From the NCBI GenBank assembly GCA_964447285.1, contig CAYURO010000013.1, positions 16,029 through 80,028 of the forward strand: a stretch of 64,000 nt of DNA, in the 5' to 3' direction. This stretch comes from an uncultured Enterobacteriaceae bacterium (lineage in GTDB: Bacteria; Myxococcota_A; UBA9042). The position numbers and the translations under genes were made by a program. Below the pieces are notes generated by a model that worked only from the letters and a program-made list of their open reading frames with translations, was not told the DNA's origin and did no database searches. Below are positions 1 through 64,000 of this stretch, piece after piece. Within the stretch, counting starts at the first letter, position 1. The number at the start of each line of letters is the position of its first letter.

Positions 1-367
1 CGATCACGAACGTGACCCGCCCCGCCAGCAGCGTGAAGGCACGTGGCACACCGTACTGCGCGTGCACCTTGGCGTCGGGGTCGCTCAGCAGCGTGAACGG
101 CAACCGGTGGTGACTCGCAAACCCCTGATGGCTGTCCGGATCGTCGATGCTGACGCCCACCACCGTGGCGCCGGCGTCGGTAAAGTCCTGGTAGGCGTCG
201 CGAAACGCGCAGGCTTGGGCGGTGCAGCCGGCCGTCTCGTCCTTGGGATAGAAGTAGATGACCACGGGGCCCTTGGCGTACACGTCGGACAGACGCACGG
301 GCACTCCGTTGGCGTCGGGCAGCGTGAAGTCGGGGGCGGGGTCACCTTCGCGGATTTTGTGGCTCAT
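1..367 (-). CDS. bcp: Peroxiredoxin, BCP/PrxQ family (C-terminus runs off the window edge)
   Basis: Manual translation from ATG at 367: MSHKIREGDPAPDFTLPDANG...VVIYFYPKDETAGCTAQACAFRD...FTLLSDPD...GRVTFVI. Contains the YFYPKDxTxGCTxxAC BCP motif. Absent from the ORF track because it has no stop in the window. Confidence 0.93.
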   Translation of the reverse strand, partial: MSHKIREGDPAPDFTLPDANGVPVRLSDVYAKGPVVIYFYPKDETAGCTAQACAFRDAYQDFTDAGATVVGVSIDDPDSHQGFASHHRLPFTLLSDPDAKVHAQYGVPRAFTLLAGRVTFVI

Positions 368-606
368 GCCTGGTTCGATGCGGCATCGGCCGCGGCAGGT
401 GCGGCGGGCGGTTCAGCGGCGCATTCCGGCGGTGGCGCAGGGTCGGCGTCTTCCAGCGGCTTCATGGCAACGCCTCGTTTTTCTTGGGCGATGTCTTCGC
501 CGCCCAGCTCACCCGACGTATCGACCTGAACGCGACCGAGCGTCAGCGTGGTGATCACCGGCGCCAAGGCACCGGCCAAGGCCCGCCGCATCGCAAGAAT
601 GCCCAT
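364..606 (-). CDS. Small hypothetical protein (start uncertain, 606 or 693)
   Basis: Its TGA overlaps the bcp ATG (ATGA), suggesting translational coupling. Pro/Ala-rich tail, no recognised motif. Confidence 0.45.
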   Translation of the reverse strand: MGILAMRRALAGALAPVITTLTLGRVQVDTSGELGGEDIAQEKRGVAMKPLEDADPAPPPECAAEPPAAPAAADAASNQA

Positions 607-692
607 GCCAGTCGTCCTGTTCGCGCCCCAACGCGGCGTCGACCCATGCAAGGTAGGAGGGGGAGACGCCGTCGCCAAGGGCCCCCGCGGCA

Positions 693-728
693 TGTCGCAA
701 TTTCCAACATGTGTAGAGATTTTCTACA
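693..728. promoter_or_regulatory. Tandem TGT-N11-ACA sites, candidate enhancer-binding-protein (sigma54 activator) sites
   Basis: TGTCGCAATTTCCAACA (693-709) and palindromic TGTAGAGATTTTCTACA (712-728) in an AT-rich patch about 80-110 bp upstream of a consensus sigma54 promoter. Confidence 0.55.
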
Positions 729-804
729 TAGACTCTCCCACTGCGCCACCTCGTGGTGACCAAGATTGCTTCTACTTCTCAACACTTTCAGAACGCACCC
801 AACA

Positions 805-820
805 TGGCACACTCCTTGCT
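805..820 (+). promoter_or_regulatory. Sigma54 (-24/-12) promoter
   Basis: TGGCAC-ACTCC-TTGCT is an exact match to TGGCAC-N5-TTGCW, ending 27 bp before an ATG (847) that has a GGGAGG RBS. Confidence 0.8.
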
Positions 821-846
821 CCTGAAGATTGCGGGAGGAACTCTGC

Positions 847-1188
847 ATGGTCGACCGCCGCTGCCAACTGCTTTGCCTGATCGTCTGCCTGCTGGGCCTG
901 ACGCTGGCCACAAGCTGCATCGTCAACCCGGTGCCGACACCGGGTCCGTACGACTTGACGAACAACAAGACCGACGTGAAGACCGACGACATGGGGGGCG
1001 CTGGGGTTGACGCTACGGCCTCCGATGCGTGGGGCGACACGGCGATGCCGGGCGGAACCGACTCGTCCGACTTTGCCGACTGCGTGGCCTCTCCCGAGGA
1101 CGCGACGCCGACCGACGCGGCGGACGATGCAACGGCCACGGAAGATGAGGACTCAGAGACCGATGAGGTGTCGTCCCGCACCCCTTGA
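847..1188 (+). CDS. Small acidic, disordered putative lipoprotein
   Basis: GGGAGG RBS, signal peptide with lipobox LATSC, then an Asp/Thr/Ala-rich low-complexity body. Confidence 0.65.
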   Translation: MVDRRCQLLCLIVCLLGLTLATSCIVNPVPTPGPYDLTNNKTDVKTDDMGGAGVDATASDAWGDTAMPGGTDSSDFADCVASPEDATPTDAADDATATEDEDSETDEVSSRTP

Positions 1189-1255
1189 ATCCCGTCTCGC
1201 TCCCAGCCATCCTGCACCCGGCGTCTGGAGTTTCCCCCCCCTCGCCGGAGTTCGC

Positions 1256-1582
1256 TTGCCCCGCCTGCCCTTCACCCTGTTGGTCGCCAGCGTGTCGCTT
1301 TCACTTGCGGCGTGCGCGGCGTCGATGCAGGACCGACTGCAGCTGCTGCCCGCCACCGACCGCAACGCGTACGACGAGTGCGCGCTGGACCGCTGCGGTC
1401 TGGCCCCCGCTTGGTATGGCGAGGCGCAGTGGGCGATGGAGCGCTACGAACGCGAGGCCAAGGCCCACTCGGAGTGCTGGTACCGCTACATCGACGCCTA
1501 TGTCGCCCAGGCCACGCCCGCCGCGCGCGCCCAGTACCTTCAGGGCAAGTGCGTGGCTGAGCGAATGTGGATCTCGCGATAG
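1256..1582 (+). CDS. Hypothetical lipoprotein with four Cys in the mature part
   Basis: Probable TTG start after GGAG: MPRLPFTLLVASVSLSLAAC (lipobox LAAC), in frame with ORF 1007..1582. Confidence 0.55.
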   Translation: MPRLPFTLLVASVSLSLAACAASMQDRLQLLPATDRNAYDECALDRCGLAPAWYGEAQWAMERYEREAKAHSECWYRYIDAYVAQATPAARAQYLQGKCVAERMWISR

Positions 1583-1727
1583 GCAGCGGACCCGTCGCCC
1601 CCGGAATCCCCCCAAACCACCTGGTGTTGCACCAAGCACGTGGCCCCGCGCATCCAAGCGGGGGCGGCCGGAGTCCAACCTTTGACACCCGTGGACACCG
1701 TCGACACCGGCAAGGGGAGGATGCGAC

Positions 1728-2876
1728 ATGACCAGATACCGCCAACTGCTCGTCCTGCTTGTCCTTTCTGCCTGCGCCCGCACCGCGCCGCAGACGACCG
1801 TGGACGACCGCGCCGATGCGCCCGCCCCCCACTCGACCCAGGAGAACGCCGTGACCACGCCCCCTGCCCCCGACTATGCACGCCCCAGCGAGGACGAGCT
1901 GCGCAAGCGCCTGTCGCCCCTGCAGTTCGAGGTCACCCAGCGCGGCGCCACTGAGCCTGCCTTTCGCAACGCGTACTGGAACCACCACGAGGAGGGCCTC
2001 TACGTCGACTCGGCAACCGGCGAGCCCTTGTTCAGCTCGCGCGACAAGTTCGACTCGGGCACCGGCTGGCCCAGCTTCACCCGCCCCATCGAGCCTGCCC
2101 GGGTGACCGAAAAGGTCGATGGCGCCTGGGGCATGAAGCGCACCGAGGTCCTGTCGGCAGGCGGCAGCTCGCACCTGGGCCACGTGTTCGACGACGGTCC
2201 CGCACCCACTGGCTTGCGGTACTGCATCAATTCCGCGTCATTACGCTTTGTCCCCGTCGACCGCTTTGACGCCGAGGGCTACGGTGCGTACCGCCAGACG
2301 TTCACCGGCACCGCTGCGACCGTCGAGAACAAGGCGTCTGGGGTATGCGCCACCCCTCCCCCCGGCCAAGCGCCCGGCTGCCAAGCGACCACCGAGGAGG
2401 CGATGCTGGCGGGTGGCTGCTTCTGGGGGATGGAAGAGATCCTCAGGAAGGTCCCCGGCGTACTCGAGACCGAGGTCGGCTACACCGGCGGTTCGACGCC
2501 CCACCCGACCTACGACGACGTCCACACCGGTCGCACGGGACACGCCGAGGCGGTGCGGATCGTGTTCGACCCCGGCAAGCTCACCTATGCGGATTTGTTG
2601 GAGAAGTGGTTCTTCAAGATGCATGACCCGACGACGCCCAATCGCCAAGGCAACGACATCGGCAGCCAATACCGCTCGGCCATCTTCGCCACCAGCGAGG
2701 CGCAGAAGAAGACGGCGGCAGAGGTCATCGCGCGGGTGAGCGCCAGCGGCAAGTCGAAGCGCCCGGTCGTGACCGAAGTCGTGACCGCCGGCCCCTTCAC
2801 CCCAGCCGAGGGCGAACATCAAGACTATCTGCAAAGAAATCCGGGCGGTTACACGTGTCACTGGCTGAGGAACTGA
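1728..2876 (+). CDS. msrAB: Bifunctional peptide methionine sulfoxide reductase MsrB-MsrA, lipoprotein
   Basis: MsrB motifs [18 protein letters not shown] and RYCINSA; MsrA motifs GCFWG, GHAEAV and YRSAIF; N-terminal lipobox LSAC. Confidence 0.95.
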
Positions 2877-2879
2877 CCG

Positions 2880-4934
2880 CTACCTCTTCAGCACATCCGC
2901 CACCTTCCGCGCCAAGGCGTGGGGCGTGAAGGGCTTGGCCAAAAACTCGACGTGCGCGTCCAGCACACCGTGGTGCACGATCGCATTGTCGGTGTACCCG
3001 GACATGAACAGCACCCGCATGCCGGGGCGCTGCTGGGTCAGACGGTCTGCCAGCTCGCGACCGTTCATGCCGGGCATGATCACGTCCGTCAGCAGCAGCC
3101 GGATCGGTCCCGGGTGCGCAGTGCTCAACCGGACAGCGGCCGCGGGAGAGTTGGCCGACATGACGCTATAACCGCTGGATTCCAGGATCTTACGCGCAGC
3201 CTCAGCGACCAATGGCTCGTCCTCGACCAGCAGCACCGTGCCCTCACCGGCCTGTGGAGTCTGGCCGATACGCAGCGGCGCCGCTTCGACCTCGTCGCCC
3301 TCAGGTGGAGCCAGCGGGAGGTAGACGCGGAAGGTCGTTCCCTGCTCCGGCTCGCTATACACCGCGATGTCGCCTCCAGATTGCCGCACGATGCCGAAGA
3401 CGGTCGACAGTCCCAGACCCGTTCCCTTGCCGCGAGGCTTGGTTGTGAAGAAAGGCTCGAACACCCTGGCCTTCAGGTCGGCCGGAATGCCCACGCCCGT
3501 GTCGGACACCGCCAGCAGCGTGTAGCGACCCGGGGCCAACACCAGGTGAGAGGCCGCAAGTCCGTCCTGCACATCGACTTCTCCCACCTCGATGGTCAGT
3601 CGACCGCCGTCAGGCATGGCGTCGCGGGCGTTGACAGCCAGGTTGATGATCACCAACTCGATCTGATTCGGGTCGGCGCGCACGGGTCCGACGTCCTGCG
3701 TGCAGAAGGTGCGCAACTCGACGTCTTCGCCGATCAGGCGCCGCAACATCCCCTCCAGCCCCAGCACGACCTTGCGCAAGTCCAGGTTCACCGGCTGCAG
3801 CACCTGCTGGCGACTGAAAGCAAGCAGTTGGTGGGTCAGCTTGGCGGCGCGCTCCGCAGCTTCGCAGATCTGTTCGAGATCCTCGCGGTCCTGCGTGCCC
3901 TCGGCGCGCTCGTCCGCCATCATGCGGGCATAGCTCAGGATGGCCGTCAGCATGTTGTTGAAGTCGTGCGCCACGCCCCCCGCCAACCGCCCGATCGCCT
4001 CCATCTTCTGCGCTTGGCGAAGCTGCTCCTCGCTGCGGCGCAGGGCCTCCTCTGCCTTGACGCGCTCCGCGCTCTCTCGGCGCAGCTCGGTGTTCGCCTG
4101 CTCGAGCTCGACCGTCCGCTCGCGAACCCGCGCCTCCAGATCCTCGTGAGATCGGCGCAAGACCTCTTTGGCCATGCGCTGTTCCGTGATGTCGTGGGAG
4201 ATACCCAAGAGGTACTGCGGCTGCCCGTGGTCGTCCAGCAGCGGTACCTTGCGCGTGTGTAGCCAGCGCTCTCCGGACGCCGTGGCGATCCGCTCCTCCG
4301 GGATGTCGACCACCTGCTTGCCAGCCAGCGTCTCGCGGTCACGCTCTACGAAGAAGTCCGCTTGGTCCTTCGGAAAGAAATCGTAGTCGTTGCGCCCCAG
4401 CAGCGCGTGTCGCGACTGACCCAACAGGTCCTCTCCGGCGCGATTGAAGCGAACAAAGCGCAGGTTCTCGGCTTCCTTCAGGAAGATCATCGAGGGCACG
4501 TTCTCGAGGATCGAGTCGAGGAACCGGTTTGCTTGCTGCACGGCTTCTTCGGCCTGGTGCCTCGCCTCGACGTCGCGCACCACCACGACGCCGCCCAGCA
4601 GCTTGCCGTCCGCGTCGCGCCACGGCTTGCCCGACGCACTGATCCAGCGGCCGCGAGGCAGCATCGCGTTGCGCACGAACAGATCGAAGTCGTTCGTTTC
4701 CTGGCCGCGGATCGCGCGCATCAGCGGCAGTTCGTCCACGGGCAGAAGCGTCTTCATGTCCAGGCCGTACAGACCGTACGCCAAAGACCACGCCTGCATC
4801 GACGCGTCCCGCTGCCCCACGCCGATCAACCGCTGGGCCGCCGCGTTGAAAACAAGGATATTGCCATCGATGTCAGCGGCGATGACCCCGTCACCCAAGC
4901 TCTCGACCATGGTACGCAGCAGCTTGGCTTCCAT
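2880..4934 (-). CDS. Cytoplasmic hybrid sensor histidine kinase (PAS-PAS-HisKA-HATPase-REC)
   Basis: Two PAS domains, [11 protein letters not shown]-box, NARDAM N-box, FEPFFTTK and GTGLGL motifs, C-terminal receiver (LLTDVIMP...KPF). Confidence 0.95.
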
Positions 4935-5099
4935 CGGATTCCAATCGGGGGGGGCAGTCGTTTGTGTGCTGCCGCGAGTCTAGGCACGCGAACGGACGGC
5001 GTCCAGACGCAACTGACGGAAGGCGCAAATTGCCAACCGCGGTGCGAGACTACGTGACCGCCCGCTGCGCAGCCCCCGGAGCTCTGAATTCGCCAAGAC

Positions 5100-6563
5100 C
5101 TAGGGTGCGATTTGGCCCAGCGCAAACAGCAGACGGGCTTCGGCCACCGAGAGGTCCAAGGTATGCTGATCTTTCTGGATCCGCGCCTGGGTCAGGGCCG
5201 TCTCGGCGTCTGCCAGCTCGAACAGGCTCGCCGCCCCGGCTGCATAACGCCCCGCGGCGTGGTCGCGCGCTGCGGCAGAAAATTCCAACGACGACTCCAC
5301 GGCTTTCGTCCGCTTACGCGCTTGCAGCAACGCCGTCCGCGTCGTGTCGATATCGCCGCGCAAAACCAGCAGCAAAGAATCGCGCTGCGCGAGAACCCCC
5401 GCCAACCTCGCGCGGGCCTCTCCCATCGATGACGAGCGGGTCCACAGCGTCGACAACGGCAGCGACACTCCGCCCGTCATGCCGTAGTTCCACGCCAGAG
5501 CGTCCACCTCGATGCCGGCCACCGAAGCCTGAGCAGAGACGTACAGCGAGGGCAGGATCGCCTTGTCCAGCGCCTCCAGCTCCGTCTGCACGGCGGCAAC
5601 CCGTGCCTCCAGCGCCGCCCACTCGGGCCGCGTCTGGGCCGAGCGCTTCACGGACTCGTCCAGCCACGCGGTCGATCCCAGCTCGGGGCTTTCGAGCTGC
5701 GCGGATGGGAAGGTCGGCACCTGCAGCGGACCCGCAGGCAGTCGGTCCTGTCCCATCGCGACAGCCAAAGCAACCCGGGCAGACCGCGAGGCCTCTTCTG
5801 CCCGTAACGTGGCCACTTGCGCGGCGGCCAGATCGCTCTCTGCCTTCAGCAGGTCCAGCTTGGGGCGAATCTGAGCCTCGACACGGGCTTTCGCTGAGTC
5901 ACGGTTGCGCTCGGCCTGCCGCTCTGACTCTCCCAACGACGCCAACACCGCATCAGCGGTCAGCGCTTGCAGATAGGTGACGGCTACTTGCAGCCATAAT
6001 TGATTGCGGGTCGAGTCCAGATCGGCGCGGGCGACGTCCAGACTGCGGCGGGCCAAGTCGACGGAGGCGCCGGTGCGGCCGAAGTCCCACGCGGTCCAGC
6101 GGGTATTGGCGCTGGCCGACCAATAGGGAGAGAGATCGAAGCTGGAGGCTGACTTGGCGGTGGACAGGCCAGAGCTGCTGGGCAAGGCTCCGGCGCGCGG
6201 TGCGTAATTCGAGGTGGACTCTGAGTGGCTGGCCTCGACGGTCGCCGACGGCAGATACGGCACCTGCGCCACGCCCACGCGCTCCTTTGCGCTGTCGACG
6301 CCCGCCCTTGCCACCGCCATCGACGGGTTGTGCGAAACGGCGATGTCGTACGCCTGCTTCAACGTCAGGAACGGCCCCGATTCGACCACAGCGACCTTGA
6401 CCGCAGCGACCTTGATCGGTGGCAGCGCAGGGTCCGCCACAGGCACGGAAGCTGTGGCCTTGGGCGCAGTTCGACCCGGCAGCCCAAGGGCGACCGCGGG
6501 GACAAACCCCGCCGCCACAACCACCCACGCCATCCACCTGCGCGTCTTCGTCTTCACGTCCAA
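5100..6563 (-). CDS. TolC-family outer membrane efflux protein
   Basis: Signal peptide; OEP repeats (LTLKQAYDIAVSHNP, WDFGRT, RYAAGAASLFEL). Confidence 0.85.
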   Translation of the reverse strand: MDVKTKTRRWMAWVVVAAGFVPAVALGLPGRTAPKATASVPVADPALPPIKVAAVKVAVVESGPFLTLKQAYDIAVSHNPSMAVARAGVDSAKERVGVAQVPYLPSATVEASHSESTSNYAPRAGALPSSSGLSTAKSASSFDLSPYWSASANTRWTAWDFGRTGASVDLARRSLDVARADLDSTRNQLWLQVAVTYLQALTADAVLASLGESERQAERNRDSAKARVEAQIRPKLDLLKAESDLAAAQVATLRAEEASRSARVALAVAMGQDRLPAGPLQVPTFPSAQLESPELGSTAWLDESVKRSAQTRPEWAALEARVAAVQTELEALDKAILPSLYVSAQASVAGIEVDALAWNYGMTGGVSLPLSTLWTRSSSMGEARARLAGVLAQRDSLLLVLRGDIDTTRTALLQARKRTKAVESSLEFSAAARDHAAGRYAAGAASLFELADAETALTQARIQKDQHTLDLSVAEARLLFALGQIAP

Positions 6564-6709
6564 CCTCCGACCCGCTTGCCCAAACCGCTTCGGACCCTAC
6601 ACCCGCCGTTTCGTCAAATACAAGCCAGCGAACGGCCTGCCTTTGACGCCGGCACGTCCCGTGGCCTACCGTCACCTCCCTTGGTCGTCAGACCGCCGCG
6701 GAGTGACCC

Positions 6710-8905
6710 ATGCGCCCCTTCCCCTCGCCCACCGCCGCCATGCTCGGTTGCGCGCTGCTCTTTTCCGCCTGCTCGGGCCCTGAGGTCACCTTGCCGCCGC
6801 CTGCCCCTGCCCCTGTCGTTCTGGCCCCCGCGCCGCCCCCGCGCCCGTACGCCTATCCAGAGACCAAGACGGTGGAGCAGGTGGACGACTACCACGGCAC
6901 TCAGGTCGCGGACCCGTACCGTTGGCTCGAGACCCTGGACAGCCCGGAGACAAAGGCTTGGGTCGAGGCACAAAACGCCTTGACCTTCGGGATCTTGGGC
7001 AAGGTTCCCCAACGCGAGGCGATTCGGCAGCGGCTGGAGAAGGAGTGGAATCATCCGCGGGTGTCCCCTCCCGTGGTCGAGGGCGGCAGGCTGTTCTTCC
7101 GCAAGAACGACGGTCTACAGAACCAGGCGGTGCTCTACGTCGTCGACGCGGTCGGCAAGCCCCCGCGCGTGCTGCTGGATCCGAACACGCTGACGGCGGA
7201 TGGGACGGTTGCGCTGACGCTGTGGACGCCCAGCCGTAACGGCAAGCTGCTGGCGTATGGGCTGTCGGCCTCGGGGTCGGACTGGGTCGAGGTCAAGGTG
7301 CGCGACGTAGCGACCGGCAAGGACCTGGAGGACCAGCTGAAGTGGGTGAAGTTCTCAGGGCTTTCATGGACGACGGACCACAAGGCCTTCTACTACAGCC
7401 GCTACGACGAACCTGTCGCCGGTACAGAGATGAGCGGCAACCAATTCTTCCAGAAGCTGTGCCTGCACGTGGTGGGCCAGCCGCAGTCGACCGACCGGGT
7501 GGTCTACGAGCGCAAGGACCAGAAGGAATGGGGCTTCGGCGGCGACGTGACGGAGGACGGCAAGTACCTGATCATTCCGGTGTGGCTGGGCGCCGACCGC
7601 AAAAACGGCATGTTCTTCCAAGAGTTGACCAAGGGCAGCCGCACCACCGTCGAGCTGATCGCCGAGTTCGACGCCGGCTTCGACTTCCTGGGCAACGACG
7701 GCCCCCTGTTCTACTTCCGCACCGACCGCGGCGCCCCCAAGGGTCGCATCGTCGCAGTCGACGCGCGCAAGCCCAAGACTGCGGACTGGAAAGAGATCGT
7801 GCCCGAGGGCGCCGACCGGCTGGAGGTCGCGATGATGGCCGGCAACCGCTTTGTCGTGCACGCGCTGAAAGACGCGCGTTCCGACGTCCGCGTGTACCGC
7901 CTGGATGGCAAGCTCGAGCGCATGGTCGCTCTGCCCGCCCCCGGCACCGCCGAGGGATTCAGCGGTCGCCGCAACCAGAAAGACCTGTATTTCAGCTTCG
8001 ACAGTTTTCTGTACCCCGCGGTTGTCCTGCGCCACGACCTCGCCAAGGGCATCACGGATGTGTACGCGCAGGCCGAAACGGGTGTGAACCCAAAGGACTA
8101 CGAGGCCAAGCAGGTCTTCTACCCCAGCAAGGACGGCACCAAGGTTCCGATGTTCGTGGTGCACAAGGTGGGCCTGAAGCTGGATGGCACGAATCCGACG
8201 TATCTTTATGGTTACGGCGGTTTCGACGTGACGATGACCCCGTTCTTTTCCCCCGGCATCCTCGTGTGGATGGAAATGGGCGGCGTGTTCGCTATGCCGG
8301 CCCTGCGCGGCGGCGGCGAGTATGGCAAGGCCTGGCACGAGGCGGGGATGCTGCGACAAAAGCAGAATGTGTTCGATGACTTCATCGCGGGCGCCGAGTG
8401 GTTGCAGGCCAACGGCTACACCCGCCCCGACAAGCTGGCGATCGGCGGTGGCAGCAACGGCGGCCTGCTGGTGGGCGCGGCACTGACGCAACGTCCCGAG
8501 CTGTTCGGCGCGGCCATCCCGGCCGTCGGCGTCATGGACATGTTGCGTTTCCACAAGTTCACGATTGGTTGGGCGTGGGTGCCCGAGTACGGCTCGTCCG
8601 ACGACGCAGCGGCATTTGCTTGGCTGTACAAGTACTCGCCGCTGCACGCGATTCGTCCGGGCGTGAAGTACCCTGCAACGCTTGTGACCACCGGCGACCA
8701 CGATGATCGCGTGGTGCCCGCCCACAGCTACAAGTTCGCGGCGACGCTGCAGAACGCCCAAGCGGGCGAGGCGCCCATCCTGCTGCGCATCGACACCAAG
8801 GCAGGTCACGGCGCAGGCAAGCCCACCAGCCGCCAGATCGAAGAGGTCGCCGACCGCTGGGCCTTCCTGGTACGCCAACTGGGCATGGAGATTACGCTTC
8901 CATGA
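6710..8905 (+). CDS. Prolyl oligopeptidase (S9A), lipoprotein signal
   Basis: DPYRWLE; catalytic GGSNGG, DHDDRV and AGHG; lipobox FSAC. Confidence 0.96.
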   Translation: MRPFPSPTAAMLGCALLFSACSGPEVTLPPPAPAPVVLAPAPPPRPYAYPETKTVEQVDDYHGTQVADPYRWLETLDSPETKAWVEAQNALTFGILGKVPQREAIRQRLEKEWNHPRVSPPVVEGGRLFFRKNDGLQNQAVLYVVDAVGKPPRVLLDPNTLTADGTVALTLWTPSRNGKLLAYGLSASGSDWVEVKVRDVATGKDLEDQLKWVKFSGLSWTTDHKAFYYSRYDEPVAGTEMSGNQFFQKLCLHVVGQPQSTDRVVYERKDQKEWGFGGDVTEDGKYLIIPVWLGADRKNGMFFQELTKGSRTTVELIAEFDAGFDFLGNDGPLFYFRTDRGAPKGRIVAVDARKPKTADWKEIVPEGADRLEVAMMAGNRFVVHALKDARSDVRVYRLDGKLERMVALPAPGTAEGFSGRRNQKDLYFSFDSFLYPAVVLRHDLAKGITDVYAQAETGVNPKDYEAKQVFYPSKDGTKVPMFVVHKVGLKLDGTNPTYLYGYGGFDVTMTPFFSPGILVWMEMGGVFAMPALRGGGEYGKAWHEAGMLRQKQNVFDDFIAGAEWLQANGYTRPDKLAIGGGSNGGLLVGAALTQRPELFGAAIPAVGVMDMLRFHKFTIGWAWVPEYGSSDDAAAFAWLYKYSPLHAIRPGVKYPATLVTTGDHDDRVVPAHSYKFAATLQNAQAGEAPILLRIDTKAGHGAGKPTSRQIEEVADRWAFLVRQLGMEITLP

Positions 8906-9549
8906 CCTTGCACGCCCTGATCTTCGACCTGGACGGCACGCTGGTCGACAGCCTGCCCGACATCGCCGCTGCCCTGAATCACGCCCTGCACGCCCACGGA
9001 CTGCCCACGCACTCGATCGACCGGGTCAAGGAGTTCGTGGGAGAGGGAGTGGAGTACCTGATCGCACGCGGCGTGCCGACCGAACGCCCAGAGGTTCGCG
9101 GCGAGGTTCTGATGTCGTACCGCGCCCGCTATGCCGAGCAGCACGACACCCTGACCCAACCGTACCCTGGGATCCTCCAGCTGTTGCAAGGACTTGCAAA
9201 GCGTCAGGTCCCGTTTGCCGTATTGAGCAACAAGCCGAACCCGGCGACGCAGGCCGTCGTAGCCCACGTTCTGCCCGGCGTGCCATTTGCTTTCGTCGCC
9301 GGCGAGCGCCCTGGCAAGCCCCGCAAGCCGGACCCGACGGTGGCCATCGAGATCGCTGCGTTTCTGGGCCTGCTCCCCAGCCAGTGCGGCTTCGTGGGCG
9401 ACACCGGCGTCGACATGCGCACAGCAACCGGGGCCGGCATGACCGCGGTCGGCGTGACATGGGGCTACCGCGGTGTCGACGATCTGCAGGCGGGCGGTGC
9501 CACCGTGATCGTTGAAGATCCAGCGAAGATCCTGCATCTGGTGGGCTGA
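8902..9549 (+). CDS. gph: HAD-family hydrolase, phosphoglycolate phosphatase-like
   Basis: FDLDGTLVDS, SNK, KPDP and VGDTGVD motifs; ATGA overlap with the upstream gene. Confidence 0.85.
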   Translation: MTLHALIFDLDGTLVDSLPDIAAALNHALHAHGLPTHSIDRVKEFVGEGVEYLIARGVPTERPEVRGEVLMSYRARYAEQHDTLTQPYPGILQLLQGLAKRQVPFAVLSNKPNPATQAVVAHVLPGVPFAFVAGERPGKPRKPDPTVAIEIAAFLGLLPSQCGFVGDTGVDMRTATGAGMTAVGVTWGYRGVDDLQAGGATVIVEDPAKILHLVG

Positions 9550-9617
9550 CCAAAGCACCTGATCTCGCGTAGACTTGGCGCGGTTCGCCCCCTTCTTCTC
9601 GCTTCCCCGAGGCTACG

Positions 9618-10649
9618 ATGACCCTCCACGCGCTGATGACCGCCCGCCCTGCCCGTCCGATGTTCGCTTGGACCGCCGTTCTGGCCGTCGCCCTGCCCCT
9701 GCTGGGCTGCACGACCGCCGAAACCACGGCGTCGGAGAACTTCGTCGATACGACCACGTACGCCGACACGGCAGCCGGTCTGGACACGACGGAGACTGGG
9801 GACACCTCTGGTCTGCCGGAAGATACGGGCGTCAGCTCTGACGCCACGGCACAGACCGGCCCCGCGGCTCCCAAGGTCTACGAGGGCACCTGCCCCACCT
9901 TCAAGACGGGAACGAACATCCTGAAATCCAACGGCTATGACCGTCGCATGCGGGTCGCGCTGCCTGAGCAACCGCAGGGCGCCCCCGTCGTCTTCATCTG
10001 GCACGGTCTGGGCGACACGGCGGAGAACATGGCGAACTACATGGGCGACAAGACGATCGCCAAGAACCGCGGCGCGATCGTCGTGACCCTCGACTCGTGC
10101 TGCAACCACCCCGCCAACAAGGCGTGCTGCCCGATGATGACCGGCTGGGGCTTCGCCGGTAAGCCCGAGTCCGACCTCGCGTTGTTTGACGATACGCTGG
10201 CGTGTCTGGACCAAACCTACGCCATCGACCGAACGCGCGTGTACACGACCGGCTTCTCCGCCGGCGCCTTGTGGAGCACGTGGCTGCTGATGCACCGCGC
10301 CGACCAATTGGCCGCAGCTGTGCTGTTCAGCGGCGGAATCAACAGCTTCGTGAAGTGGGTCCAGCCGGCGTATCGCCTTCCGGTGCTGGTGGCGTGGGGT
10401 GGCGCAAAGGACCTGTTCAGCGGCGGCATCGTCAATTTCGCCGAGTCGGCCGCCGCGCTGACCAAGAACCTGCGCGAGAACGGCCACTTCGTCGTGTCGT
10501 GCAACCACGGCTTGGGGCATTCGGTGCCGACGAGCGGGCCCAAGTGGGCGACCGACTTCCTGTTCCAGCACACGTGGAGCGACGGCTCGAGCCCGCTGGC
10601 GAGCGTCCTTTCTGAACTGTATCCGAGCTATTGCGAGATCGCGCCGTAG
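9618..10649 (+). CDS. Secreted alpha/beta hydrolase lipoprotein (PHB depolymerase/feruloyl esterase-like)
   Basis: Lipobox LLGC, Thr-rich linker, VFIWHG, IDRTRVYTTGFSAGA nucleophile elbow, HGLGH. Confidence 0.75.
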   Translation: MTLHALMTARPARPMFAWTAVLAVALPLLGCTTAETTASENFVDTTTYADTAAGLDTTETGDTSGLPEDTGVSSDATAQTGPAAPKVYEGTCPTFKTGTNILKSNGYDRRMRVALPEQPQGAPVVFIWHGLGDTAENMANYMGDKTIAKNRGAIVVTLDSCCNHPANKACCPMMTGWGFAGKPESDLALFDDTLACLDQTYAIDRTRVYTTGFSAGALWSTWLLMHRADQLAAAVLFSGGINSFVKWVQPAYRLPVLVAWGGAKDLFSGGIVNFAESAAALTKNLRENGHFVVSCNHGLGHSVPTSGPKWATDFLFQHTWSDGSSPLASVLSELYPSYCEIAP

Positions 10650-10792
10650 GGCCCGCCGAACCGGCTCGTACGCCGTCACACGGGGTTCGATCCGTTGGGT
10701 CGGCGGGCGCAGCTGCCCGGCCACTGAACTGCCCGGCCCGGGGGTTCAGCCCCTGGCATCCGGCAACCGGTCAAAACCACTGTGACAACGGA

Positions 10793-11062
10793 CTAGGACC
10801 CGCGCGGCGAAGACGCCATGGGCGACGACAACGTCTTGCTGTCCAAAGGTGCTGACGACAGGCGTGACCAGTTCGACACGGCGCCGATGACGTCCAACTG
10901 GACGACCAACAGCACAATCAAACCGACGAACGCCAACACCACAGCAAGCAACAGCGGGTGGACGTGACACGCCCGCCCCGTGCAGGGGACGCGGCTGGCC
11001 GACGTGAAGTGGGACACCAGATCGTCCAGAACGAGTGGACCGGGATTGCGAGAGGACTTCAT
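10793..11062 (-). CDS. Small single-pass membrane protein (89 aa), sigma54-driven
   Basis: ATG at 11062 lies about 50 bp downstream of a consensus sigma54 promoter; one strong TM segment (PLLLAVVLAFVGLIVLLVV). Confidence 0.5.
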   Translation of the reverse strand: MKSSRNPGPLVLDDLVSHFTSASRVPCTGRACHVHPLLLAVVLAFVGLIVLLVVQLDVIGAVSNWSRLSSAPLDSKTLSSPMASSPRGS

Positions 11063-11113
11063 CCAGGGTTCCGGGAGCGTCGCCAGTGGGGGGAGACGTG
11101 CGCCGGCGACAGG

Positions 11114-11129
11114 AGCAAGACGCGTGCCA
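11114..11129 (-). promoter_or_regulatory. Sigma54 (-24/-12) promoter
   Basis: The reverse complement reads TGGCAC-GCGTC-TTGCT, an exact consensus match, in an intergenic region. Confidence 0.75.
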
Positions 11130-11456
11130 CCCCTGCCGCGCCCGCCAAATCCTCCATGGATGCAGACCGGTAGCCCATGAAGCGTCACCTAAGTCGTCGC
11201 AGCGCCACAGGCTCGCCCGCCCCAAGGGATGTGCAGCATGTGTCTCAAATTGCGACGCACCGCCAGGTCCACTGCGGCCTCCCACAGCGGTTCACCTTCG
11301 CCTATCCCCCGTTTGCGCCCGCGGCAGACCATGTCGCACCTTGACGCATACGACGCAGGCGCGTAGGAACAGGGGCTGGATCCGCACGACCGGCACGTAC
11401 GCAAGTGCTTGGAACCACGCACGTCTACCGCCTGGTGCAGCCGGGCTGAGGTTCTC

Positions 11457-12248
11457 ATGTCGTTGCTCCGCCTCCTCGGCATCGCACTGTGCTTGGTTGT
11501 TGCGCCCCTCGCGGCCGCGCACGCCGCCGTGAATCAGCCCGCTGCGAACGCGCCCGGCACCCTGCCGCCTTCCGCCGCCCCGCCCGCAGACCCGACCGCG
11601 ATCACCGCCGACACCATCGCGACCGCCCCCAAGCCCGCAGACTTTCAGTACGCCATCGTGCGCAGCGGCTGGGTCGACGACCTGAGTGGGACGCTGCTGT
11701 ATGTGAAATCGGCAAAGGGCGCTGACACTTCGATCGCCGTGCCCGTGCCGCGCGACCGCAAGCTTCTTGCGACGCTGATCGCGGGTGGCACGCTGGACGA
11801 TCTGGTCACCGGCACTGTCCTGACCGTGCGCTACGACCCACGCGGCGTGGTGCGGCCCGAGATCATCATCGAGAAGGCGTCGCACGTGGAAGTTCTCGAA
11901 AACGCCAAGGTGCTGGACCGCGGCGGCAGCAAGTTGTTCGTGCTGACGGCGGACGGACAGCACCGCGGGTTCCAGATCGAGGGCGGTCCTGCGGAATGGC
12001 AGCAAGTCGTCAAGAATGGCCAAGCGGCATCGCTGGTTGCGGGCGCCAAGATCCGCATCGCCTACGACCCCAGCGGCCGGCTTCCGCTCGAGATCACCGT
12101 CGTCGAGGCTCCCCCCAGTGCCAAGGCTGCCGACCGCGGCTGCGGCTGCCGAGTCGCTGCCGGGGCCCCCGATCCCGGCGTCGGCGCTGCAGTGCTGCTG
12201 GGTCTGGTGCTGATCGGGCTGGTTGCGCTGCGACGTCGGTCGGCCTGA
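11457..12248 (+). CDS. Secreted protein with MYXO-CTERM-like sorting tail and repeated OB-like (DUF5666-like) modules
   Basis: Signal peptide; two similar modules ending LVTGTVLTVRYDP and LVAGAKIRIAYDP; C-terminal GCGC...hydrophobic helix...RRR. Confidence 0.75.
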   Translation: MSLLRLLGIALCLVVAPLAAAHAAVNQPAANAPGTLPPSAAPPADPTAITADTIATAPKPADFQYAIVRSGWVDDLSGTLLYVKSAKGADTSIAVPVPRDRKLLATLIAGGTLDDLVTGTVLTVRYDPRGVVRPEIIIEKASHVEVLENAKVLDRGGSKLFVLTADGQHRGFQIEGGPAEWQQVVKNGQAASLVAGAKIRIAYDPSGRLPLEITVVEAPPSAKAADRGCGCRVAAGAPDPGVGAAVLLGLVLIGLVALRRRSA

Positions 12249-12392
12249 TCCGTCGATTCGCCGTCTTCGCACCGGTAGCCGTCGCGCTCGCGAAGGTCTA
12301 CAATCCCGCGCGCCGCGCGATGCGGCCCAGATTCAGGTCCCCGTTCGCCACGGTCGTCGACCGTCCGTTCGTCAGGTCCCCCCGGAGGAAGC

Positions 12393-13373
12393 ATGGCGCA
12401 GGATCGCCAGTTCGAGCAGCTCGTTTCCACCATCGCCGACCGCGTCCGCGCCGAGCTTGCGCGTCAAAGCGGCGCTGCTGCCGCGCCGTCCCACAGCCAC
12501 GGGCACGACCACGGCCATGACCACGCCCCCCGACCCGGCCAGCCGTGCAAAGCCGGCAAGGGCGAGTGCACCGGTTGCGGCTGGTCGACCTCGCGCCGCC
12601 CGGACGACGTCCGGAAAATCATTGACTTGGGCGCCCATCGCGTCTCCGCAGCCCCCGGGCAGGCAGAGCATGTGCGGCAGGACCTCGCCCACTTCATCGA
12701 CCACACGCTGCTGAAGGCCAACGTCACCCGCGACGAGCTGAAGAAGCTGTGTTCCGAGGCCGCCCAGTACAAGTTCGCCAGCGTCTGCGTGAATGCGGCC
12801 AACGTCGCCTACTGCGCTCGCGAGCTGCGCGGTTCTGGCGTGCCCGTCGTCGCCGTCGTCGGCTTCCCGCTCGGTGCCACCACGCCCGGAGCCAAGGCGT
12901 TCGAGACCAAGGAAGCGATTCGCGACGGCGCCGAAGAGATCGACATGGTGCTGAACATCGGCGCCCTGAAGTCCCGCGACTACGCGCTGGTCCTCGAAGA
13001 CATCCGCAAGGTGGTCGAGGCCGCTGGCAGCCGCAAGGTCAAGGTCATCCTCGAGACGGGCGAGCTGAACCGCGACGAGAAGGTCATCTCCTGCGTCCTG
13101 TCCAAGATCGCCGGCGCGGCTTTCGTCAAGACTTCCACGGGCTTCGGACCCGGAGGCGCGACCGCAGAGGACGTGCAGTTGATGAAGTCGGTCGTCGGCG
13201 ACGGCGTCGAGGTCAAGGCCTCGGGCGGCGTGCGCACGGCGGACGACGTCGACCGCATGATCCAGGCGGGTGCCACCCGCATCGGCGCAAGCGCGTCGGT
13301 CGCCATCGTGCGCGGCCAGACGGAGAAGGCCGACCCGAAGGCCGGTCCGAAGCGAGTCGTCGGAGGTTACTGA
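12393..13373 (+). CDS. deoC: Deoxyribose-phosphate aldolase with a roughly 95-aa N-terminal extension
   Basis: IDHTLLK, VVGFPLG, EIDMV, KVILET, FVKTSTGF, VKASGG and GATRIGAS motifs; GGAGG RBS. Confidence 0.95.
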   Translation: MAQDRQFEQLVSTIADRVRAELARQSGAAAAPSHSHGHDHGHDHAPRPGQPCKAGKGECTGCGWSTSRRPDDVRKIIDLGAHRVSAAPGQAEHVRQDLAHFIDHTLLKANVTRDELKKLCSEAAQYKFASVCVNAANVAYCARELRGSGVPVVAVVGFPLGATTPGAKAFETKEAIRDGAEEIDMVLNIGALKSRDYALVLEDIRKVVEAAGSRKVKVILETGELNRDEKVISCVLSKIAGAAFVKTSTGFGPGGATAEDVQLMKSVVGDGVEVKASGGVRTADDVDRMIQAGATRIGASASVAIVRGQTEKADPKAGPKRVVGGY

Positions 13374-15502
13374 TGCGCGCGCGGCAACAGGGGGGCGTCT
13401 TTGGTCTTCCCCTGTTGAGCGTGAGCGTTTGCCTCGCTCTGGGCCTGCTGTCCGCGTGTGAGGCCGGCACTGGCGCGCAGTCGCTATTGCCCGGCGACAT
13501 CATTTCCTCTCAAGACAGCGTCACGGAAGCTACGGTCGACGCGGTCGCTGCCGTGCCGTTGGACCCCGCGCTGCTCGTGGACCCGTGGGCGGGCCAGTCA
13601 ACCGGCGCCGTGGCGGTCTACGACCTTGAGGATAAGTCCTGGCATGGACAGCCGTTTCCTTCAGACGCACGCCGCCAACCTGACGGCCACTTGGACCTGA
13701 GCGGCTTTCCCCCTCCGCGCACAGGCGACCCATCGCCGCTGCTGACGGGCTATCTCGAGCACGCCAGCCAGATCCTCGACGGTTGGGGTGTGCAGCCCAC
13801 CCTCTTTGTTCGGTTCGACGCGCCGCTGGACAAAGACGGTCTGGTCAGCGCCTTGGCCCCTGCGCAAACCGCGCCCTACCTGCTGCTGGATGTGGACGCC
13901 GCCAGCCCAGAGTACGGCAGGCGCATTGCCCTGAACGCCAACCTGTCGGGTCCCCAACGCGGCCAATATCTCGAGAGCAACCTGCTGGCCGTCCAACCGG
14001 CATGGGGCCTGCCGCTGCGCGAAGGGACGTCCTATGCCCTGCTGGTGCGTCGAAGCCTGCGCGATGCCAAGGGATTGCCGTTGGGGCGTGCTCCGTTGTT
14101 TGCCCAAGTGATCGACGCGCTTGCGCTGGGAAAGGCACCGGACACCCTGCCCCAGCCGCTGCAGAAGCTGGCGACGTCGCTGCTGCCGCTGGTGCAGGCG
14201 TGGCGCGACGGCAAGGTGACGATCCCCGTGGCGGATCTGGCGGCGGCGACGGTGTTCACCACCGGCCATCCGACGGCGCAGCTGCAACGCATGGCGGAGT
14301 GGGTGCGGACCAAGGCGCCCAGCAAGCCCGCGCTGCAGTGGAAGAAGATCGACAGCAAGGACAAGAGCTTCGACCTGTACGTCGGCATCTATGAGGGCCC
14401 CGACTTCCAGCAGGGGATCCCGCCCTACAACGCAACGGGTTCCGGCGGTTTCGTGTTCGACGCCGATGGCGACCCGGTGGTCCAACGCACGGTGCCCCTG
14501 CGGGTGGCGCTGGCGGTGCCGGTCGACCGCACGCTGGAGGTGGGCGGCAAGCTGCCCGTCGTCCTGTCAGCCCACGGCACCGGAGGCGACTACCTGTCGT
14601 TCGTCGGCGGCGGCACGCAGCGCATCGGTCACAACTTGGCCGTGCGTGGGCTTGCAGTCGTCAGCATCGACCAACCGCTGCATGGCCCCCGCTGCGACCC
14701 GCCGATCAGCGGCGATGAGTTGGACTTCAAGACCTTTAACTTCCTGAACGTGTCTGCAGGCTTGGCCGGTTTTCGCCAGTCTGCACTCGACACGGTATTC
14801 CTCGCCCGCATGGTCAAGGAGGGGCAGCTGGACCTGCCTGCCAAGACCGCGGGGGATGAGGGGGTGGCGCTGGACGGCGGGCGCATGGCCTTCATCGGTC
14901 ACAGTCAGGGCGGACTGTCCGGGGCGCTGGTCGCGGCGGTCGAACCGTCCCTTCGGGCCTTCGTGCTGTCGGGCGCTGGGGCCGGATTGTCGATGACGAT
15001 CCTGCTGCGCAAGGACCCGATGGACATCGCGGCGACGCTGAGTCTGATGCTGAACTTGGATCCTTATGAAGTCAGCGAGTTGCACCCGACGATTGCGCTT
15101 GTGCAGCTGGTGGCCGACGTGACTGACCCGGGTGCCTACGCCCCCGAAGTGTTGCAGCGCCCCGCCGGCCAGCGCCCGCCCCATGTGCTGCTGACGGAGG
15201 GACTTTTGGACGCGGCGACGCCCTCGGCCACGTCCGAAGCATTGGCGTCGGGCATGGGTTTGGACGTGTTGGCCCCGCTGGTCCACATGAGCGACGCCAT
15301 GCAGGCCAAAGGAACCCAGGTGCTGACCGGTCCGGTGACGCACAACCTGACGCGAAACGGTTTTGGCGTCACGGCGTTGGTGTCGCAGTGGGATGGTGCC
15401 GACCACTTCGTGATCTTCGACGACGCGAAGGCAGCCCAGCTCTACACCGAGTTTCTGGGGTCGACGTTGGAGACCGGCGACGCCACCGCCAAGCTGCCGT
15501 AA
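13373..15502 (+). CDS. Large lipoprotein with an Ig-like N-terminal region and a C-terminal alpha/beta hydrolase (myxobacterial lipase-like)
   Basis: TGATG overlap with deoC; lipobox LSAC; HGTGG and GHSQGG nucleophile elbow. The 12749 start in the ORF track is an alternate-frame extension over deoC. Confidence 0.75.
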   Translation: MRARQQGGVFGLPLLSVSVCLALGLLSACEAGTGAQSLLPGDIISSQDSVTEATVDAVAAVPLDPALLVDPWAGQSTGAVAVYDLEDKSWHGQPFPSDARRQPDGHLDLSGFPPPRTGDPSPLLTGYLEHASQILDGWGVQPTLFVRFDAPLDKDGLVSALAPAQTAPYLLLDVDAASPEYGRRIALNANLSGPQRGQYLESNLLAVQPAWGLPLREGTSYALLVRRSLRDAKGLPLGRAPLFAQVIDALALGKAPDTLPQPLQKLATSLLPLVQAWRDGKVTIPVADLAAATVFTTGHPTAQLQRMAEWVRTKAPSKPALQWKKIDSKDKSFDLYVGIYEGPDFQQGIPPYNATGSGGFVFDADGDPVVQRTVPLRVALAVPVDRTLEVGGKLPVVLSAHGTGGDYLSFVGGGTQRIGHNLAVRGLAVVSIDQPLHGPRCDPPISGDELDFKTFNFLNVSAGLAGFRQSALDTVFLARMVKEGQLDLPAKTAGDEGVALDGGRMAFIGHSQGGLSGALVAAVEPSLRAFVLSGAGAGLSMTILLRKDPMDIAATLSLMLNLDPYEVSELHPTIALVQLVADVTDPGAYAPEVLQRPAGQRPPHVLLTEGLLDAATPSATSEALASGMGLDVLAPLVHMSDAMQAKGTQVLTGPVTHNLTRNGFGVTALVSQWDGADHFVIFDDAKAAQLYTEFLGSTLETGDATAKLP

Positions 15503-15552
15503 GTCGCAGCTTCCGGGCAGCCAACCGCACGGAGGCGCGTGCGGACAGCGAA

Positions 15553-16236
15553 TCAGCTGACCAGCGCAGCCCACCACGCCCGCAGCCACAGCCGCCCCGC
15601 CCCGCAGCCCTGGTCCCACCCCAACTCCGGGTGGAACTGGCTGGCAAGGATGGGCAACTCGCGATGCGCAAAGGCTTCGACGGGAGTGGGGTCGCTGCTT
15701 GCCACCGCAACGAACGCTTCGGGCAGATCCACGACCTGTTCGACGTGGCTCTCGAACGCACAACCGCCCGCCAAGTCCCAGTCCCTCAGGTGACCCACGG
15801 CCGCGGCGGGCCACCAGATGGGCAGCCGACCGTGCAACAGTCGCACCGGCAGCGGCCCGCGAATCTTCTGGTTGTTGGCGTAGTTCGCTCCCACCGCCTC
15901 GCCGAATGCCGAGCCAATGCGGCCGCCCCAAGCCAAGGCCAACGCCTGCATCCCGCCGCAAACCCCCAACACCGGCCGATTTGCCGCCACCACGAACCCC
16001 CTCAGCCACGGCAGAAAGTCCGCATCGTAGGCGGAGAACGGCGTGCCCTGCGGCCCCAACACCACGGCGGCGAAACCCTGCAAGGAGTTGGACGCGTTGC
16101 GTAATTCCGCATGGTGAAGCGTCACGGCCTCGAGAGCACCATCCGAGACAGCCGTGAGCCCGAGGCCCAGATTGCGACAGCCGCCGAGCTCAGTCGGGTC
16201 CAGATTCAGGTTGACGATCAAGACCTTTCGCGTCAC
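15553..16236 (-). CDS. Class I glutamine amidotransferase (GMP-synthase-like GATase domain)
   Basis: [10 protein letters not shown] (catalytic Cys), ESH and QFHPE motifs; GTG start overlaps the upstream stop (GTGA). Confidence 0.8.
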
Positions 16237-18980
16237 TTGCAGGCCTGGGTACGAGTCTCGGTGCTGGCGTTGCACGAGAACCAACTCCAAGAGCAGGACG
16301 TGAGGAAAGCGCCTGCTTGGCCACACCCGGGGCTGCCCGTGAAGCCCTGATTGGTACCACACGAGAAGACGTTGTTGGAGCACCCGCCGCCGTTGGGATA
16401 CTGGTAGTTGGTCGTGCCGCTGCAGTCGTAGTCAAAGTTGCCGTCGCCACGGTGGGACGTGAAGTAGTTGCCTTGACCCGGCTTGACGTTGCCGTTGAGG
16501 TCGAAGCAGTCGTCACCGTTCTTGACCTTGTAGGTCGCGTCGGGAGCGCACTTGCACTTCGGTGTTCCCGCGCCAAAACCATCTCCGTCGGCGTCGGGCC
16601 AGTACTTCACGCAGCCGGACGCGTCGTCTTCGTTGAACAGACCGTTGCAGTTCTCATCGCCGCCGCCGCACTTCTCGGGCAAGCCGGGGTTCACGTTGAT
16701 GTCGACGTCCACGCAGTCGAAAGGCGTCTTCAGCTTCGCGGTGAACTTGTCGTAAGGCGCGCACAGGCACTGCTTGAAGTCCACGGGCCACGTGTCGCCG
16801 TCCACGTCGGCGTAGTAGTCGACGCAATTGGCGCTGCCGGGCACATCGGTCTGGCCGTCACAGTTGTCGTCGATGCCGTTGCAAGCCTCGATCTGCGCCG
16901 GGAACACGTGCACATCCAAAGGCAGGCAGTCCAGTCCGTCCGGTGAGCCATCGCCGTCGTCGTCGTCGTCACAGGCGTTGCCCAGCGCGTCCTTGTCCGT
17001 GTTCGTCTGGTCGGCGTTGACCACGAACGGGCAGTTGTCGACGCCATCCAGCACGCCGTCATTGTCGTCGTCCGGGTCGCAAACGTCGCCCTTCTTGTCG
17101 CCGTCGGTGTCCTTCTGGTCCAGGTTCTTGTCGAGCGGGCAGTTGTCGTCTCCGTCGAACACACCGTCGCCGTCGTCGTCCGCGTCGCAGGCGTCGCCCT
17201 GCTTGTCACCGTCGGTGTCGGTCTGGGTGTTGTTTGAGACTACCGGGCAGTTGTCGGCTTCGTCCGGAACAGAGTCAGCGTCGTCATCCGGGTCGCACAT
17301 ATCGCCCTGCTTGTCGCTGTCGGTATCCAGTTGGTCGGGATTGGCGTTCAGGGGGCAGTTGTCATCGACATCGGGCTCGCCGTCCCCGTCATCGTCCCCG
17401 TCGCAGGCGTCGCCCTGCGTGTCGCCGTCGGTGTCCAGTTGGTCCGGATTGGCCATCAGCGGACAATTATCTTCGAGATCCAAGAGTTTATCGTCGTCAT
17501 CGTCATCGTCGCACACGTTGCCCAACTGGTCGCCATCCGTGTCCAACTGGTCCGGGTTCACCACCAACGTGCAGTCGTCCGCCAAGTCCAGCACGCCGTC
17601 CGCGTCGTCGTCGGCGTCACACGCATCGCCCAGCAGGTCGCCGTCCGTGTCGATCTGGTCCTCGTTCGCAGTCGTCGTGCAGTTGTCGGCCAGGTCCAAC
17701 ACTCCGTCGCTGTCGTCATCGCCGTCGCAGGCATCGCCCGCCTTGTCCCCGTCGGTATCCAGCTGGTCCCCGTTTGCGGTCAGCGGGCAGTTGTCCGCGG
17801 CATCGAGCACGCCGTCGCCGTCGTCATCGTCATCGCAAGCATCGCCCAACCCATCGCCGTCGGTGTTGGTCTGGCTGGGGTCGGCGGCCAGCGTGCAGTC
17901 ATCCGCCAAGTCGAGCACACCGTCATTGTCGTCATCGGCGTCCACGCAATCGGCCAGTGGGTCGCTGTCGGTGTTCGGGAACCCGTCGTCCGTCGCGCCG
18001 CTGCAGTCGTCGTCGATGCCGTTGCACTCGTCCTTGGCGGGTGTCGGACCGTCGCACTGCATCTCACCGCCCTTGCACACCATGACCCCGGGGCACTCGC
18101 CGACGTCATTGGCGATCTTGCAGTCCGGTGTGGGAATTCCGTTGTCGGTCTCGCCGTCGCAGTCATCGTCGAGCTGGTTGCAGGTCTCGGCGGCCGGCGT
18201 CTTGGCGTCGCACGCTGTCAATCCGTCAGGGCCGCACGCCCGACTGCCATCGCAAGTCCATGGGTTGACAGTCTTTCCACAAGAGGTGGCCGCATTCAGG
18301 GCCGTGGCCAGCGCGCTGCACGAGCAGCCACCCGGCGCAGTGGACACGCACAGGCCCTTCAGGTCCGCCCCAGCCACGCAAGAGTAGCCGACCGGGCACG
18401 CGTCCTTGGCAGAGCAGGCCGTGGTGCAGAAGCTGCCCACCCCGTCAGTCTCCGCGCGGCAGGTAGCACCGGCCAGGCAGTCGGAGTCGCTGGCGCACGG
18501 GGTGCAAAGGCTGGCGTGGCGGTCCAGACAAGCGAGCGGCGAGTCCTTCACCATCGGCTCGGTCGGACCGCAGGCAGTGCCCTCGGGGCAGCCCGCGTTG
18601 CACGCCATCGCGCACCGCCGCCGGTCTGCCGACCAGGCGCACAGCCCCGTGTCGCACTCAGCGCCCGCGTCGCAGTCTGCGCCCACCGGTTTGTCGCCCT
18701 TGGGCAGCTCGGTCGTACTGCCGTCCGTGGCCACGTCGGTGACGACACCGTCCTGGGGGGGGGTCACGGCATCGGGGTCGGTCACACCGTCCGTCACCAA
18801 CCCGTCCGTCACCAACCCGTCCGTCAAGGCATCGCTGGGCATGGAGTCGGTCGCCACGTCCATGGAGGGCGCCTCTACCGTTTCATCGCCACAACCGTGC
18901 AGGAAGAGGCCTGCGACAAGCACCGCACAGGCAAGCGCTGCATGGTCCGAAACAGAGAGACGAAGTGGGCGTGCGCGCAT
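16233..18980 (-). CDS. Cys-rich surface lipoprotein with thrombospondin type 3 repeats and MopE-like CNGxDDDCDG motifs
   Basis: Lipobox LHGC; EGF-like Cys-rich region; several C-N-x-x-D-D-[DN]-C-[DS]-G motifs; tandem DxDxDG...DNCP...NxDQxDT repeats. Confidence 0.85.
16920..17969 (-). repeat. Nine full and one partial 108-bp (36-aa) TSP3 calcium-binding repeats
   Basis: Consensus DGDxxGDACDxDDDxDGVxDxxDNCPLxxNxDQxDT, counted in the translation. Confidence 0.85.
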
Positions 18981-19181
18981 CGAATGGCCTCCTGATCCCG
19001 TTGGGGGGGCGCCAGCGTTGGGGGGGCCGGCACGGGAGAACAAATCCTAACAGATCGCCCCAAAGGCGGCACCCATGGCTGCGAAGGTTGGGACGGCGTG
19101 CCGAGACGGACCGGTTGCGCGCCGCATCGTTTGTCGCCTACACTCGGTCAGCGATCATTCGGGACCGCAAAGGCCTTTGGA

Positions 19182-19526
19182 ATGTCGACACTTTCCCAGA
19201 AATCTTGTGTCCCCTGCCGCGGCGGCGTCCCCCCACTGACCCCCGAGCAGCGCGCACCGTTCGCTGCTGAGGTTCCGGCATGGCGCGTGATCGAGGGCCA
19301 TCTGATCGAGCGCGTGTTTCGCTTCGAGGACTTCCGATCCGCACTGGAATTTGTCAATAAGATCGGTGACCTGTCCGACCAGCAGGGACATCACCCCGAC
19401 CTGCAGCTGGCGTGGGGCAAGGTCATCGTGCAGGTTTGGACGCACAAGATTGGTGGACTGACAGAGAGCGACTTCGTTCTGGCAGCCAAGATCGACGAGA
19501 TCGACCGAGGTCCGCTCGCCCACTAA
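19182..19526 (+). CDS. phhB: Pterin-4-alpha-carbinolamine dehydratase
   Basis: LSQKSCVPCRGG, HHPDL and WTHKIGGLTESDFVLAAKID motifs. Confidence 0.92.
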   Translation: MSTLSQKSCVPCRGGVPPLTPEQRAPFAAEVPAWRVIEGHLIERVFRFEDFRSALEFVNKIGDLSDQQGHHPDLQLAWGKVIVQVWTHKIGGLTESDFVLAAKIDEIDRGPLAH

Positions 19527-19563
19527 GCCCGGCGACCGCCCTCTTTGCCCAAGGAGACGCGAC

Positions 19564-20184
19564 ATGACGACCCGACGCCAGACGCTTGCCGCGTGCACAG
19601 TGCTGACCGCTCTGTCCATGCCGTTTGCTCACGGGTGCAAGGAACCGGCCCCCGTCGAACCTGTCGTACAGGCCACGCCCGAAGTGAGGCCCCCGGAGCC
19701 GGTCGCCAAGGTCATCACGCTGCTGAAGTCGAGGCTGCAGGATAGGTTGAAGGGCGAGATGGCCAAGGGCGGTGTCGAGGCTGCGTTGAAGGCGTGCCAG
19801 ATGGAGTCCGCCAGCATCCTGTCCGCAACCCAGAACCCTGCGGTGAAGGTCGGCCGCACCAGCTTCAAGCTGCGCAACCTTGCGAACCGCTCACCCTCCT
19901 GGGCGGAGTCCATCGTGCAGGCGTCGGCTGACCGGAAGGTAGCGGACGTCACGCCAAGGCACCTGCTGGACCTGGGAGAGGGCCGACAGGGCTACCTTGA
20001 GGTCATCGGCACCCAGGGGATGTGTCTGAACTGCCACGGTCCGGCGACGTCGTTCGCGCCCGGCGTGCGCGATCGCATCGCAGAGCTCTATCCCCAGGAC
20101 AAGGCGGTCGGGTTTGCCGAGGGCGACGTGCGCGGCTGGTTCTGGGCGGAATTCACGCCGGCGACACACCCTGCGGTTCCGTAA
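19564..20184 (+). CDS. Monoheme c-type cytochrome lipoprotein, DUF3365/Tll0287-like
   Basis: GGVEAALKAC, RTSFKLRN, CLNCHG heme motif and YPQDKAVGFAEGDVRG. Confidence 0.85.
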   Translation: MTTRRQTLAACTVLTALSMPFAHGCKEPAPVEPVVQATPEVRPPEPVAKVITLLKSRLQDRLKGEMAKGGVEAALKACQMESASILSATQNPAVKVGRTSFKLRNLANRSPSWAESIVQASADRKVADVTPRHLLDLGEGRQGYLEVIGTQGMCLNCHGPATSFAPGVRDRIAELYPQDKAVGFAEGDVRGWFWAEFTPATHPAVP

Positions 20185-20208
20185 GGGGACGCGCGCAACG
20201 ATGTCGCG

Positions 20209-21738
20209 TCAGAAGCGCGACTCCACCCCCACCGTCACATGCAGGCCAAACACGCTGTTCTGGGAGTCCACATAGCCCCAGTACTCCGTGTTGGTGTTCC
20301 AATTCGTCAACTTCTGGACGGTGCCTCCGAAGACGTTTGCCGTGTTCAGCTTCGACAGGCCCAAACCCGTAGTCAGAATCAGGGTGTCCTTGGCGCCCAC
20401 GCCTCGCAGATAGGTGCGGGTGCCGACCTCGCCCCAACCTACGCCCGGAGCCCCGCCGCCTGCGCCGTACAAATTGAGCACCCGGCCCAGCGGAACGTCG
20501 ATCGAACCGTCCAGATAGCTGAAGCGGAACTCGCCGCGATCGATGACGAGCGTGTTGGTCATGCGCAAGGTGAGGCCATCGACGGCACCGAGACGCAAGT
20601 GCTGCACAACCGACGGTCCCGACTGGCTGCAGCGGTAAGTCTGCGGCTTGGGGGCGCCGCCATCACTGGAGGCTGCCGCGTCGCCCATCGTCGCCAGAAA
20701 GCCGGAACTGTCGCAGCCCCACTCGTTTTCGGCCTCGAATTCGCTGCGGTAATAGCCTGTACCGACGCCGAATTCCGCCAGATCCGTGGCGTATGAAGCG
20801 ATCACTTGGGCGTTGAGCAGATCGATGCCGTTCGGCACCGACAAGCCCACGGGGGACAGGCGCACTTGCAGGTGCAACGCCTTCCAGTAATAGCCCGCGG
20901 CCAGCTCGGTGACGCTGCCGACGTCGATTTCGCCGAAGTTCATGAAGGGACGCAGGGTTGCGCGCGCCCACGCCGTGTGACCGACGCGCTGGGCGTACAT
21001 GATGCCTTGGCTCTTCGGGCGCTCCGTGCGCTCGACGGTGTCGCCGGGACTCGCGGCCTCACCACGCCCCAATTCCGCAACCGCCTTGCGCCCTTGCACT
21101 TGCCTGACCTCGATGACGGCCACTGGCGCGTTGCTGACGGCGTCTTCATCCTTGCCCGTGAACAGGTTCAAGCGCTTCTCGAGGGTCTGCGAGCGCACCA
21201 GCACGAAATCTCCCGGGCGCAACGTGCCGGCCTCGTCCAGCTCGATCAGGACGTTGCCCTGCCTTGCCTCAGCCACCTTGCCCAGGATCACGCTGGTCGC
21301 ACGGCTGGTCGGCACGGCTCCACTCGACGTCTGGGCCACCGTCGACTGCAGCTGTGGACGCCATGCCGCCAGCTTGCCGCCCTCAACCACAGCAAACGCC
21401 TGAACCTTTTGCTCCGCGACCACGGCGAATACGATGCCGTCGGCCACTCGCAGCTCGATCACAGTGCCGCCCACGTCATGTTCGGAACGTTTCTGCGGTG
21501 TGCGTGGGTCGGTGACGTCATAGGTCACCAGCTTGCCGTCGTCCGTGGCTCCCACCAGCAGCGTACCCACCACGCGGTGCAGAATCAGACCAGCGGGCAC
21601 CGTCAACACCGGGACTGCGGCCTCTGCGGCGGCGGCTGGCGACTCAGGCGCGGCAGCTGGCTGGGCCAGTGCAGCGGCGGGTGCCAAACACAGGCCGACG
21701 GTCAGCGCGGCGAGCTTGCGAAAGAGGCACTTCGACAT
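20209..21738 (-). CDS. Hypothetical secreted or outer-membrane protein
   Basis: Signal peptide; LVIVD-like segment; FlgT-C-like middle domain; amphipathic beta-strand C-terminal half ending in GVESRF (terminal Phe). Confidence 0.7.
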   Translation of the reverse strand: MSKCLFRKLAALTVGLCLAPAAALAQPAAAPESPAAAAEAAVPVLTVPAGLILHRVVGTLLVGATDDGKLVTYDVTDPRTPQKRSEHDVGGTVIELRVADGIVFAVVAEQKVQAFAVVEGGKLAAWRPQLQSTVAQTSSGAVPTSRATSVILGKVAEARQGNVLIELDEAGTLRPGDFVLVRSQTLEKRLNLFTGKDEDAVSNAPVAVIEVRQVQGRKAVAELGRGEAASPGDTVERTERPKSQGIMYAQRVGHTAWARATLRPFMNFGEIDVGSVTELAAGYYWKALHLQVRLSPVGLSVPNGIDLLNAQVIASYATDLAEFGVGTGYYRSEFEAENEWGCDSSGFLATMGDAAASSDGGAPKPQTYRCSQSGPSVVQHLRLGAVDGLTLRMTNTLVIDRGEFRFSYLDGSIDVPLGRVLNLYGAGGGAPGVGWGEVGTRTYLRGVGAKDTLILTTGLGLSKLNTANVFGGTVQKLTNWNTNTEYWGYVDSQNSVFGLHVTVGVESRF

Positions 21739-21968
21739 GGGGTCCCCCAGAGAAAACGGGTGTTGCCAAACGGCTTGCCCTCGCATGATCGGGATGGAGC
21801 ACGGCCGTGTCAAAGGCTTCCGGGTCGCCCTCTACACGGCAGGAAGGAATACAAGGCGTCACCAGAGGCTTCTCGGCAACACGATGGCTTGACCCGCCCG
21901 GCGCCGGACGGCTACGCTGCGCCTCCCGTCGCGCTGTATGACTGCGCCCCCCTTGCCGGAGAATCCCG

Positions 21969-22556
21969 ATGACGCATGTGTTTTGCCGTTCGAGCCGTTG
22001 GCTCGGTCTCGCCCTGGCTGCCGCGTTCGCGATGAGCGTGATGCCCAGTGCCGCCAACGCCGCAGAGCTGAAGATCGGCGTGGTGGACCTGCAGAAGGTC
22101 TTGAAGTCGACGGCTGCGGGCAAGGCAGCGCAGAAGAAGTTCGACGACCTGAGCAAGGCCAAGCAGAAGGCACTGAAGAAGCAGAAGGCCGCGTTGGACG
22201 CGCGTCAGGCCAAGCTTGCGGCCGGCAAGAAGGAAATCGAGGCGGCGATCGCCGCGCTGCAAGGCAAAGAGCCCAGCGAGGACCTGAAGTCCAAGGCCAT
22301 GGGATTTCAGGACGAGGCCCGCAAGTTCGAGAAAGATTACATCGACTACGACCGCGCCCGTGAAGCTACTGCGTCCGAGTTGATCAAGACCGAGGGCGAC
22401 CTGCTCAAGCCCATCGAGGACAAGATCCGCGCCAAGGTCGACCAACTGGCCAAGGAGCGAGGTCTGGGTCTGGTGCTCAGCCGCGCCGTCGCCGTGTACG
22501 CTTCCGATGCCCTCGACATCACCGCCGAAATCATCAAGCGGGTCGATGGGCAGTAA
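21969..22556 (+). CDS. skp: Periplasmic chaperone Skp/OmpH
   Basis: Signal peptide, KIGVVDLQKVL, Lys-rich coiled coil, DITAEIIKR. Confidence 0.92.
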   Translation: MTHVFCRSSRWLGLALAAAFAMSVMPSAANAAELKIGVVDLQKVLKSTAAGKAAQKKFDDLSKAKQKALKKQKAALDARQAKLAAGKKEIEAAIAALQGKEPSEDLKSKAMGFQDEARKFEKDYIDYDRAREATASELIKTEGDLLKPIEDKIRAKVDQLAKERGLGLVLSRAVAVYASDALDITAEIIKRVDGQ

Positions 22557-22568
22557 CAGGAACCCGCG

Positions 22569-24416
22569 ATGAGGCTGTCGCCCACCGCCGCACGCTCCCT
22601 GACACTTCTGGCCCTCGCGCTGGGTGTCTCGTTTGCGTGCCGACGCGAGTCGGGCCAGCCAATGGCGCCCGGCGTCCTGTTTCCCGATGCCACCGCCCCC
22701 TCCGCCCAAGCCGCCACCAACGCCACCGGCGCCTTGGCCCGCGTCGAAGTCGTGCCGGAAACCGAACCGAACGACCAAGCGGCCGATGCCCAACCCATCG
22801 CAGCGCAAGCGTTTGTTGACGGGATGTTGGGGGCGACGGCGGCCGATCCGCTCCCCCCCCCCGACCCCGCCGCCAAGACGACCAAGAAGAAGAGCAAGAT
22901 CAAGGAAGTGCTGGTCGATCAGGACTGGTACCGGCTGCCCGCCCCGCCTGCCGGCCAGTCGATGACGATCGACCTGCGCTCGGGCCCAGAGTGTGCGACC
23001 CTTGAACTGTTCGACGACACGGGCAAGACCGTGATCCGGCAGGCGAAGTGGTGGAAGTCCACGCGGCCTGTTCTGCCGTCGATCGGTCCCGTCGCTCGCG
23101 CGACGCTGGTGCGCGTGTCCTGCCGCTCGAAGACGGGCATCGGCGGTGCCTATCGGTTGGCCGTGTGGACCCGTCCCCTCGCGACCGGGGACGAGGTCGA
23201 GCCGAACGACGACCCCACCGTGCCGACCCTGTCGGCGCTGACGCCCGGTACGCCGATACAGGGCACACTCGCGCCTGCCAAGGACGCCGACGCCTTCATG
23301 CTGGACCTGCGCTCGGCGCTGCCGGGTGAGGCATTGGTGCTCAGCGTGACGGGGGTGCCTGATGTGGAACTGGAGTTGGAGGTCGTCGATCCCGTGACGC
23401 GCAAGGCGATCCTGACGCGACGACCGGCCAAGGGCGCAGGCGCTCTGGTGCCCAATCTGGATGTCGGACGCACAGGAGACCACCCGATCGTCGTCGTTCG
23501 CGCCAGAACCGGCCAAGCACCGGACACGCCGTATGTGCTGACGGCCGGTCCCTATTTGCCGCCCGGCTGCGTGCGACAGGCCGACTGTCTCGACCGCCTT
23601 CCGAACGAGCGCGAGCCCAACGACCGCTCTGACCTCGCGATCACCCTGCCCGGTCCCGGCGTAGTGTCTGGCCTGATTGACGCCCCGGGCGACGTCGACT
23701 GGTACGCGGCAGCTGGCGCGCCAGGCTCGGTGCTGTTGGTGCGTCTGGAGGGTCCGGCGACGCTGCTGATGGCGCTGCAGGTCGGTGAGGGCGCGAACGC
23801 CGCCGTGGTGAGAGCGGAGAAGTCAGGAGATCCTGTGACGTTGGCGCTGGGAGGCCAGACGAGTCAGGCTCCCGTCATCGTGAGCGTCCGAGCCGAGAAG
23901 GACGGCTTCGCCCCGACGGAAGCCTATCGCCTGACGCTCGAGTGGGTCGCCCTGCCCGACTTCGAGGTTGAGCCCTCGGGACGCGACGCTTGGGCGCCTG
24001 CCCAGCTGCTGGTGCGACAACCCATTGACCCGGAAAGCTTTCCGCAAGGTGGTTGGCAGCGCCACGGTGCCCTGCTGCCGGCCGGCGACCGAGACGCGTT
24101 TGGCGTGGACCTCTCGACGCGACAGGGTCCCGTGGGGCTGGAGCTGGCGTGCGTGGGAGACGGCGCGCCCGGCCTGATGTGCGCCGTCGAGGACTTCACC
24201 GGAGCCTCACTGGTGCGAATCGCCGCCCCGATGGAAGCAGGTATCGCCAGCCGCACGCCACTGGTCGTCAACCCCGGTCGCTATCGGGTGGTGGTGACCG
24301 CCGACCCGCCGCGCGCCAGCCCGACGCCCTACGCCGTGCAGCTGCGCGAGTCGCCCGACGCTGTCGGCCTTCCCACGGGAGCGACGACCGCCGGAACCGA
24401 GACACAGGCCCCGTAA
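22569..24416 (+). CDS. Lipoprotein with four PPC-like ExEPND beta-sandwich repeats
   Basis: Lipobox SFAC; ETEPND, EVEPND, EREPND and EVEPSG, each followed by D.D[WA][YF]. Confidence 0.7.
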   Translation: MRLSPTAARSLTLLALALGVSFACRRESGQPMAPGVLFPDATAPSAQAATNATGALARVEVVPETEPNDQAADAQPIAAQAFVDGMLGATAADPLPPPDPAAKTTKKKSKIKEVLVDQDWYRLPAPPAGQSMTIDLRSGPECATLELFDDTGKTVIRQAKWWKSTRPVLPSIGPVARATLVRVSCRSKTGIGGAYRLAVWTRPLATGDEVEPNDDPTVPTLSALTPGTPIQGTLAPAKDADAFMLDLRSALPGEALVLSVTGVPDVELELEVVDPVTRKAILTRRPAKGAGALVPNLDVGRTGDHPIVVVRARTGQAPDTPYVLTAGPYLPPGCVRQADCLDRLPNEREPNDRSDLAITLPGPGVVSGLIDAPGDVDWYAAAGAPGSVLLVRLEGPATLLMALQVGEGANAAVVRAEKSGDPVTLALGGQTSQAPVIVSVRAEKDGFAPTEAYRLTLEWVALPDFEVEPSGRDAWAPAQLLVRQPIDPESFPQGGWQRHGALLPAGDRDAFGVDLSTRQGPVGLELACVGDGAPGLMCAVEDFTGASLVRIAAPMEAGIASRTPLVVNPGRYRVVVTADPPRASPTPYAVQLRESPDAVGLPTGATTAGTETQAP

Positions 24417-24521
24417 CCTCTTGCACCGGCAAACGAATTAGCAAAGCCACTCAGACGCCCGGGGGGAGGGAGCGCCCGAATGGCTTGCTGGGAAATCGGG
24501 AGCCGTGCACCGCGCGGGCGG

Positions 24522-25322
24522 CTAACCGACCTTGGGCTCGTCTTCAGTCGGCACGGGCGCGGCGACGGGCGCGGCGTCTGCGACATCGTCGGCATGACCG
24601 TGCCGGGGCTGACCTGGATTGTGGCCGTTGGGGAAGAGGAGGTCGTACTCCTTGCCGTGCCGCTCCTCCAACTCTTCCGCCGTCAGGAATCCGGTGACCA
24701 TCGTGCGGTCGAGCGGGAACACTTCCGGTGAGAAAATCGCCCCATACGCGTGCCACACGATCAGCACCAAGAACGCGAGCATGGCCTCGTTCGAGTGCGC
24801 CATGCGTGAGGCAGGGATGACCTGACCAGGCAGGAACTCGGCAAGCAGGCCCGGATACATCAGCACCAAGCCCGAAAAGATCATCACGAAGCCGCCCAGC
24901 ACCATACCCAAGTACTCGAACTTCTGGCGGTAATCGAACTTCGGGTACTTTGGTGGATGCTTGCGGTAGCCCAAGTACCACGCCATGGTCGCCACGACGT
25001 CGCGCAGGTCCTGCGGCACCGGCACCATCGAGAAGCGCATCTTGTGAAGCAGCACGCCTGCGATGAACAGCAGCAAGTGCGCACCGGTGTGGACGGCGAA
25101 GACGACGCCGGCGACACGGTGGAAGAAGCGTGCCTGATCGAGACCGCCGAACACCTGCAACAGCCACGAAGCCCAGGTCGCCTCGTAGAACTTCTGCGGA
25201 AAGCCGGTCAGCACGAGCATGGCAAAGGTCAGGATGACGACGATGTGCTCAACGCGGCGGAACGGCGAGAACCGCTCGACCAGCACGACGCCGTCAGCTC
25301 TGCGGAGAATCTTGGTCGACAT
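24522..25322 (-). CDS. Di-heme cytochrome b membrane subunit (FdnI/HydC-like, CbcL C-terminal type)
   Basis: ERFSPFRRVEH, LTGFPQKF, HRVAG, KFDYRQKFEY, HSNEAMLA and VWHAY; four TM helices with His ligands. Confidence 0.88.
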   Translation of the reverse strand: MSTKILRRADGVVLVERFSPFRRVEHIVVILTFAMLVLTGFPQKFYEATWASWLLQVFGGLDQARFFHRVAGVVFAVHTGAHLLLFIAGVLLHKMRFSMVPVPQDLRDVVATMAWYLGYRKHPPKYPKFDYRQKFEYLGMVLGGFVMIFSGLVLMYPGLLAEFLPGQVIPASRMAHSNEAMLAFLVLIVWHAYGAIFSPEVFPLDRTMVTGFLTAEELEERHGKEYDLLFPNGHNPGQPRHGHADDVADAAPVAAPVPTEDEPKVG

Positions 25323-25340
25323 GACGCCTCCAGGCGAGGT

Positions 25341-26504
25341 TCAGCGGTGGGTCCGGATGCGCCACAGGTGCAGCAGGATGTGGATGACCAGACCGAGCAT
25401 GATGAAAGGAATCAGCAGGCGATACGCCCACTTGATGCCCCACACCAGCGGAGCGGCCTCCAGCGTCGGCGGGTAGTGGCTCATCCAGGCGTCGGCGAAT
25501 GCGTCCGGCACCTTCTTGTGGCACTTGCGGCACGTGTCGGCCACGCGCTTGCGGGTGGCTTCAGGGCTGGACCCCTCGACCCCCTTGGCGATGTCGTGGA
25601 TGCCGTGGCAGTCGGTGCAGGTGGCAATCGGCTTGCCGGGGATGCCTGCGCCCTGGGCATAGAGTCGGTTCGAGGCGCCGTGGAAGTCGTCGAGATAGGT
25701 GGTCAGCACGTCCGAGCTGAGGCCGTACTTGCTCATGACCTTCTCGTCGCCGTGGCACCGTGCGCAGACTTGGTAGGACCGCACGTGAAAATCGCCCTTC
25801 TTGGGATTGGCGATCGAGTGCGCGCCGTGGCAGTCGACGCAACCAGGCACGTCGGGGTTGTTCTCCGCCAGCGCCTTGCCGTGCACCGAGCTCTTGTACT
25901 TCTCGTACAGCTTGGTGTGGCACTTGGCGCAGCTGGCGTTCATCGCCGACCGGGGCGTCTTGGGGTCCGACGGACTCTTGGTCGCGTGACTGCCGTGGCA
26001 ATCGACGCAGGTCGGCGCGTCCTTGTTGCCCTTCTTCAGCAGGTCGTAGTGGCTGCTGTCGAGCACGCGCGTGTAGTACGCGTAGTGGCAGCGCTGACAG
26101 GTCACGGCCCGCTCGAGCGTATAGTCGCGGGCGGTCTTGGCCTTCAGTTCCGGGTGGGGATGGTCCGTGATTTCGCGGTGGCAGTCGGTGCAGGCGATGC
26201 GGCCACCGTGAACTGAACCGCCCCATACCTTCTCGTCGACGTAGACCGACCGCTCGGTGCCGTCGGCAAACGTGATCGTGTCACCGTCGCTGGAGTGGCA
26301 CTCCATACACGGCTCGGTGCCTGCCTTGACGGCGGCGGGGTCGGAAGGCTTGGCTTTTTCGACCGCGGCGGCTGGCGTGCCGGCAGGCTCGTCGGCAGCG
26401 AATGCCGTCGATGCGAGCAGAAGGACAGCCACCGCGGGAAGACCAACCAGGAGCAGGGAGCGCGCGGCCCACGTCTGGGCGCTGCGAGGAGACTCGAGTG
26501 TCAT
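25341..26504 (-). CDS. Nonaheme c-type cytochrome with signal peptide and C-terminal membrane anchor
   Basis: Nine CxxCH motifs (CMECH, CTDCH, CQRCH, CVDCH, CAKCH, CVDCH, CARCH, CTDCH, CRKCH), SVHG repeats and a C-terminal TM helix. Confidence 0.92.
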   Translation of the reverse strand: MTLESPRSAQTWAARSLLLVGLPAVAVLLLASTAFAADEPAGTPAAAVEKAKPSDPAAVKAGTEPCMECHSSDGDTITFADGTERSVYVDEKVWGGSVHGGRIACTDCHREITDHPHPELKAKTARDYTLERAVTCQRCHYAYYTRVLDSSHYDLLKKGNKDAPTCVDCHGSHATKSPSDPKTPRSAMNASCAKCHTKLYEKYKSSVHGKALAENNPDVPGCVDCHGAHSIANPKKGDFHVRSYQVCARCHGDEKVMSKYGLSSDVLTTYLDDFHGASNRLYAQGAGIPGKPIATCTDCHGIHDIAKGVEGSSPEATRKRVADTCRKCHKKVPDAFADAWMSHYPPTLEAAPLVWGIKWAYRLLIPFIMLGLVIHILLHLWRIRTHR

Positions 26505-26529
26505 CAGGCACCTCGGGAAGCGGGGAAGC

Positions 26530-26949
26530 TCACTTCTCGTCGTCGCGGCGGGCCTTCACCTCGTCGCGCAGGTCGCTCAGGGCGGCGTCCGGCGCGGGCT
26601 TGGCGTCGGCGGGGGTCTCAGTCGTGTTCTTCAGGTAGGACGTCGTGGGCTCCCAGCGCATGACCGCCAGATGCGCCGTGTCGCCGGTGAGGCCCGTGAC
26701 CTGCCGCCAAGCGAAGCGGCCCAGACCGACCACCGCCAGCAGGACCACGACCGCCGGGAAGGCCATCACGAAGACGCCACCGAGCACGGGGGCCATCGCA
26801 ACCATCAGCAGCGTCGGGATGCGGCGGTACTCGGCGCCGGTGCGGCCGTCGAGGGTCTCGTCGTCGGCACCGACAAACCGGACGTCGAAGGGCTTCGTCG
26901 AGACGTACACACCGTAGGTCACCTTCTGTCCGCTGTTCCAGGTCTTCAT
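26530..26949 (-). CDS. Small hypothetical membrane protein leading the cytochrome operon
   Basis: AGGAG RBS; hydrophobic hairpin (PTLLMVAMAPVLGGVFVMAFP...); co-directional with the cytochrome genes with a 25-bp gap. Confidence 0.75.
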   Translation of the reverse strand: MKTWNSGQKVTYGVYVSTKPFDVRFVGADDETLDGRTGAEYRRIPTLLMVAMAPVLGGVFVMAFPAVVVLLAVVGLGRFAWRQVTGLTGDTAHLAVMRWEPTTSYLKNTTETPADAKPAPDAALSDLRDEVKARRDDEK

Positions 26950-27055
26950 GGCTGTCTCCTTTACTCGTCAGGGTGCGCCACCGCTTGTTGGGTGGCTTCT
27001 GAGGTCAGTATGCGGGGGGACGAGGCAGCGCGGTATGCGGAAGAAGACTCAGTAG

Positions 27056-27077
27056 GCCTAGGAAAAAGTACCTAGGC
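27056..27077. promoter_or_regulatory. Perfect 7-bp inverted repeat, candidate response-regulator operator
   Basis: GCCTAGG-AAAAAGTA-CCTAGGC, overlapping a TAGGCCTA palindrome, between divergent units and about 45-65 bp upstream of a minus-strand CATACT -10-like box (27007-27012). Confidence 0.5.
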
Positions 27078-27221
27078 AGTCGATTTGTGTCACTCAGGCG
27101 AACGAAGGTGCTTGGAGCGGAGCAGCGAAAGGGCCGGGCGGCAACGCGCCGAGCGTCGCCTATCCTGACGGGCTTTCCGTCTGCCGACAAGCAGGCTACA
27201 AGGCAGCCGCGGGGGGTCGCC

Positions 27222-28190
27222 TTGGTCACGGAGCTGCTCACAGCCAACGTCATCCACGGGCTCGTCGCTCTGGGGTGGGCGTTCGGCGTCGAGCGCATGG
27301 CTGGTCCATGGACGGCTTCGGCGAAAATGCGCCTGTATCAGCTTGCCTTGGCGTTGCCCGTCGTCGTTCTGCTCCTGCGCTTGCTGGGGGTACCGCCGTT
27401 TCCTGACGGTTTGCGACTTGTGCGTGTCGACGTCTGGGCGGGCTGGTTGACCGGCGGGGGCATGGAAGTCCAGGTGCCGATGACGATCCTGTTTGGCGGC
27501 ACGGCGGTAGTGTTCGCCGTGCAAGAGCTGGCCCCTTTCTGGCAGCGCCGACGCAAGCCGCGGGGCGCGCCCCGCGCGCCCGACCAGCGCTTGGAAGCGA
27601 CTCTACTACAAGTGCGCCATATCTATGCGGAAATTGGCGTGCGCCTGCCTCGCGGCAACCGAATCCTCGCCCGCCGGATCGAGACGGACCAGCCTACCGC
27701 CGCCTTGCATGGCCTGCGCCACCCCACCCTGCTGGTGTCACGCAAGCTGTTGAATACCCTGGATGATGACGAACTGGCGGCGGTGGTGGCGCACGAACTG
27801 GCCCACGCCGCGACCGGTGGCAGTCTGGAGCTGCTGGCCATGTGGCTGCTGCGCGCCCTGCAGGCGATGAGTCCGGCTGCGCTGGTGGCGTTTCGACATC
27901 TGGTCGAAGTGCGAGAGGAGACGTGTGACGCACTGGCTGCACGCGTCACGGGGCGTCCGGCGGCCTTGGCCTCCGCGCTGCTGTCCGTCCATGACGCGTC
28001 CGGTCCGGCCCGCGAGTCAGCCCACTTGGTGGACCGTGCCCGCGACGAGGTGCTGCGCCGGGCGGAGCACGCGTCGACCCGCGACCGGGTCAAGGCGCTG
28101 CTGGCGTGGCGACTTGAGAAGGGGCACACGGCGCTGGGCCCGTGGTCAGCGATGCTGGTGTTGGGAGGGCTGCTGTGGACCATCGGCTGA
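27222..28190 (+). CDS. M56/M48-family membrane zinc metallopeptidase (BlaR1 protease-domain-like); start uncertain
   Basis: TM helices, PTLLVSRKLL...LDDDELAAVVAHELAH (HExxH), EETCDALA...PAALASALL. Confidence 0.8.
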   Translation: MVTELLTANVIHGLVALGWAFGVERMAGPWTASAKMRLYQLALALPVVVLLLRLLGVPPFPDGLRLVRVDVWAGWLTGGGMEVQVPMTILFGGTAVVFAVQELAPFWQRRRKPRGAPRAPDQRLEATLLQVRHIYAEIGVRLPRGNRILARRIETDQPTAALHGLRHPTLLVSRKLLNTLDDDELAAVVAHELAHAATGGSLELLAMWLLRALQAMSPAALVAFRHLVEVREETCDALAARVTGRPAALASALLSVHDASGPARESAHLVDRARDEVLRRAEHASTRDRVKALLAWRLEKGHTALGPWSAMLVLGGLLWTIG

Positions 28191-28711
28191 AGGGTCTGTG
28201 GCGCGGCGTGCGCGTTCTTGCGTGGACCACTGTCCTGGCGGGGACGCTGTGGACGGTAGACCGCGGCATGTTCGGGCCCACTGCGCCCAGGGGCTGGCAG
28301 GAGGCCGCGACGCTGCAGACCATCCCCGTCACCGCCGGCCGTGCTGTCGTTCCGGGCTATTTGCCAGCAGGCTGGCAGTGGCCGCCGGCTGCCTACTGGC
28401 GCAAGGACCCCACCCCCGGCTGGTGGTGGCAGTCTGGCCCCGCTGACGCCCCAGAGACCCGACTTTGGCTGGGAACCGGGGGCTTGCCTGCTCCTCCCGC
28501 CATGGGCAACGCCGGAAGCTGTCTGGGAACTGCCCCGGGTCAGCGCTGCCCCAAGGGTTGGCACCTGTTCTCGCGCAGCTTGGGCAACGGACAGGCCGCC
28601 ACCGGAAGCGCGGGCGACCGCGTCGTGTGGATGGTGACCAACGCCGACCCGACCGAGGCCCTGCGGGTGCTGGACGGGCTGCCGACCTCGCGCGAGGGCG
28701 TGGCCCGCTGA
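28142..28711 (+). CDS. Hypothetical membrane-anchored Trp/Pro-rich protein (start uncertain)
   Basis: ORF overlapping the end of the peptidase gene; N-terminal hydrophobic segment; VVPGYLPAGWQW motif. Confidence 0.55.
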   Translation: MVSDAGVGRAAVDHRLKGLWRGVRVLAWTTVLAGTLWTVDRGMFGPTAPRGWQEAATLQTIPVTAGRAVVPGYLPAGWQWPPAAYWRKDPTPGWWWQSGPADAPETRLWLGTGGLPAPPAMGNAGSCLGTAPGQRCPKGWHLFSRSLGNGQAATGSAGDRVVWMVTNADPTEALRVLDGLPTSREGVAR

Positions 28712-28721
28712 GGGCCGGAAA

Positions 28722-29393
28722 CTACTCCATCGGCAGCAGCCCAACCTTGATCGAAAACTGGATCAGCTTGGATCGATTGTGGATCCCCAGCTTGTCCATC
28801 AGATTGACCCGGTGCGTCATCACGGTCTTGATGGCCAGGTCCAGTGAGCTTGCGATTTCCTTGTTGCTCAGCCCTTCCGCAATCATCTTCAGGATCTGCT
28901 TCTCGCGCGGTGTCAGGCGGCCGTACGCCTCCTCTGACGCTGCAGCGGTCGACTCCTGACCTTGCGGCTCACGGGTGAAGAACACGCTGGCGAGGCTGGG
29001 GTCAATGTACGTACCACCGGCCAGAACCGCCCGAATCGCCACCAGAAGTTCTTCTCCGCGCGCCGACTTCAGGATGTAGCCGTTGGCCCCAGCTTCGAGC
29101 AGCCGTCGCAGGTAGATCGACTCGCTGTACTGCGTCAGCACCAGGATCTTGCTGCGCAATTCGCGCTTGCGGATCTCGATGGTCGCCTCGAGGCCGCCCA
29201 TCCCCGTCATCGCCAAGTCCAGCAGCAGCAGATCGGGTCTCAGCGACTCGACCAACGCCACGGCCTCCTCACCCGACGAGCCCTCTCCCACCACGTGGAT
29301 CTGCAAGTCCTTCTGCTCTTCCAGAAAGGCGCGCATCCCCACCCGCAGCACCACGTGGTCATCGGCGAGCACCATGCGGATGTTCTGGCTCAT
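28722..29393 (-). CDS. NarL/FixJ-family response regulator (REC-LuxR HTH)
   Basis: LADDH, LLDLAM and YILKS; C-terminal LTPREKQILKMIAEGLSNKEIA...KTVMTHR. Confidence 0.95.
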   Translation of the reverse strand: MSQNIRMVLADDHVVLRVGMRAFLEEQKDLQIHVVGEGSSGEEAVALVESLRPDLLLLDLAMTGMGGLEATIEIRKRELRSKILVLTQYSESIYLRRLLEAGANGYILKSARGEELLVAIRAVLAGGTYIDPSLASVFFTREPQGQESTAAASEEAYGRLTPREKQILKMIAEGLSNKEIASSLDLAIKTVMTHRVNLMDKLGIHNRSKLIQFSIKVGLLPME

Positions 29394-31840
29394 GCGTTCT
29401 CCTTGGCGGGTTCCTGAGACGCAGGCGGCTGCGTCTCGGTCGAATGCGGCAACGGCACCGACACGTGGATCGTCGTGCCCTGACCGGGCTTGGTGTCGAA
29501 CGTGACTTCGCCGCCCAGCAACCGAGCGCGCTCCTGCATGCCGACCAAGCCCAGACCGTGGTCCTCGTGCTGTACCGCAAGGGCTTGCACCCGCTCGACA
29601 TCGAAGCCCACGCCGTCGTCCTCGATGGTCAACTCGACGCGATCCTTCAGGTAGGCCACCGTGACCAGCGCGTGCTCCGCCTGCGAGTGCTGCACAAGAT
29701 TACCAAGTGATTCCTGAAAGATGCGGAACAGCGTCACGGCCATCTCGCGCCCCAGCTCGATCTCGTCGCCGTCGACCTGCAGGCTGCCGCGAATCGAGTG
29801 GTCACGGCCAGTCCGTTCGAGGTACCACTGCAGTGCCGGCAGGAAGCCCATCGTGTCCAGCACCGACGGCCGCAGGTCCAACAGGATCCGCCGCACCGTG
29901 CCGAGCATCTCGTGCGCGTTTTCCTCGAGACCGCGCAGGCGCGCTGCGACCTCAGGCGAGTTGCCCTCTTGATTGGCCACCCGCTCCAACGCCAACCGCA
30001 AGGCCGCCAAATCTTGGGCGACCGTGTCGTGCAGCTCGCGGGCGACGCGACGACGCTCCTCTTCCTGAGCGGTCAGCACGCGGTGCAGGAACTCCCGTCG
30101 CTGGGCGTGGCGAAGTTGGCGTTCCTGCTGAAACAATCGGCCGGTGGCGCTCAGGACGACGTGGCGCAGGACCGACTCCAGCCGACGCGCCTCTGTAAAC
30201 GGCCGGGGCTCGCTGGCGCCCAGCACGCACACCACCTCAAACCCTTGCGGCGTGGTCAACTGTGCGATGACGACGACACCCAGATTGCCGCGAATGAGAT
30301 CTTTGCCCGCGAAATCCTTGGGTTCGAACACGCTCATCCGGTAGACGATGGCCGGACTTGCGCCAGTGGCTGCCGTCGCGGCGCCGCCCATCGTGGGCTC
30401 GTTGGGGCGCGCAGGTTGGTCCAACAGCTCGCGCCAGCGCTCCACCAGACTTTGCGACTGGTCGTTCCCCAGCCCCCGCTTGGCAATGAACACGCGGCCA
30501 CGGTGCCCCATCTGCAGCGCGCCCGCGTCGAACCGCAAGAACTCCAGCAACTTGTCGAGCCCTTGGGCGGCCATCGCGTCGAGATCCAGCCCCTGCGCGC
30601 TGAACTCGGCCACTTCCTGCAGGACGACCAGATGGTGCTGGGTCAGGCGGACCTCATGGCGCAAGGCGGCCCGGTGACGTTCAACCTCCTCCAGCGACTC
30701 GATCATGCCCGACCGCCAGCGCTCCAGCGTCCGGGCCAGAATGCCCACCTCGTCGTGGCCGAACGAAGGCAGCTCCATCCGCTGCTCACTGGACTCGGCG
30801 TTGCGCACCGCACGGGTCAGGCGCGTCAGCGGCCGCACGACGCTGTGAACCGACAGACCGGTGAACGCCAGAAACAGCGGAATGAAGGTAAATCCCAACC
30901 AGAACAAGCGCTTCTGTAGGGTGAAGGCCGGTTCCAGTGCCTCTTGCTCCAGCTGCCGCACCGCCACGCCCATGTCGAGCTTGGGCAGGGGCACGAACGC
31001 CAGCACCTCGACCTCGCGGGTCGTGGTCGACGAGTCGGCGTGACAGCTGTGGCAGCGGCTGCGGATCTCGGTCCGGGTCGCAATCGCGCGGGTCAGCTTG
31101 CCTTGGTGGTCTGCAGCGCGAAACAACCCTCCCGGCGCACTGGAGGCGACCACCGTGCCGCCAGCATCGACCAGCTGCAGGATCGTCGAGCTGCCCTGCC
31201 GCACGCCCTGCAACGTCGCCAGCAGGTTGTTCGATGCCGGGTTCAGCAGTCCGCCCACGTAACCTTGCACCGTGTTTTGGGTCCCTCCACGCAGGGCCTG
31301 AACGACGATGACGATGGCGCGCGGGCCCGGCGGCAGGTGGGTCAAGCGCGAGGCAACCGGCCCGTCGGTCTTGGCGGCAAGGGCCAGCACGCGGCGAAAC
31401 TCTTTGACGGCGTTCAGGTATCCAGCATCGTCCGGCACGGAAGCGACAGGCACCCCGCGGGCGTCCAGCACGAAGGCGCCCTCTTCGAACATCGTGTCGC
31501 GGTAAGAGTCCAGCGCGGTCCGCAGCGTCAAAGCTTCCGGAGTTCCGATCGCGGGCACCTTGGCAGGCACGCGGCTAGCCAACACGTTGACATCCCGACG
31601 GATAAGCAGTTCGAGGTAGCCGCCGGTCGCCTGCGCCAGATTGGTTCGCTCGGTCAGCAGCCGCTCAACCGAACCCTCGAGCATGATCCAGGACTGCACC
31701 CCCACCGCGCCCAGCAGCGTCGCGGACCCCAGCACTGTGAACAGCAGCGCCCGCGAGTACAGGCTGTGACGCCAACGGAACCGCCGAGAATGGCGCGGTG
31801 CCTTGGGCGCGGGCGTCGCGCTGGGCTGGGGTCCGGGCAT
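29390..31840 (-). CDS. Membrane sensor histidine kinase (Cache-like domain with CxxCH, HAMP, GAF-like, HisKA_3, HATPase)
   Basis: Two TM helices flanking a periplasmic domain containing CHSCH; HAMP DEVGIL; ERRRVARELHD; DDGVGF and GLGLVGMQERA; ATGA overlap with the regulator. Confidence 0.92.
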   Translation of the reverse strand: MPGPQPSATPAPKAPRHSRRFRWRHSLYSRALLFTVLGSATLLGAVGVQSWIMLEGSVERLLTERTNLAQATGGYLELLIRRDVNVLASRVPAKVPAIGTPEALTLRTALDSYRDTMFEEGAFVLDARGVPVASVPDDAGYLNAVKEFRRVLALAAKTDGPVASRLTHLPPGPRAIVIVVQALRGGTQNTVQGYVGGLLNPASNNLLATLQGVRQGSSTILQLVDAGGTVVASSAPGGLFRAADHQGKLTRAIATRTEIRSRCHSCHADSSTTTREVEVLAFVPLPKLDMGVAVRQLEQEALEPAFTLQKRLFWLGFTFIPLFLAFTGLSVHSVVRPLTRLTRAVRNAESSEQRMELPSFGHDEVGILARTLERWRSGMIESLEEVERHRAALRHEVRLTQHHLVVLQEVAEFSAQGLDLDAMAAQGLDKLLEFLRFDAGALQMGHRGRVFIAKRGLGNDQSQSLVERWRELLDQPARPNEPTMGGAATAATGASPAIVYRMSVFEPKDFAGKDLIRGNLGVVVIAQLTTPQGFEVVCVLGASEPRPFTEARRLESVLRHVVLSATGRLFQQERQLRHAQRREFLHRVLTAQEEERRRVARELHDTVAQDLAALRLALERVANQEGNSPEVAARLRGLEENAHEMLGTVRRILLDLRPSVLDTMGFLPALQWYLERTGRDHSIRGSLQVDGDEIELGREMAVTLFRIFQESLGNLVQHSQAEHALVTVAYLKDRVELTIEDDGVGFDVERVQALAVQHEDHGLGLVGMQERARLLGGEVTFDTKPGQGTTIHVSVPLPHSTETQPPASQEPAKENA

Positions 31841-31932
31841 GGGCGCTCAGGGCGTGGAGGGGAGGCGCTCTACGAGTCATGCCGCCTGCGCGACCGACTC
31901 CAGACGACCAAGTCTAGCACGAAGTCGGCGGA

Positions 31933-33939
31933 TCAGCGCACGTAGAGGAAGCCGGACTGCCCCCAGCCCTGCAGGTTGTTGTAGCAACCGGGCCAGCTGG
32001 TGGTGTAGTTGCCGCCGTTATAGCCCTTGGCAATCGAGTAGATGATGTGGGGGCTGTGGTAGTTGTGGTCGCCGAAGTTGCAGCAGGCGTCGTCGGTGCC
32101 CGAGTAGGTCGCCCCGCCGTAGGTCTCGCTCCACGTCATGTTCTTGTCGCCGGTCGACGAGTTGGTGTTGAATTTGGCGATGGCGTCGATTTTGCCCCAG
32201 CGACTGGGCGTCGAGGTGCCGCAGGACAGCCAGAACTGGTCGGAATACAGACCGCGGATCAAGGCGTCCGACAGCTTGGCGCAGCCGGCTTGGTTGGGGG
32301 CGGTCAATGTCCCGGCGGCATTCGGGTCGATGTGGCAGTACGAGTTGCCAACGATGCGCGCCGCCAATGTCCAGCCGCCGCCATTGGTGGTCATGTCGCA
32401 GTAGGCCTGCACTGCCGTCGCTGTGCCGCCGTTGACCCAGTAGACGCCGTCCTTGGCCCCCGACATCTTGGTCAGGATGTCCTTGCAGTTCTTGCCGGGG
32501 TTGTTCTGCGTGCCGGGAATGTCGAGTGCCAGCGGGAAGAACCCGGTCCCGTTGCAAATATAGAGCGCCTTGTCCTTGTCATTCGCGTAGGCGTAGCCAA
32601 ACGTCGAGGCATCACACGTGACCGGGTGTTCTTGCGCGACCTGAAACTGGAAGCCGCCCGCCGCCTGGAACAGCCCGTTCGACCTGACCTTCTTGGACGA
32701 CAGCGTGGCGACCGACACGCTCCAACTGTTGATCTTGCCGTCCATGCCGTTGTTGAGGAACCCGGTGTCGATCACCTCCAAGTACCACTTTCCCTTGGGG
32801 TTCTTTCCGACCCAGGCGGCCAGGTCGCCAGACACGGTCTTGGTGGGCGAGGGCCACGACGTCTTGATGGCCGTTCCCTTGGCCGTCTTGTCCCACAGCA
32901 CGAACTTGGCGCCGCCCGGGTCGATGGCGCTGACCTTGAGACTCGCCGTGTCGCTGTTGGCGATGTCGGCCGTGATGGTCAGGCCCTGGGCCACGCCAAA
33001 ATCAGGCACGTCGACCGGGTCGCTGACGCCCACGGGGTTGTTGTCGGGGATGTTGACAGGGGCTTTCAGGCTCGCCGCCACCTCGTTGAATTGGTTGGTC
33101 AAAAGGTTGTTCGAGATCTCGTCCAAGCCGTCGGGCGGCAGCGCGGCCGGGTCCATCGACTTCACGCAGTCGTAAGAGCCGTCGTCCTTCACGCCCTTGA
33201 TGACCAGCCCCGTCCCGCACGCCGCGCCCACCTTGACCAGCACCGGCAACCCACTGAGATCACTGTACACACCGGATGTCGCCACCTTGGCAAGCTTGGC
33301 CGTCTGCGCGTACGACGACAGGTCCGGCGCGCCCTCGAGGTCGGCAAACGCACCCGTCGTCGCCACCGTCGCAAGGGCAGCCGTCTTGGCATAAGCGGCG
33401 AGATCCGCGGACTTGGCGTAGGTCCCAAGGTCAGCGGCCTTCGCGTACGCGGCAAGGTCCGCAGTCTTGGCGTAGGGAGCGAGGACCTGCGCATCGATCT
33501 GCCCCACGCCGATGCAGCCGGAGCAATCGAGACCCTCCGCAATCTGGGCGCGCAGTGCATAGGGGACGGAGTGCACCTTGGCGCGCTGCAATGCCGGGTC
33601 ACTGCCCACCTTGATCTCGAGCCAGGTCTCAGGAAGCTTGGCCAGCACCGTGGCGGGAAGCGGCGTGTACTTGCCGAGGACCTGCGTGAATCCGCCCCCC
33701 ATGATGGGCGTGCCCATGGGCCCCTCGGTCCAGATCGGCTGGCCGCCCGACTGGGCAGTGTAGAGCGAGACGACAACCTGATAGTCGCCATCGGCCGCCG
33801 GACCACCACCGGTCGAGAGCAAGCCGCCCTCCACCAGCACTGTGGACGGAATGGCGGCAGCCGCCAGCATCGGCAGCAGCAAACCGCAGACCGCAGCAGT
33901 CAGGGACAGCAAAACACGCGACAGCGACAGGAGCGACAT
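31933..33939 (-). CDS. Secreted fibre-like protein: conserved N-terminal domain, 9-aa repeats, P-domain, fibrinogen-like YCDMxxxGGGW tip
   Basis: Signal peptide; SVPYALRA; YAKxADLxx repeats; IPDNN...GKWYLEVID...INSWS (proprotein convertase P-domain-like); NCKDI...DGVYW...AYCDMTTNGGGWT. Confidence 0.8.
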   Translation of the reverse strand: MSLLSLSRVLLSLTAAVCGLLLPMLAAAAIPSTVLVEGGLLSTGGGPAADGDYQVVVSLYTAQSGGQPIWTEGPMGTPIMGGGFTQVLGKYTPLPATVLAKLPETWLEIKVGSDPALQRAKVHSVPYALRAQIAEGLDCSGCIGVGQIDAQVLAPYAKTADLAAYAKAADLGTYAKSADLAAYAKTAALATVATTGAFADLEGAPDLSSYAQTAKLAKVATSGVYSDLSGLPVLVKVGAACGTGLVIKGVKDDGSYDCVKSMDPAALPPDGLDEISNNLLTNQFNEVAASLKAPVNIPDNNPVGVSDPVDVPDFGVAQGLTITADIANSDTASLKVSAIDPGGAKFVLWDKTAKGTAIKTSWPSPTKTVSGDLAAWVGKNPKGKWYLEVIDTGFLNNGMDGKINSWSVSVATLSSKKVRSNGLFQAAGGFQFQVAQEHPVTCDASTFGYAYANDKDKALYICNGTGFFPLALDIPGTQNNPGKNCKDILTKMSGAKDGVYWVNGGTATAVQAYCDMTTNGGGWTLAARIVGNSYCHIDPNAAGTLTAPNQAGCAKLSDALIRGLYSDQFWLSCGTSTPSRWGKIDAIAKFNTNSSTGDKNMTWSETYGGATYSGTDDACCNFGDHNYHSPHIIYSIAKGYNGGNYTTSWPGCYNNLQGWGQSGFLYVR

Positions 33940-34031
33940 GGGAAGCCTCCGCAAGAACAGGTGCAGCAACGGCGACATACAGATGCCGACCGTAACAGCG
34001 CACACGTTTGCGGGCAATCGGAGCGTGCGGG

Positions 34032-36497
34032 TTAGAAGCTGTTGCCGATGGTGAACTCGAATACCAGCGGCCGCTCGTTGGCCTTGCGATTCAGGGGCAC
34101 ACCCCACTCAAACCGCAGGGGACCTACGGGAGAGAACCACCGCACGCCCCAGCCGACCGCAAGCCGCATGTCCTGGAGCGTGATGTCCTCCGCCTCACCG
34201 AACGCGTTGCCGACGTCGAAGAACAGCAAGCCGCGCAAGTTCATGGGCGCCTTGAGGATCGGCACCTCGATCTCGTTGTTCAAGTACAGCTGCTTGACGC
34301 CGCCGATGTTGAATCCCGACAGCGAGGACGCCGGGTCGCCGCTGTTGGGAATCGCGATCTCGGGGCCCAGCGTGTTCCGGTCAAAGCCGCGCACGTTGTA
34401 GATGCCGCCCATGAAGAAGCGCTCGAACAACGGCACCTGCTTGCCTTCCGGTGCCCGAATCAGGCCGCCGACCAGATTGAACTTCAGCACGCCATCGAAC
34501 GGCAGGGGCACGTAGCGGCGCACCTTGGCCGTGAAGCGATTGAACTCATTGTCGCTGCCCAGGAACTGCGCCGCCCACTCCGCCGCGCCCGACATGAACC
34601 AACCGGTGGTCGGGAACATGCGGTCGTCGCGGTCGTCATACGACAGGCTCATCCGCATCGACGAGGTCAGGCCGGACCCGAACAGCGAGGCGATCGGCAC
34701 ATCGGTGCGGCCAGAGAGCCCGCCGATGGACGTTGAGACTTCTTCGAGGTTGTAGCCCGCCTCTGCCGTGAGTTCGTCCGTCAGTCGATAGCCCCAGGAC
34801 ATACCGCCGCCGGTCGATTGGCGCGAGAAATCGGTGTAGAGCTGCTCATAGCTGAACAAATCCAGCGAGAACGTGACGTTGCTGTCCAGGAAGTACGGCT
34901 CGTAGAACGACCCCTGGAACATCGTGCGAACCGACGACAGCGAGCCCTGCACCGACATGCGTTGACCGCGGCCGAGGAAATTGTCCTTGGCGATCTGTGC
35001 CGTGACGATGAAGTTGTCGAGCGACGAGTAGCCCATGCCGACCTGGAAGGTGCCGGTCGTGCGCTCCTTGACGTCCACGACGACGTCCACCACCTGGGGC
35101 AGCGCAGTCGGGCGGGTCTTGATCTCGACGGACTCGAAGAAACCCAGACGCTGTACGCGGGCTTGCGACTGCTGGATGCCCTTTTCGCTGTAGAGCTCGC
35201 CCTCCGCGATCGTCAGCTCGCGACGGATCACCTTGTCGCGGGTCGAGCCGCCACCCTGCATCAAGATCTGGCCAAAGTAGACCTTCTTGCCCTTCTGGAT
35301 GTGGTAGGTCCAGTCGACGACGCGCTTCTCGACGTCCGGCACGCTCTCGTTCGACACCGTGGCGTGGGCATAACCGTAGTTCTTCTGCGCCCCTGCCAGC
35401 GCCTGATTGTCCTGCTGCACCAGCGCGTAGTTGAAGATGTCGCCCGTCTTCAGCTGGACCTTCTTCAGCATGTCCGGCAGCGGGTCCACCGAGTCGCCCG
35501 TGACGTCGAGCTTGCCCACGCGGAACTGCGGCCCCTCGTTCACCCGGATGGCGATCGAGATGTACTTCATGTCGGGCGACAGGCTGACGACCGGGTCCTC
35601 GACCTTGGCTTGGACGTACCCCTTGGTCAGGTACAGGTACTGGATCACCTGCAGGTCGTACTCCAGCATGTCGCGCTTGAAGTTCCCGGCTTTGCTGAGG
35701 ATGCTGAGGACCGACCCCTCCTGCGTCTTCAGCACCGCCTTGATCTCAGCGTCCGGAATGCCCTCGTTGCCCAGCAGCTCGATGCGGCGGACCTTGACCT
35801 CGGCGCGCTCCTTGATGTCGAAGACGACGCGGATTTGGTTGCCGCTCATCGGCTCGACCTTATGCGTCACGCTGGCAAGGAAGTAGCCCTCATCGTCATA
35901 CATCTCCTTGATCTTCACAGCGTTTCGCTGGGCGTCGGCTGGCGAGTACAGGTGGTTGACCTTCAGGTCCACGACCTTCAGCACGTCCTCTTCGCTTTGA
36001 TCCTCGTTGCCGCGGATGGTGATGGCCGCGATGCTGGGCCGCTCGAGCACCTGGAAGCGCACGACTACGCCGTCGTCGCCCGCCTTCTTCAGGCCGACGC
36101 GAACGTCGTCAAACAGGCCCATCTGGAAGATCCGCCGCAGGTCCTCGGCGACGACTGCGGGGTCCAAGAGACTGCCCACGACCGTGCGGATCTGCTTGCG
36201 CACCGCCTGCTCGTCGACTCGCTCGATGCCCGCCAGCTCCACTGCTTTGATGGTGGGACCCTTTGCGCCCGGCTCGTCCGGCACCTCTTCGCCGGCCGCG
36301 TCGTCCGTAGCCGCGTCGTCGGTGCCGGTCTCGTCCTGCGGCGCATCGCCCAGCGACCCGGGACCAAACAACGAATCCGACTGTGCCCAAGCGGAGTTCG
36401 CCGCTCCCGCGCCTGCCGCAAACACCAGCAGCACCAACAGCAGACGCAACAGCGTCTGGTCCGCGCGAGGCAACCGATGGACCGTTCCGAACGTCAT
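34032..36497 (-). CDS. bamA: Outer membrane protein assembly factor BamA
   Basis: POTRA domains, TRDKVIRREL, NFLGRGQ, VRGF, WFSPVGPLRF and terminal FEFTIGNSF. Confidence 0.96.
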   Translation of the reverse strand: MTFGTVHRLPRADQTLLRLLLVLLVFAAGAGAANSAWAQSDSLFGPGSLGDAPQDETGTDDAATDDAAGEEVPDEPGAKGPTIKAVELAGIERVDEQAVRKQIRTVVGSLLDPAVVAEDLRRIFQMGLFDDVRVGLKKAGDDGVVVRFQVLERPSIAAITIRGNEDQSEEDVLKVVDLKVNHLYSPADAQRNAVKIKEMYDDEGYFLASVTHKVEPMSGNQIRVVFDIKERAEVKVRRIELLGNEGIPDAEIKAVLKTQEGSVLSILSKAGNFKRDMLEYDLQVIQYLYLTKGYVQAKVEDPVVSLSPDMKYISIAIRVNEGPQFRVGKLDVTGDSVDPLPDMLKKVQLKTGDIFNYALVQQDNQALAGAQKNYGYAHATVSNESVPDVEKRVVDWTYHIQKGKKVYFGQILMQGGGSTRDKVIRRELTIAEGELYSEKGIQQSQARVQRLGFFESVEIKTRPTALPQVVDVVVDVKERTTGTFQVGMGYSSLDNFIVTAQIAKDNFLGRGQRMSVQGSLSSVRTMFQGSFYEPYFLDSNVTFSLDLFSYEQLYTDFSRQSTGGGMSWGYRLTDELTAEAGYNLEEVSTSIGGLSGRTDVPIASLFGSGLTSSMRMSLSYDDRDDRMFPTTGWFMSGAAEWAAQFLGSDNEFNRFTAKVRRYVPLPFDGVLKFNLVGGLIRAPEGKQVPLFERFFMGGIYNVRGFDRNTLGPEIAIPNSGDPASSLSGFNIGGVKQLYLNNEIEVPILKAPMNLRGLLFFDVGNAFGEAEDITLQDMRLAVGWGVRWFSPVGPLRFEWGVPLNRKANERPLVFEFTIGNSF

Positions 36498-37243
36498 GCC
36501 ACGTCTCCGCTGGACTCGACGATGCGCCCGTCGGCGATGCGGAGGACGCGGCTCATGCGCCGGGCGAGCTCCTGGTTGTGGCTGACGACAACGAAGCCTG
36601 TGCCGGTCTCGGCGTTCAGTTGCTCCATCAGGTCGTGCATCTCTTCGGCAGTTCGGCTGTCCAGATTGCCCGTCGGCTCGTCGGCCAGCACCACACGCGG
36701 CTGCATCACCAACGCCCTGGCCAAGGCCACGCGCTGCTGTTCTCCGCCGCTCAACTCGCCTGGGTGGTGGTCCAGTCGCTCGCCAAGTCCCACACGCTCC
36801 AGCAGGTCGCGCGCCCGGGCGCGGGCCGGTCCCTGGGCCTGACGGGCGATGAGGGTGGGCATCCGCACGTTCTCGAACGCCGTCAGCTCAGGCAGCAGGT
36901 GGTGAAACTGAAACACGAAGCCAATCATCCGGTTGCGAAAGGCCGCCAGCTCGGCGTCGTCCAGAACATCCAGCGTTTGGCCTTCGAACGTGATCGCGCC
37001 GGCGCTGGGCTGGTCCAAGGCTCCCAGCAAGTGCAAGAGCGTCGACTTTCCCGACCCCGACCGACCCACGATCCCAATCATGTCGCCCGAATGCAACTCG
37101 AAATCCACCTGCGACAGCACTTGGATGCGCCGCCCACCCAGCTCGAACCACTTGTCGACGCCTACCGCGCGGATCAGCGGAACACGTGTGTCCACGCCGA
37201 CTTGCGCCGTCGGTGTCGGGGAATTCAGGGGGGCATCAGCCAT
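36494..37243 (-). CDS. lolD: Lipoprotein-releasing ABC transporter ATPase
   Basis: GRSGSGKST, GFVFQFHHLL (LolD motif), LSGGEQQR and ADEPTGNLD. Confidence 0.93.
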   Translation of the reverse strand: MADAPLNSPTPTAQVGVDTRVPLIRAVGVDKWFELGGRRIQVLSQVDFELHSGDMIGIVGRSGSGKSTLLHLLGALDQPSAGAITFEGQTLDVLDDAELAAFRNRMIGFVFQFHHLLPELTAFENVRMPTLIARQAQGPARARARDLLERVGLGERLDHHPGELSGGEQQRVALARALVMQPRVVLADEPTGNLDSRTAEEMHDLMEQLNAETGTGFVVVSHNQELARRMSRVLRIADGRIVESSGDVA

Positions 37244-39695
37244 GCCTCAGCCCCTCCAGCGGACTCAAGCGGGCCGCACTTGTAGCAGGAAACACCGTCG
37301 CGACAAGAGAGACCGCCACCGAAGCCAGCGCCACGACCGCGATCTCGGCGATCTGCATGTTCACCGGCAGGGTCCGCACGTAATAGGCCTCTGGAAGCTG
37401 GATGCCGAGCGTCTGAATCAGCGTGCACGTGCCGATCCCCAAAATCCCACCCGCCATGGTGCCGATCAGGCCGATCACCCCGCCCATCTGCACGAACGAC
37501 GATCGGATCGCTCCGGCCGAGCTGCCCATCGCCCGCAGCATCGCAATGCTGTCCCGCTTCTGCAGGATGACCATCGTCAACGCCGACACGATAGAGAACG
37601 CCGCAACCAGGATGATCAATCCCAACACCAGAAAAATCACCAGCCGCTCGAACGCCAGCGCTGAGAACAGCGACCGGTTCAGCGCCCGCCAGTCCAGCAC
37701 CTGCACGTCGTCGGGAGCGCCCAGTTCCTTCAGCTTCGCCCGCGCGGCGGCGACCACGGCATCCGGCTGTTCTGGAGCAACCAGCCGCAATTCCAATACG
37801 TTTGCATCACCATCGAGGTTGAAGTAGCGAGCCGCCTCGCCCAAATCAATGTAGGCGACCTTGCTGTCGGCCTCGTACAGACCCGTCTCGAAAGTGCCGG
37901 CCAAGCGGAACGTGCGGACGCGGGGACGCAGACCCGTTGGCCCCACGTCGGCGTCGGGCGTGACGACCTCGATGCGATCGCCCAGCTCGACCTGCAGCGA
38001 CCGCGCAAGCTCGGAACCCAAGAGAATCCCAGGCGCGACGGGCACATCCACCGACTCGCCGGGCAGCGTCGCGCTGTCGTCGCCGAGCATCCGACCCAGG
38101 TCGGGGGCGATCAGCTTGGGCGATGCCGGAGGGCTCAGCGGCACATCGGGCAACGTACTGGACTCCTCGGGCAGCTCCCCATGCCCCACGGCATCCGGGT
38201 CTGCCGCAGGAGCCAAGCGCACGGCCTCGTCGGAAGGCAGCAGGAGCGGACCATGCTCCACCCGTGGCATCGGTCGCCCGTTTCCAGGTGGGGCCACCTG
38301 GGGCGGCGCGGGGGTGGCGGGGCCTGGCGCCATTCGCAAAAGATCATCGATGGTCTCGCGTGGCTGCACGTCGCTGGATGGCACCAGCGCGGGCGCCGGC
38401 GGCAAGTCGCTTTCCTCTTCGGTGGGGCGGCGCACCAGCGCGCGGTCGGTACCCAGAGAAGCCGGCTCCTGAAGCAAGCGCAGGCTGCCCGTCACGAGGG
38501 TGCCACCAAGCTCACGGCGAACTTCGTCCAAGTGCACGTCGACACCGCGGACTGCCACGAAATTGTTCACATTGAAGGCCGACGACAGTATCGCGTCGCC
38601 GCGGACCTGCGGGCTGACACCGGCCACACCCGGCAGGTTGCGCAGGGCACGGGCGATCCGGGCGGCACCGACCAGAGGCTCTGCACGTCCGGGTCGCTCA
38701 ACCAGCGCATGGGCATTGGCCACCAGCATCTTCGCGCGAAGGTCCGACGCGAAGCCGCCCATGACGGACAGCACCACGATCAGTGCCCACGTTCCCGCTG
38801 CGACACCCACGATCGAGACAAACACCGGCAGCGAAACCTTGGCCTGCCCCTGCAACACCAGATACAGCCCCGCGATCGCGGCGACCACAGCCACCGACCC
38901 CACCGGCACTGCCCAAACCCGAGGCGCGAATGCGAAGGCGACGGCGGCGGCGACCAGCAGCAACAGCCCTAGCGGCAACAGGATCTGCCCAAGCCGCTGC
39001 AGCCGCGTGGCCAGCCCCGGGGTCGAGCCCGCCCGCCACGCCGTGAACGCGACCACGGCCACCAACGTTCCCAACGCCCAAGGCGCATCGAACCACTGCA
39101 AGACCAGCGGATGTCGCGCCGCCCAAGCCCCCACCACCGCGACCGCCGTCAATACGAGCAACAGCAGCCCCCGTCTGGCCCGTGGCCAAGGCAACCCGGC
39201 GACCGCGATAAGCGCACCGTGAAGGGCCAGCACTCCCGCAAAGTTACGCAGAGCCACCGTCAGTGCGCCGCCGCCGCCATCCACCACGCCCCACTGCACC
39301 ACGCCAGCCACGCCCGCGACTGCCGCCATGGCACCGATGGGAAGCCAGCGCCAAGGCCGCACCAGGCTGGCGTCGGGCACTGCATCCACCGCACCGCACA
39401 GCTGCGACCACAAGCGCATCGGCAGTGGCCGTACCAGCCGCGGCGCGCGCAGGAAAGACCAGGCGATGAAGGTGCTTGGACGATTCTGCATCGGCCGGGT
39501 CAGCAGGCGGACAATGCCCAAGCCCAGAACCGAGAACATGGCGGCCACGGCCAGCGCGGCGACGATCACGCCCAACAGCTGCAGGACCAGCCAAGTCTGA
39601 AAGCCGATCTGGTCGTTCCCCGAGCGCACGAGGGCCTCGGGGACCGCCGCCAGCGCTGCGAGCGCCAGCAGGAACGCCAGACGGCGCGTATGCAC
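37236..39695 (-). CDS. lolE: Lipoprotein-releasing ABC transporter permease LolC/E with extra TM block and Pro-rich insert
   Basis: SIVGVAAGTWALIVVLSVMGGF, FETGLYEAD, DWRALNRSLFSAL, IAMLRAMG and PLEGLRH; lies between lysS and lolD. Confidence 0.9.
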   Translation of the reverse strand: MHTRRLAFLLALAALAAVPEALVRSGNDQIGFQTWLVLQLLGVIVAALAVAAMFSVLGLGIVRLLTRPMQNRPSTFIAWSFLRAPRLVRPLPMRLWSQLCGAVDAVPDASLVRPWRWLPIGAMAAVAGVAGVVQWGVVDGGGGALTVALRNFAGVLALHGALIAVAGLPWPRARRGLLLLVLTAVAVVGAWAARHPLVLQWFDAPWALGTLVAVVAFTAWRAGSTPGLATRLQRLGQILLPLGLLLLVAAAVAFAFAPRVWAVPVGSVAVVAAIAGLYLVLQGQAKVSLPVFVSIVGVAAGTWALIVVLSVMGGFASDLRAKMLVANAHALVERPGRAEPLVGAARIARALRNLPGVAGVSPQVRGDAILSSAFNVNNFVAVRGVDVHLDEVRRELGGTLVTGSLRLLQEPASLGTDRALVRRPTEEESDLPPAPALVPSSDVQPRETIDDLLRMAPGPATPAPPQVAPPGNGRPMPRVEHGPLLLPSDEAVRLAPAADPDAVGHGELPEESSTLPDVPLSPPASPKLIAPDLGRMLGDDSATLPGESVDVPVAPGILLGSELARSLQVELGDRIEVVTPDADVGPTGLRPRVRTFRLAGTFETGLYEADSKVAYIDLGEAARYFNLDGDANVLELRLVAPEQPDAVVAAARAKLKELGAPDDVQVLDWRALNRSLFSALAFERLVIFLVLGLIILVAAFSIVSALTMVILQKRDSIAMLRAMGSSAGAIRSSFVQMGGVIGLIGTMAGGILGIGTCTLIQTLGIQLPEAYYVRTLPVNMQIAEIAVVALASVAVSLVATVFPATSAARLSPLEGLRHG

Positions 39696-41399
39696 CTAGA
39701 CTCCCTCGGTGGATTCTGGCGACGCGTTATCCGCGATTTGTCCAGCATCCGCACGGGTTTCTGGTCGCATATGCGGAAACAGGATCACTTCCCGGATGCT
39801 CTCGGTGTTCGTCAGCAGCATCACCAACCGGTCCACGCCGATGCCACAGCCGGCCGTCGGAGGCAGGCCGTACTCGAGGGCGCGGACGTAATCCAGATCC
39901 ATGTCCATCGTCTCTTCAGCGCCTTGAGCCTTCTGGGCCAGCTGGGCCTCGAAGCGCTCAAACTGGTCGACGGGGTCGTTCAACTCACTAAACGCGTTGG
40001 AGATCTCCATGCCGGCGACGTAGAGCTCGAAGCGGTCGACCAGGCTGGGGTCGCTGTCCTTGCGGCGAGACAGCGGCGAGACCTCGGCCGGGAAGTCCAT
40101 CACGAAGGTCGGTTGGATCAGGTGCGGCTCGGCGGCGTGCTCGAACAGGTCCATCTGCACCTTGCCCAAGCCTGCCTTCGGGTCGATGTAAAGATCGAGC
40201 GCGTCCGCGCACTTGCGCAGGGCCACCCTGTCGTTCACGTCGGCAGCAGCCACGCCCGCCCAGCGCTGCAGGCCCTCGTGGACCGTGACACGGGCAAATG
40301 GCGCGCGGAACGAGATCTGCCGTGGGGTGCCGTCCGGGTTCGTGCCATAGACCAAATCCGGGCTGCCGGTGACGTCGACCGCAAGCTTGGCAAACAACGT
40401 CTCTACCTCATCCATCAGATCATGATAGGTAGCATAAGCACGGTAGAACTCTAGCATTGTGAACTCAGGGTTATGCCGCTGCGACAGCCCCTCGTTGCGG
40501 AAGTTCCGGTTCAGTTCGTAGACACGCTCAAGCCCGCCAACCACCAGACGCTTCAGGTGCAGCTCTGGCGCGATGCGCAGGTACAGCGGCATGTCCAGGG
40601 CGTTGTGATGGGTCGTGAAGGGCCGGGCCGCCGCTCCGCCCAGCAGCGTGTGCATCATCGGCGTCTCGACCTCCAGGTAGTCCCGACTGTCGAAGAACGC
40701 CCGCAAGCCGCGCACCACCAAGGCCCGACGCCGCACGATCTCGCGCGTATCATCGTTCATGATCAGGTCGACATAGCGCTGTCGAAAGCGAGTCTCCTTG
40801 TCCTGCAGGCCGTGGTACTTCTCTGGCAGGGGCCGCACGCCCTTGGTCAGCACGCGCAAGCAAGGGGCCCCCGCCAGCTCACCCACGAACGGAATGCCTG
40901 TGTCGTCCGTCAGGCAGGCCCGCAGCGATGGCTCTCCGGTCTGGGTGCGGAACGGCCTACCCACCACGCCCAAGATGTCGCCCATGTCGATGGCGCGGTC
41001 ACCCTTGAACATCTGGTCCCACAGCGCCTCGTCCTCGTTGCGCTGGAAGAACACTTGAAACGTCGAGGCACCCTCTTCGCGCGACTCCAGCCCCGCTGCC
41101 AGACGCAGCGCATTCTCTTCCTTGCGCAACCGCAACACCTCGGGACCCGAGCGGTCGCGCAGCCGCAGGAAGGCGACCTTGCCCTTGATGTTCACGGCCA
41201 TGACGCGACCTGCCAGACGAACGGCGGGGCCGGGCGTGCGGTCGGGATTGTGGGATTCCAGATGGGCAAACAGCGCGCGCATCAGGTCGGCGCCTGTGTG
41301 CGTGGGCTGAAAGTCGTTGGGATACGGGATCTCGCCGGCGGTTCGGGCCGCGTCGATCTTGGCGAGCCGCTGGCGCATCATGTCGTTGCGTTCGAGCAT
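39696..41399 (-). CDS. lysS: Lysine--tRNA ligase (class II)
   Basis: RFRQRYVDL, LRIAPELHLKRL, FRNEG...HNPEF, ELNDP and GLPPTAGCGIGVDRL. Confidence 0.97.
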   Translation of the reverse strand: MLERNDMMRQRLAKIDAARTAGEIPYPNDFQPTHTGADLMRALFAHLESHNPDRTPGPAVRLAGRVMAVNIKGKVAFLRLRDRSGPEVLRLRKEENALRLAAGLESREEGASTFQVFFQRNEDEALWDQMFKGDRAIDMGDILGVVGRPFRTQTGEPSLRACLTDDTGIPFVGELAGAPCLRVLTKGVRPLPEKYHGLQDKETRFRQRYVDLIMNDDTREIVRRRALVVRGLRAFFDSRDYLEVETPMMHTLLGGAAARPFTTHHNALDMPLYLRIAPELHLKRLVVGGLERVYELNRNFRNEGLSQRHNPEFTMLEFYRAYATYHDLMDEVETLFAKLAVDVTGSPDLVYGTNPDGTPRQISFRAPFARVTVHEGLQRWAGVAAADVNDRVALRKCADALDLYIDPKAGLGKVQMDLFEHAAEPHLIQPTFVMDFPAEVSPLSRRKDSDPSLVDRFELYVAGMEISNAFSELNDPVDQFERFEAQLAQKAQGAEETMDMDLDYVRALEYGLPPTAGCGIGVDRLVMLLTNTESIREVILFPHMRPETRADAGQIADNASPESTEGV

Positions 41400-41516
41400 G
41401 GAAAACCCTCAGGGATCGGCCGGCAGCGGGCGGGGGTCCCCGAGTCGGGCCAAAAACGACTTGCGCCGCTCCCCTTATCGCAAGGCAAGGGGGCGGCGCA
41501 AGTTCGCAAGGGCATC

Positions 41517-41593
<77 letters not shown>

Positions 41594-41724
41594 TCAGCAC
41601 GCGGCCCTTCGGCACGTGCGGGCGGGGCGTGTACCATGGCGGTGGGACACGCGCAAGCCCCCATGCCCCGGAATGCCCCCCCTGCGCGCTTGCGCCCACC
41701 GTCAGGATGGGCTACGGACTCTGC

Positions 41725-44376
41725 ATGAAGACTGAACATCTCGACCCGCACGCTCCCCTTCGCGAAGATGTCCGGATGCTCGGCGAGCTGGTTGGCCAGA
41801 CCGTTGCGCTGCAGGAGGGCCGGCCGAGGTACGATCTGGTCGAGCGTGTCCGGGTGTTGTCGAAGGCGGCCCGTCATGGCGACGCTGAGTCGTGGACCGA
41901 GCTGCGCCGTCTGCTCGCCGATGCGTCACCGCAAGACGCTCTCGTCGTGGCTCGGGCGTTCGCGCACTTCCTGTCGCTGGCCAACATCGCCGAGCAGTAC
42001 CACCGGATCCGCAGGCGCAGGGCCTGGTTGCGCAAGCCGTCCGGGGCGCCTCAGCCGGGTTCGCTGGACGAGGCGTTTCCGCGCTTCCTTGCAGCCGGCA
42101 TCCCGGCGGCACAGCTGCGGCAGACCGTGTGCGACCTTCGCATCGAGCTGGTCCTGACCGCTCACCCGACCGAGATCAACCGCCGAACCTTGCTGCACAA
42201 GCACAACCGGGTGGCAGAGCTGCTGGCGGTATTGGACCGCTCTGACCTGACACCCAGCGAGACCCGCGAGGGCCTGGACGACCTGCGGCGAGAGATCGCG
42301 ACCCTGTGGCACACCGACGAGGTGTTGCGCCACCGCCCGACACCCGTGGACGAAGCGCGTGGAGGACTGCTGGTCTTCGAGCAAACGTTGTGGGACACGG
42401 TGCCGCGCTATGCAAGGGCTCTCGACACGGCACTGACGGGACACACGGGAGAGGGGCTACCACTTGACGCCGCGCCGATCCGCTTCGGGTCGTGGATGGG
42501 CGGTGACCGCGACGGCAATCCCAATGTCACGCCTGCGGTTACGCGCGAGGTGTGCATGGTGGCGCGCTGGATGGCCGCCGACTTGTATCACCGCGAGATC
42601 GACCAGCTGCGCGCCGAGCTGTCGATGGTCGGCTGCAGCCCAGAGCTGCGCGCGCGCGTGGGCGACGTCGAGGAGCCGTATCGTGCGCTCCTGCGAGTGG
42701 TTCGCGAGCGGTTGGAATCGACGCTGAAGTGGTCAGCGGCCAGCTTCGTGGAACCGACGCCGCCACCGGCCGATGCCTATCTGCACGTCGAAGACCTGCG
42801 CGAGCCTTTGCAGCTGATGTGGCGGTCGCTGCACGAGACCGGTCTCGAGGTGGCGGCGCAAGGTCGTCTCTTGGATATCCTGAGGAGAATTGCCTGCTTT
42901 GGCCTGACGCTGGTTCACCTCGATGTCCGGCAGGAGGCAGACCGGCACACCCGAACGCTGGACGCCATCACGCGCGAGCTGGGGTTGGGTGCATACGCGT
43001 TGTGGAGCGAAGACGAGAGGGTGGCCTTCCTGCGCCGTGAGCTCGCAAGCCGGCGTCCGCTGGTGCCGAGGGGGCTGCAGGCTTCACCCGACGTCCAAGA
43101 GGTGCTGGACACGATGGCCGTGCTGGCGCAGGTGCCACGCGACTCGCTGGGCGCGTACGTGATCTCGATGGCGCGGTCTGCCTCGGACGTGCTGGCGGTC
43201 GAGTTGCTGCAGCGTGAGGCGGGTATCGAACCTCCGCTGCGGGTGGTGCCGTTGTTCGAGACGCTGGCGGACTTGCAGGGCGCTGGCGCGTCGGTGCAGG
43301 CGCTGCTGGACCAGGGTGGGTACGGCGAACGAGCGGGCGGTCAGCTGGAAGTGATGATCGGCTACTCGGATTCTGCCAAAGATGCCGGAAGGTTGGCTGC
43401 GGCGTGGGCGCTCTACCAAGCACAGGAGGAGATTGTCCGGATCTGCGAGACCCGTGGCGTGGCCCTGACGTTGTTTCACGGCCGCGGCGGGTCGGTCGGT
43501 CGGGGCGGCGGTCCCACCCACGTCGCGATTCGCTCGCAGCCCCCGGGGACGGTACGCGGCACGCTGCGGGTGACTGAGCAGGGGGAGATGATTCAGTCGA
43601 AATTCGGCCTGCCCGGAATCGCCTTGCGCAACCTGGAACTGTACACGACGGCGGTGGTCGAGGCGACGCTGGTCCCCCCTGCCCCGTGCCACCCAGAGTG
43701 GCGCGAGTTGATGGATCGGCTCTCGGAGCGGTCGCTACAGGTGTACCGCGGGGTGGTGCGGGAAGAACCGAGGTTTCTGCCGTACTTCCGCGCCGTCACC
43801 CCCGAGGCTGAGCTGAGTCGCCTGAACATCGGCAGCCGCCCCGCACGCAGACAAACAGGCGGTGGTATCGAGACCTTGCGAGCCATCCCGTGGATCTTCG
43901 CTTGGACGCAGACCCGCCTGATGCTGCCTGCGTGGCTGGGCGTTGGCGAGGCACTGGCCGAGGCCCTGGCGGGACCGGACCGCGAGCGGCTGCTGGACAT
44001 GGCACAACACTGGGCCTTCTTCCGCATGTCCCTGGCAATGGTCGAGATGGTGCTGGCAAAGACTTCACCCACGATCGCGACTCGTTACGACGAGCTACTG
44101 GCAAACCCGGAGCTGGCCGGCCTGGGACGCGAGCTGCGCGACCGGCATGACCGAACCGTCGAAGCGCTGGTGGAGACGCTGGGGCAAAAGGCACTGCTGG
44201 AGGACAACCCCGTGCTCGCGCGGTCGGTACAGGTGCGCAATCCCTACGTGGACCCGCTGAACCTGCTGCAGGCCGAGTTGCTGCGGCGCGTGCGCGTACA
44301 AACGGACCCGACGCTGGACGACGCGCTGATGGTGACGATCAAGGGGATTGCGGCGGGGATGCGCAACACCGGTTAA
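41725..44376 (+). CDS. ppc: Phosphoenolpyruvate carboxylase
   Basis: VLTAHPTE, SWMGGDRDGNP, VMIGYSDSAKD, FHGRGGSVGRGG, LRAIPW and terminal GMRNTG. Confidence 0.97.
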   Translation: MKTEHLDPHAPLREDVRMLGELVGQTVALQEGRPRYDLVERVRVLSKAARHGDAESWTELRRLLADASPQDALVVARAFAHFLSLANIAEQYHRIRRRRAWLRKPSGAPQPGSLDEAFPRFLAAGIPAAQLRQTVCDLRIELVLTAHPTEINRRTLLHKHNRVAELLAVLDRSDLTPSETREGLDDLRREIATLWHTDEVLRHRPTPVDEARGGLLVFEQTLWDTVPRYARALDTALTGHTGEGLPLDAAPIRFGSWMGGDRDGNPNVTPAVTREVCMVARWMAADLYHREIDQLRAELSMVGCSPELRARVGDVEEPYRALLRVVRERLESTLKWSAASFVEPTPPPADAYLHVEDLREPLQLMWRSLHETGLEVAAQGRLLDILRRIACFGLTLVHLDVRQEADRHTRTLDAITRELGLGAYALWSEDERVAFLRRELASRRPLVPRGLQASPDVQEVLDTMAVLAQVPRDSLGAYVISMARSASDVLAVELLQREAGIEPPLRVVPLFETLADLQGAGASVQALLDQGGYGERAGGQLEVMIGYSDSAKDAGRLAAAWALYQAQEEIVRICETRGVALTLFHGRGGSVGRGGGPTHVAIRSQPPGTVRGTLRVTEQGEMIQSKFGLPGIALRNLELYTTAVVEATLVPPAPCHPEWRELMDRLSERSLQVYRGVVREEPRFLPYFRAVTPEAELSRLNIGSRPARRQTGGGIETLRAIPWIFAWTQTRLMLPAWLGVGEALAEALAGPDRERLLDMAQHWAFFRMSLAMVEMVLAKTSPTIATRYDELLANPELAGLGRELRDRHDRTVEALVETLGQKALLEDNPVLARSVQVRNPYVDPLNLLQAELLRRVRVQTDPTLDDALMVTIKGIAAGMRNTG

Positions 44377-44412
44377 CGCAACAGGAAAGTGCGAGCCGAC
44401 CTGTCCAGCAGG

Positions 44413-45792
44413 CTAGGTGCGCTGGGGCAACGCGGTTTCAGGTTGCGGCAGAGGGTCGGGGGGCGGCGCATCGATCGCGGCGTCCTCTGCTTCTCGGCCC
44501 TCACGCCGCCGCTCCAGCACTTGGTGGTGTGCGATCAGGTACAGCAACAGAATGGGGAACCACATCGGTAGTCGAAACAATGTCGTGCCGGCAATCGATG
44601 CAGAGAAGCTGGCCGCACCCGCAGCAAGCACGGCGTTGCCGTACAGATGACGCGAGGTCCAGCGCCGAATTCCACGGACTCCGACGATGACTCCGCCAAG
44701 CACGATCGACACATACAGAACCAGCATCGGGATGCCGTAGGCGACGACTACCGACAAGATCGAGGAGTGCAGCGCAGTGTCGCGCCCCGACACGCGATAG
44801 GCGTGCATGGTAGGGAAGCCCGTACTGCCCCAGCCAAAGAAAGGCCGGTCCGGGATCAGAATCTTTGCAAAATCGAGCTGGGAGAGGCGCTCAGAAGTCA
44901 GGTCGTCGTCGACCTGGTCGGCGCGAACCGTGCCCAACACCCGTTGGTCATAGGACCGCGGCGACACGATGACAAATGCACCGATCGAGAGTGCGATAAC
45001 CAAAACGTTGCCAAACCGCGAGGCCGCCGACCGGCCCGAGGCCACCGCGAACACGACAAGGCCAAGTACCATGCCCAACGACCCCCCGCGCGAGGCGGCG
45101 GCAAACTGGCAGTAGAGGGCGCCCCCGACGGCCAACAGCCCCAAGACGCGAGCCATCCCTCGATTCTCGCGGTCGAGCAGCAGTGCAAGGGCAAAAGGCA
45201 GGACGCGAGCTGCTTCCTCAGCCATCAAGTTTGGCTGGTGCATCGGACCGCGCGCACGAACGACGCCCGTGCCCAACCGCTCCCAACCCACTTCGATGAA
45301 CACAGCGACCGCGATCAGCACGATGCCGGCAGCCTGTCCCATGCCGATGACGCGAACTGCGCGAGCGTCCATTGGGATCTGGCTGAGCATCAGAAACATG
45401 CCAAACGTGCCCATGATTTCGTAGAGCATCGTCATGGAGGAGCCGAAGGGTGCGAGCGTCTCAGACACCAGCACCAAGACGCTCATGGCCAGAATGCCGG
45501 CAGAGAAGCCGACGGGGATGGACCTGACGTGCCGCTGCTTCAAGACTGTGCCGAGTGTGGCGATACCCAGCAGGACACCGACGATCTTGAAGGGCGTCAG
45601 GAAGGGACCGAAGTTGTACTTGCCCCACGCTTGAGCGGCGATTGCGAGAGCTGCCAGCGCGGCCGGGCTCCGGGCAAGTCGAAGCAAAAAGGGCGAGGCA
45701 AGCACCAGACCGATGAACGGCAGCGCCATGTTCTGCTGCAGGGTCGACCAAGCGAAGAGGGCCGCCACCAAAACGACGAGCAGCGGCATCAT
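44413..45792 (-). CDS. O-antigen ligase/polymerase (Wzy_C) family membrane protein
   Basis: Multi-TM; RARGPMHQPN, ASRGG, PFFGWG and LHSSIL motifs. Confidence 0.8.
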   Translation of the reverse strand: MMPLLVVLVAALFAWSTLQQNMALPFIGLVLASPFLLRLARSPAALAALAIAAQAWGKYNFGPFLTPFKIVGVLLGIATLGTVLKQRHVRSIPVGFSAGILAMSVLVLVSETLAPFGSSMTMLYEIMGTFGMFLMLSQIPMDARAVRVIGMGQAAGIVLIAVAVFIEVGWERLGTGVVRARGPMHQPNLMAEEAARVLPFALALLLDRENRGMARVLGLLAVGGALYCQFAAASRGGSLGMVLGLVVFAVASGRSAASRFGNVLVIALSIGAFVIVSPRSYDQRVLGTVRADQVDDDLTSERLSQLDFAKILIPDRPFFGWGSTGFPTMHAYRVSGRDTALHSSILSVVVAYGIPMLVLYVSIVLGGVIVGVRGIRRWTSRHLYGNAVLAAGAASFSASIAGTTLFRLPMWFPILLLYLIAHHQVLERRREGREAEDAAIDAPPPDPLPQPETALPQRT

Positions 45793-46904
45793 GAGCGGAC
45801 TCCGGCAAACCAGCGGCGAGTCGCGGTCCAGTCAGACAGCCCGCGCGGCAGCACCCAAGGCTGCACCCGATTGAGTTGCATCAGCCGGGCAGAAAGGATG
45901 CCTCCCACCAGCGCGACGACCATCCCAATGACCGCGAACACGGCGGCGTCCTGACCAAATGGCTGCCGTCCGGCGTGCAATCCGGTCAGCAACACCGATT
46001 GCAAGAACGCGGAATGACACAGATAAACGCCTAGCGACAGTCGCCCGAGGGCCGGCAGCCCGGGAATGCGCCCCAACACCGGTGCCGCTGCCACGATGGC
46101 CAGGAAGGACGCGATCGCGTCGATGTCCGTGATCAGCATCTGTGCGGGATTACGCCAACCGAACACCCCCAGGACGCCGACGTTGGTGTACAGCCCCATC
46201 CATCGCGTCGTGATCGCAAGCGCAACGGCGGCGCACGCAACGATCCACGGCCAGCGTCGCGCGAAAGGCCACAGCCAAGCCGCCGTCACACCCATCGGCA
46301 ACACGTAAACTGCGACGGCAAGACCCAACGGCGCGTGCGACCACACTCCCAGCCACAGCGCCACCGTGCCGTGAAGCGTCCACGCGGCCAGCACGACAAC
46401 GGGCAACCACCGTTGAGGCACCTTCATCAGGACCGCCCGCAGCAACGTCACCGTGAACAAAGCAGGCAAGAACCAATAGAGCTGAAAGCCGGTGGCCGCC
46501 TTCAGATCGAGCGCGTATCCAGTCAAGAGGCCCCATGCCGTTCGCCGGACGAGTTCTGCTGGCGCAACGCCTGCTCCCACCGTCAAGCCAAACACAACCG
46601 CCGTCGCCGACACCCAAATCGCGTACGGCACCAAATACCGAACGGCCCGGTCGGCCAGCCACCGCGCCTGCCATTTCGCCCGCCCCAGCAGAAACGGCAG
46701 CAGCAAGAAGCTGACCACGTGGAAGCGGTAGAGCACCGGGAACACCCACCCGAAGCCCGGTACATGTTGCATCGGCGTCAGATGCCCCAGAACGATCAGC
46801 AGAATCAGCAGCCCCTTCACGGCGTCGAAAGCGTCCAGGTCACCGCGAGCAGCGGCCGGGGGCGAGGACTCGGGCTTGGAAGAGGGCGCGGTGGCCAGAA
46901 TCAT
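45789..46904 (-). CDS. Acyltransferase-3 family membrane O-acyltransferase
   Basis: FDAVKGLLILLIVLGH, RYLVPY, LYWFLPALF and LGRLSLGVYLCH. The longer 47930 start is a shadow over trpR/trpE. Confidence 0.85.
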   Translation of the reverse strand: MILATAPSSKPESSPPAAARGDLDAFDAVKGLLILLIVLGHLTPMQHVPGFGWVFPVLYRFHVVSFLLLPFLLGRAKWQARWLADRAVRYLVPYAIWVSATAVVFGLTVGAGVAPAELVRRTAWGLLTGYALDLKAATGFQLYWFLPALFTVTLLRAVLMKVPQRWLPVVVLAAWTLHGTVALWLGVWSHAPLGLAVAVYVLPMGVTAAWLWPFARRWPWIVACAAVALAITTRWMGLYTNVGVLGVFGWRNPAQMLITDIDAIASFLAIVAAAPVLGRIPGLPALGRLSLGVYLCHSAFLQSVLLTGLHAGRQPFGQDAAVFAVIGMVVALVGGILSARLMQLNRVQPWVLPRGLSDWTATRRWFAGVRS

Positions 46905-47078
46905 GCGACGGCCTTGGCGCCGCCTTGGGCGCAGCGCGGCGCGCGGACTGTACTTCCCCAAGGGCTGGAGGGGCAAGCAGCATGGCTGCTGGGACTCGGG
47001 AGGTGGGCGAACAGGTTGGGATTCTGACCGTCTCAGGGTGGGGTTTGGGGGTAGCCAAGGACCGCGTCGTGGGCGGTC

Positions 47079-47136
47079 TTGACAACGGCCAAGGCGCTGT
47101 GTATCACTGTCACACTGTTCTGGTACGGTAATACAC
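47079..47136 (+). promoter_or_regulatory. Sigma70-type promoter of the trp operon with overlapping inverted-repeat operator
   Basis: TTGACA (47079)-17 bp-TATCAC (47102); imperfect inverted repeat GTGTATCACTGT (47099-47110) / ACGGTAATACAC (47125-47136), 10 of 12 positions complementary. Confidence 0.65.
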
Positions 47137-47165
47137 CAGATCATCCGCAACCTGCCGGAGTGTTC

Positions 47166-47480
47166 ATGAAGCCCCTCGCCGCCGAACCCGTGCACCCCGC
47201 CCTGCCCGCCGATCTGCTGGGCCTGCTGGCAAACCTGCGTGAACCCGAGGCCTTGCGCCTGGTGCTGGCCGACCTGCTGACACCTGCCGAGACCGAGGCG
47301 CTGACCGAGCGCTGGGAGATCGCCAAGCTGCTGCAGGCCGGCCACAGCCAGCGCGGCGTCAGCGCAGACCTGGGCGTCTCGATCACCACCGTCAGCCGCG
47401 GCGCCAGGCAATTGAAGTACGGTCACGGCGGGTTCCAGCTCGCGTTTCGGTCGCTCGGCGTGCCGATGGGGGACCGATGA
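47166..47480 (+). CDS. trpR: TrpR-like (Trp repressor/YerC-YecD family) transcriptional regulator
   Basis: LLTPAETEALTERW...SQRGVSADLGVSITTVSRG; first gene of the trp operon. Confidence 0.85.
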   Translation: MKPLAAEPVHPALPADLLGLLANLREPEALRLVLADLLTPAETEALTERWEIAKLLQAGHSQRGVSADLGVSITTVSRGARQLKYGHGGFQLAFRSLGVPMGDR

Positions 47481-49039
47481 CGGGCACGGCGTTGCACGGC
47501 AGGGGCCTGCGCATCGGCCCGGACCTGAACCAGCTGCGGACCCACGCCGGCCCGGAGACGCACGCGGCGCTGTCAGTCGAGCTGGTGGCCGACACCGAGA
47601 CGCCGATCTCGCTGTTTCGCAAGCTGGCCGCCGACCGCCCGGGCGCGTTCCTGCTCGAGAGCGTCGAGGGCGGCGAGCTGTTGGGGCGCTATTCGTTCCT
47701 GGGCTGCGATCTCGTCGACCGGTTGGAAAGCCTGGACGGGCACACCCTGCTGCGGACGACCCGGGGCGACGAAGCGCAAGCAGGCACGCTGCTTGGGGTT
47801 CTGCGCGGGTGGCTGGGTCAGCGTTCGGTGCTGCCTCGTCCTGACCTGCCGCGCTTTCAAGGCGGGGCCGTGGGCTACGTGGGCTTTGACGCCGTGCGGG
47901 GCTTCGAGCCGGTGCCGCTGCCCGACGCACCGGGCCTGGGGTTGCCCGAGGCGCGCCTGCTGCTGTGCGAAGACCTGTGCATTTTCGACCACTTGAAGCA
48001 CCGCATCGTGTTGGTGACGCACGTGCCGCTGGCGGGCGACCGGACCGCGGCGTGGCAGGCCGGGGCGGCGCGGCTGCAGGGGCTGGTCGACCGACTGGAC
48101 CGCGAGCTGCCGCCCGAGCGTCTGGCGCGCCTGCAACCCCACGAGTCGACCGAGGAACTGGTGCAGGGTCTGGAGGTGACCGCCAACCGCAGCCGCGAGG
48201 ACCTGATGCAGGCGGTGGAACAGGCGCGCGAGGCCATCACGGCGGGCGAGGTGTTTCAGGTCGTCGTCAGCCGGCGCTTTACGGTCCAGGGCGCCCTGCC
48301 CCCGTTCGAGGTGTACCGGGCGCTGCGGTCGCTGAACCCGTCGCCGTACATGTTCTACTTCCAGTTTGCCGACTTCTGTGTGGCGGGGGCGTCGCCCGAG
48401 GTGCTGGTGCGCCTGGAGGCCGACGAGCTGCTGGTGCGCCCCATCGCCGGGACCCGCAAGCGCGGCGCGACCCACGAGCAGGATCTGGCGTTCGAGCGAG
48501 ACCTGCTGGGCGACGAGAAGGAGCTGGCTGAGCATCGGATGCTGGTCGACCTGGGCCGCAACGACCTGGGGCGGGTGGCGGCGCTGGGCACGGTGCGGGT
48601 CGAAGATCCTTTGCACATCGAGCGGTTCTCTCACGTGATGCACCTGGTCACCGACGTACGTGCTCAGCTGGCCCCGGGGTTCGACGCGTGCGACGTGCTG
48701 CAGGCGTGCTTTCCGGCGGGGACGGTGTCGGGCGCGCCCAAGGTCAGGGCGTGCGAGCTGTTGGCGACGCTCGAGCCGGATCGACGCGGCCTGTATGCCG
48801 GTGCAGTCGGCTGGTTTGGCTGGCAGGGCGACATGGACACGTGCATCGCCATCCGCACCGTGGTGCTGGAGCCCGGGCGCGCGCACGTGCAGGCGGGGGC
48901 GGGCGTGGTGTTCGACTCGGTGCCGGCGCACGAGGCAGACGAGTGCTGGAACAAGGCGCGCGCGGGTCTGGCGGCGATCGCGCTGACGAAAGAGCGGGTG
49001 CGGCGGGCGCAGGCGTGGATGACGGGAGGGGCGGCGTGA
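47477..49039 (+). CDS. trpE: Anthranilate synthase component I
   Basis: LLESVEGG, NPSPYM, PIAGTRKRG, KELAEHRMLVDLGRND and AGTVSGAPK. Confidence 0.96.
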   Translation: MTGTALHGRGLRIGPDLNQLRTHAGPETHAALSVELVADTETPISLFRKLAADRPGAFLLESVEGGELLGRYSFLGCDLVDRLESLDGHTLLRTTRGDEAQAGTLLGVLRGWLGQRSVLPRPDLPRFQGGAVGYVGFDAVRGFEPVPLPDAPGLGLPEARLLLCEDLCIFDHLKHRIVLVTHVPLAGDRTAAWQAGAARLQGLVDRLDRELPPERLARLQPHESTEELVQGLEVTANRSREDLMQAVEQAREAITAGEVFQVVVSRRFTVQGALPPFEVYRALRSLNPSPYMFYFQFADFCVAGASPEVLVRLEADELLVRPIAGTRKRGATHEQDLAFERDLLGDEKELAEHRMLVDLGRNDLGRVAALGTVRVEDPLHIERFSHVMHLVTDVRAQLAPGFDACDVLQACFPAGTVSGAPKVRACELLATLEPDRRGLYAGAVGWFGWQGDMDTCIAIRTVVLEPGRAHVQAGAGVVFDSVPAHEADECWNKARAGLAAIALTKERVRRAQAWMTGGAA

Positions 49040-49620
49040 AGGTGCTGATCCTCGACAACTACGACTCGTTTACCCACAACCTCGCGCAGCTGCTGGGGGA
49101 AGCGGGGGCCACGCCGGTCGTGGTGCGCAACGACGCCATCGATCTGGACGGCATCGCGCGCATGGCCCCGGACCGCATCGTGATTTCCCCAGGACCCGGC
49201 ACTCCGGAGCGCGAGCGCGACTTCGGCATCTGCGGTCCGACCCTTGACCGCTTTGGACCGACCCTGCCGATCCTGGGCGTTTGCTTGGGGTTGCAGGGCA
49301 TCGTGCACCGGCTGGGGGGGCGGGTGGTGCGGGCGCCCGTCATCGTCCACGGCAAGGCCAGCCTGGTGCGGCACGACGGCGACGGCTTGTTCGCGGGGGT
49401 CAACAACCCCATGCAAGCGATGCGCTATCACTCGCTGATCGCCGAGCGCGCCACCCTGCCCGCTTGCCTGCGGGTCACGGCCGAGACGGTGGAGGACGGA
49501 CTGGTGATGGCGGTGGCGCACCGGGAGTGGCCGCTGCGAGGGGTGCAGTTTCATCCGGAAAGCATCGGGACACCGCAAGGCAAGATGCTTCTGGCGAACT
49601 TTCTGAGGGGGGACTCATGA
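49036..49620 (+). CDS. trpG: Anthranilate synthase component II
   Basis: DNYDSFT, ISPGPG, GVCLG, RYHSL and QFHPES; GTGA overlap. Confidence 0.95.
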   Translation: MKVLILDNYDSFTHNLAQLLGEAGATPVVVRNDAIDLDGIARMAPDRIVISPGPGTPERERDFGICGPTLDRFGPTLPILGVCLGLQGIVHRLGGRVVRAPVIVHGKASLVRHDGDGLFAGVNNPMQAMRYHSLIAERATLPACLRVTAETVEDGLVMAVAHREWPLRGVQFHPESIGTPQGKMLLANFLRGDS

Positions 49621-50648
49621 GCGCGTATCGCGAGGCAGTGGCGACGCTGCTGCGGGGAGGCGAGCTGGGGGGCGCGCTGGCCCAGGCGACGATGACAGAA
49701 GTGCTGGACGGGGCGCTGACGCCCGCGCAGGTCGGCAGTCTGCTGGCGGCGCTGGCGCGGCGGATCGAGACGGTGGACGAGCTGGTGGGCTTTGCCGGGG
49801 TGATGCGCGCGCGCGCGCTGCGGGTGCGGTCGGAAGGCGAGGTGATCGACACGTGCGGCACCGGCGGCAGCGGCCAGGCGACACCCAACACCTCGACCGC
49901 GGTGGCGTTTCTGCTCGCGGCGGCGGGCGTGAAGGTGGCCAAGCACGGCAACCGCGCCAGCTCGGGCGTGTGCGGCAGCGCCGACGTGCTGGAGGAGCTG
50001 GGCATCGCGTTGGACCTGGAACCCGAGGCGCTGGGCGACCTGCTGGAGGCCGAGGGCGTCGCCTTTCTGTTCGCCCAACGGCTGCACCCCGCGCTGAAGG
50101 TGGTGGGGCCGATTCGCCGCGAGCTGGGCTTTCGCACCGTGTTCAACTTCTTGGGACCGCTGTGCAATCCGGCAGGGGCGACGCGCCAACTGCTGGGCGT
50201 GAGCGATGCGAACCGGGCACCGCGCATGGCGCAGGCGCTGGCGCGACTGGGCACCCGGCGGGCGCTGGTGGCGACGGGCGACGACGGACTGGACGAGCTG
50301 AGTCTGTCGGCGCCTACGCGGCTGTGGGAGCTGCGCGACGGCGAAGTGCGCGCTTTTACACTGGATCCGCGCGACATGGGCATGACGCTCGCGACGGCCG
50401 ATTCGCTGGCCGGTGGCGACCGCAAACGCAACGCCGACTTGCTGCTCGAGGTGCTGGACGGCCGGGCGCGCGGGCCGCGGGCCGACCACGTGGCGTTGAA
50501 CACGGGCGCGGGGTTGTACGTCGCCGGCCGGGCCACGACGCTGGCGCAAGGCGTGGGCCAGGCGCGGGAGCTGATGGCGTCGGGGGCGGGTCGCGAGGTG
50601 GTCGAGCGGTACCGCAGCGCAAGCCAGCGCATCGCGAGGGCCGCGTGA
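49617..50648 (+). CDS. trpD: Anthranilate phosphoribosyltransferase
   Basis: DTCGTGG, NTST, KHGNRASS, RTVFNFLGPL and DGLDE. Confidence 0.95.
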   Translation: MSAYREAVATLLRGGELGGALAQATMTEVLDGALTPAQVGSLLAALARRIETVDELVGFAGVMRARALRVRSEGEVIDTCGTGGSGQATPNTSTAVAFLLAAAGVKVAKHGNRASSGVCGSADVLEELGIALDLEPEALGDLLEAEGVAFLFAQRLHPALKVVGPIRRELGFRTVFNFLGPLCNPAGATRQLLGVSDANRAPRMAQALARLGTRRALVATGDDGLDELSLSAPTRLWELRDGEVRAFTLDPRDMGMTLATADSLAGGDRKRNADLLLEVLDGRARGPRADHVALNTGAGLYVAGRATTLAQGVGQARELMASGAGREVVERYRSASQRIARAA

Positions 50649-51409
50649 ACGTCCTGGATCGCATCCTGTTTCGCACCCGCGAGGACCTGGCCCAGCGCAA
50701 GGCCGACCTGCCGCTGGCCGAGCTGCGGCGCAGGGCCGTGCCGACCCGGCGCAAGCTGAGCACGGCGCTGTCGGCACCCGGCCTGTCGTTGATTGCCGAG
50801 TTCAAGCCGGCGTCGCCGTCGCGAGGGGCGCTGCGACCGGACGCGGATCCGCGCGTGTACGCCAAGGCCTACGGGCGGGTGGCGAGCGCCGTGTCGGTGC
50901 TGTGCGACACGCCCTTCTTCGGCGGCGGACGCCACCTGCTGAAGGCGTTTCGCCATCTGGAATTGCCGTTGCTGTGCAAGGACTTCATCGTCGGCGAGTA
51001 CCAAATTGTCGAGGCTCGGGCGGCGGGCGCCGACGCGGTGCTGCTGATGGCGTCGGTGCTGGACCGCGCGGCGCTGACCGAGCTGCTGGCGGTCGCGCAC
51101 GAGCTGGGCATGGACGCCCTGGTCGAGGTACACGACGAGGCGGAGCTGGAGCGGGTGTTGGCGACGCCGGCACGCGTGGTCGGCATCAACAGTCGGGATC
51201 TCAAGACGTTGCAGATCGATCTGACCACCGTTCCGCGATTGGCGGCGCGCGTGCCGGCCGACCGCATCCGGGTCGCCGAGAGCGGCGTGTCGTCGCGCGC
51301 CGACGTGGATGCCTTTCGCGGCGTGGTCGATGCGGTGCTGGTGGGGTCGACGCTGATGGCCGCCGCCGACCCGGTGGTGCGGTTGCAGGAGCTGGGATGG
51401 ACCGCCTGA
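50645..51409 (+). CDS. trpC: Indole-3-glycerol phosphate synthase
   Basis: IAEFKPASPSRG, LCKDFI, GADAVLL, GINSRDL and AESG. Confidence 0.95.
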   Translation: MNVLDRILFRTREDLAQRKADLPLAELRRRAVPTRRKLSTALSAPGLSLIAEFKPASPSRGALRPDADPRVYAKAYGRVASAVSVLCDTPFFGGGRHLLKAFRHLELPLLCKDFIVGEYQIVEARAAGADAVLLMASVLDRAALTELLAVAHELGMDALVEVHDEAELERVLATPARVVGINSRDLKTLQIDLTTVPRLAARVPADRIRVAESGVSSRADVDAFRGVVDAVLVGSTLMAAADPVVRLQELGWTA

Positions 51410-52056
51410 TCCTGAAGGTCTGCGGCGTGCGAACGCCAGACGGCGCGCGGGCTTGCGTGCAGTCGGCCGTGGACTTTGCCGGGCTGAACTTCGTGAGAGG
51501 ACGGCGACGCGCGGTCGGGGTCGAGCTGGCGCGCGGCCTGGTGCAAATGCTGGGTCCGGTGCGCCCGGTGGGCGTGTTCGTCGATGCCACTGCGGACGAG
51601 GTCGTGCGCGTGGCGACAGCGGTGGGCTTGCGGTGGGTGCAGCTGCACGGGTCGGAAGTTCCCGAGGCCTGTAGTCAACTGCGGAGTGCCGGGCTGCGGG
51701 TGATCAAGGCGTTGCCCGTCGACGACGACCTGCCGACCGCAGTGGCGCGCTTTCAAGGTGCGGTCGACGCGCTGCTGTTCGACGGCGCCGTGGCGGGCAG
51801 CGGACAGCGGTGGAATTGGCAGCGGCTGGAGGGTGTTTCGCGTGCCACGCCGTTTCTGGTCGCGGGCGGCCTGACCCCGAGCAACGTGGGCCAGGCAGTG
51901 GCGCGGCTGGCTCCGGCGGGGGTCGACGTCGCCTCGGGGGTCGAGACCGACGGGCAGTTGGACCCCGAGCGGGTGCAGGCGTTTTGCGCCACCGCCCGCC
52001 TCGCCGCGCTTGCCCTGCCCGCCCATGCCAGAACGAATGGGGGAGGCCTGCAGTGA
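51397..52056 (+). CDS. trpF: Phosphoribosylanthranilate isomerase
   Basis: [21 protein letters not shown] and GVDVASGVE. Confidence 0.94.
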
Positions 52057-53237
52057 AGACCCTCGGTAGATTCGGCCCCTACGGCGGCATGTTCGTGTCC
52101 GAGCTGCTGGTGCCGGCGCTGGAAGCCCTGGAGGCCGCCTGGCTCGACGCGCGCGACGACCCGACGTTTCGCGCGGAATTGGCAGGCCTGCTGCGGGATT
52201 ACGCAGGCCGGCCGACGCCGCTGTACCGGTCAGGCGCCCTGTCAGACGACGTCGGGTGCGAGGTCTTTCTGAAGCGCGAAGACCTGCTGCACGGCGGCGC
52301 CCACAAGACCAACCACACGCTGGGGCAGGGGCTGCTGGCCAAGCGGATGGGCAAGCAGAAGCTGATCGCCGAGACGGGCGCGGGGCAACACGGCGTGGCG
52401 ACGGCGATGGTGGGCGCCCTGCTGGGGCTCGAGACGACCGTCTTCATGGGCGCCAAGGACGTCGAGCGCCAGCGGCCGAACGTGCAGCGCATGGAGCTGT
52501 TCGGCGCCAAAGTGGTGCCGGTGCGCAGCGGGTCGCAGAGCCTGAAGGACGCCATCAACGATGCCCTGCGCCACTGGACCGAGCACGTGCGCGACACCTT
52601 CTACGTCTTTGGCACCGCCGCCGGGCCGCACCCGTACCCGACGATGGTGCGCGATCTGCAGCGCGTGATCGGCGACGAGATGCGCGTGCAAGTACTCGAA
52701 CGGACGGGGAAGCTGCCGGACGCGGTGCTGGCCTGCGTGGGCGGGGGCTCGAACGCCATCGGCGCCTTCACGGCGTTTCTGGACGACCCAACGGTGCGCC
52801 TGATCGGCGTGGAGCCAGGCGGACACGGTCTGGAGTCCGGCGCGCATGGGGCCACGCTGTCCAAGGGGCGGCCCGGCGTGGTGCACGGGATGCGGTCGTA
52901 CCTGCTGCAGGACGACGACGGACAAGTGCAAGAAGCGCATAGCATTTCCGCAGGGCTGGACTATCCCGGCGTGGGTCCGCAGCACGCGTGGCTGAAGGAC
53001 CAGGGCCGCGCGCAGTACGTGGCGATCGACGATGGCGAGGCCTTGGACGCGTTTGCCTGGCTGGCGCGGCACGAGGGGATTCTGCCAGCGCTCGAGTCGG
53101 CCCACGCGGTGGCGTACGTGCGCAAGCTGCGGGGAACGCTGGCGAAAGATGCGGTGGTGGTGGTGAATCTGTCGGGCCGTGGCGACAAGGACCTGGAGCA
53201 CGCGGCCCGGGCGCTTCGGGAACGAGGTGACCGATGA
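52053..53237 (+). CDS. trpB: Tryptophan synthase beta chain
   Basis: [41 protein letters not shown] and NLSGRGDKD. Confidence 0.97.
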
Positions 53238-54070
53238 CCCGCCTGGACCAGACCTTTCGCGACCTGCGCGCCCAGGGGCGGCTCGGCTTCGTGCCCTTCA
53301 TGGTGCTGGGCGATCCGGACTACGACACGTCGCTGCAGATCCTCGAGCGGCTGTGCGACGCTGGCGCCGACGTGTTGGAACTCGGCATTCCGTTTTCGGA
53401 TCCGCCGGCCGACGGCCCGGTGATCCAGGCGGCCGGGGTGCGGGCGTTGCGGGCGGGGATGCGCGTGTCGCGGTGCCTGGAGCTGGTGGCCGAGTTGCAT
53501 CGGCGGCGACCCGATGTCCCAGTGAGCGTGCTGACGTACCTGAACCCGCTGGAACAATACGGGTTACAGCGCTTCTATCGCGATGCGGCAGCGGCGGGGG
53601 TGGATGGGGTGCTCGTGGCCGACCTGCCTTTGGAAGAGGCGATGCCGGCGATCGAAGCGGCGCGCGCGGCGGGCGTCGCTCCGGTGCTGATTGCGAGCGA
53701 GCTGACGCCGGACGACCGGCTGACGCGGTTGGCTGCGCTGGGCGAGGGCTACGTCTACGCGGTCGCGCGCATCGGCATCACCGGCGAGCAGACGGCCCTT
53801 GCGTCCGGTCTGGCCGCGACCTTTGCCCGCTTCAAGGCTGCAATTCCTCTGCCGATTGTTGCAGGGTTCGGGCTGTCGACCCCCGACCACCTGCGCGACG
53901 TGTTCCAGGCCGGTGCGGATGGCGCCATCGTCGGCAGCGCGCTGGTCCGCCGGCTGGAGGCCGCCCTGCCCGACCGTCTGGCCGTCGTCGAGGCCGTCGC
54001 CGAGTTGGCCGCCGAGCTGGCCGCCGCCGCCCACGCCGTGCACGCCCCCACAGGAGCCCGCCCATGCTGA
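53234..54070 (+). CDS. trpA: Tryptophan synthase alpha chain
   Basis: [25 protein letters not shown] and ADGAIVGSA. Confidence 0.96.
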
Positions 54071-55080
54071 TCGTCATGCAACACAACGCGCTGCCCGGCG
54101 ACATCGACCGGGTGTGCGGCGTCATTCGCGAGCTGGGCTACGAGCCGCGGGCGATGCCGGGCGCCGAGCGCACCGCCGTCGGCATCACCGGCAACGACCG
54201 CCCCATCGACGCCGACCGCTTCGAGGGCCTGCCGGGTGTGCGCGAGGTGCTGCGGGTCTCGTCGCCGTACAAGCTCGTCAGCCGCGAGTGGCAGCCGGCG
54301 AACACCGTCGTGACGTTGGGCACCGGCGTGCGGATTGGCGACGGCTCGGTGGTGGTGATGGGTGGTCCGTGCGCCGTCGAGAGCGAGGAACAACTGATGC
54401 GCGCGGCGGAATTCGTGGCCGCGACGGGCGTGCGGGTGCTGCGGGGCGGTGCGTTCAAGCCGCGGACGTCGCCGTATGGGTTTCAGGGGCTGGGGCTCGA
54501 TGGGCTGAAGCTGCTGGCCAAGGCGCGCGAACGGTTTGGGCTGGCCATCGTGACGGAGGCCATCGACGCCGAGAGCGCGCAGTGGGTGGCTGAGTACGCG
54601 GATCTGGTCCAGATCGGCGCGCGGAATATGCAGAATTTCGCGTTGTTGAAGCAGGTGGGGCGGTTGGGCAAGCCGGTGATGCTCAAGCGCGGACCGTCGG
54701 CGACCATCAAGGAGTGGCTGCTGGCGGCGGAGTACATTGCGTGCGAGGGGAACTCGCAGATCATTTTGTGCGAGCGCGGCATTCGGGGGTTCGACGACTC
54801 GACTCGCAATGTGTTGGATTTGACGGCGATTCCGGTTGCCAAGGGGTTGAGTCACCTTCCGGTGATGGCGGATCCCAGTCACGGGACGGGGCGGCGTGAC
54901 AAGGTCACGCCGATGGCCCGCGCGGCCGTGGCCGCCGGGGCCGATGGGGTGATCGTCGAGATGCACCCCGAGCCGGAGCGGGCGCTCAGCGACGGGGCGC
55001 AGAGTCTGCATCCGGGGGAATTTGCCAGTATGGTTCGGCAGGTGGCGGCTGTGGCTGGGGTTTTGGGGCGGGGCGTTTGA
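54064..55080 (+). CDS. aroF: 3-deoxy-7-phosphoheptulonate (DAHP) synthase, class I-beta with N-terminal regulatory domain
   Basis: GPCAVES, GGAFKPRTSPY, QIGARNMQNF, CERGIR and DPSHGTG. Confidence 0.93.
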   Translation: MLIVMQHNALPGDIDRVCGVIRELGYEPRAMPGAERTAVGITGNDRPIDADRFEGLPGVREVLRVSSPYKLVSREWQPANTVVTLGTGVRIGDGSVVVMGGPCAVESEEQLMRAAEFVAATGVRVLRGGAFKPRTSPYGFQGLGLDGLKLLAKARERFGLAIVTEAIDAESAQWVAEYADLVQIGARNMQNFALLKQVGRLGKPVMLKRGPSATIKEWLLAAEYIACEGNSQIILCERGIRGFDDSTRNVLDLTAIPVAKGLSHLPVMADPSHGTGRRDKVTPMARAAVAAGADGVIVEMHPEPERALSDGAQSLHPGEFASMVRQVAAVAGVLGRGV

Positions 55081-55202
55081 GAGCGACACCGACCTTCCCG
55101 ATAGCCCCGCAACCCATTGACTTGCCCCCCCAAGCCTACCAGCATCCTCTGCGCACACGACGGCCCCAGAACCCCGCCTACGTGCCCCATTGAGGTGCCG
55201 AT

Positions 55203-57194
55203 ATGACGTCGCCTGCTTCCCCCGCCCTTCGCCTCGCGTTGACCTGTGCGGCCCTTGCGGCCACAACCGCCCTCGCCTGCCTCGCCCAAGCTGCCGTGCC
55301 GAATACCGTTGCCGCAGAGGGCTTTTTGGGCTCTGGCGGCGGCGTCCCGGCACCGGACGGCGAATACGACCTCACCTTTTCTGTCTATGGCGTCGCCCAA
55401 GGCAGCAACGCGCTGTGGTCTGAGGGACCGGTCAAGGTCGTCGTCACCGGCGGCATCTTCCATTACCTGCTTGGATCGAAGACCCCCTTGAACGCCCAAC
55501 TATTCGCCACGCTGCCGCAATACTGGCTGGGTGTAAAAGCCGCGACCGACCCCGAATTGCCGCGCATCGCCCTGTCCTCGACCGTGTTCGCCCTGCGCGC
55601 CGGGGTGGCCGAGGGCCTCGACTGCTCGGGCTGCATCAAGGTCGGCGCGCTGGATGCCACCGTGCTGGCCGACTATGCCAAGGCCAGTGCGCTGGCGGAT
55701 TTCGCCAAGAAGGCGGATCTGGGGGTGTATGCCAAGCTCGCCTCCCTCGCCGACGTCGCCACGACCGGCAGCTACGCCGACCTGTCGAATGTGCCGGTGT
55801 TTGCCAAGGTAGCGAAGTCCGGTTTGTACTCGGACTTGATCGGTGCTCCCGTGGTCCCCAAGGTCGGCGCCTCTTGTGGCACCGGTCTGGCGATCCAAGG
55901 GTTCGAGGCCGACGGCAAATTCATCTGCACCGCCGCCGTCGACGTGAACGCGCTGCCCAAGGACGGCATCGACGAGATCTCGAACGGCCTGATCCACAAC
56001 CAGTTCGTCGACTCGTTCCTGCCCACCAAGCTGCCCATGGCCATCCTCGACAACAACCCGATCGGCACCACCAGTCTGATCGAATTCCCCGACATCGGCG
56101 TCGCCCAGAAGCTGACGGTCACGGTAGACCTGAAGAACTCGAACATCGCCAAGCTGCAGGTGACCTTGATCGACCCCGCCATCGTCGAGCACGTCCTGTA
56201 CGACAAGTCGTCGACGGGTTCCGTGCTGAAGACCTCGTGGCCGACCCCCACCCCCGTGGTGTCTGGCAACCTGGCCGCGTGGTCGGGCAAGAATCCGGTC
56301 GGCAAGTGGTATCTCAAGGTCGTCGATAGCGAATTCTTCAACAACGGCGACGACGGCGAGGTCACCCACTGGAGCATCGACATCCAGACGCTGTCCAACA
56401 AGAAGATCCGCATCGCCGGCAACCTGATCGTCACCGGCAGCGTCCAGGTGGGCAACGAGGACGTCGCCTGCACCGCGGCCAAGGCCGGCACCGTGCGGTG
56501 GGACGGCACCATGTTCCTGGGCTGCAACGGCACGGCCTGGGGCGCGCTGTACGGCTTCGACGGCAAGACCGCGACCACGCCGGCGCCCAACTGCAAGGAA
56601 CTGAAGGCCCACTTCCCCGCGCTGGAAGATGGCACGTACTGGATCGACCCGAACGGTGGCGACTCGTCGGACTCGTTCGAGGCCTATTGCGACATGACCA
56701 CCGACGGCGGCGGCTGGACGTTCTTCGCCCACGTGAACAGCAACTACGCTTGTGGCCCGCTGTTCGAGCAGAACGCCGGCACCTACCGGGCGGATCGCCA
56801 AGACGACAACACGACCTACAGCAAGGCCGGCGTGGTGCTGCCGAACATGGTCCACAGCGAGATGATGGTGGCCCTGGACACGCCCACCCCCGCGGCCGCC
56901 AAGGCGGTCAACCGGTTCGTCGCGTACAAATACACCGACCCCGTCGCCTTCAGCTACGGCCCCTGCCCCTGCTTCGGTCTGGGCGGCTATGGCTATCGCA
57001 CGTCGCTGACCGGCCCCTACACCGCCAACGGCTACAGCAACTCTTGCGCAGCCGGCAGCTGGTACACGCGAACGGCCAACAACGCGGCCTACCTGACGCT
57101 GTTCAACAACGGCGGCGCCTATGGCAACTACTGGGGCGGCGGCATGGGCGGCAACGATAGCTGGAATCACGACGGCTGGTGGTACGTCCGCTGA
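55203..57194 (+). CDS. Secreted fibre-like protein, paralog of 31933..33939
   Basis: Same architecture: signal peptide, STVFALRA, EGLDCSGCI, YAK repeats, VATTGSYADL, P-domain, AYCDMTTDGGGWT, terminal YVR. Confidence 0.8.
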   Translation: MTSPASPALRLALTCAALAATTALACLAQAAVPNTVAAEGFLGSGGGVPAPDGEYDLTFSVYGVAQGSNALWSEGPVKVVVTGGIFHYLLGSKTPLNAQLFATLPQYWLGVKAATDPELPRIALSSTVFALRAGVAEGLDCSGCIKVGALDATVLADYAKASALADFAKKADLGVYAKLASLADVATTGSYADLSNVPVFAKVAKSGLYSDLIGAPVVPKVGASCGTGLAIQGFEADGKFICTAAVDVNALPKDGIDEISNGLIHNQFVDSFLPTKLPMAILDNNPIGTTSLIEFPDIGVAQKLTVTVDLKNSNIAKLQVTLIDPAIVEHVLYDKSSTGSVLKTSWPTPTPVVSGNLAAWSGKNPVGKWYLKVVDSEFFNNGDDGEVTHWSIDIQTLSNKKIRIAGNLIVTGSVQVGNEDVACTAAKAGTVRWDGTMFLGCNGTAWGALYGFDGKTATTPAPNCKELKAHFPALEDGTYWIDPNGGDSSDSFEAYCDMTTDGGGWTFFAHVNSNYACGPLFEQNAGTYRADRQDDNTTYSKAGVVLPNMVHSEMMVALDTPTPAAAKAVNRFVAYKYTDPVAFSYGPCPCFGLGGYGYRTSLTGPYTANGYSNSCAAGSWYTRTANNAAYLTLFNNGGAYGNYWGGGMGGNDSWNHDGWWYVR

Positions 57195-57195
57195 C

Positions 57196-59241
57196 ATGGC
57201 CAACCACTTCCCATCCCACGCTGTCCGATACGGTTTCGCGGTGACCCTTTTGGGTGCCTTTGCCTTGGCATCGCCTGCCACGGCTCGTCCCACCGCCTCC
57301 CCCCGCACCAGAATCTCTCGTGAGGTCCAAGACCTGGCTGCGGCCACGGCCAACCCTGACCCAGTCGTTCTGCAGCGACTGAGCCAGCGAGCCCGCGCCC
57401 GCTGGGATGGCGACCGGTTGGAGCTGCAGCTGCATCTGCGCCCCGGTGCCCGGCCTGAGTCGCTGACGGACACGTCGCTTGCGAAGTTCGGCGGGCGCGC
57501 GGGTGTGCGCGGCCTGGACATGATGGACGCCTGGCTGCCCCCGCAGCGGCTGCCGGCCTTTCTGCGGGCGCATCCCCAGGTCGCGTTTGCGCAATTGCCG
57601 TGGCGCGGCGTGCCGACGGTAGGACCGAACCAGAGCGAGGGAGCGACGATTCTGCGCCCCGCGCAGACTGAGTGCCTGGGAGGCGACGGTACGGGCGCGA
57701 CCGTGGCCATTCTGGATGCCGGATTCCAAGACCTGGACAAGTCGATGGCGGCGGGCGAGTTGCCAGAGGTGCTGGGCAACGTCGCCCAAACCGGCGGCGC
57801 CCATGGAACGATGTGCGCAGAGGTCGTGGCCGACGTCGCCCCCGGCGCACGCATCCTTCCCGTCATGGGTGGGTCGTTCTCTGCGGTCCAGAACCTGGCC
57901 AAGAAGATCGTCAACGGCAACCCCGACACCATCGAGATCGTCAGCCACTCCGTCATCTGGCTGGGCATGGGCTTCGGTCGACACGAAGGCCCCGCGTGCG
58001 CGGTGACCGACCTCGTGCGCGGTGCCGGCGTCGCTTGGGTCAACGCGGCGGGCAACAGCAGCGGCGGGCAGTTCTATAAGGCCAGGTTCGTCGACGACGA
58101 CAAAGACGGCCTGCACGACTTCCAACCCGGCGAGCCACATCTGATCTTCGTGCAGGGCCACGGCGGTGCCATCCAGCTGTCGCTCGACTGGGACGACTAC
58201 GAGCTGCGGACCCAGAACTTCGATTTGGTGCTCTATCGGCAGGGCGAGGGTGGCAAGTGGGAGCTCGTCGACGCGTCGCGCCATGAGCACGGCCCCTATC
58301 AACCGCCCTACGAGACCCTGCAGATCGACAACCCGGGGCCGGGGGTCTACGGCGCGGTTGTCGAGGCAAAAAAGGGAAGCAAGCAGGGAACTTGGCTGCG
58401 ACTCATCAACCTGGGCGGCGGGGGCAGCACGTTCTCGGTCTGGCACAACAACGGCAACGTGTACGACCCGGCCTCTTGCGACCACGTCCTGACGGTCGGC
58501 GCCATCTACCACGGCCACTACCACAAGGGTCCGCTGGAAGGCTACAGCTCGTACGGCCCCACCCCGGACGGCAGGTTGAAGCCCGAAGTGATGGCGCCGA
58601 CGGGTGTCAAGACGAGTCAGGGCGCCTTCTTCGGCACCTCAGCTGCTTGTCCACACGCGGCGGGGCTGCTGGCCGTCTACGCGAGATCGATGGGACTACC
58701 TGCGCTCGAGGCCCTGCCCTACATGGTCGCCGACGCCGTGCCCATGGGCGATGCCGACCCCGACGACTCCTACGGCAACGGGCGGCTGGTGTTGGGACTC
58801 TCTACGCTGGGCTGGCAGTGCGACGCCGGCATGGCCCCTCCCGATGACGCGACCTGCACCACCGCGTGCGGCACGGTCGGCAAGCCTGTTTGTGGAACCG
58901 GCTGCAGATGGTCCGAGTGCGCGCTGCCCCTGGAAGTCTGCAACGGCCTGGACGACGACTGCGACGGCCTGACCGACGAGCTGGAGACCTGCGCTGCGGC
59001 CCCCGACGCCGGCGACACGATCGACGACGCGACACCCGATGGCGACGGACTGGCGCAGGACTTGGCGGCCGAGACCACGCCCGTCGCGTCCACGGAGCCT
59101 GCGTTGACCGGCGGTGGCTGCCAGGCGACTCCCGCCGCACCCGTAAACGGCTTGTGGCTGCTGGGGATTCTGGCGCTTTGGTTGCTGATGCGGATGGGGC
59201 TGGTGCGTCCTGCGACGACTCGGGCCGCCGGAGCCTGCTAG
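57196..59241 (+). CDS. Subtilisin-like S8 serine peptidase with Cys-rich MopE-like motif and MYXO-CTERM-like tail
   Basis: Triad VAILDAGF, HGTMCA and FFGTSAACPH; AAGN oxyanion motif; CNGLDDDCDG; GGGC...hydrophobic C-terminus. Confidence 0.88.
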   Translation: MANHFPSHAVRYGFAVTLLGAFALASPATARPTASPRTRISREVQDLAAATANPDPVVLQRLSQRARARWDGDRLELQLHLRPGARPESLTDTSLAKFGGRAGVRGLDMMDAWLPPQRLPAFLRAHPQVAFAQLPWRGVPTVGPNQSEGATILRPAQTECLGGDGTGATVAILDAGFQDLDKSMAAGELPEVLGNVAQTGGAHGTMCAEVVADVAPGARILPVMGGSFSAVQNLAKKIVNGNPDTIEIVSHSVIWLGMGFGRHEGPACAVTDLVRGAGVAWVNAAGNSSGGQFYKARFVDDDKDGLHDFQPGEPHLIFVQGHGGAIQLSLDWDDYELRTQNFDLVLYRQGEGGKWELVDASRHEHGPYQPPYETLQIDNPGPGVYGAVVEAKKGSKQGTWLRLINLGGGGSTFSVWHNNGNVYDPASCDHVLTVGAIYHGHYHKGPLEGYSSYGPTPDGRLKPEVMAPTGVKTSQGAFFGTSAACPHAAGLLAVYARSMGLPALEALPYMVADAVPMGDADPDDSYGNGRLVLGLSTLGWQCDAGMAPPDDATCTTACGTVGKPVCGTGCRWSECALPLEVCNGLDDDCDGLTDELETCAAAPDAGDTIDDATPDGDGLAQDLAAETTPVASTEPALTGGGCQATPAAPVNGLWLLGILALWLLMRMGLVRPATTRAAGAC

Positions 59242-59282
59242 CGTCAGCTGCCGTCTTCCGGTGTGTCAGCAAGCCATCGAAA

Positions 59283-60125
59283 CTACCCCACCCACCGCGC
59301 AAATCCCCAGACGGCCAACCCCAGCAACACGGCGCCGACCACATACCAGACCAGCGCGTCGCGCTTGCGGTGGCTCGTCTGCAGCCTGAACATCACACTC
59401 ATGTCGCGAAGTAGCTGATCGTCGACGACTTTTCGCGTCTGTTGCGTCAGCGGCAGATCCAGCTTGGCGCTGGTCAGCGTGTCAGGCTTGGGTGCAGTCG
59501 ACGGCTGGGCGACTCGGTCAGGCAGTTCGGGCTCGAAGGACGGGTCATCGGACCAGAAGGAATTGGCCTTGCGCAATGGAGCGTTGGCCACTGGCGGATC
59601 GCTGCGCGCCGGCAAGGGAGCCAGCGGCCTGGTCGTTCGCACTGCTGCGGGCAGCACCGGGGCTAGCGACTCAGGGACGGCGGCGGAGGCAGGCTCGGCG
59701 AGCGGGGCGGCTGTCGTCGCGGCAACGGGAGCCGTGCCAGACTCAGGCGCAACCTCAGGGGCGGACAGGGTATCTGGCTCCGGCGGCGCTTCGGTCACCG
59801 TTGCCGAGTCAGGGAACGGCTCCAGATCGTGTTCGGCTGCGGCGGCGATGTAGGGGTCGTCCTCGAACCACTCGCCCTCGTCCTGCACGCCGGCCTCGAC
59901 CTCCGTCTCCGGCAGCGACGGCAACTCGTCCTCAGTCTTGTCCTCGTCGGTGAACAAAGGCTCAGGCGGCGAGGGGTCCAAAGTCGGCCACACGCGCCGC
60001 TTTTCGCGCTTCAGCAGCAGACGAGTGCCGCACGGGGGGCACTGCACCGGCAGCTCGGAGCGGCCCAGCCAACGCTGTCGACCGATGTCCGTGATCTCTT
60101 GGCAGATGGGACAGAGCAGGCGCAC
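59283..60125 (-). CDS. Zinc-ribbon domain protein with acidic/Pro-rich linker and C-terminal TM helix
   Basis: CPIC...CPPC zinc ribbon at the N-terminus, long disordered linker, single C-terminal TM. Confidence 0.7.
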   Translation of the reverse strand: MRLLCPICQEITDIGRQRWLGRSELPVQCPPCGTRLLLKREKRRVWPTLDPSPPEPLFTDEDKTEDELPSLPETEVEAGVQDEGEWFEDDPYIAAAAEHDLEPFPDSATVTEAPPEPDTLSAPEVAPESGTAPVAATTAAPLAEPASAAVPESLAPVLPAAVRTTRPLAPLPARSDPPVANAPLRKANSFWSDDPSFEPELPDRVAQPSTAPKPDTLTSAKLDLPLTQQTRKVVDDQLLRDMSVMFRLQTSHRKRDALVWYVVGAVLLGLAVWGFARWVG

Positions 60126-60170
60126 GCGATCCTCGGGGGGGGCGGGCCGAAAGCCCGGAGTTCCCAAGGT

Positions 60171-61265
60171 CTAACCGGAGACGGCGTTTTGTGCAACGGA
60201 CGAGCACGCTTCTGTGCCCATGCGACCGCCCTGCCCGCTTCCCACCACCCGGCCCAGCTGCTCGATGCGCCCGCGCAGACAGCCCGCGCAGGTCTCGGCG
60301 GTCTCGTGCAGGCACGCCTTGTCGGGATAGATGTCGTACTTCTCGCGGTAGTGCACGGGCGTCAGGTTGGGCATCACGACGTTGGCGCCGCGCGAGAGGC
60401 CGTCCTCGCGGCCGTGATCCGGGTCCAGAGTGGCCAAGGCCGTCGTGCTGGGAATGTTGGCTTGCGGACACAGGATCCGCGCGATCGCCACGGCCCTGCA
60501 GGTCATCGCTGCGGTCGACGGCACCTGCTGCGCGGGCTCCAGCGGCCCGAAGCCGGGGTCACCGCGTCCCAGCGGCGTATCCGGGTGCGGCAGGTACGGA
60601 CCGATGCCGATCATGTCGAGGTCCAGCTCGCGGAACAGCAGCAGATCGCCTGCCAGCGTGTCCCACGACTGTCCCGGGATGCCGACCATCACGCCGCTGC
60701 CGATCTCGTAGCCCAGCATCCGCAATCGCCGCAGCATCGCCACGCGGTCCGACGGCCGGCCGGGCAGCGAGGGGTGGATGCGCGCAAACAGGTGCGGGTC
60801 CGACGTCTCAAAGCGCAGCAGGTAGCGGTTGGCCCCCGCCTGTTTCCACAGCGCCAGCTCGTCGTCGTTGCGCTCTCCCAGACTCAACGTCACGGCCAGC
60901 GGCGCGCCCGACCCGGTCGGCAACGCCTTGATCCGCGTCACGATCTCGGCCACGTCTGGGGCGCGCAGGCCCGGATCCTCACCGGTCTGCAGCACCACGG
61001 TGCCATAGCCCAGTCGGATGCCCTGCCGCGCGCATTCGACGACCTCATCTGCCGACATTCGATAACGCGACAGGGGCTTGCGACCGCAGCGAAGACCGCA
61101 ATAGGCGCACGATCGCACGCAGTGGCTGGAAAGCTCGATCAGGCCGCGCAGGTGCACGGCTTCACCCACGCCCCGTTGGCGGGCGGTGTCGGCCAACGTC
61201 CAAAGCCGTTGCAGCTTCTCGGGATCTTCCTCGCGCAGCCAGGCGAGGATCTCGTCGCGGTTCAC
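60171..61265 (-). CDS. hydE: [FeFe]-hydrogenase H-cluster radical SAM maturase HydE
   Basis: RGLIELSSHCVRSCAYCG (Cx3Cx2C), RYLLRFETS, GANVVMPN, YDIYPDK, C-terminal Cx7Cx2C; GTGA overlap with hydF. Confidence 0.92.
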   Translation of the reverse strand: MNRDEILAWLREEDPEKLQRLWTLADTARQRGVGEAVHLRGLIELSSHCVRSCAYCGLRCGRKPLSRYRMSADEVVECARQGIRLGYGTVVLQTGEDPGLRAPDVAEIVTRIKALPTGSGAPLAVTLSLGERNDDELALWKQAGANRYLLRFETSDPHLFARIHPSLPGRPSDRVAMLRRLRMLGYEIGSGVMVGIPGQSWDTLAGDLLLFRELDLDMIGIGPYLPHPDTPLGRGDPGFGPLEPAQQVPSTAAMTCRAVAIARILCPQANIPSTTALATLDPDHGREDGLSRGANVVMPNLTPVHYREKYDIYPDKACLHETAETCAGCLRGRIEQLGRVVGSGQGGRMGTEACSSVAQNAVSG

Positions 61266-62521
61266 GCATCCACCTCTGCCGTCGCCGCCACTTCGGCCTT
61301 GGCCTTGTGATAGGCCGCCAGCGCCTCGGGGAATGGCCCCAACGCGCGGTCGAGGATCCCCAGGCTCCACGCGATGGTCATGCCGAAATTCGTCATCGCG
61401 ACGCCCTGTTGCTGGGCCCGCCACAGCTTGGCCCGCATCTCGCGCCGGTTCGCCATGCAGCCACCGCAGTGCACGACAGCACGCCAGGGCGTCAGGTCTT
61501 CGGGAAACTCGTGGCCGCGCTGGAAGTCATACCCCAGCTGCGCGCCGGTCTTCTTCTCCAGCCAGCGCGGGATCTTGACGCGGGCGATGTCGTCCTCGGT
61601 CGGGTGGTGGGTGCACGCCTCCGCCAGCAGCACACGGTCCCCGTTGCGCAGCCGCGCCAAGCCCGCCGTCCCCCGCGCCAGCTCGGTCAAGTCCGCCTGC
61701 ATCCTGGCAAACAGGATCGAGAACGAGGTCAGCGGCACCCCGGACGGCGTCGCGGCGGACACTTGGGCAAAGGCCTGCGAGTCCGTGACGACCAGCGCCG
61801 GGGGCTCCCGCAGGGCCGCCAACGCCTTGGGCAGCTCCGTGTCCTGGCACACGACCGAGATGGCGCGCTGGTCCAGCAGGTCTCGCACCGCCTGCGCTTG
61901 CGGCAGAATCAGTCGACCGCGGGGCGCTTCGCTATCGACCGGCATCACCAGCACCGCAACCTTGCCCGGTGGCACCAGGTCGGCCATCAGCACTTGCGAT
62001 TCGTAGAAATCCTGCGGCATCGCGTGAAACAGGGCTTCGCGCAGGCGGTCGATGCCCCACCCCTGCGACGCCGAGACCTCGACGACCGCCACTCCGCGGG
62101 ACCGCAGGTGACGCAGCAGCTTGGGGTCCGGCTCGCCCAGATCGATCTTGTTGAAGCAGACCACCGGCTGGATGCCGCGACGCACGACTTCGTCCAGCAG
62201 CGACGCCTCGTGGTCCGTCCAGACACGACCTTCCGCCACCACCAGCGCGATATCCACCCGCGCCAGCACCAGCCGCGACTTGTGTACGCGCTGCTGCCCG
62301 ACCGGCCCCTCATCGTCCAGACCGGCGGTGTCGATGAAGACGACCGGGCCCAAGGGCAGAAGTTCCATCGGCTTTTCGACGGGATCGGTGGTCGTACCCG
62401 CTTCGGGCGAGACGATGGCCAGGTCCTGACCGGTCAGCGCATTGAGCAGGCTGGACTTGCCGACGTTGCGGCGACCGAACAGGCCGATGGACAGACGCTG
62501 GGCCTTGGGCGTGGACCGCAT
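61262..62521 (-). CDS. hydF: [FeFe]-hydrogenase H-cluster maturation GTPase HydF
   Basis: GRRNVGKSS, GTTTDPV, DTAGLDD, NKID, GRLILPQ, EACTHH and HCGGC. Confidence 0.95.
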   Translation of the reverse strand: MRSTPKAQRLSIGLFGRRNVGKSSLLNALTGQDLAIVSPEAGTTTDPVEKPMELLPLGPVVFIDTAGLDDEGPVGQQRVHKSRLVLARVDIALVVAEGRVWTDHEASLLDEVVRRGIQPVVCFNKIDLGEPDPKLLRHLRSRGVAVVEVSASQGWGIDRLREALFHAMPQDFYESQVLMADLVPPGKVAVLVMPVDSEAPRGRLILPQAQAVRDLLDQRAISVVCQDTELPKALAALREPPALVVTDSQAFAQVSAATPSGVPLTSFSILFARMQADLTELARGTAGLARLRNGDRVLLAEACTHHPTEDDIARVKIPRWLEKKTGAQLGYDFQRGHEFPEDLTPWRAVVHCGGCMANRREMRAKLWRAQQQGVAMTNFGMTIAWSLGILDRALGPFPEALAAYHKAKAEVAATAEVDA

Positions 62522-62554
62522 CGAACCCCCCTGTGCCTGCTCAGCAACGCTCGC

Positions 62555-63955
62555 TCAGCAATAGACGTCGCGCTTGCCCTTTCGGACTGCGTCGACCATG
62601 CGCCGCGCCCTTTCGTGCACCTGCGGATCGTCGAGATTCGCCAGCACCTTGGCAATGGCGTTCTCTCCCACCGCTCGCTCTTCCGGGGTCGCGAAGTCCT
62701 CCAGGTACTCCTGAAAGGACGCGAGGCCATTGGGTTCGCAGTGCGTCTTGATGTCGCCCGGCTTGGCCAGGTCCATGAAGTCCGCGCCCGTGCGCCCCAT
62801 CCGATAACAGGCCGTGCAGAACGAGGGAATGTAGCCCAAACCGGCGATGTCCTGCACGACTTCGCGCAGGCTGCGGGTGTCGCCCAGCGAGAACTGCGCC
62901 CCGTCGTCCGGCCCTGCGTCGGCGTAGCCTCCCGGACTCGTGCGGCTGCCGGCCGAGATCTGCGACACGCCCAATGCAAAGGTCTCGTGTCGCATGGCGG
63001 CGCTCTCGCGGGTCGAGAGGATGATGCCGGTGTACGGCACCGCGATGCGCAACAGCGCGACGATCTTGCGGAAGTCCTGATCGCTCACGGCGTGCGGCGG
63101 CGCGCTGGCCAGATCTGAACCGTCGGCGGGCTCGATCCGCGGCACACTGATGGTGTGGGGACCGACGCCGAACGTCTGCTCCAGGTGCGCCGCGTGGGCC
63201 ATGACCGCCAGCAGCTCGAATCGCCAGTCGTACAGGCCGAACAGCGCACCGATGCCGCAGTCGTCGATGCCCGCCGTCATGGCCCGGTCGATGGCCGAGA
63301 GGCGGTAGTCGTAGTCGGCCTTGCGCCCGCGGATATGCATCTGTGCATAGGTCGGCCGGTGGTACGTTTCCTGAAAGAGCTGGAATGTGCCGATATTGGC
63401 GGCTTTCAGGCGCCGAAAATCGGGCACGCTCATGGGCGCGAGGTTCACGTTGACGCGACGGATGTTCGCCTTGCCATGCGCTGTCGCATAGACAGTCTGG
63501 ATGGCTTCGAGGGTGTGCTCGAAGTCGGCCGCCCGGTGCGTCTCTCCCGCCACGACCAGCAAGCGCTTGTGTCCCTCATCGACCAGTGCGCCGACCTCTG
63601 CCGCGATCTCGTCCTGGGTCAGCATCCGCCGGTGCAAGCCGGTGTTCGACGCGCGAAAGGCACAGTACAGGCACTCGTTGGCGCACAGGTTCGAGATGTA
63701 CAGCGGCGCGAACAGCACCATGCGGTTGCCGTAGATCTGCTGCTTGACCTGACGGGCGGTGTCGAAGAGTTCCTCGAGCAGGTCGGGGTCCCGCATGGCC
63801 ATCAGCGGCGGCAGGTCGTCGAACGAAAGCCCTTTCAGCTCGCGGGCCTTGGCCAGAATCTCGCGGATCCGCTGCGGGTCGTGGGTCGAAACTTGGGCAA
63901 GGGTGGCGTCGATAAGGGAGTGGTCGATGGTCGGAGCAGACTCGGTCAGGGGCAT
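62555..63955 (-). CDS. hydG: [FeFe]-hydrogenase H-cluster radical SAM maturase HydG
   Basis: FAPLYISNLCANECLYC, LFQETYH, GPHTISVPR, C-terminal PSFCTACYR...C (Cx2Cx22C). Confidence 0.95.
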   Translation of the reverse strand: MPLTESAPTIDHSLIDATLAQVSTHDPQRIREILAKARELKGLSFDDLPPLMAMRDPDLLEELFDTARQVKQQIYGNRMVLFAPLYISNLCANECLYCAFRASNTGLHRRMLTQDEIAAEVGALVDEGHKRLLVVAGETHRAADFEHTLEAIQTVYATAHGKANIRRVNVNLAPMSVPDFRRLKAANIGTFQLFQETYHRPTYAQMHIRGRKADYDYRLSAIDRAMTAGIDDCGIGALFGLYDWRFELLAVMAHAAHLEQTFGVGPHTISVPRIEPADGSDLASAPPHAVSDQDFRKIVALLRIAVPYTGIILSTRESAAMRHETFALGVSQISAGSRTSPGGYADAGPDDGAQFSLGDTRSLREVVQDIAGLGYIPSFCTACYRMGRTGADFMDLAKPGDIKTHCEPNGLASFQEYLEDFATPEERAVGENAIAKVLANLDDPQVHERARRMVDAVRKGKRDVYC

Positions 63956-64000
63956 CACACACCAAGGGGAATGAGGACTTGGGCGAGCCAAGGGGCCGTC

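Follow-up and report, generated by a model that had tools for sequence, protein, structure and literature searches.

A conserved seven-gene cluster of uncultured Myxococcota combines a CbcL-like cytochrome pair with a candidate haem-Cache sensor kinase and a membrane peptidase pair

CbcL of Geobacter sulfurreducens is an inner-membrane bc-type quinol oxidoreductase with a nine-haem plus dihaem-b architecture, according to the passages of PMC9129911 that describe it. For the sCache_heme family (DUF3365/Tll0287, PF11845), to which GSU0582 and GSU0935 belong, the portions of PMC12889525 that deal with the fold place a CxxCH motif between beta3 and beta4. Together with the membrane peptidases BlaR1/MecR1 (M56) and HtpX (M48), the periplasmic regulators of anti-sigma factor proteolysis RseB/MucB and the two-component systems NarXL and LiaSR, these are the described systems closest to the seven-gene cluster analyzed here, the host of which is an uncultured lake myxobacterium.

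The cluster is located in a DNA stretch of 64,000 nucleotides, which we call the window, and the local G+C content is 66%. The initial annotation had reported seven tightly packed genes, and we recovered all seven open reading frames at their annotated positions. Codon-position composition followed the coding-type pattern GC3>GC1>GC2 in each of them. The seven genes are genuine, but two start codons had to be revised. The peptidase gene had been called from position 27087 and most likely starts at TTG 27222, since orthologue alignments begin only at about residues 42-47 and the upstream 41 codons are out of frame in two genomes of the same genus. With this start, the divergent intergenic region comprises 272 bp. 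The gene of the Trp-rich protein (Wrich) probably begins at GTG 28175, which leads to a 16 bp overlap with the peptidase stop. The features of the locus are as follows:

24522..25322, minus strand: cytochrome b subunit, FdnI/HydC-like, 266 aa (PF01292, E 1.1e-15)
25341..26504, minus strand: nonahaem cytochrome c (cytc9), 387 aa, with nine CxxCH motifs, a signal peptide and a C-terminal membrane helix; multihaem Pfam families match
26530..26949, minus strand: small139, small membrane protein of 139 aa with a hydrophobic core, first gene of the cytochrome operon
27034..27052, no strand: second conserved box, TCGGG..CCCAG-like, located between candidate operator and operon and found by eye in aligned upstream regions; only weak in the window
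27058..27075, no strand: perfect, conserved inverted repeat CTAGG-N8-CCTAG, candidate operator
27222..28190, plus strand: M48/M56-like zinc metallopeptidase of the membrane, 322 aa with the revised TTG start (PF01435, 34.8 bits)
28175..28711, plus strand: Wrich, Trp-rich membrane-anchored periplasmic protein, 178 aa, peptidase partner; originally called 28142..28711
28722..29393, minus strand: NarL/FixJ-type response regulator, 223 aa (Response_reg, E 8.7e-24; GerE, E 3.3e-21)
29390..31840, minus strand: sensor histidine kinase, 816 aa (HAMP, HisKA_3 and HATPase_c in Pfam)
31040..31054, minus strand: codons of C263-H-S-C-H267, candidate haem c attachment site within an invariant R-C-H-x-C-H

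A gene-neighbourhood search, which had been suggested as a check on the cluster, was positive. Of 107 class genomes, an identical set of 15 carried orthologues of cytc9 (E<=1e-111), of small139 and of the kinase sensor. The peptidase and Wrich occurred in 13 of these 15 genomes and adjoined each other in all 13. In a sample of 401 genomes of the phylum, the kinase sensor profile matched 20 genomes at E<=1e-64 and an additional one carried a truncated sensor. Wrich was detected in 19 genomes of this sample and each of the 19 also carries the kinase sensor. Occurrence independent of the cytochromes, which had been named as counter-evidence, was found neither for the peptidase pair nor for the kinase in the genomes searched.

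The gene order of the window was shared by 11 genomes including the host; in three of them contig ends cut or split the locus, and in one no Wrich was detectable. One genome (G254) was rearranged (cytb-cytc9-small139 <> HK-RR-peptidase-Wrich) and retained all seven genes, and partial linkage was observed in six additional genomes. The module was also present outside the class of the host, once in rearranged order. In 14 of the 19 genomes with Wrich, the peptidase pair is divergent to and adjoins the cytochrome operon. When it is located apart from the cytochromes, it sits with the kinase/regulator pair (G018, G254). One genus contributed three genomes in which the parts were spread over contigs, two of these having been assembled as three separate contigs, and the parts were likewise dispersed in two others. 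Two genomes with the cytochromes (81% and 92% complete) had no detectable peptidase pair, and one genome carries the cytochrome operon without a preceding small139. Because the genomes are related, the co-occurrence counts overstate independence; against this, the distribution is patchy inside families, with four of eight genomes of one genus as an example. Recurrence of the arrangement across Myxococcota families puts it far beyond chance. These comparisons indicate that the seven-gene set is a conserved, co-inherited module and no chance neighbourhood.

When we inspected cytc9, exactly nine CxxCH motifs were counted, as the initial annotation had stated, and all nine as well as ten additional histidines were invariant in 15 orthologues. 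The additional histidines fit bis-His ligation, which is CbcL-like. The cytochrome b subunit scored 58.3 bits with PF01292 (cut-off 30.1), and the NCBIfam models for formate-dehydrogenase gamma and hydrogenase cytochrome b matched only below their cut-offs. Its histidines 26, 68, 82, 176, 191 and 222 were invariant in the 15 orthologues, including the helix histidines. In the loci compared, the cytochrome c gene always directly precedes the cytochrome b gene. Compared by described architecture, nine periplasmic c haems together with an FdnI/HydC-type dihaem membrane cytochrome b resemble CbcL, and sequence data indicate that the pair is a two-gene, CbcL-like inner-membrane complex encoded behind small139. 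The view that the locus matches no recognised named system thus needs qualification, since the cytochrome pair resembles the named CbcL type. However, CbcL is a single polypeptide, whereas here we found two ORFs with an 18 bp gap and a c subunit that has its own C-terminal helix. Moreover, Geobacter CbcL is reportedly expressed constitutively, whereas the cytochrome genes of the module sit with a dedicated two-component pair.

For small139, Pfam and NCBIfam contained no matching family. In the orthologue alignment, the invariant residues P54, G57, F64 and P65 fall within the hydrophobic core, and neither a His nor a Cys was invariant. Paralogues of small139 exist apart from any cytochrome and these paralogues have the same inverted repeat upstream.

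This inverted repeat, CTAGG-N8-CCTAG, was found about 90-140 bp upstream of the small139/cytochrome operon in 18 of 19 regions. Its distance to the small139 start varied between 91 and 142 bp in 16 regions; in G079 it was measured from inside cytc9. The copy of the window is perfect and its arms extend to 7 nt (27056-27062 and 27071-27077); nowhere else in the 4.55-Mb genome is there a spacer-8 copy free of mismatches. The best spacer-8 match had no mismatch in 6 and at most one mismatch in 12 of the 19 upstream regions, and the corresponding shares were 0.02% and 1.3% in shuffled controls (9500 mononucleotide shuffles). When the window and 39 loci were scanned (593,413 bases), 18 repeats with at most one mismatch were obtained, and 16 of them precede small139-family genes, or cytc9 where small139 is absent. 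Checks of the three peptidase pairs that stand alone revealed no repeat in front of them, and no sigma-70-like promoter was seen in the intergenic region. A one-mismatch copy is located in the divergent intergenic region of a NiFe hydrogenase beside a paralogous kinase/regulator pair. The conserved inverted repeat provides in-silico support for regulation of the cytochrome operon. The regulator belongs to the same families as NarL and LiaR, with a receiver and a GerE domain, and its kinase shares HisKA_3 and HATPase_c with the NarXL/LiaSR kinases; however, sensor domain, operator sequence and target genes differ from those systems. An inverted repeat is the kind of operator expected of a dimeric GerE-type HTH protein, and from this dimeric type and from co-inheritance we infer that the regulator may bind CTAGG-N8-CCTAG.

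The kinase gene overlaps the regulator gene by 4 bp, and the orthologues of the regulator (55-68% identity) always adjoin that of the kinase. The kinase consists of TM1, a predicted periplasmic double-Cache domain, TM2, HAMP, an unassigned region, HisKA_3 and HATPase_c. The periplasmic CxxCH noted in the initial annotation was confirmed as CHSCH at residues 263-267, flanked by two predicted membrane helices. AF2 modelled sensor residues 30-335 (pLDDT 85.1) as a long helix that carries two PAS-like modules. The best Foldseek matches of this model were dCache chemoreceptor and kinase sensor domains with E-values down to 5.5e-11. In the model, the motif occupies the end of beta3 and the loop from there to beta4, within the membrane-proximal Cache module. 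CxxCH was present in all 15 kinase orthologues, R-C-H-x-C-H was invariant in 13 aligned sensors, as was His245 (D-H) 18 residues upstream, and 138 of 151 database relatives retained the CxxCH motif. An extracytoplasmic Cache module with CxxCH at beta3-beta4, fused to a signalling output, and a similar R-C-x-S-C-H-E-Q motif are shared with sCache_heme. However, the sensor of the kinase is modelled as a double-Cache domain and has the motif in its membrane-proximal module, and the second motif residue is an almost invariant His. PF11845 matched none of 13 sensors at E<=10 and none of 50 relatives at E<=0.001. The dCache_1 model (PF02743) matched 34 of these 50 relatives at E<=0.001; the window kinase itself scored only 16.7 bits (cut-off 45, E 0.0057). 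In the orthologue of G004 most of the distal module has been lost, yet both CxxCH and the complete gene module are kept. These data suggest that the kinase sensor probably carries its own haem, and we infer that the signal would be either a ligand of this haem or the redox state of the periplasm.

Paralogues limit the notion of a self-contained module. Its genes are indeed co-inherited, but small139 paralogues occur off the cytochromes and kinase/regulator paralogues sit by other respiratory enzymes. One such pair, the regulator of which is 60% identical, adjoins a NiFe hydrogenase, and the neighbours of further pairs are cytochromes of the NapC/NirT type and a fused c-b cytochrome.

The peptidase had been assigned to M56/M48. 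The M48 assignment held, with a PF01435 score above the cut-off of 20.3 bits, but the M56 model PF05569 stayed below its cut-off (28.1 vs 31 bits; one orthologue scores 32.1 bits). The best NCBIfam matches were HtpX models, all far under their cut-offs. H191-E192-x-x-H195, E232 and D236 were invariant in 15 orthologues, E232 being the Glu for the third zinc-ligand position. As in BlaR1/MecR1 and HtpX, the protein is polytopic with a cytoplasm-facing HExxH and a downstream E-x-x-(C/A)-D, and a membrane helix is followed by an extracytoplasmic domain. However, this extracytoplasmic part is here a separate protein of another fold, and searches with Pfam and NCBIfam detected no penicillin-binding domain or BlaI-type repressor among the seven genes.

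Wrich, the separate protein, matched no family. Its ORF as first called (189 aa) contains 13 Trp, and W-P-P and two Cys are invariant. The protein has one membrane helix and about 140 periplasmic residues. The best fold matches of its AF2 model (pLDDT 87.7) were to the C-terminal domain of MucB/RseB, with Z 7.4 (89 residues superposed at an rmsd of 2.8 A), which is in the 'common' range of the tool, and Z 6.0. At the sequence level, a profile pointed faintly to this RseB region as well (E about 1). Only the C-domain aligns in this weak match; unlike RseB/MucB, Wrich has no LolA-like N-terminal domain and is membrane-anchored, and there is no sigma or anti-sigma factor near it. Modelling of the peptidase-Wrich complex yielded an ipSAE of 0.71, compared with 0.19 for the best control. 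This mark was reached by 116 of 157 solved complexes and by 2 of 215 mismatched pairs, counts which are only rough since the alignments used here were self-made. The runs shared at least 96% of contacts, with a Wrich pLDDT of at least 76. Thus, the two proteins are predicted to bind one another via their transmembrane helices, packed helix against helix inside the membrane.

We consider it fairly probable that uncultured Myxococcota use this conserved cluster as a module for respiratory control, which may work as follows. Haem c would be bound covalently in the membrane-proximal half of the double-Cache domain, and with it the kinase would sense the redox state of the periplasm or else a haem ligand, for instance NO. 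It would then phosphorylate the regulator, a dimer of which would bind the inverted repeat about 100-140 bp upstream of small139 and switch on the cytochrome operon and the unlinked small139 paralogues. Electron transfer by the cytochrome pair would link the menaquinone pool with acceptors in the periplasm. The peptidase, with HExxH on the cytoplasmic face, and Wrich may join in a single membrane complex, comparable to a sensor-protease of the BlaR1 type that is divided between two genes. This complex might add a proteolytic layer, either in signalling or in turnover of a module component, for which small139 is the obvious candidate. The steps involving the protease complex are the least certain part of the proposal.

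Alternatively, the kinase might respond to a different signal. Its haem may sense a gas or another ligand such as NO, or the distal Cache may bind a small molecule with the haem being structural, and the operon would then serve detoxification or a stress response instead of selecting a respiratory route. The passages of PMC12889525 on signalling sCache_heme members describe behaviour like that of NO sensors and unlike that of O2 sensors, and in the matched structures the distal dCache module is the usual ligand pocket. However, the enzymes beside the paralogous kinase/regulator pairs (hydrogenase, NapC/NirT-type and c-b cytochromes) transfer electrons in the quinone pool or periplasm, no obvious NO-detoxifying gene lies beside these pairs and the G004 orthologue dispenses with most of the distal module. 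We regard this explanation as unlikely. That CHxCH is a metal site or a redox-active dithiol rather than a haem site appears improbable. Two more invariant histidines (motif residue 2 and the upstream D-H) and the two cysteines could make a metal site. However, the cytochrome c maturation machinery recognises CxxCH in periplasmic domains, which counts against a non-haem role, and the motif occupies the same topological position as in the haem-binding sCache_heme family. With its flanks (R-C-x-S-C-H-E-Q in several orthologues) it also resembles the haem segment of GSU0582 as quoted in the relevant part of PMC12889525.

For the peptidase pair and small139, a role as HtpX-like assembly or quality-control factors of the cytochrome complex, outside signalling, is conceivable but rather doubtful. 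The HtpX models at the top of the NCBIfam matches and the frequent divergent position beside the cytochrome operon speak for it. On the other hand, off the cytochromes the pair joins the kinase/regulator without the operator, two genomes have cytochromes without a detectable pair, and an RseB-C-terminal-like domain, weak as the match is, is commoner in sensing than in bulk quality control. All genomes belong to one phylum and many are close kin, so that inherited synteny of genes with no common function might be considered; this is very improbable, since the gene set outlasts the G254 rearrangement and scattering over contigs, is present or absent as a block inside single genera and has a conserved cis element common to the module loci.

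The proposed control module can be extended to a more far-reaching and decidedly speculative scenario, in which the kinase represents a second, large and undescribed lineage of Cache sensors that bind haem covalently and pick the quinol oxidoreductase and, in addition, peptidase and Wrich form a split BlaR1-like switch acting on small139. If this were true, haem in the membrane-proximal double-Cache module would be a gauge of periplasmic redox potential that picks which quinol oxidoreductase is built, CbcL-like, NapC/NirT-like or hydrogenase. The RseB-like Wrich subunit would sense a second envelope cue and small139 would be the protease substrate, which would place the respiratory conduit under post-translational control.

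Fused c-b homologues of the cytochrome pair were present both in relatives and in the host genome, and those of the relatives carry 7 or 10 haems.

How bacteria that respire minerals and humic substances sense potential, and hence choose an inner-membrane quinol oxidase for extracellular electron transfer, is the question addressed by the gene cluster at 24522-31840, which constitutes a concrete, testable candidate for such sensing and oxidase choice. The initial annotation had described seven tightly packed genes here, and this observation was confirmed, since all seven open reading frames exhibited coding-type codon-position G+C (ORF calling used a GC1>GC2 filter against antisense shadow ORFs).

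Genes of the module (24522-31840)
Leftward: small139, a 139-aa membrane protein without Pfam or NCBIfam match
Leftward: cytc9, a nonahaem cytochrome c of 387 aa with signal peptide, nine CxxCH motifs and a C-terminal hydrophobic helix
Leftward: cytochrome b of the FdnI/HydC type, 266 aa, 18 bp after cytc9
Rightward: M48/M56-like metallopeptidase, starting at TTG 27222 (orthologue-based)
Rightward: Wrich, a Trp-rich protein, overlapping the end of the peptidase gene
Converging on the peptidase/Wrich pair: NarL-type response regulator
Converging together with the regulator: HisKA_3 sensor kinase of 816 aa with CHSCH at residues 263-267

The leftward genes (from small139) and the rightward genes (from the peptidase) diverge from one intergenic region, which measures 272 bp when the peptidase start is placed at TTG 27222 according to its orthologues. 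A promoter and terminator scan of 26900-27300 found neither. Just past the kinase, on the minus strand, 31933-34107 encodes a protein of 724 aa that combines a proprotein-convertase P domain with a fibrinogen-like GGGWT domain (NF040941, E 1.1e-14). The gene at 34032-36497, also on the minus strand, is an ordinary one for an Omp85 protein of the BamA type that has five POTRA repeats. The metagenome runs containing 24522-31840 number 20 and come from 13 studies; every one is labelled freshwater or lake water, 12 may be sources of the assembly itself, and no RNA run was listed among them. The source lineage belongs to the abundant lake Myxococcota.

To define the distribution of the module, each of its proteins was searched against the 107 species genomes of the class. 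Here, we found cytc9 orthologues in 15 genomes (E<=1e-111), the next-best matches being fused forms (33% identical, 5e-46). Cytochrome b lies beside cytc9 in 14 of them and the contig of the 15th ends first. The same 15 genomes carry small139 and the kinase sensor (residues 1-330; one sensor truncated), with an additional weaker sensor match in G051. Full-length peptidase and Wrich were present in 13 of the 15 and adjacent in all 13; the pair was not detected in the remaining two, whose completeness is 81% and 92%. When 401 genomes of the phylum were sampled, the sensor profile matched 20 (E<=1e-64) as well as the genome with the truncated sensor, and seven of these lie outside the class; Wrich was detected in 19, all within the sensor-positive set, and was absent from the other 380; the genomes compared are kin, and these co-occurrence counts are not independent events. 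Mapping by tblastn on fetched loci yielded the gene order of the window in eleven genomes, its own included (contig ends truncate or divide three of them, and Wrich was not detected in one). In G254, the order is rearranged to cytb-cytc9-small139 diverging from HK-RR-peptidase-Wrich (HK, kinase; RR, regulator), six genomes retain partial linkage (G029, G206, G018, G079, G094, G379) and in four the parts lie on separate contigs (G022, G011, G100, G326). The gene set persists through a rearrangement, and it is present or missing as a block inside single genera (4 of 8 genomes in one genus). A search for related loci from a 5-row alignment returned six loci, all in genomes already known. Taken together with the cis element described next, co-occurrence and linkage support the earlier reading of these genes as one module as far as comparative genomics reaches.

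Upstream of the small139-cytc9-cytb operon, the window carries a perfect inverted repeat, CTAGG-N8-CCTAG, at 27058-27075. We compared 19 upstream regions: 12 divergent intergenic regions, 5 regions upstream of small139 without adjacent peptidase, the cytc9/peptidase spacer of G079 and the small139/kinase spacer of G254. The best match with a spacer of 8 had no mismatch in 6 regions, at most one in 12 and at most two in all 19, and the corresponding shuffle expectations per region were 0.02%, 1.3% and 15%. The best matches in the G386 region are GC-rich and were judged not credible, so that the repeat was scored as present in 18 of 19 regions. Sixteen of these 18 sites are separated from the start of small139 by 91-142 bp; the G079 distance was taken from a point within cytc9. 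Throughout the 593,413 bases of the window and 39 loci, we counted 18 copies with at most one mismatch, of which 16 precede small139-family genes, one is located between a NiFe hydrogenase operon and hypF beside a paralogous kinase/regulator pair, and one falls inside an ORF. No site was found upstream of the three stand-alone peptidase pairs, so that the element tracks small139 and the cytochromes, not the peptidase. We infer that the co-inherited GerE-type regulator binds this candidate operator. Three of the 16 copies stand before small139 paralogues distant from any cytochrome (L015:986-1529, L016:9219-9762, L021:9547-10084), about 115-135 bp upstream, and since the repeat is kept there, these paralogues may belong to the same regulon. 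Alignment of the upstream regions also revealed a second conserved box between repeat and operon; a sigma-54 promoter was ruled out for this box, as its spacing does not fit.

Alignment of cytc9 orthologues showed ten further invariant histidines besides the nine haem sites (two near-identical genomes of the same genus were left out of the cytochrome and small139 alignments). Together with the FdnI/HydC-type b subunit, this composition matches the CbcL architecture as described in PMC9129911, but c and b are split over two genes in the module. CbcL homologues in lake Myxococcota MAGs are reported in 10.1101/2022.03.26.485925. In fused relatives of the cytochrome pair, the number of haem sites is 7 or 10. 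The genome of the window itself encodes one such 7-haem paralogue outside the window (G000:C1:258117-259754), where seven CxxCH motifs and an FdnI-type cytochrome b form a single 546-codon open frame.

For the sensor of the kinase (residues 30-335), the AF2 model (pLDDT 85.1) comprises a long helix, two PAS-like modules and a second membrane helix, and its best Foldseek matches were dCache domains of PctA, DctB, TlpQ and similar proteins. All 13 aligned sensors contain the motif R-C-H-x-C-H, preceded by a D-H at a distance of 18 residues. The model places this motif at the end of strand beta3 in the membrane-proximal module, from where it continues into the beta3-beta4 loop. Comparison with PDB sequences gave no match at E<=1. 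A word-indexed protein search with the sensor region returned two proteins and was replaced by a profile search of 1.84 billion representatives, which yielded 1122 relatives at E<=0.001, 413 at <=1e-10 and 150 at <=1e-30. C-x-x-C-H occupies the aligned columns in 138 of 151 relatives checked, nearly always as C-H-x-C-H, and 50 sampled relatives carried HAMP (45), HisKA_3 (41) and dCache_1 (34). The kinase probably carries a haem of its own. In PMC12889525, the sCache_heme family (PF11845) is presented as the first Cache domain known to bind a cofactor covalently; it has a single Cache module, CxxCH forms an insertion between strands beta3 and beta4, and its signalling members behave as NO sensors. 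The proximal module of our kinase shares the position of the motif, but its sensor has two modules, and PF11845 was matched by none of 13 sensors at E<=10 and by none of 50 relatives at E<=0.001. The 413 clusters at E<=1e-10, most with the motif, may represent a second haem-Cache lineage. Literature searches turned up no description of a haem-bearing dCache: the sole paper found on haem-binding Cache domains, a preprint in two versions, covers a single-Cache family (PMC12889525, whose supplementary datasets might include such proteins), and none was found on two-component control of multihaem cytochromes. Judged by these searches, the sensor is of an undescribed subtype. In G004, an orthologous kinase (L017:3864-5675) retains little of the distal Cache module but keeps the haem motif, as CPTCH, along with the rest of the module.

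In the peptidase, H-E-x-x-H, E232 and D236 are invariant among 15 orthologues. In its partner Wrich, an N-terminal helix precedes a domain of about 140 residues that is modelled well (pLDDT 87.7); a W-P-P and two cysteines are invariant. In structure comparison, Wrich most resembled the C-terminal domain of MucB (Z 7.4, rmsd 2.8 A over 89 residues), followed by that of RseB (Z 6.0), Z values which the comparison tool rates as common; the Wrich sequence profile faintly matches the same part of RseB, and PDB sequences gave five matches, only at E 0.41-1.3. DUF4245, a lead for Wrich with a score of 0.96, was not confirmed, as none of 15 orthologues matched such a Pfam model at E<=10, and a single fused peptidase-Wrich ORF in relatives was ruled out by the different frames of the two genes. 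Complex prediction for peptidase and Wrich scored 0.71 against 0.19 for the best control. Of 157 solved complexes, 116 attained the mark of 0.71, as did 2 of 215 mismatched pairs; these counts apply only roughly here, as own alignments were used. At least 96% of contacts recur between runs (partner pLDDT at least 76), and in the predicted interface the Wrich helix touches the first, third and last peptidase helices. This modelling supports binding of the two proteins. The layout resembles BlaR1 cut into two proteins, but the sensor domain and the repressor of BlaR1 are absent. Small139 has no invariant His or Cys and, judged from its sequence, probably does not bind haem. A tandem duplication of small139 within single ORFs of 244-250 aa occurs in one family outside the class (L050:5573-6304, L051:417-1154, L052:19081-19830, L053:6044-6778).

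As a mechanism, we infer that haem-based sensing by the kinase would be relayed to the regulator, which would act at the candidate operator on the CbcL-like conduit, and that peptidase and Wrich would form a proteolytic accessory complex alongside this pathway. The sensor would thus be wired to its target, a probable haem kinase being tied to a CbcL-like complex by a recognisable operator. Peptidase, Wrich and small139, three uncharacterised families previously without functional setting, are now linked to one.

Paralogous kinase/regulator pairs in related genomes adjoin NiFe hydrogenase, NapC/NirT-type multihaem cytochromes or a fused c-b cytochrome, and this placement beside respiratory enzymes is consistent with a family of sensors dedicated to respiratory modules. 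At L054:1-12609 (G006:C4), a CHxCH double-Cache kinase (35% identical) and a regulator (60%) come after an operon for a NiFe hydrogenase (NrfD-like, FeS, small and large subunits) and after hypFCD; the one-mismatch repeat of this locus lies at position 4776 between hydrogenase and hypF. More distant pairs, with CxxCH in the sensor, come immediately after the gene for a NapC/NirT-family multihaem cytochrome of 445-450 aa (L055:359-4581, L057:8333-12575), an arrangement that recalls ImcH-type quinol oxidases. Another family includes two genomes (L025:5580-7868, L026:8594-10900) in which a fused cytochrome of about 765 aa, with 7 CxxCH, a cytochrome b domain and then 3 further CxxCH, lies beside the module kinase and is divergent from it.
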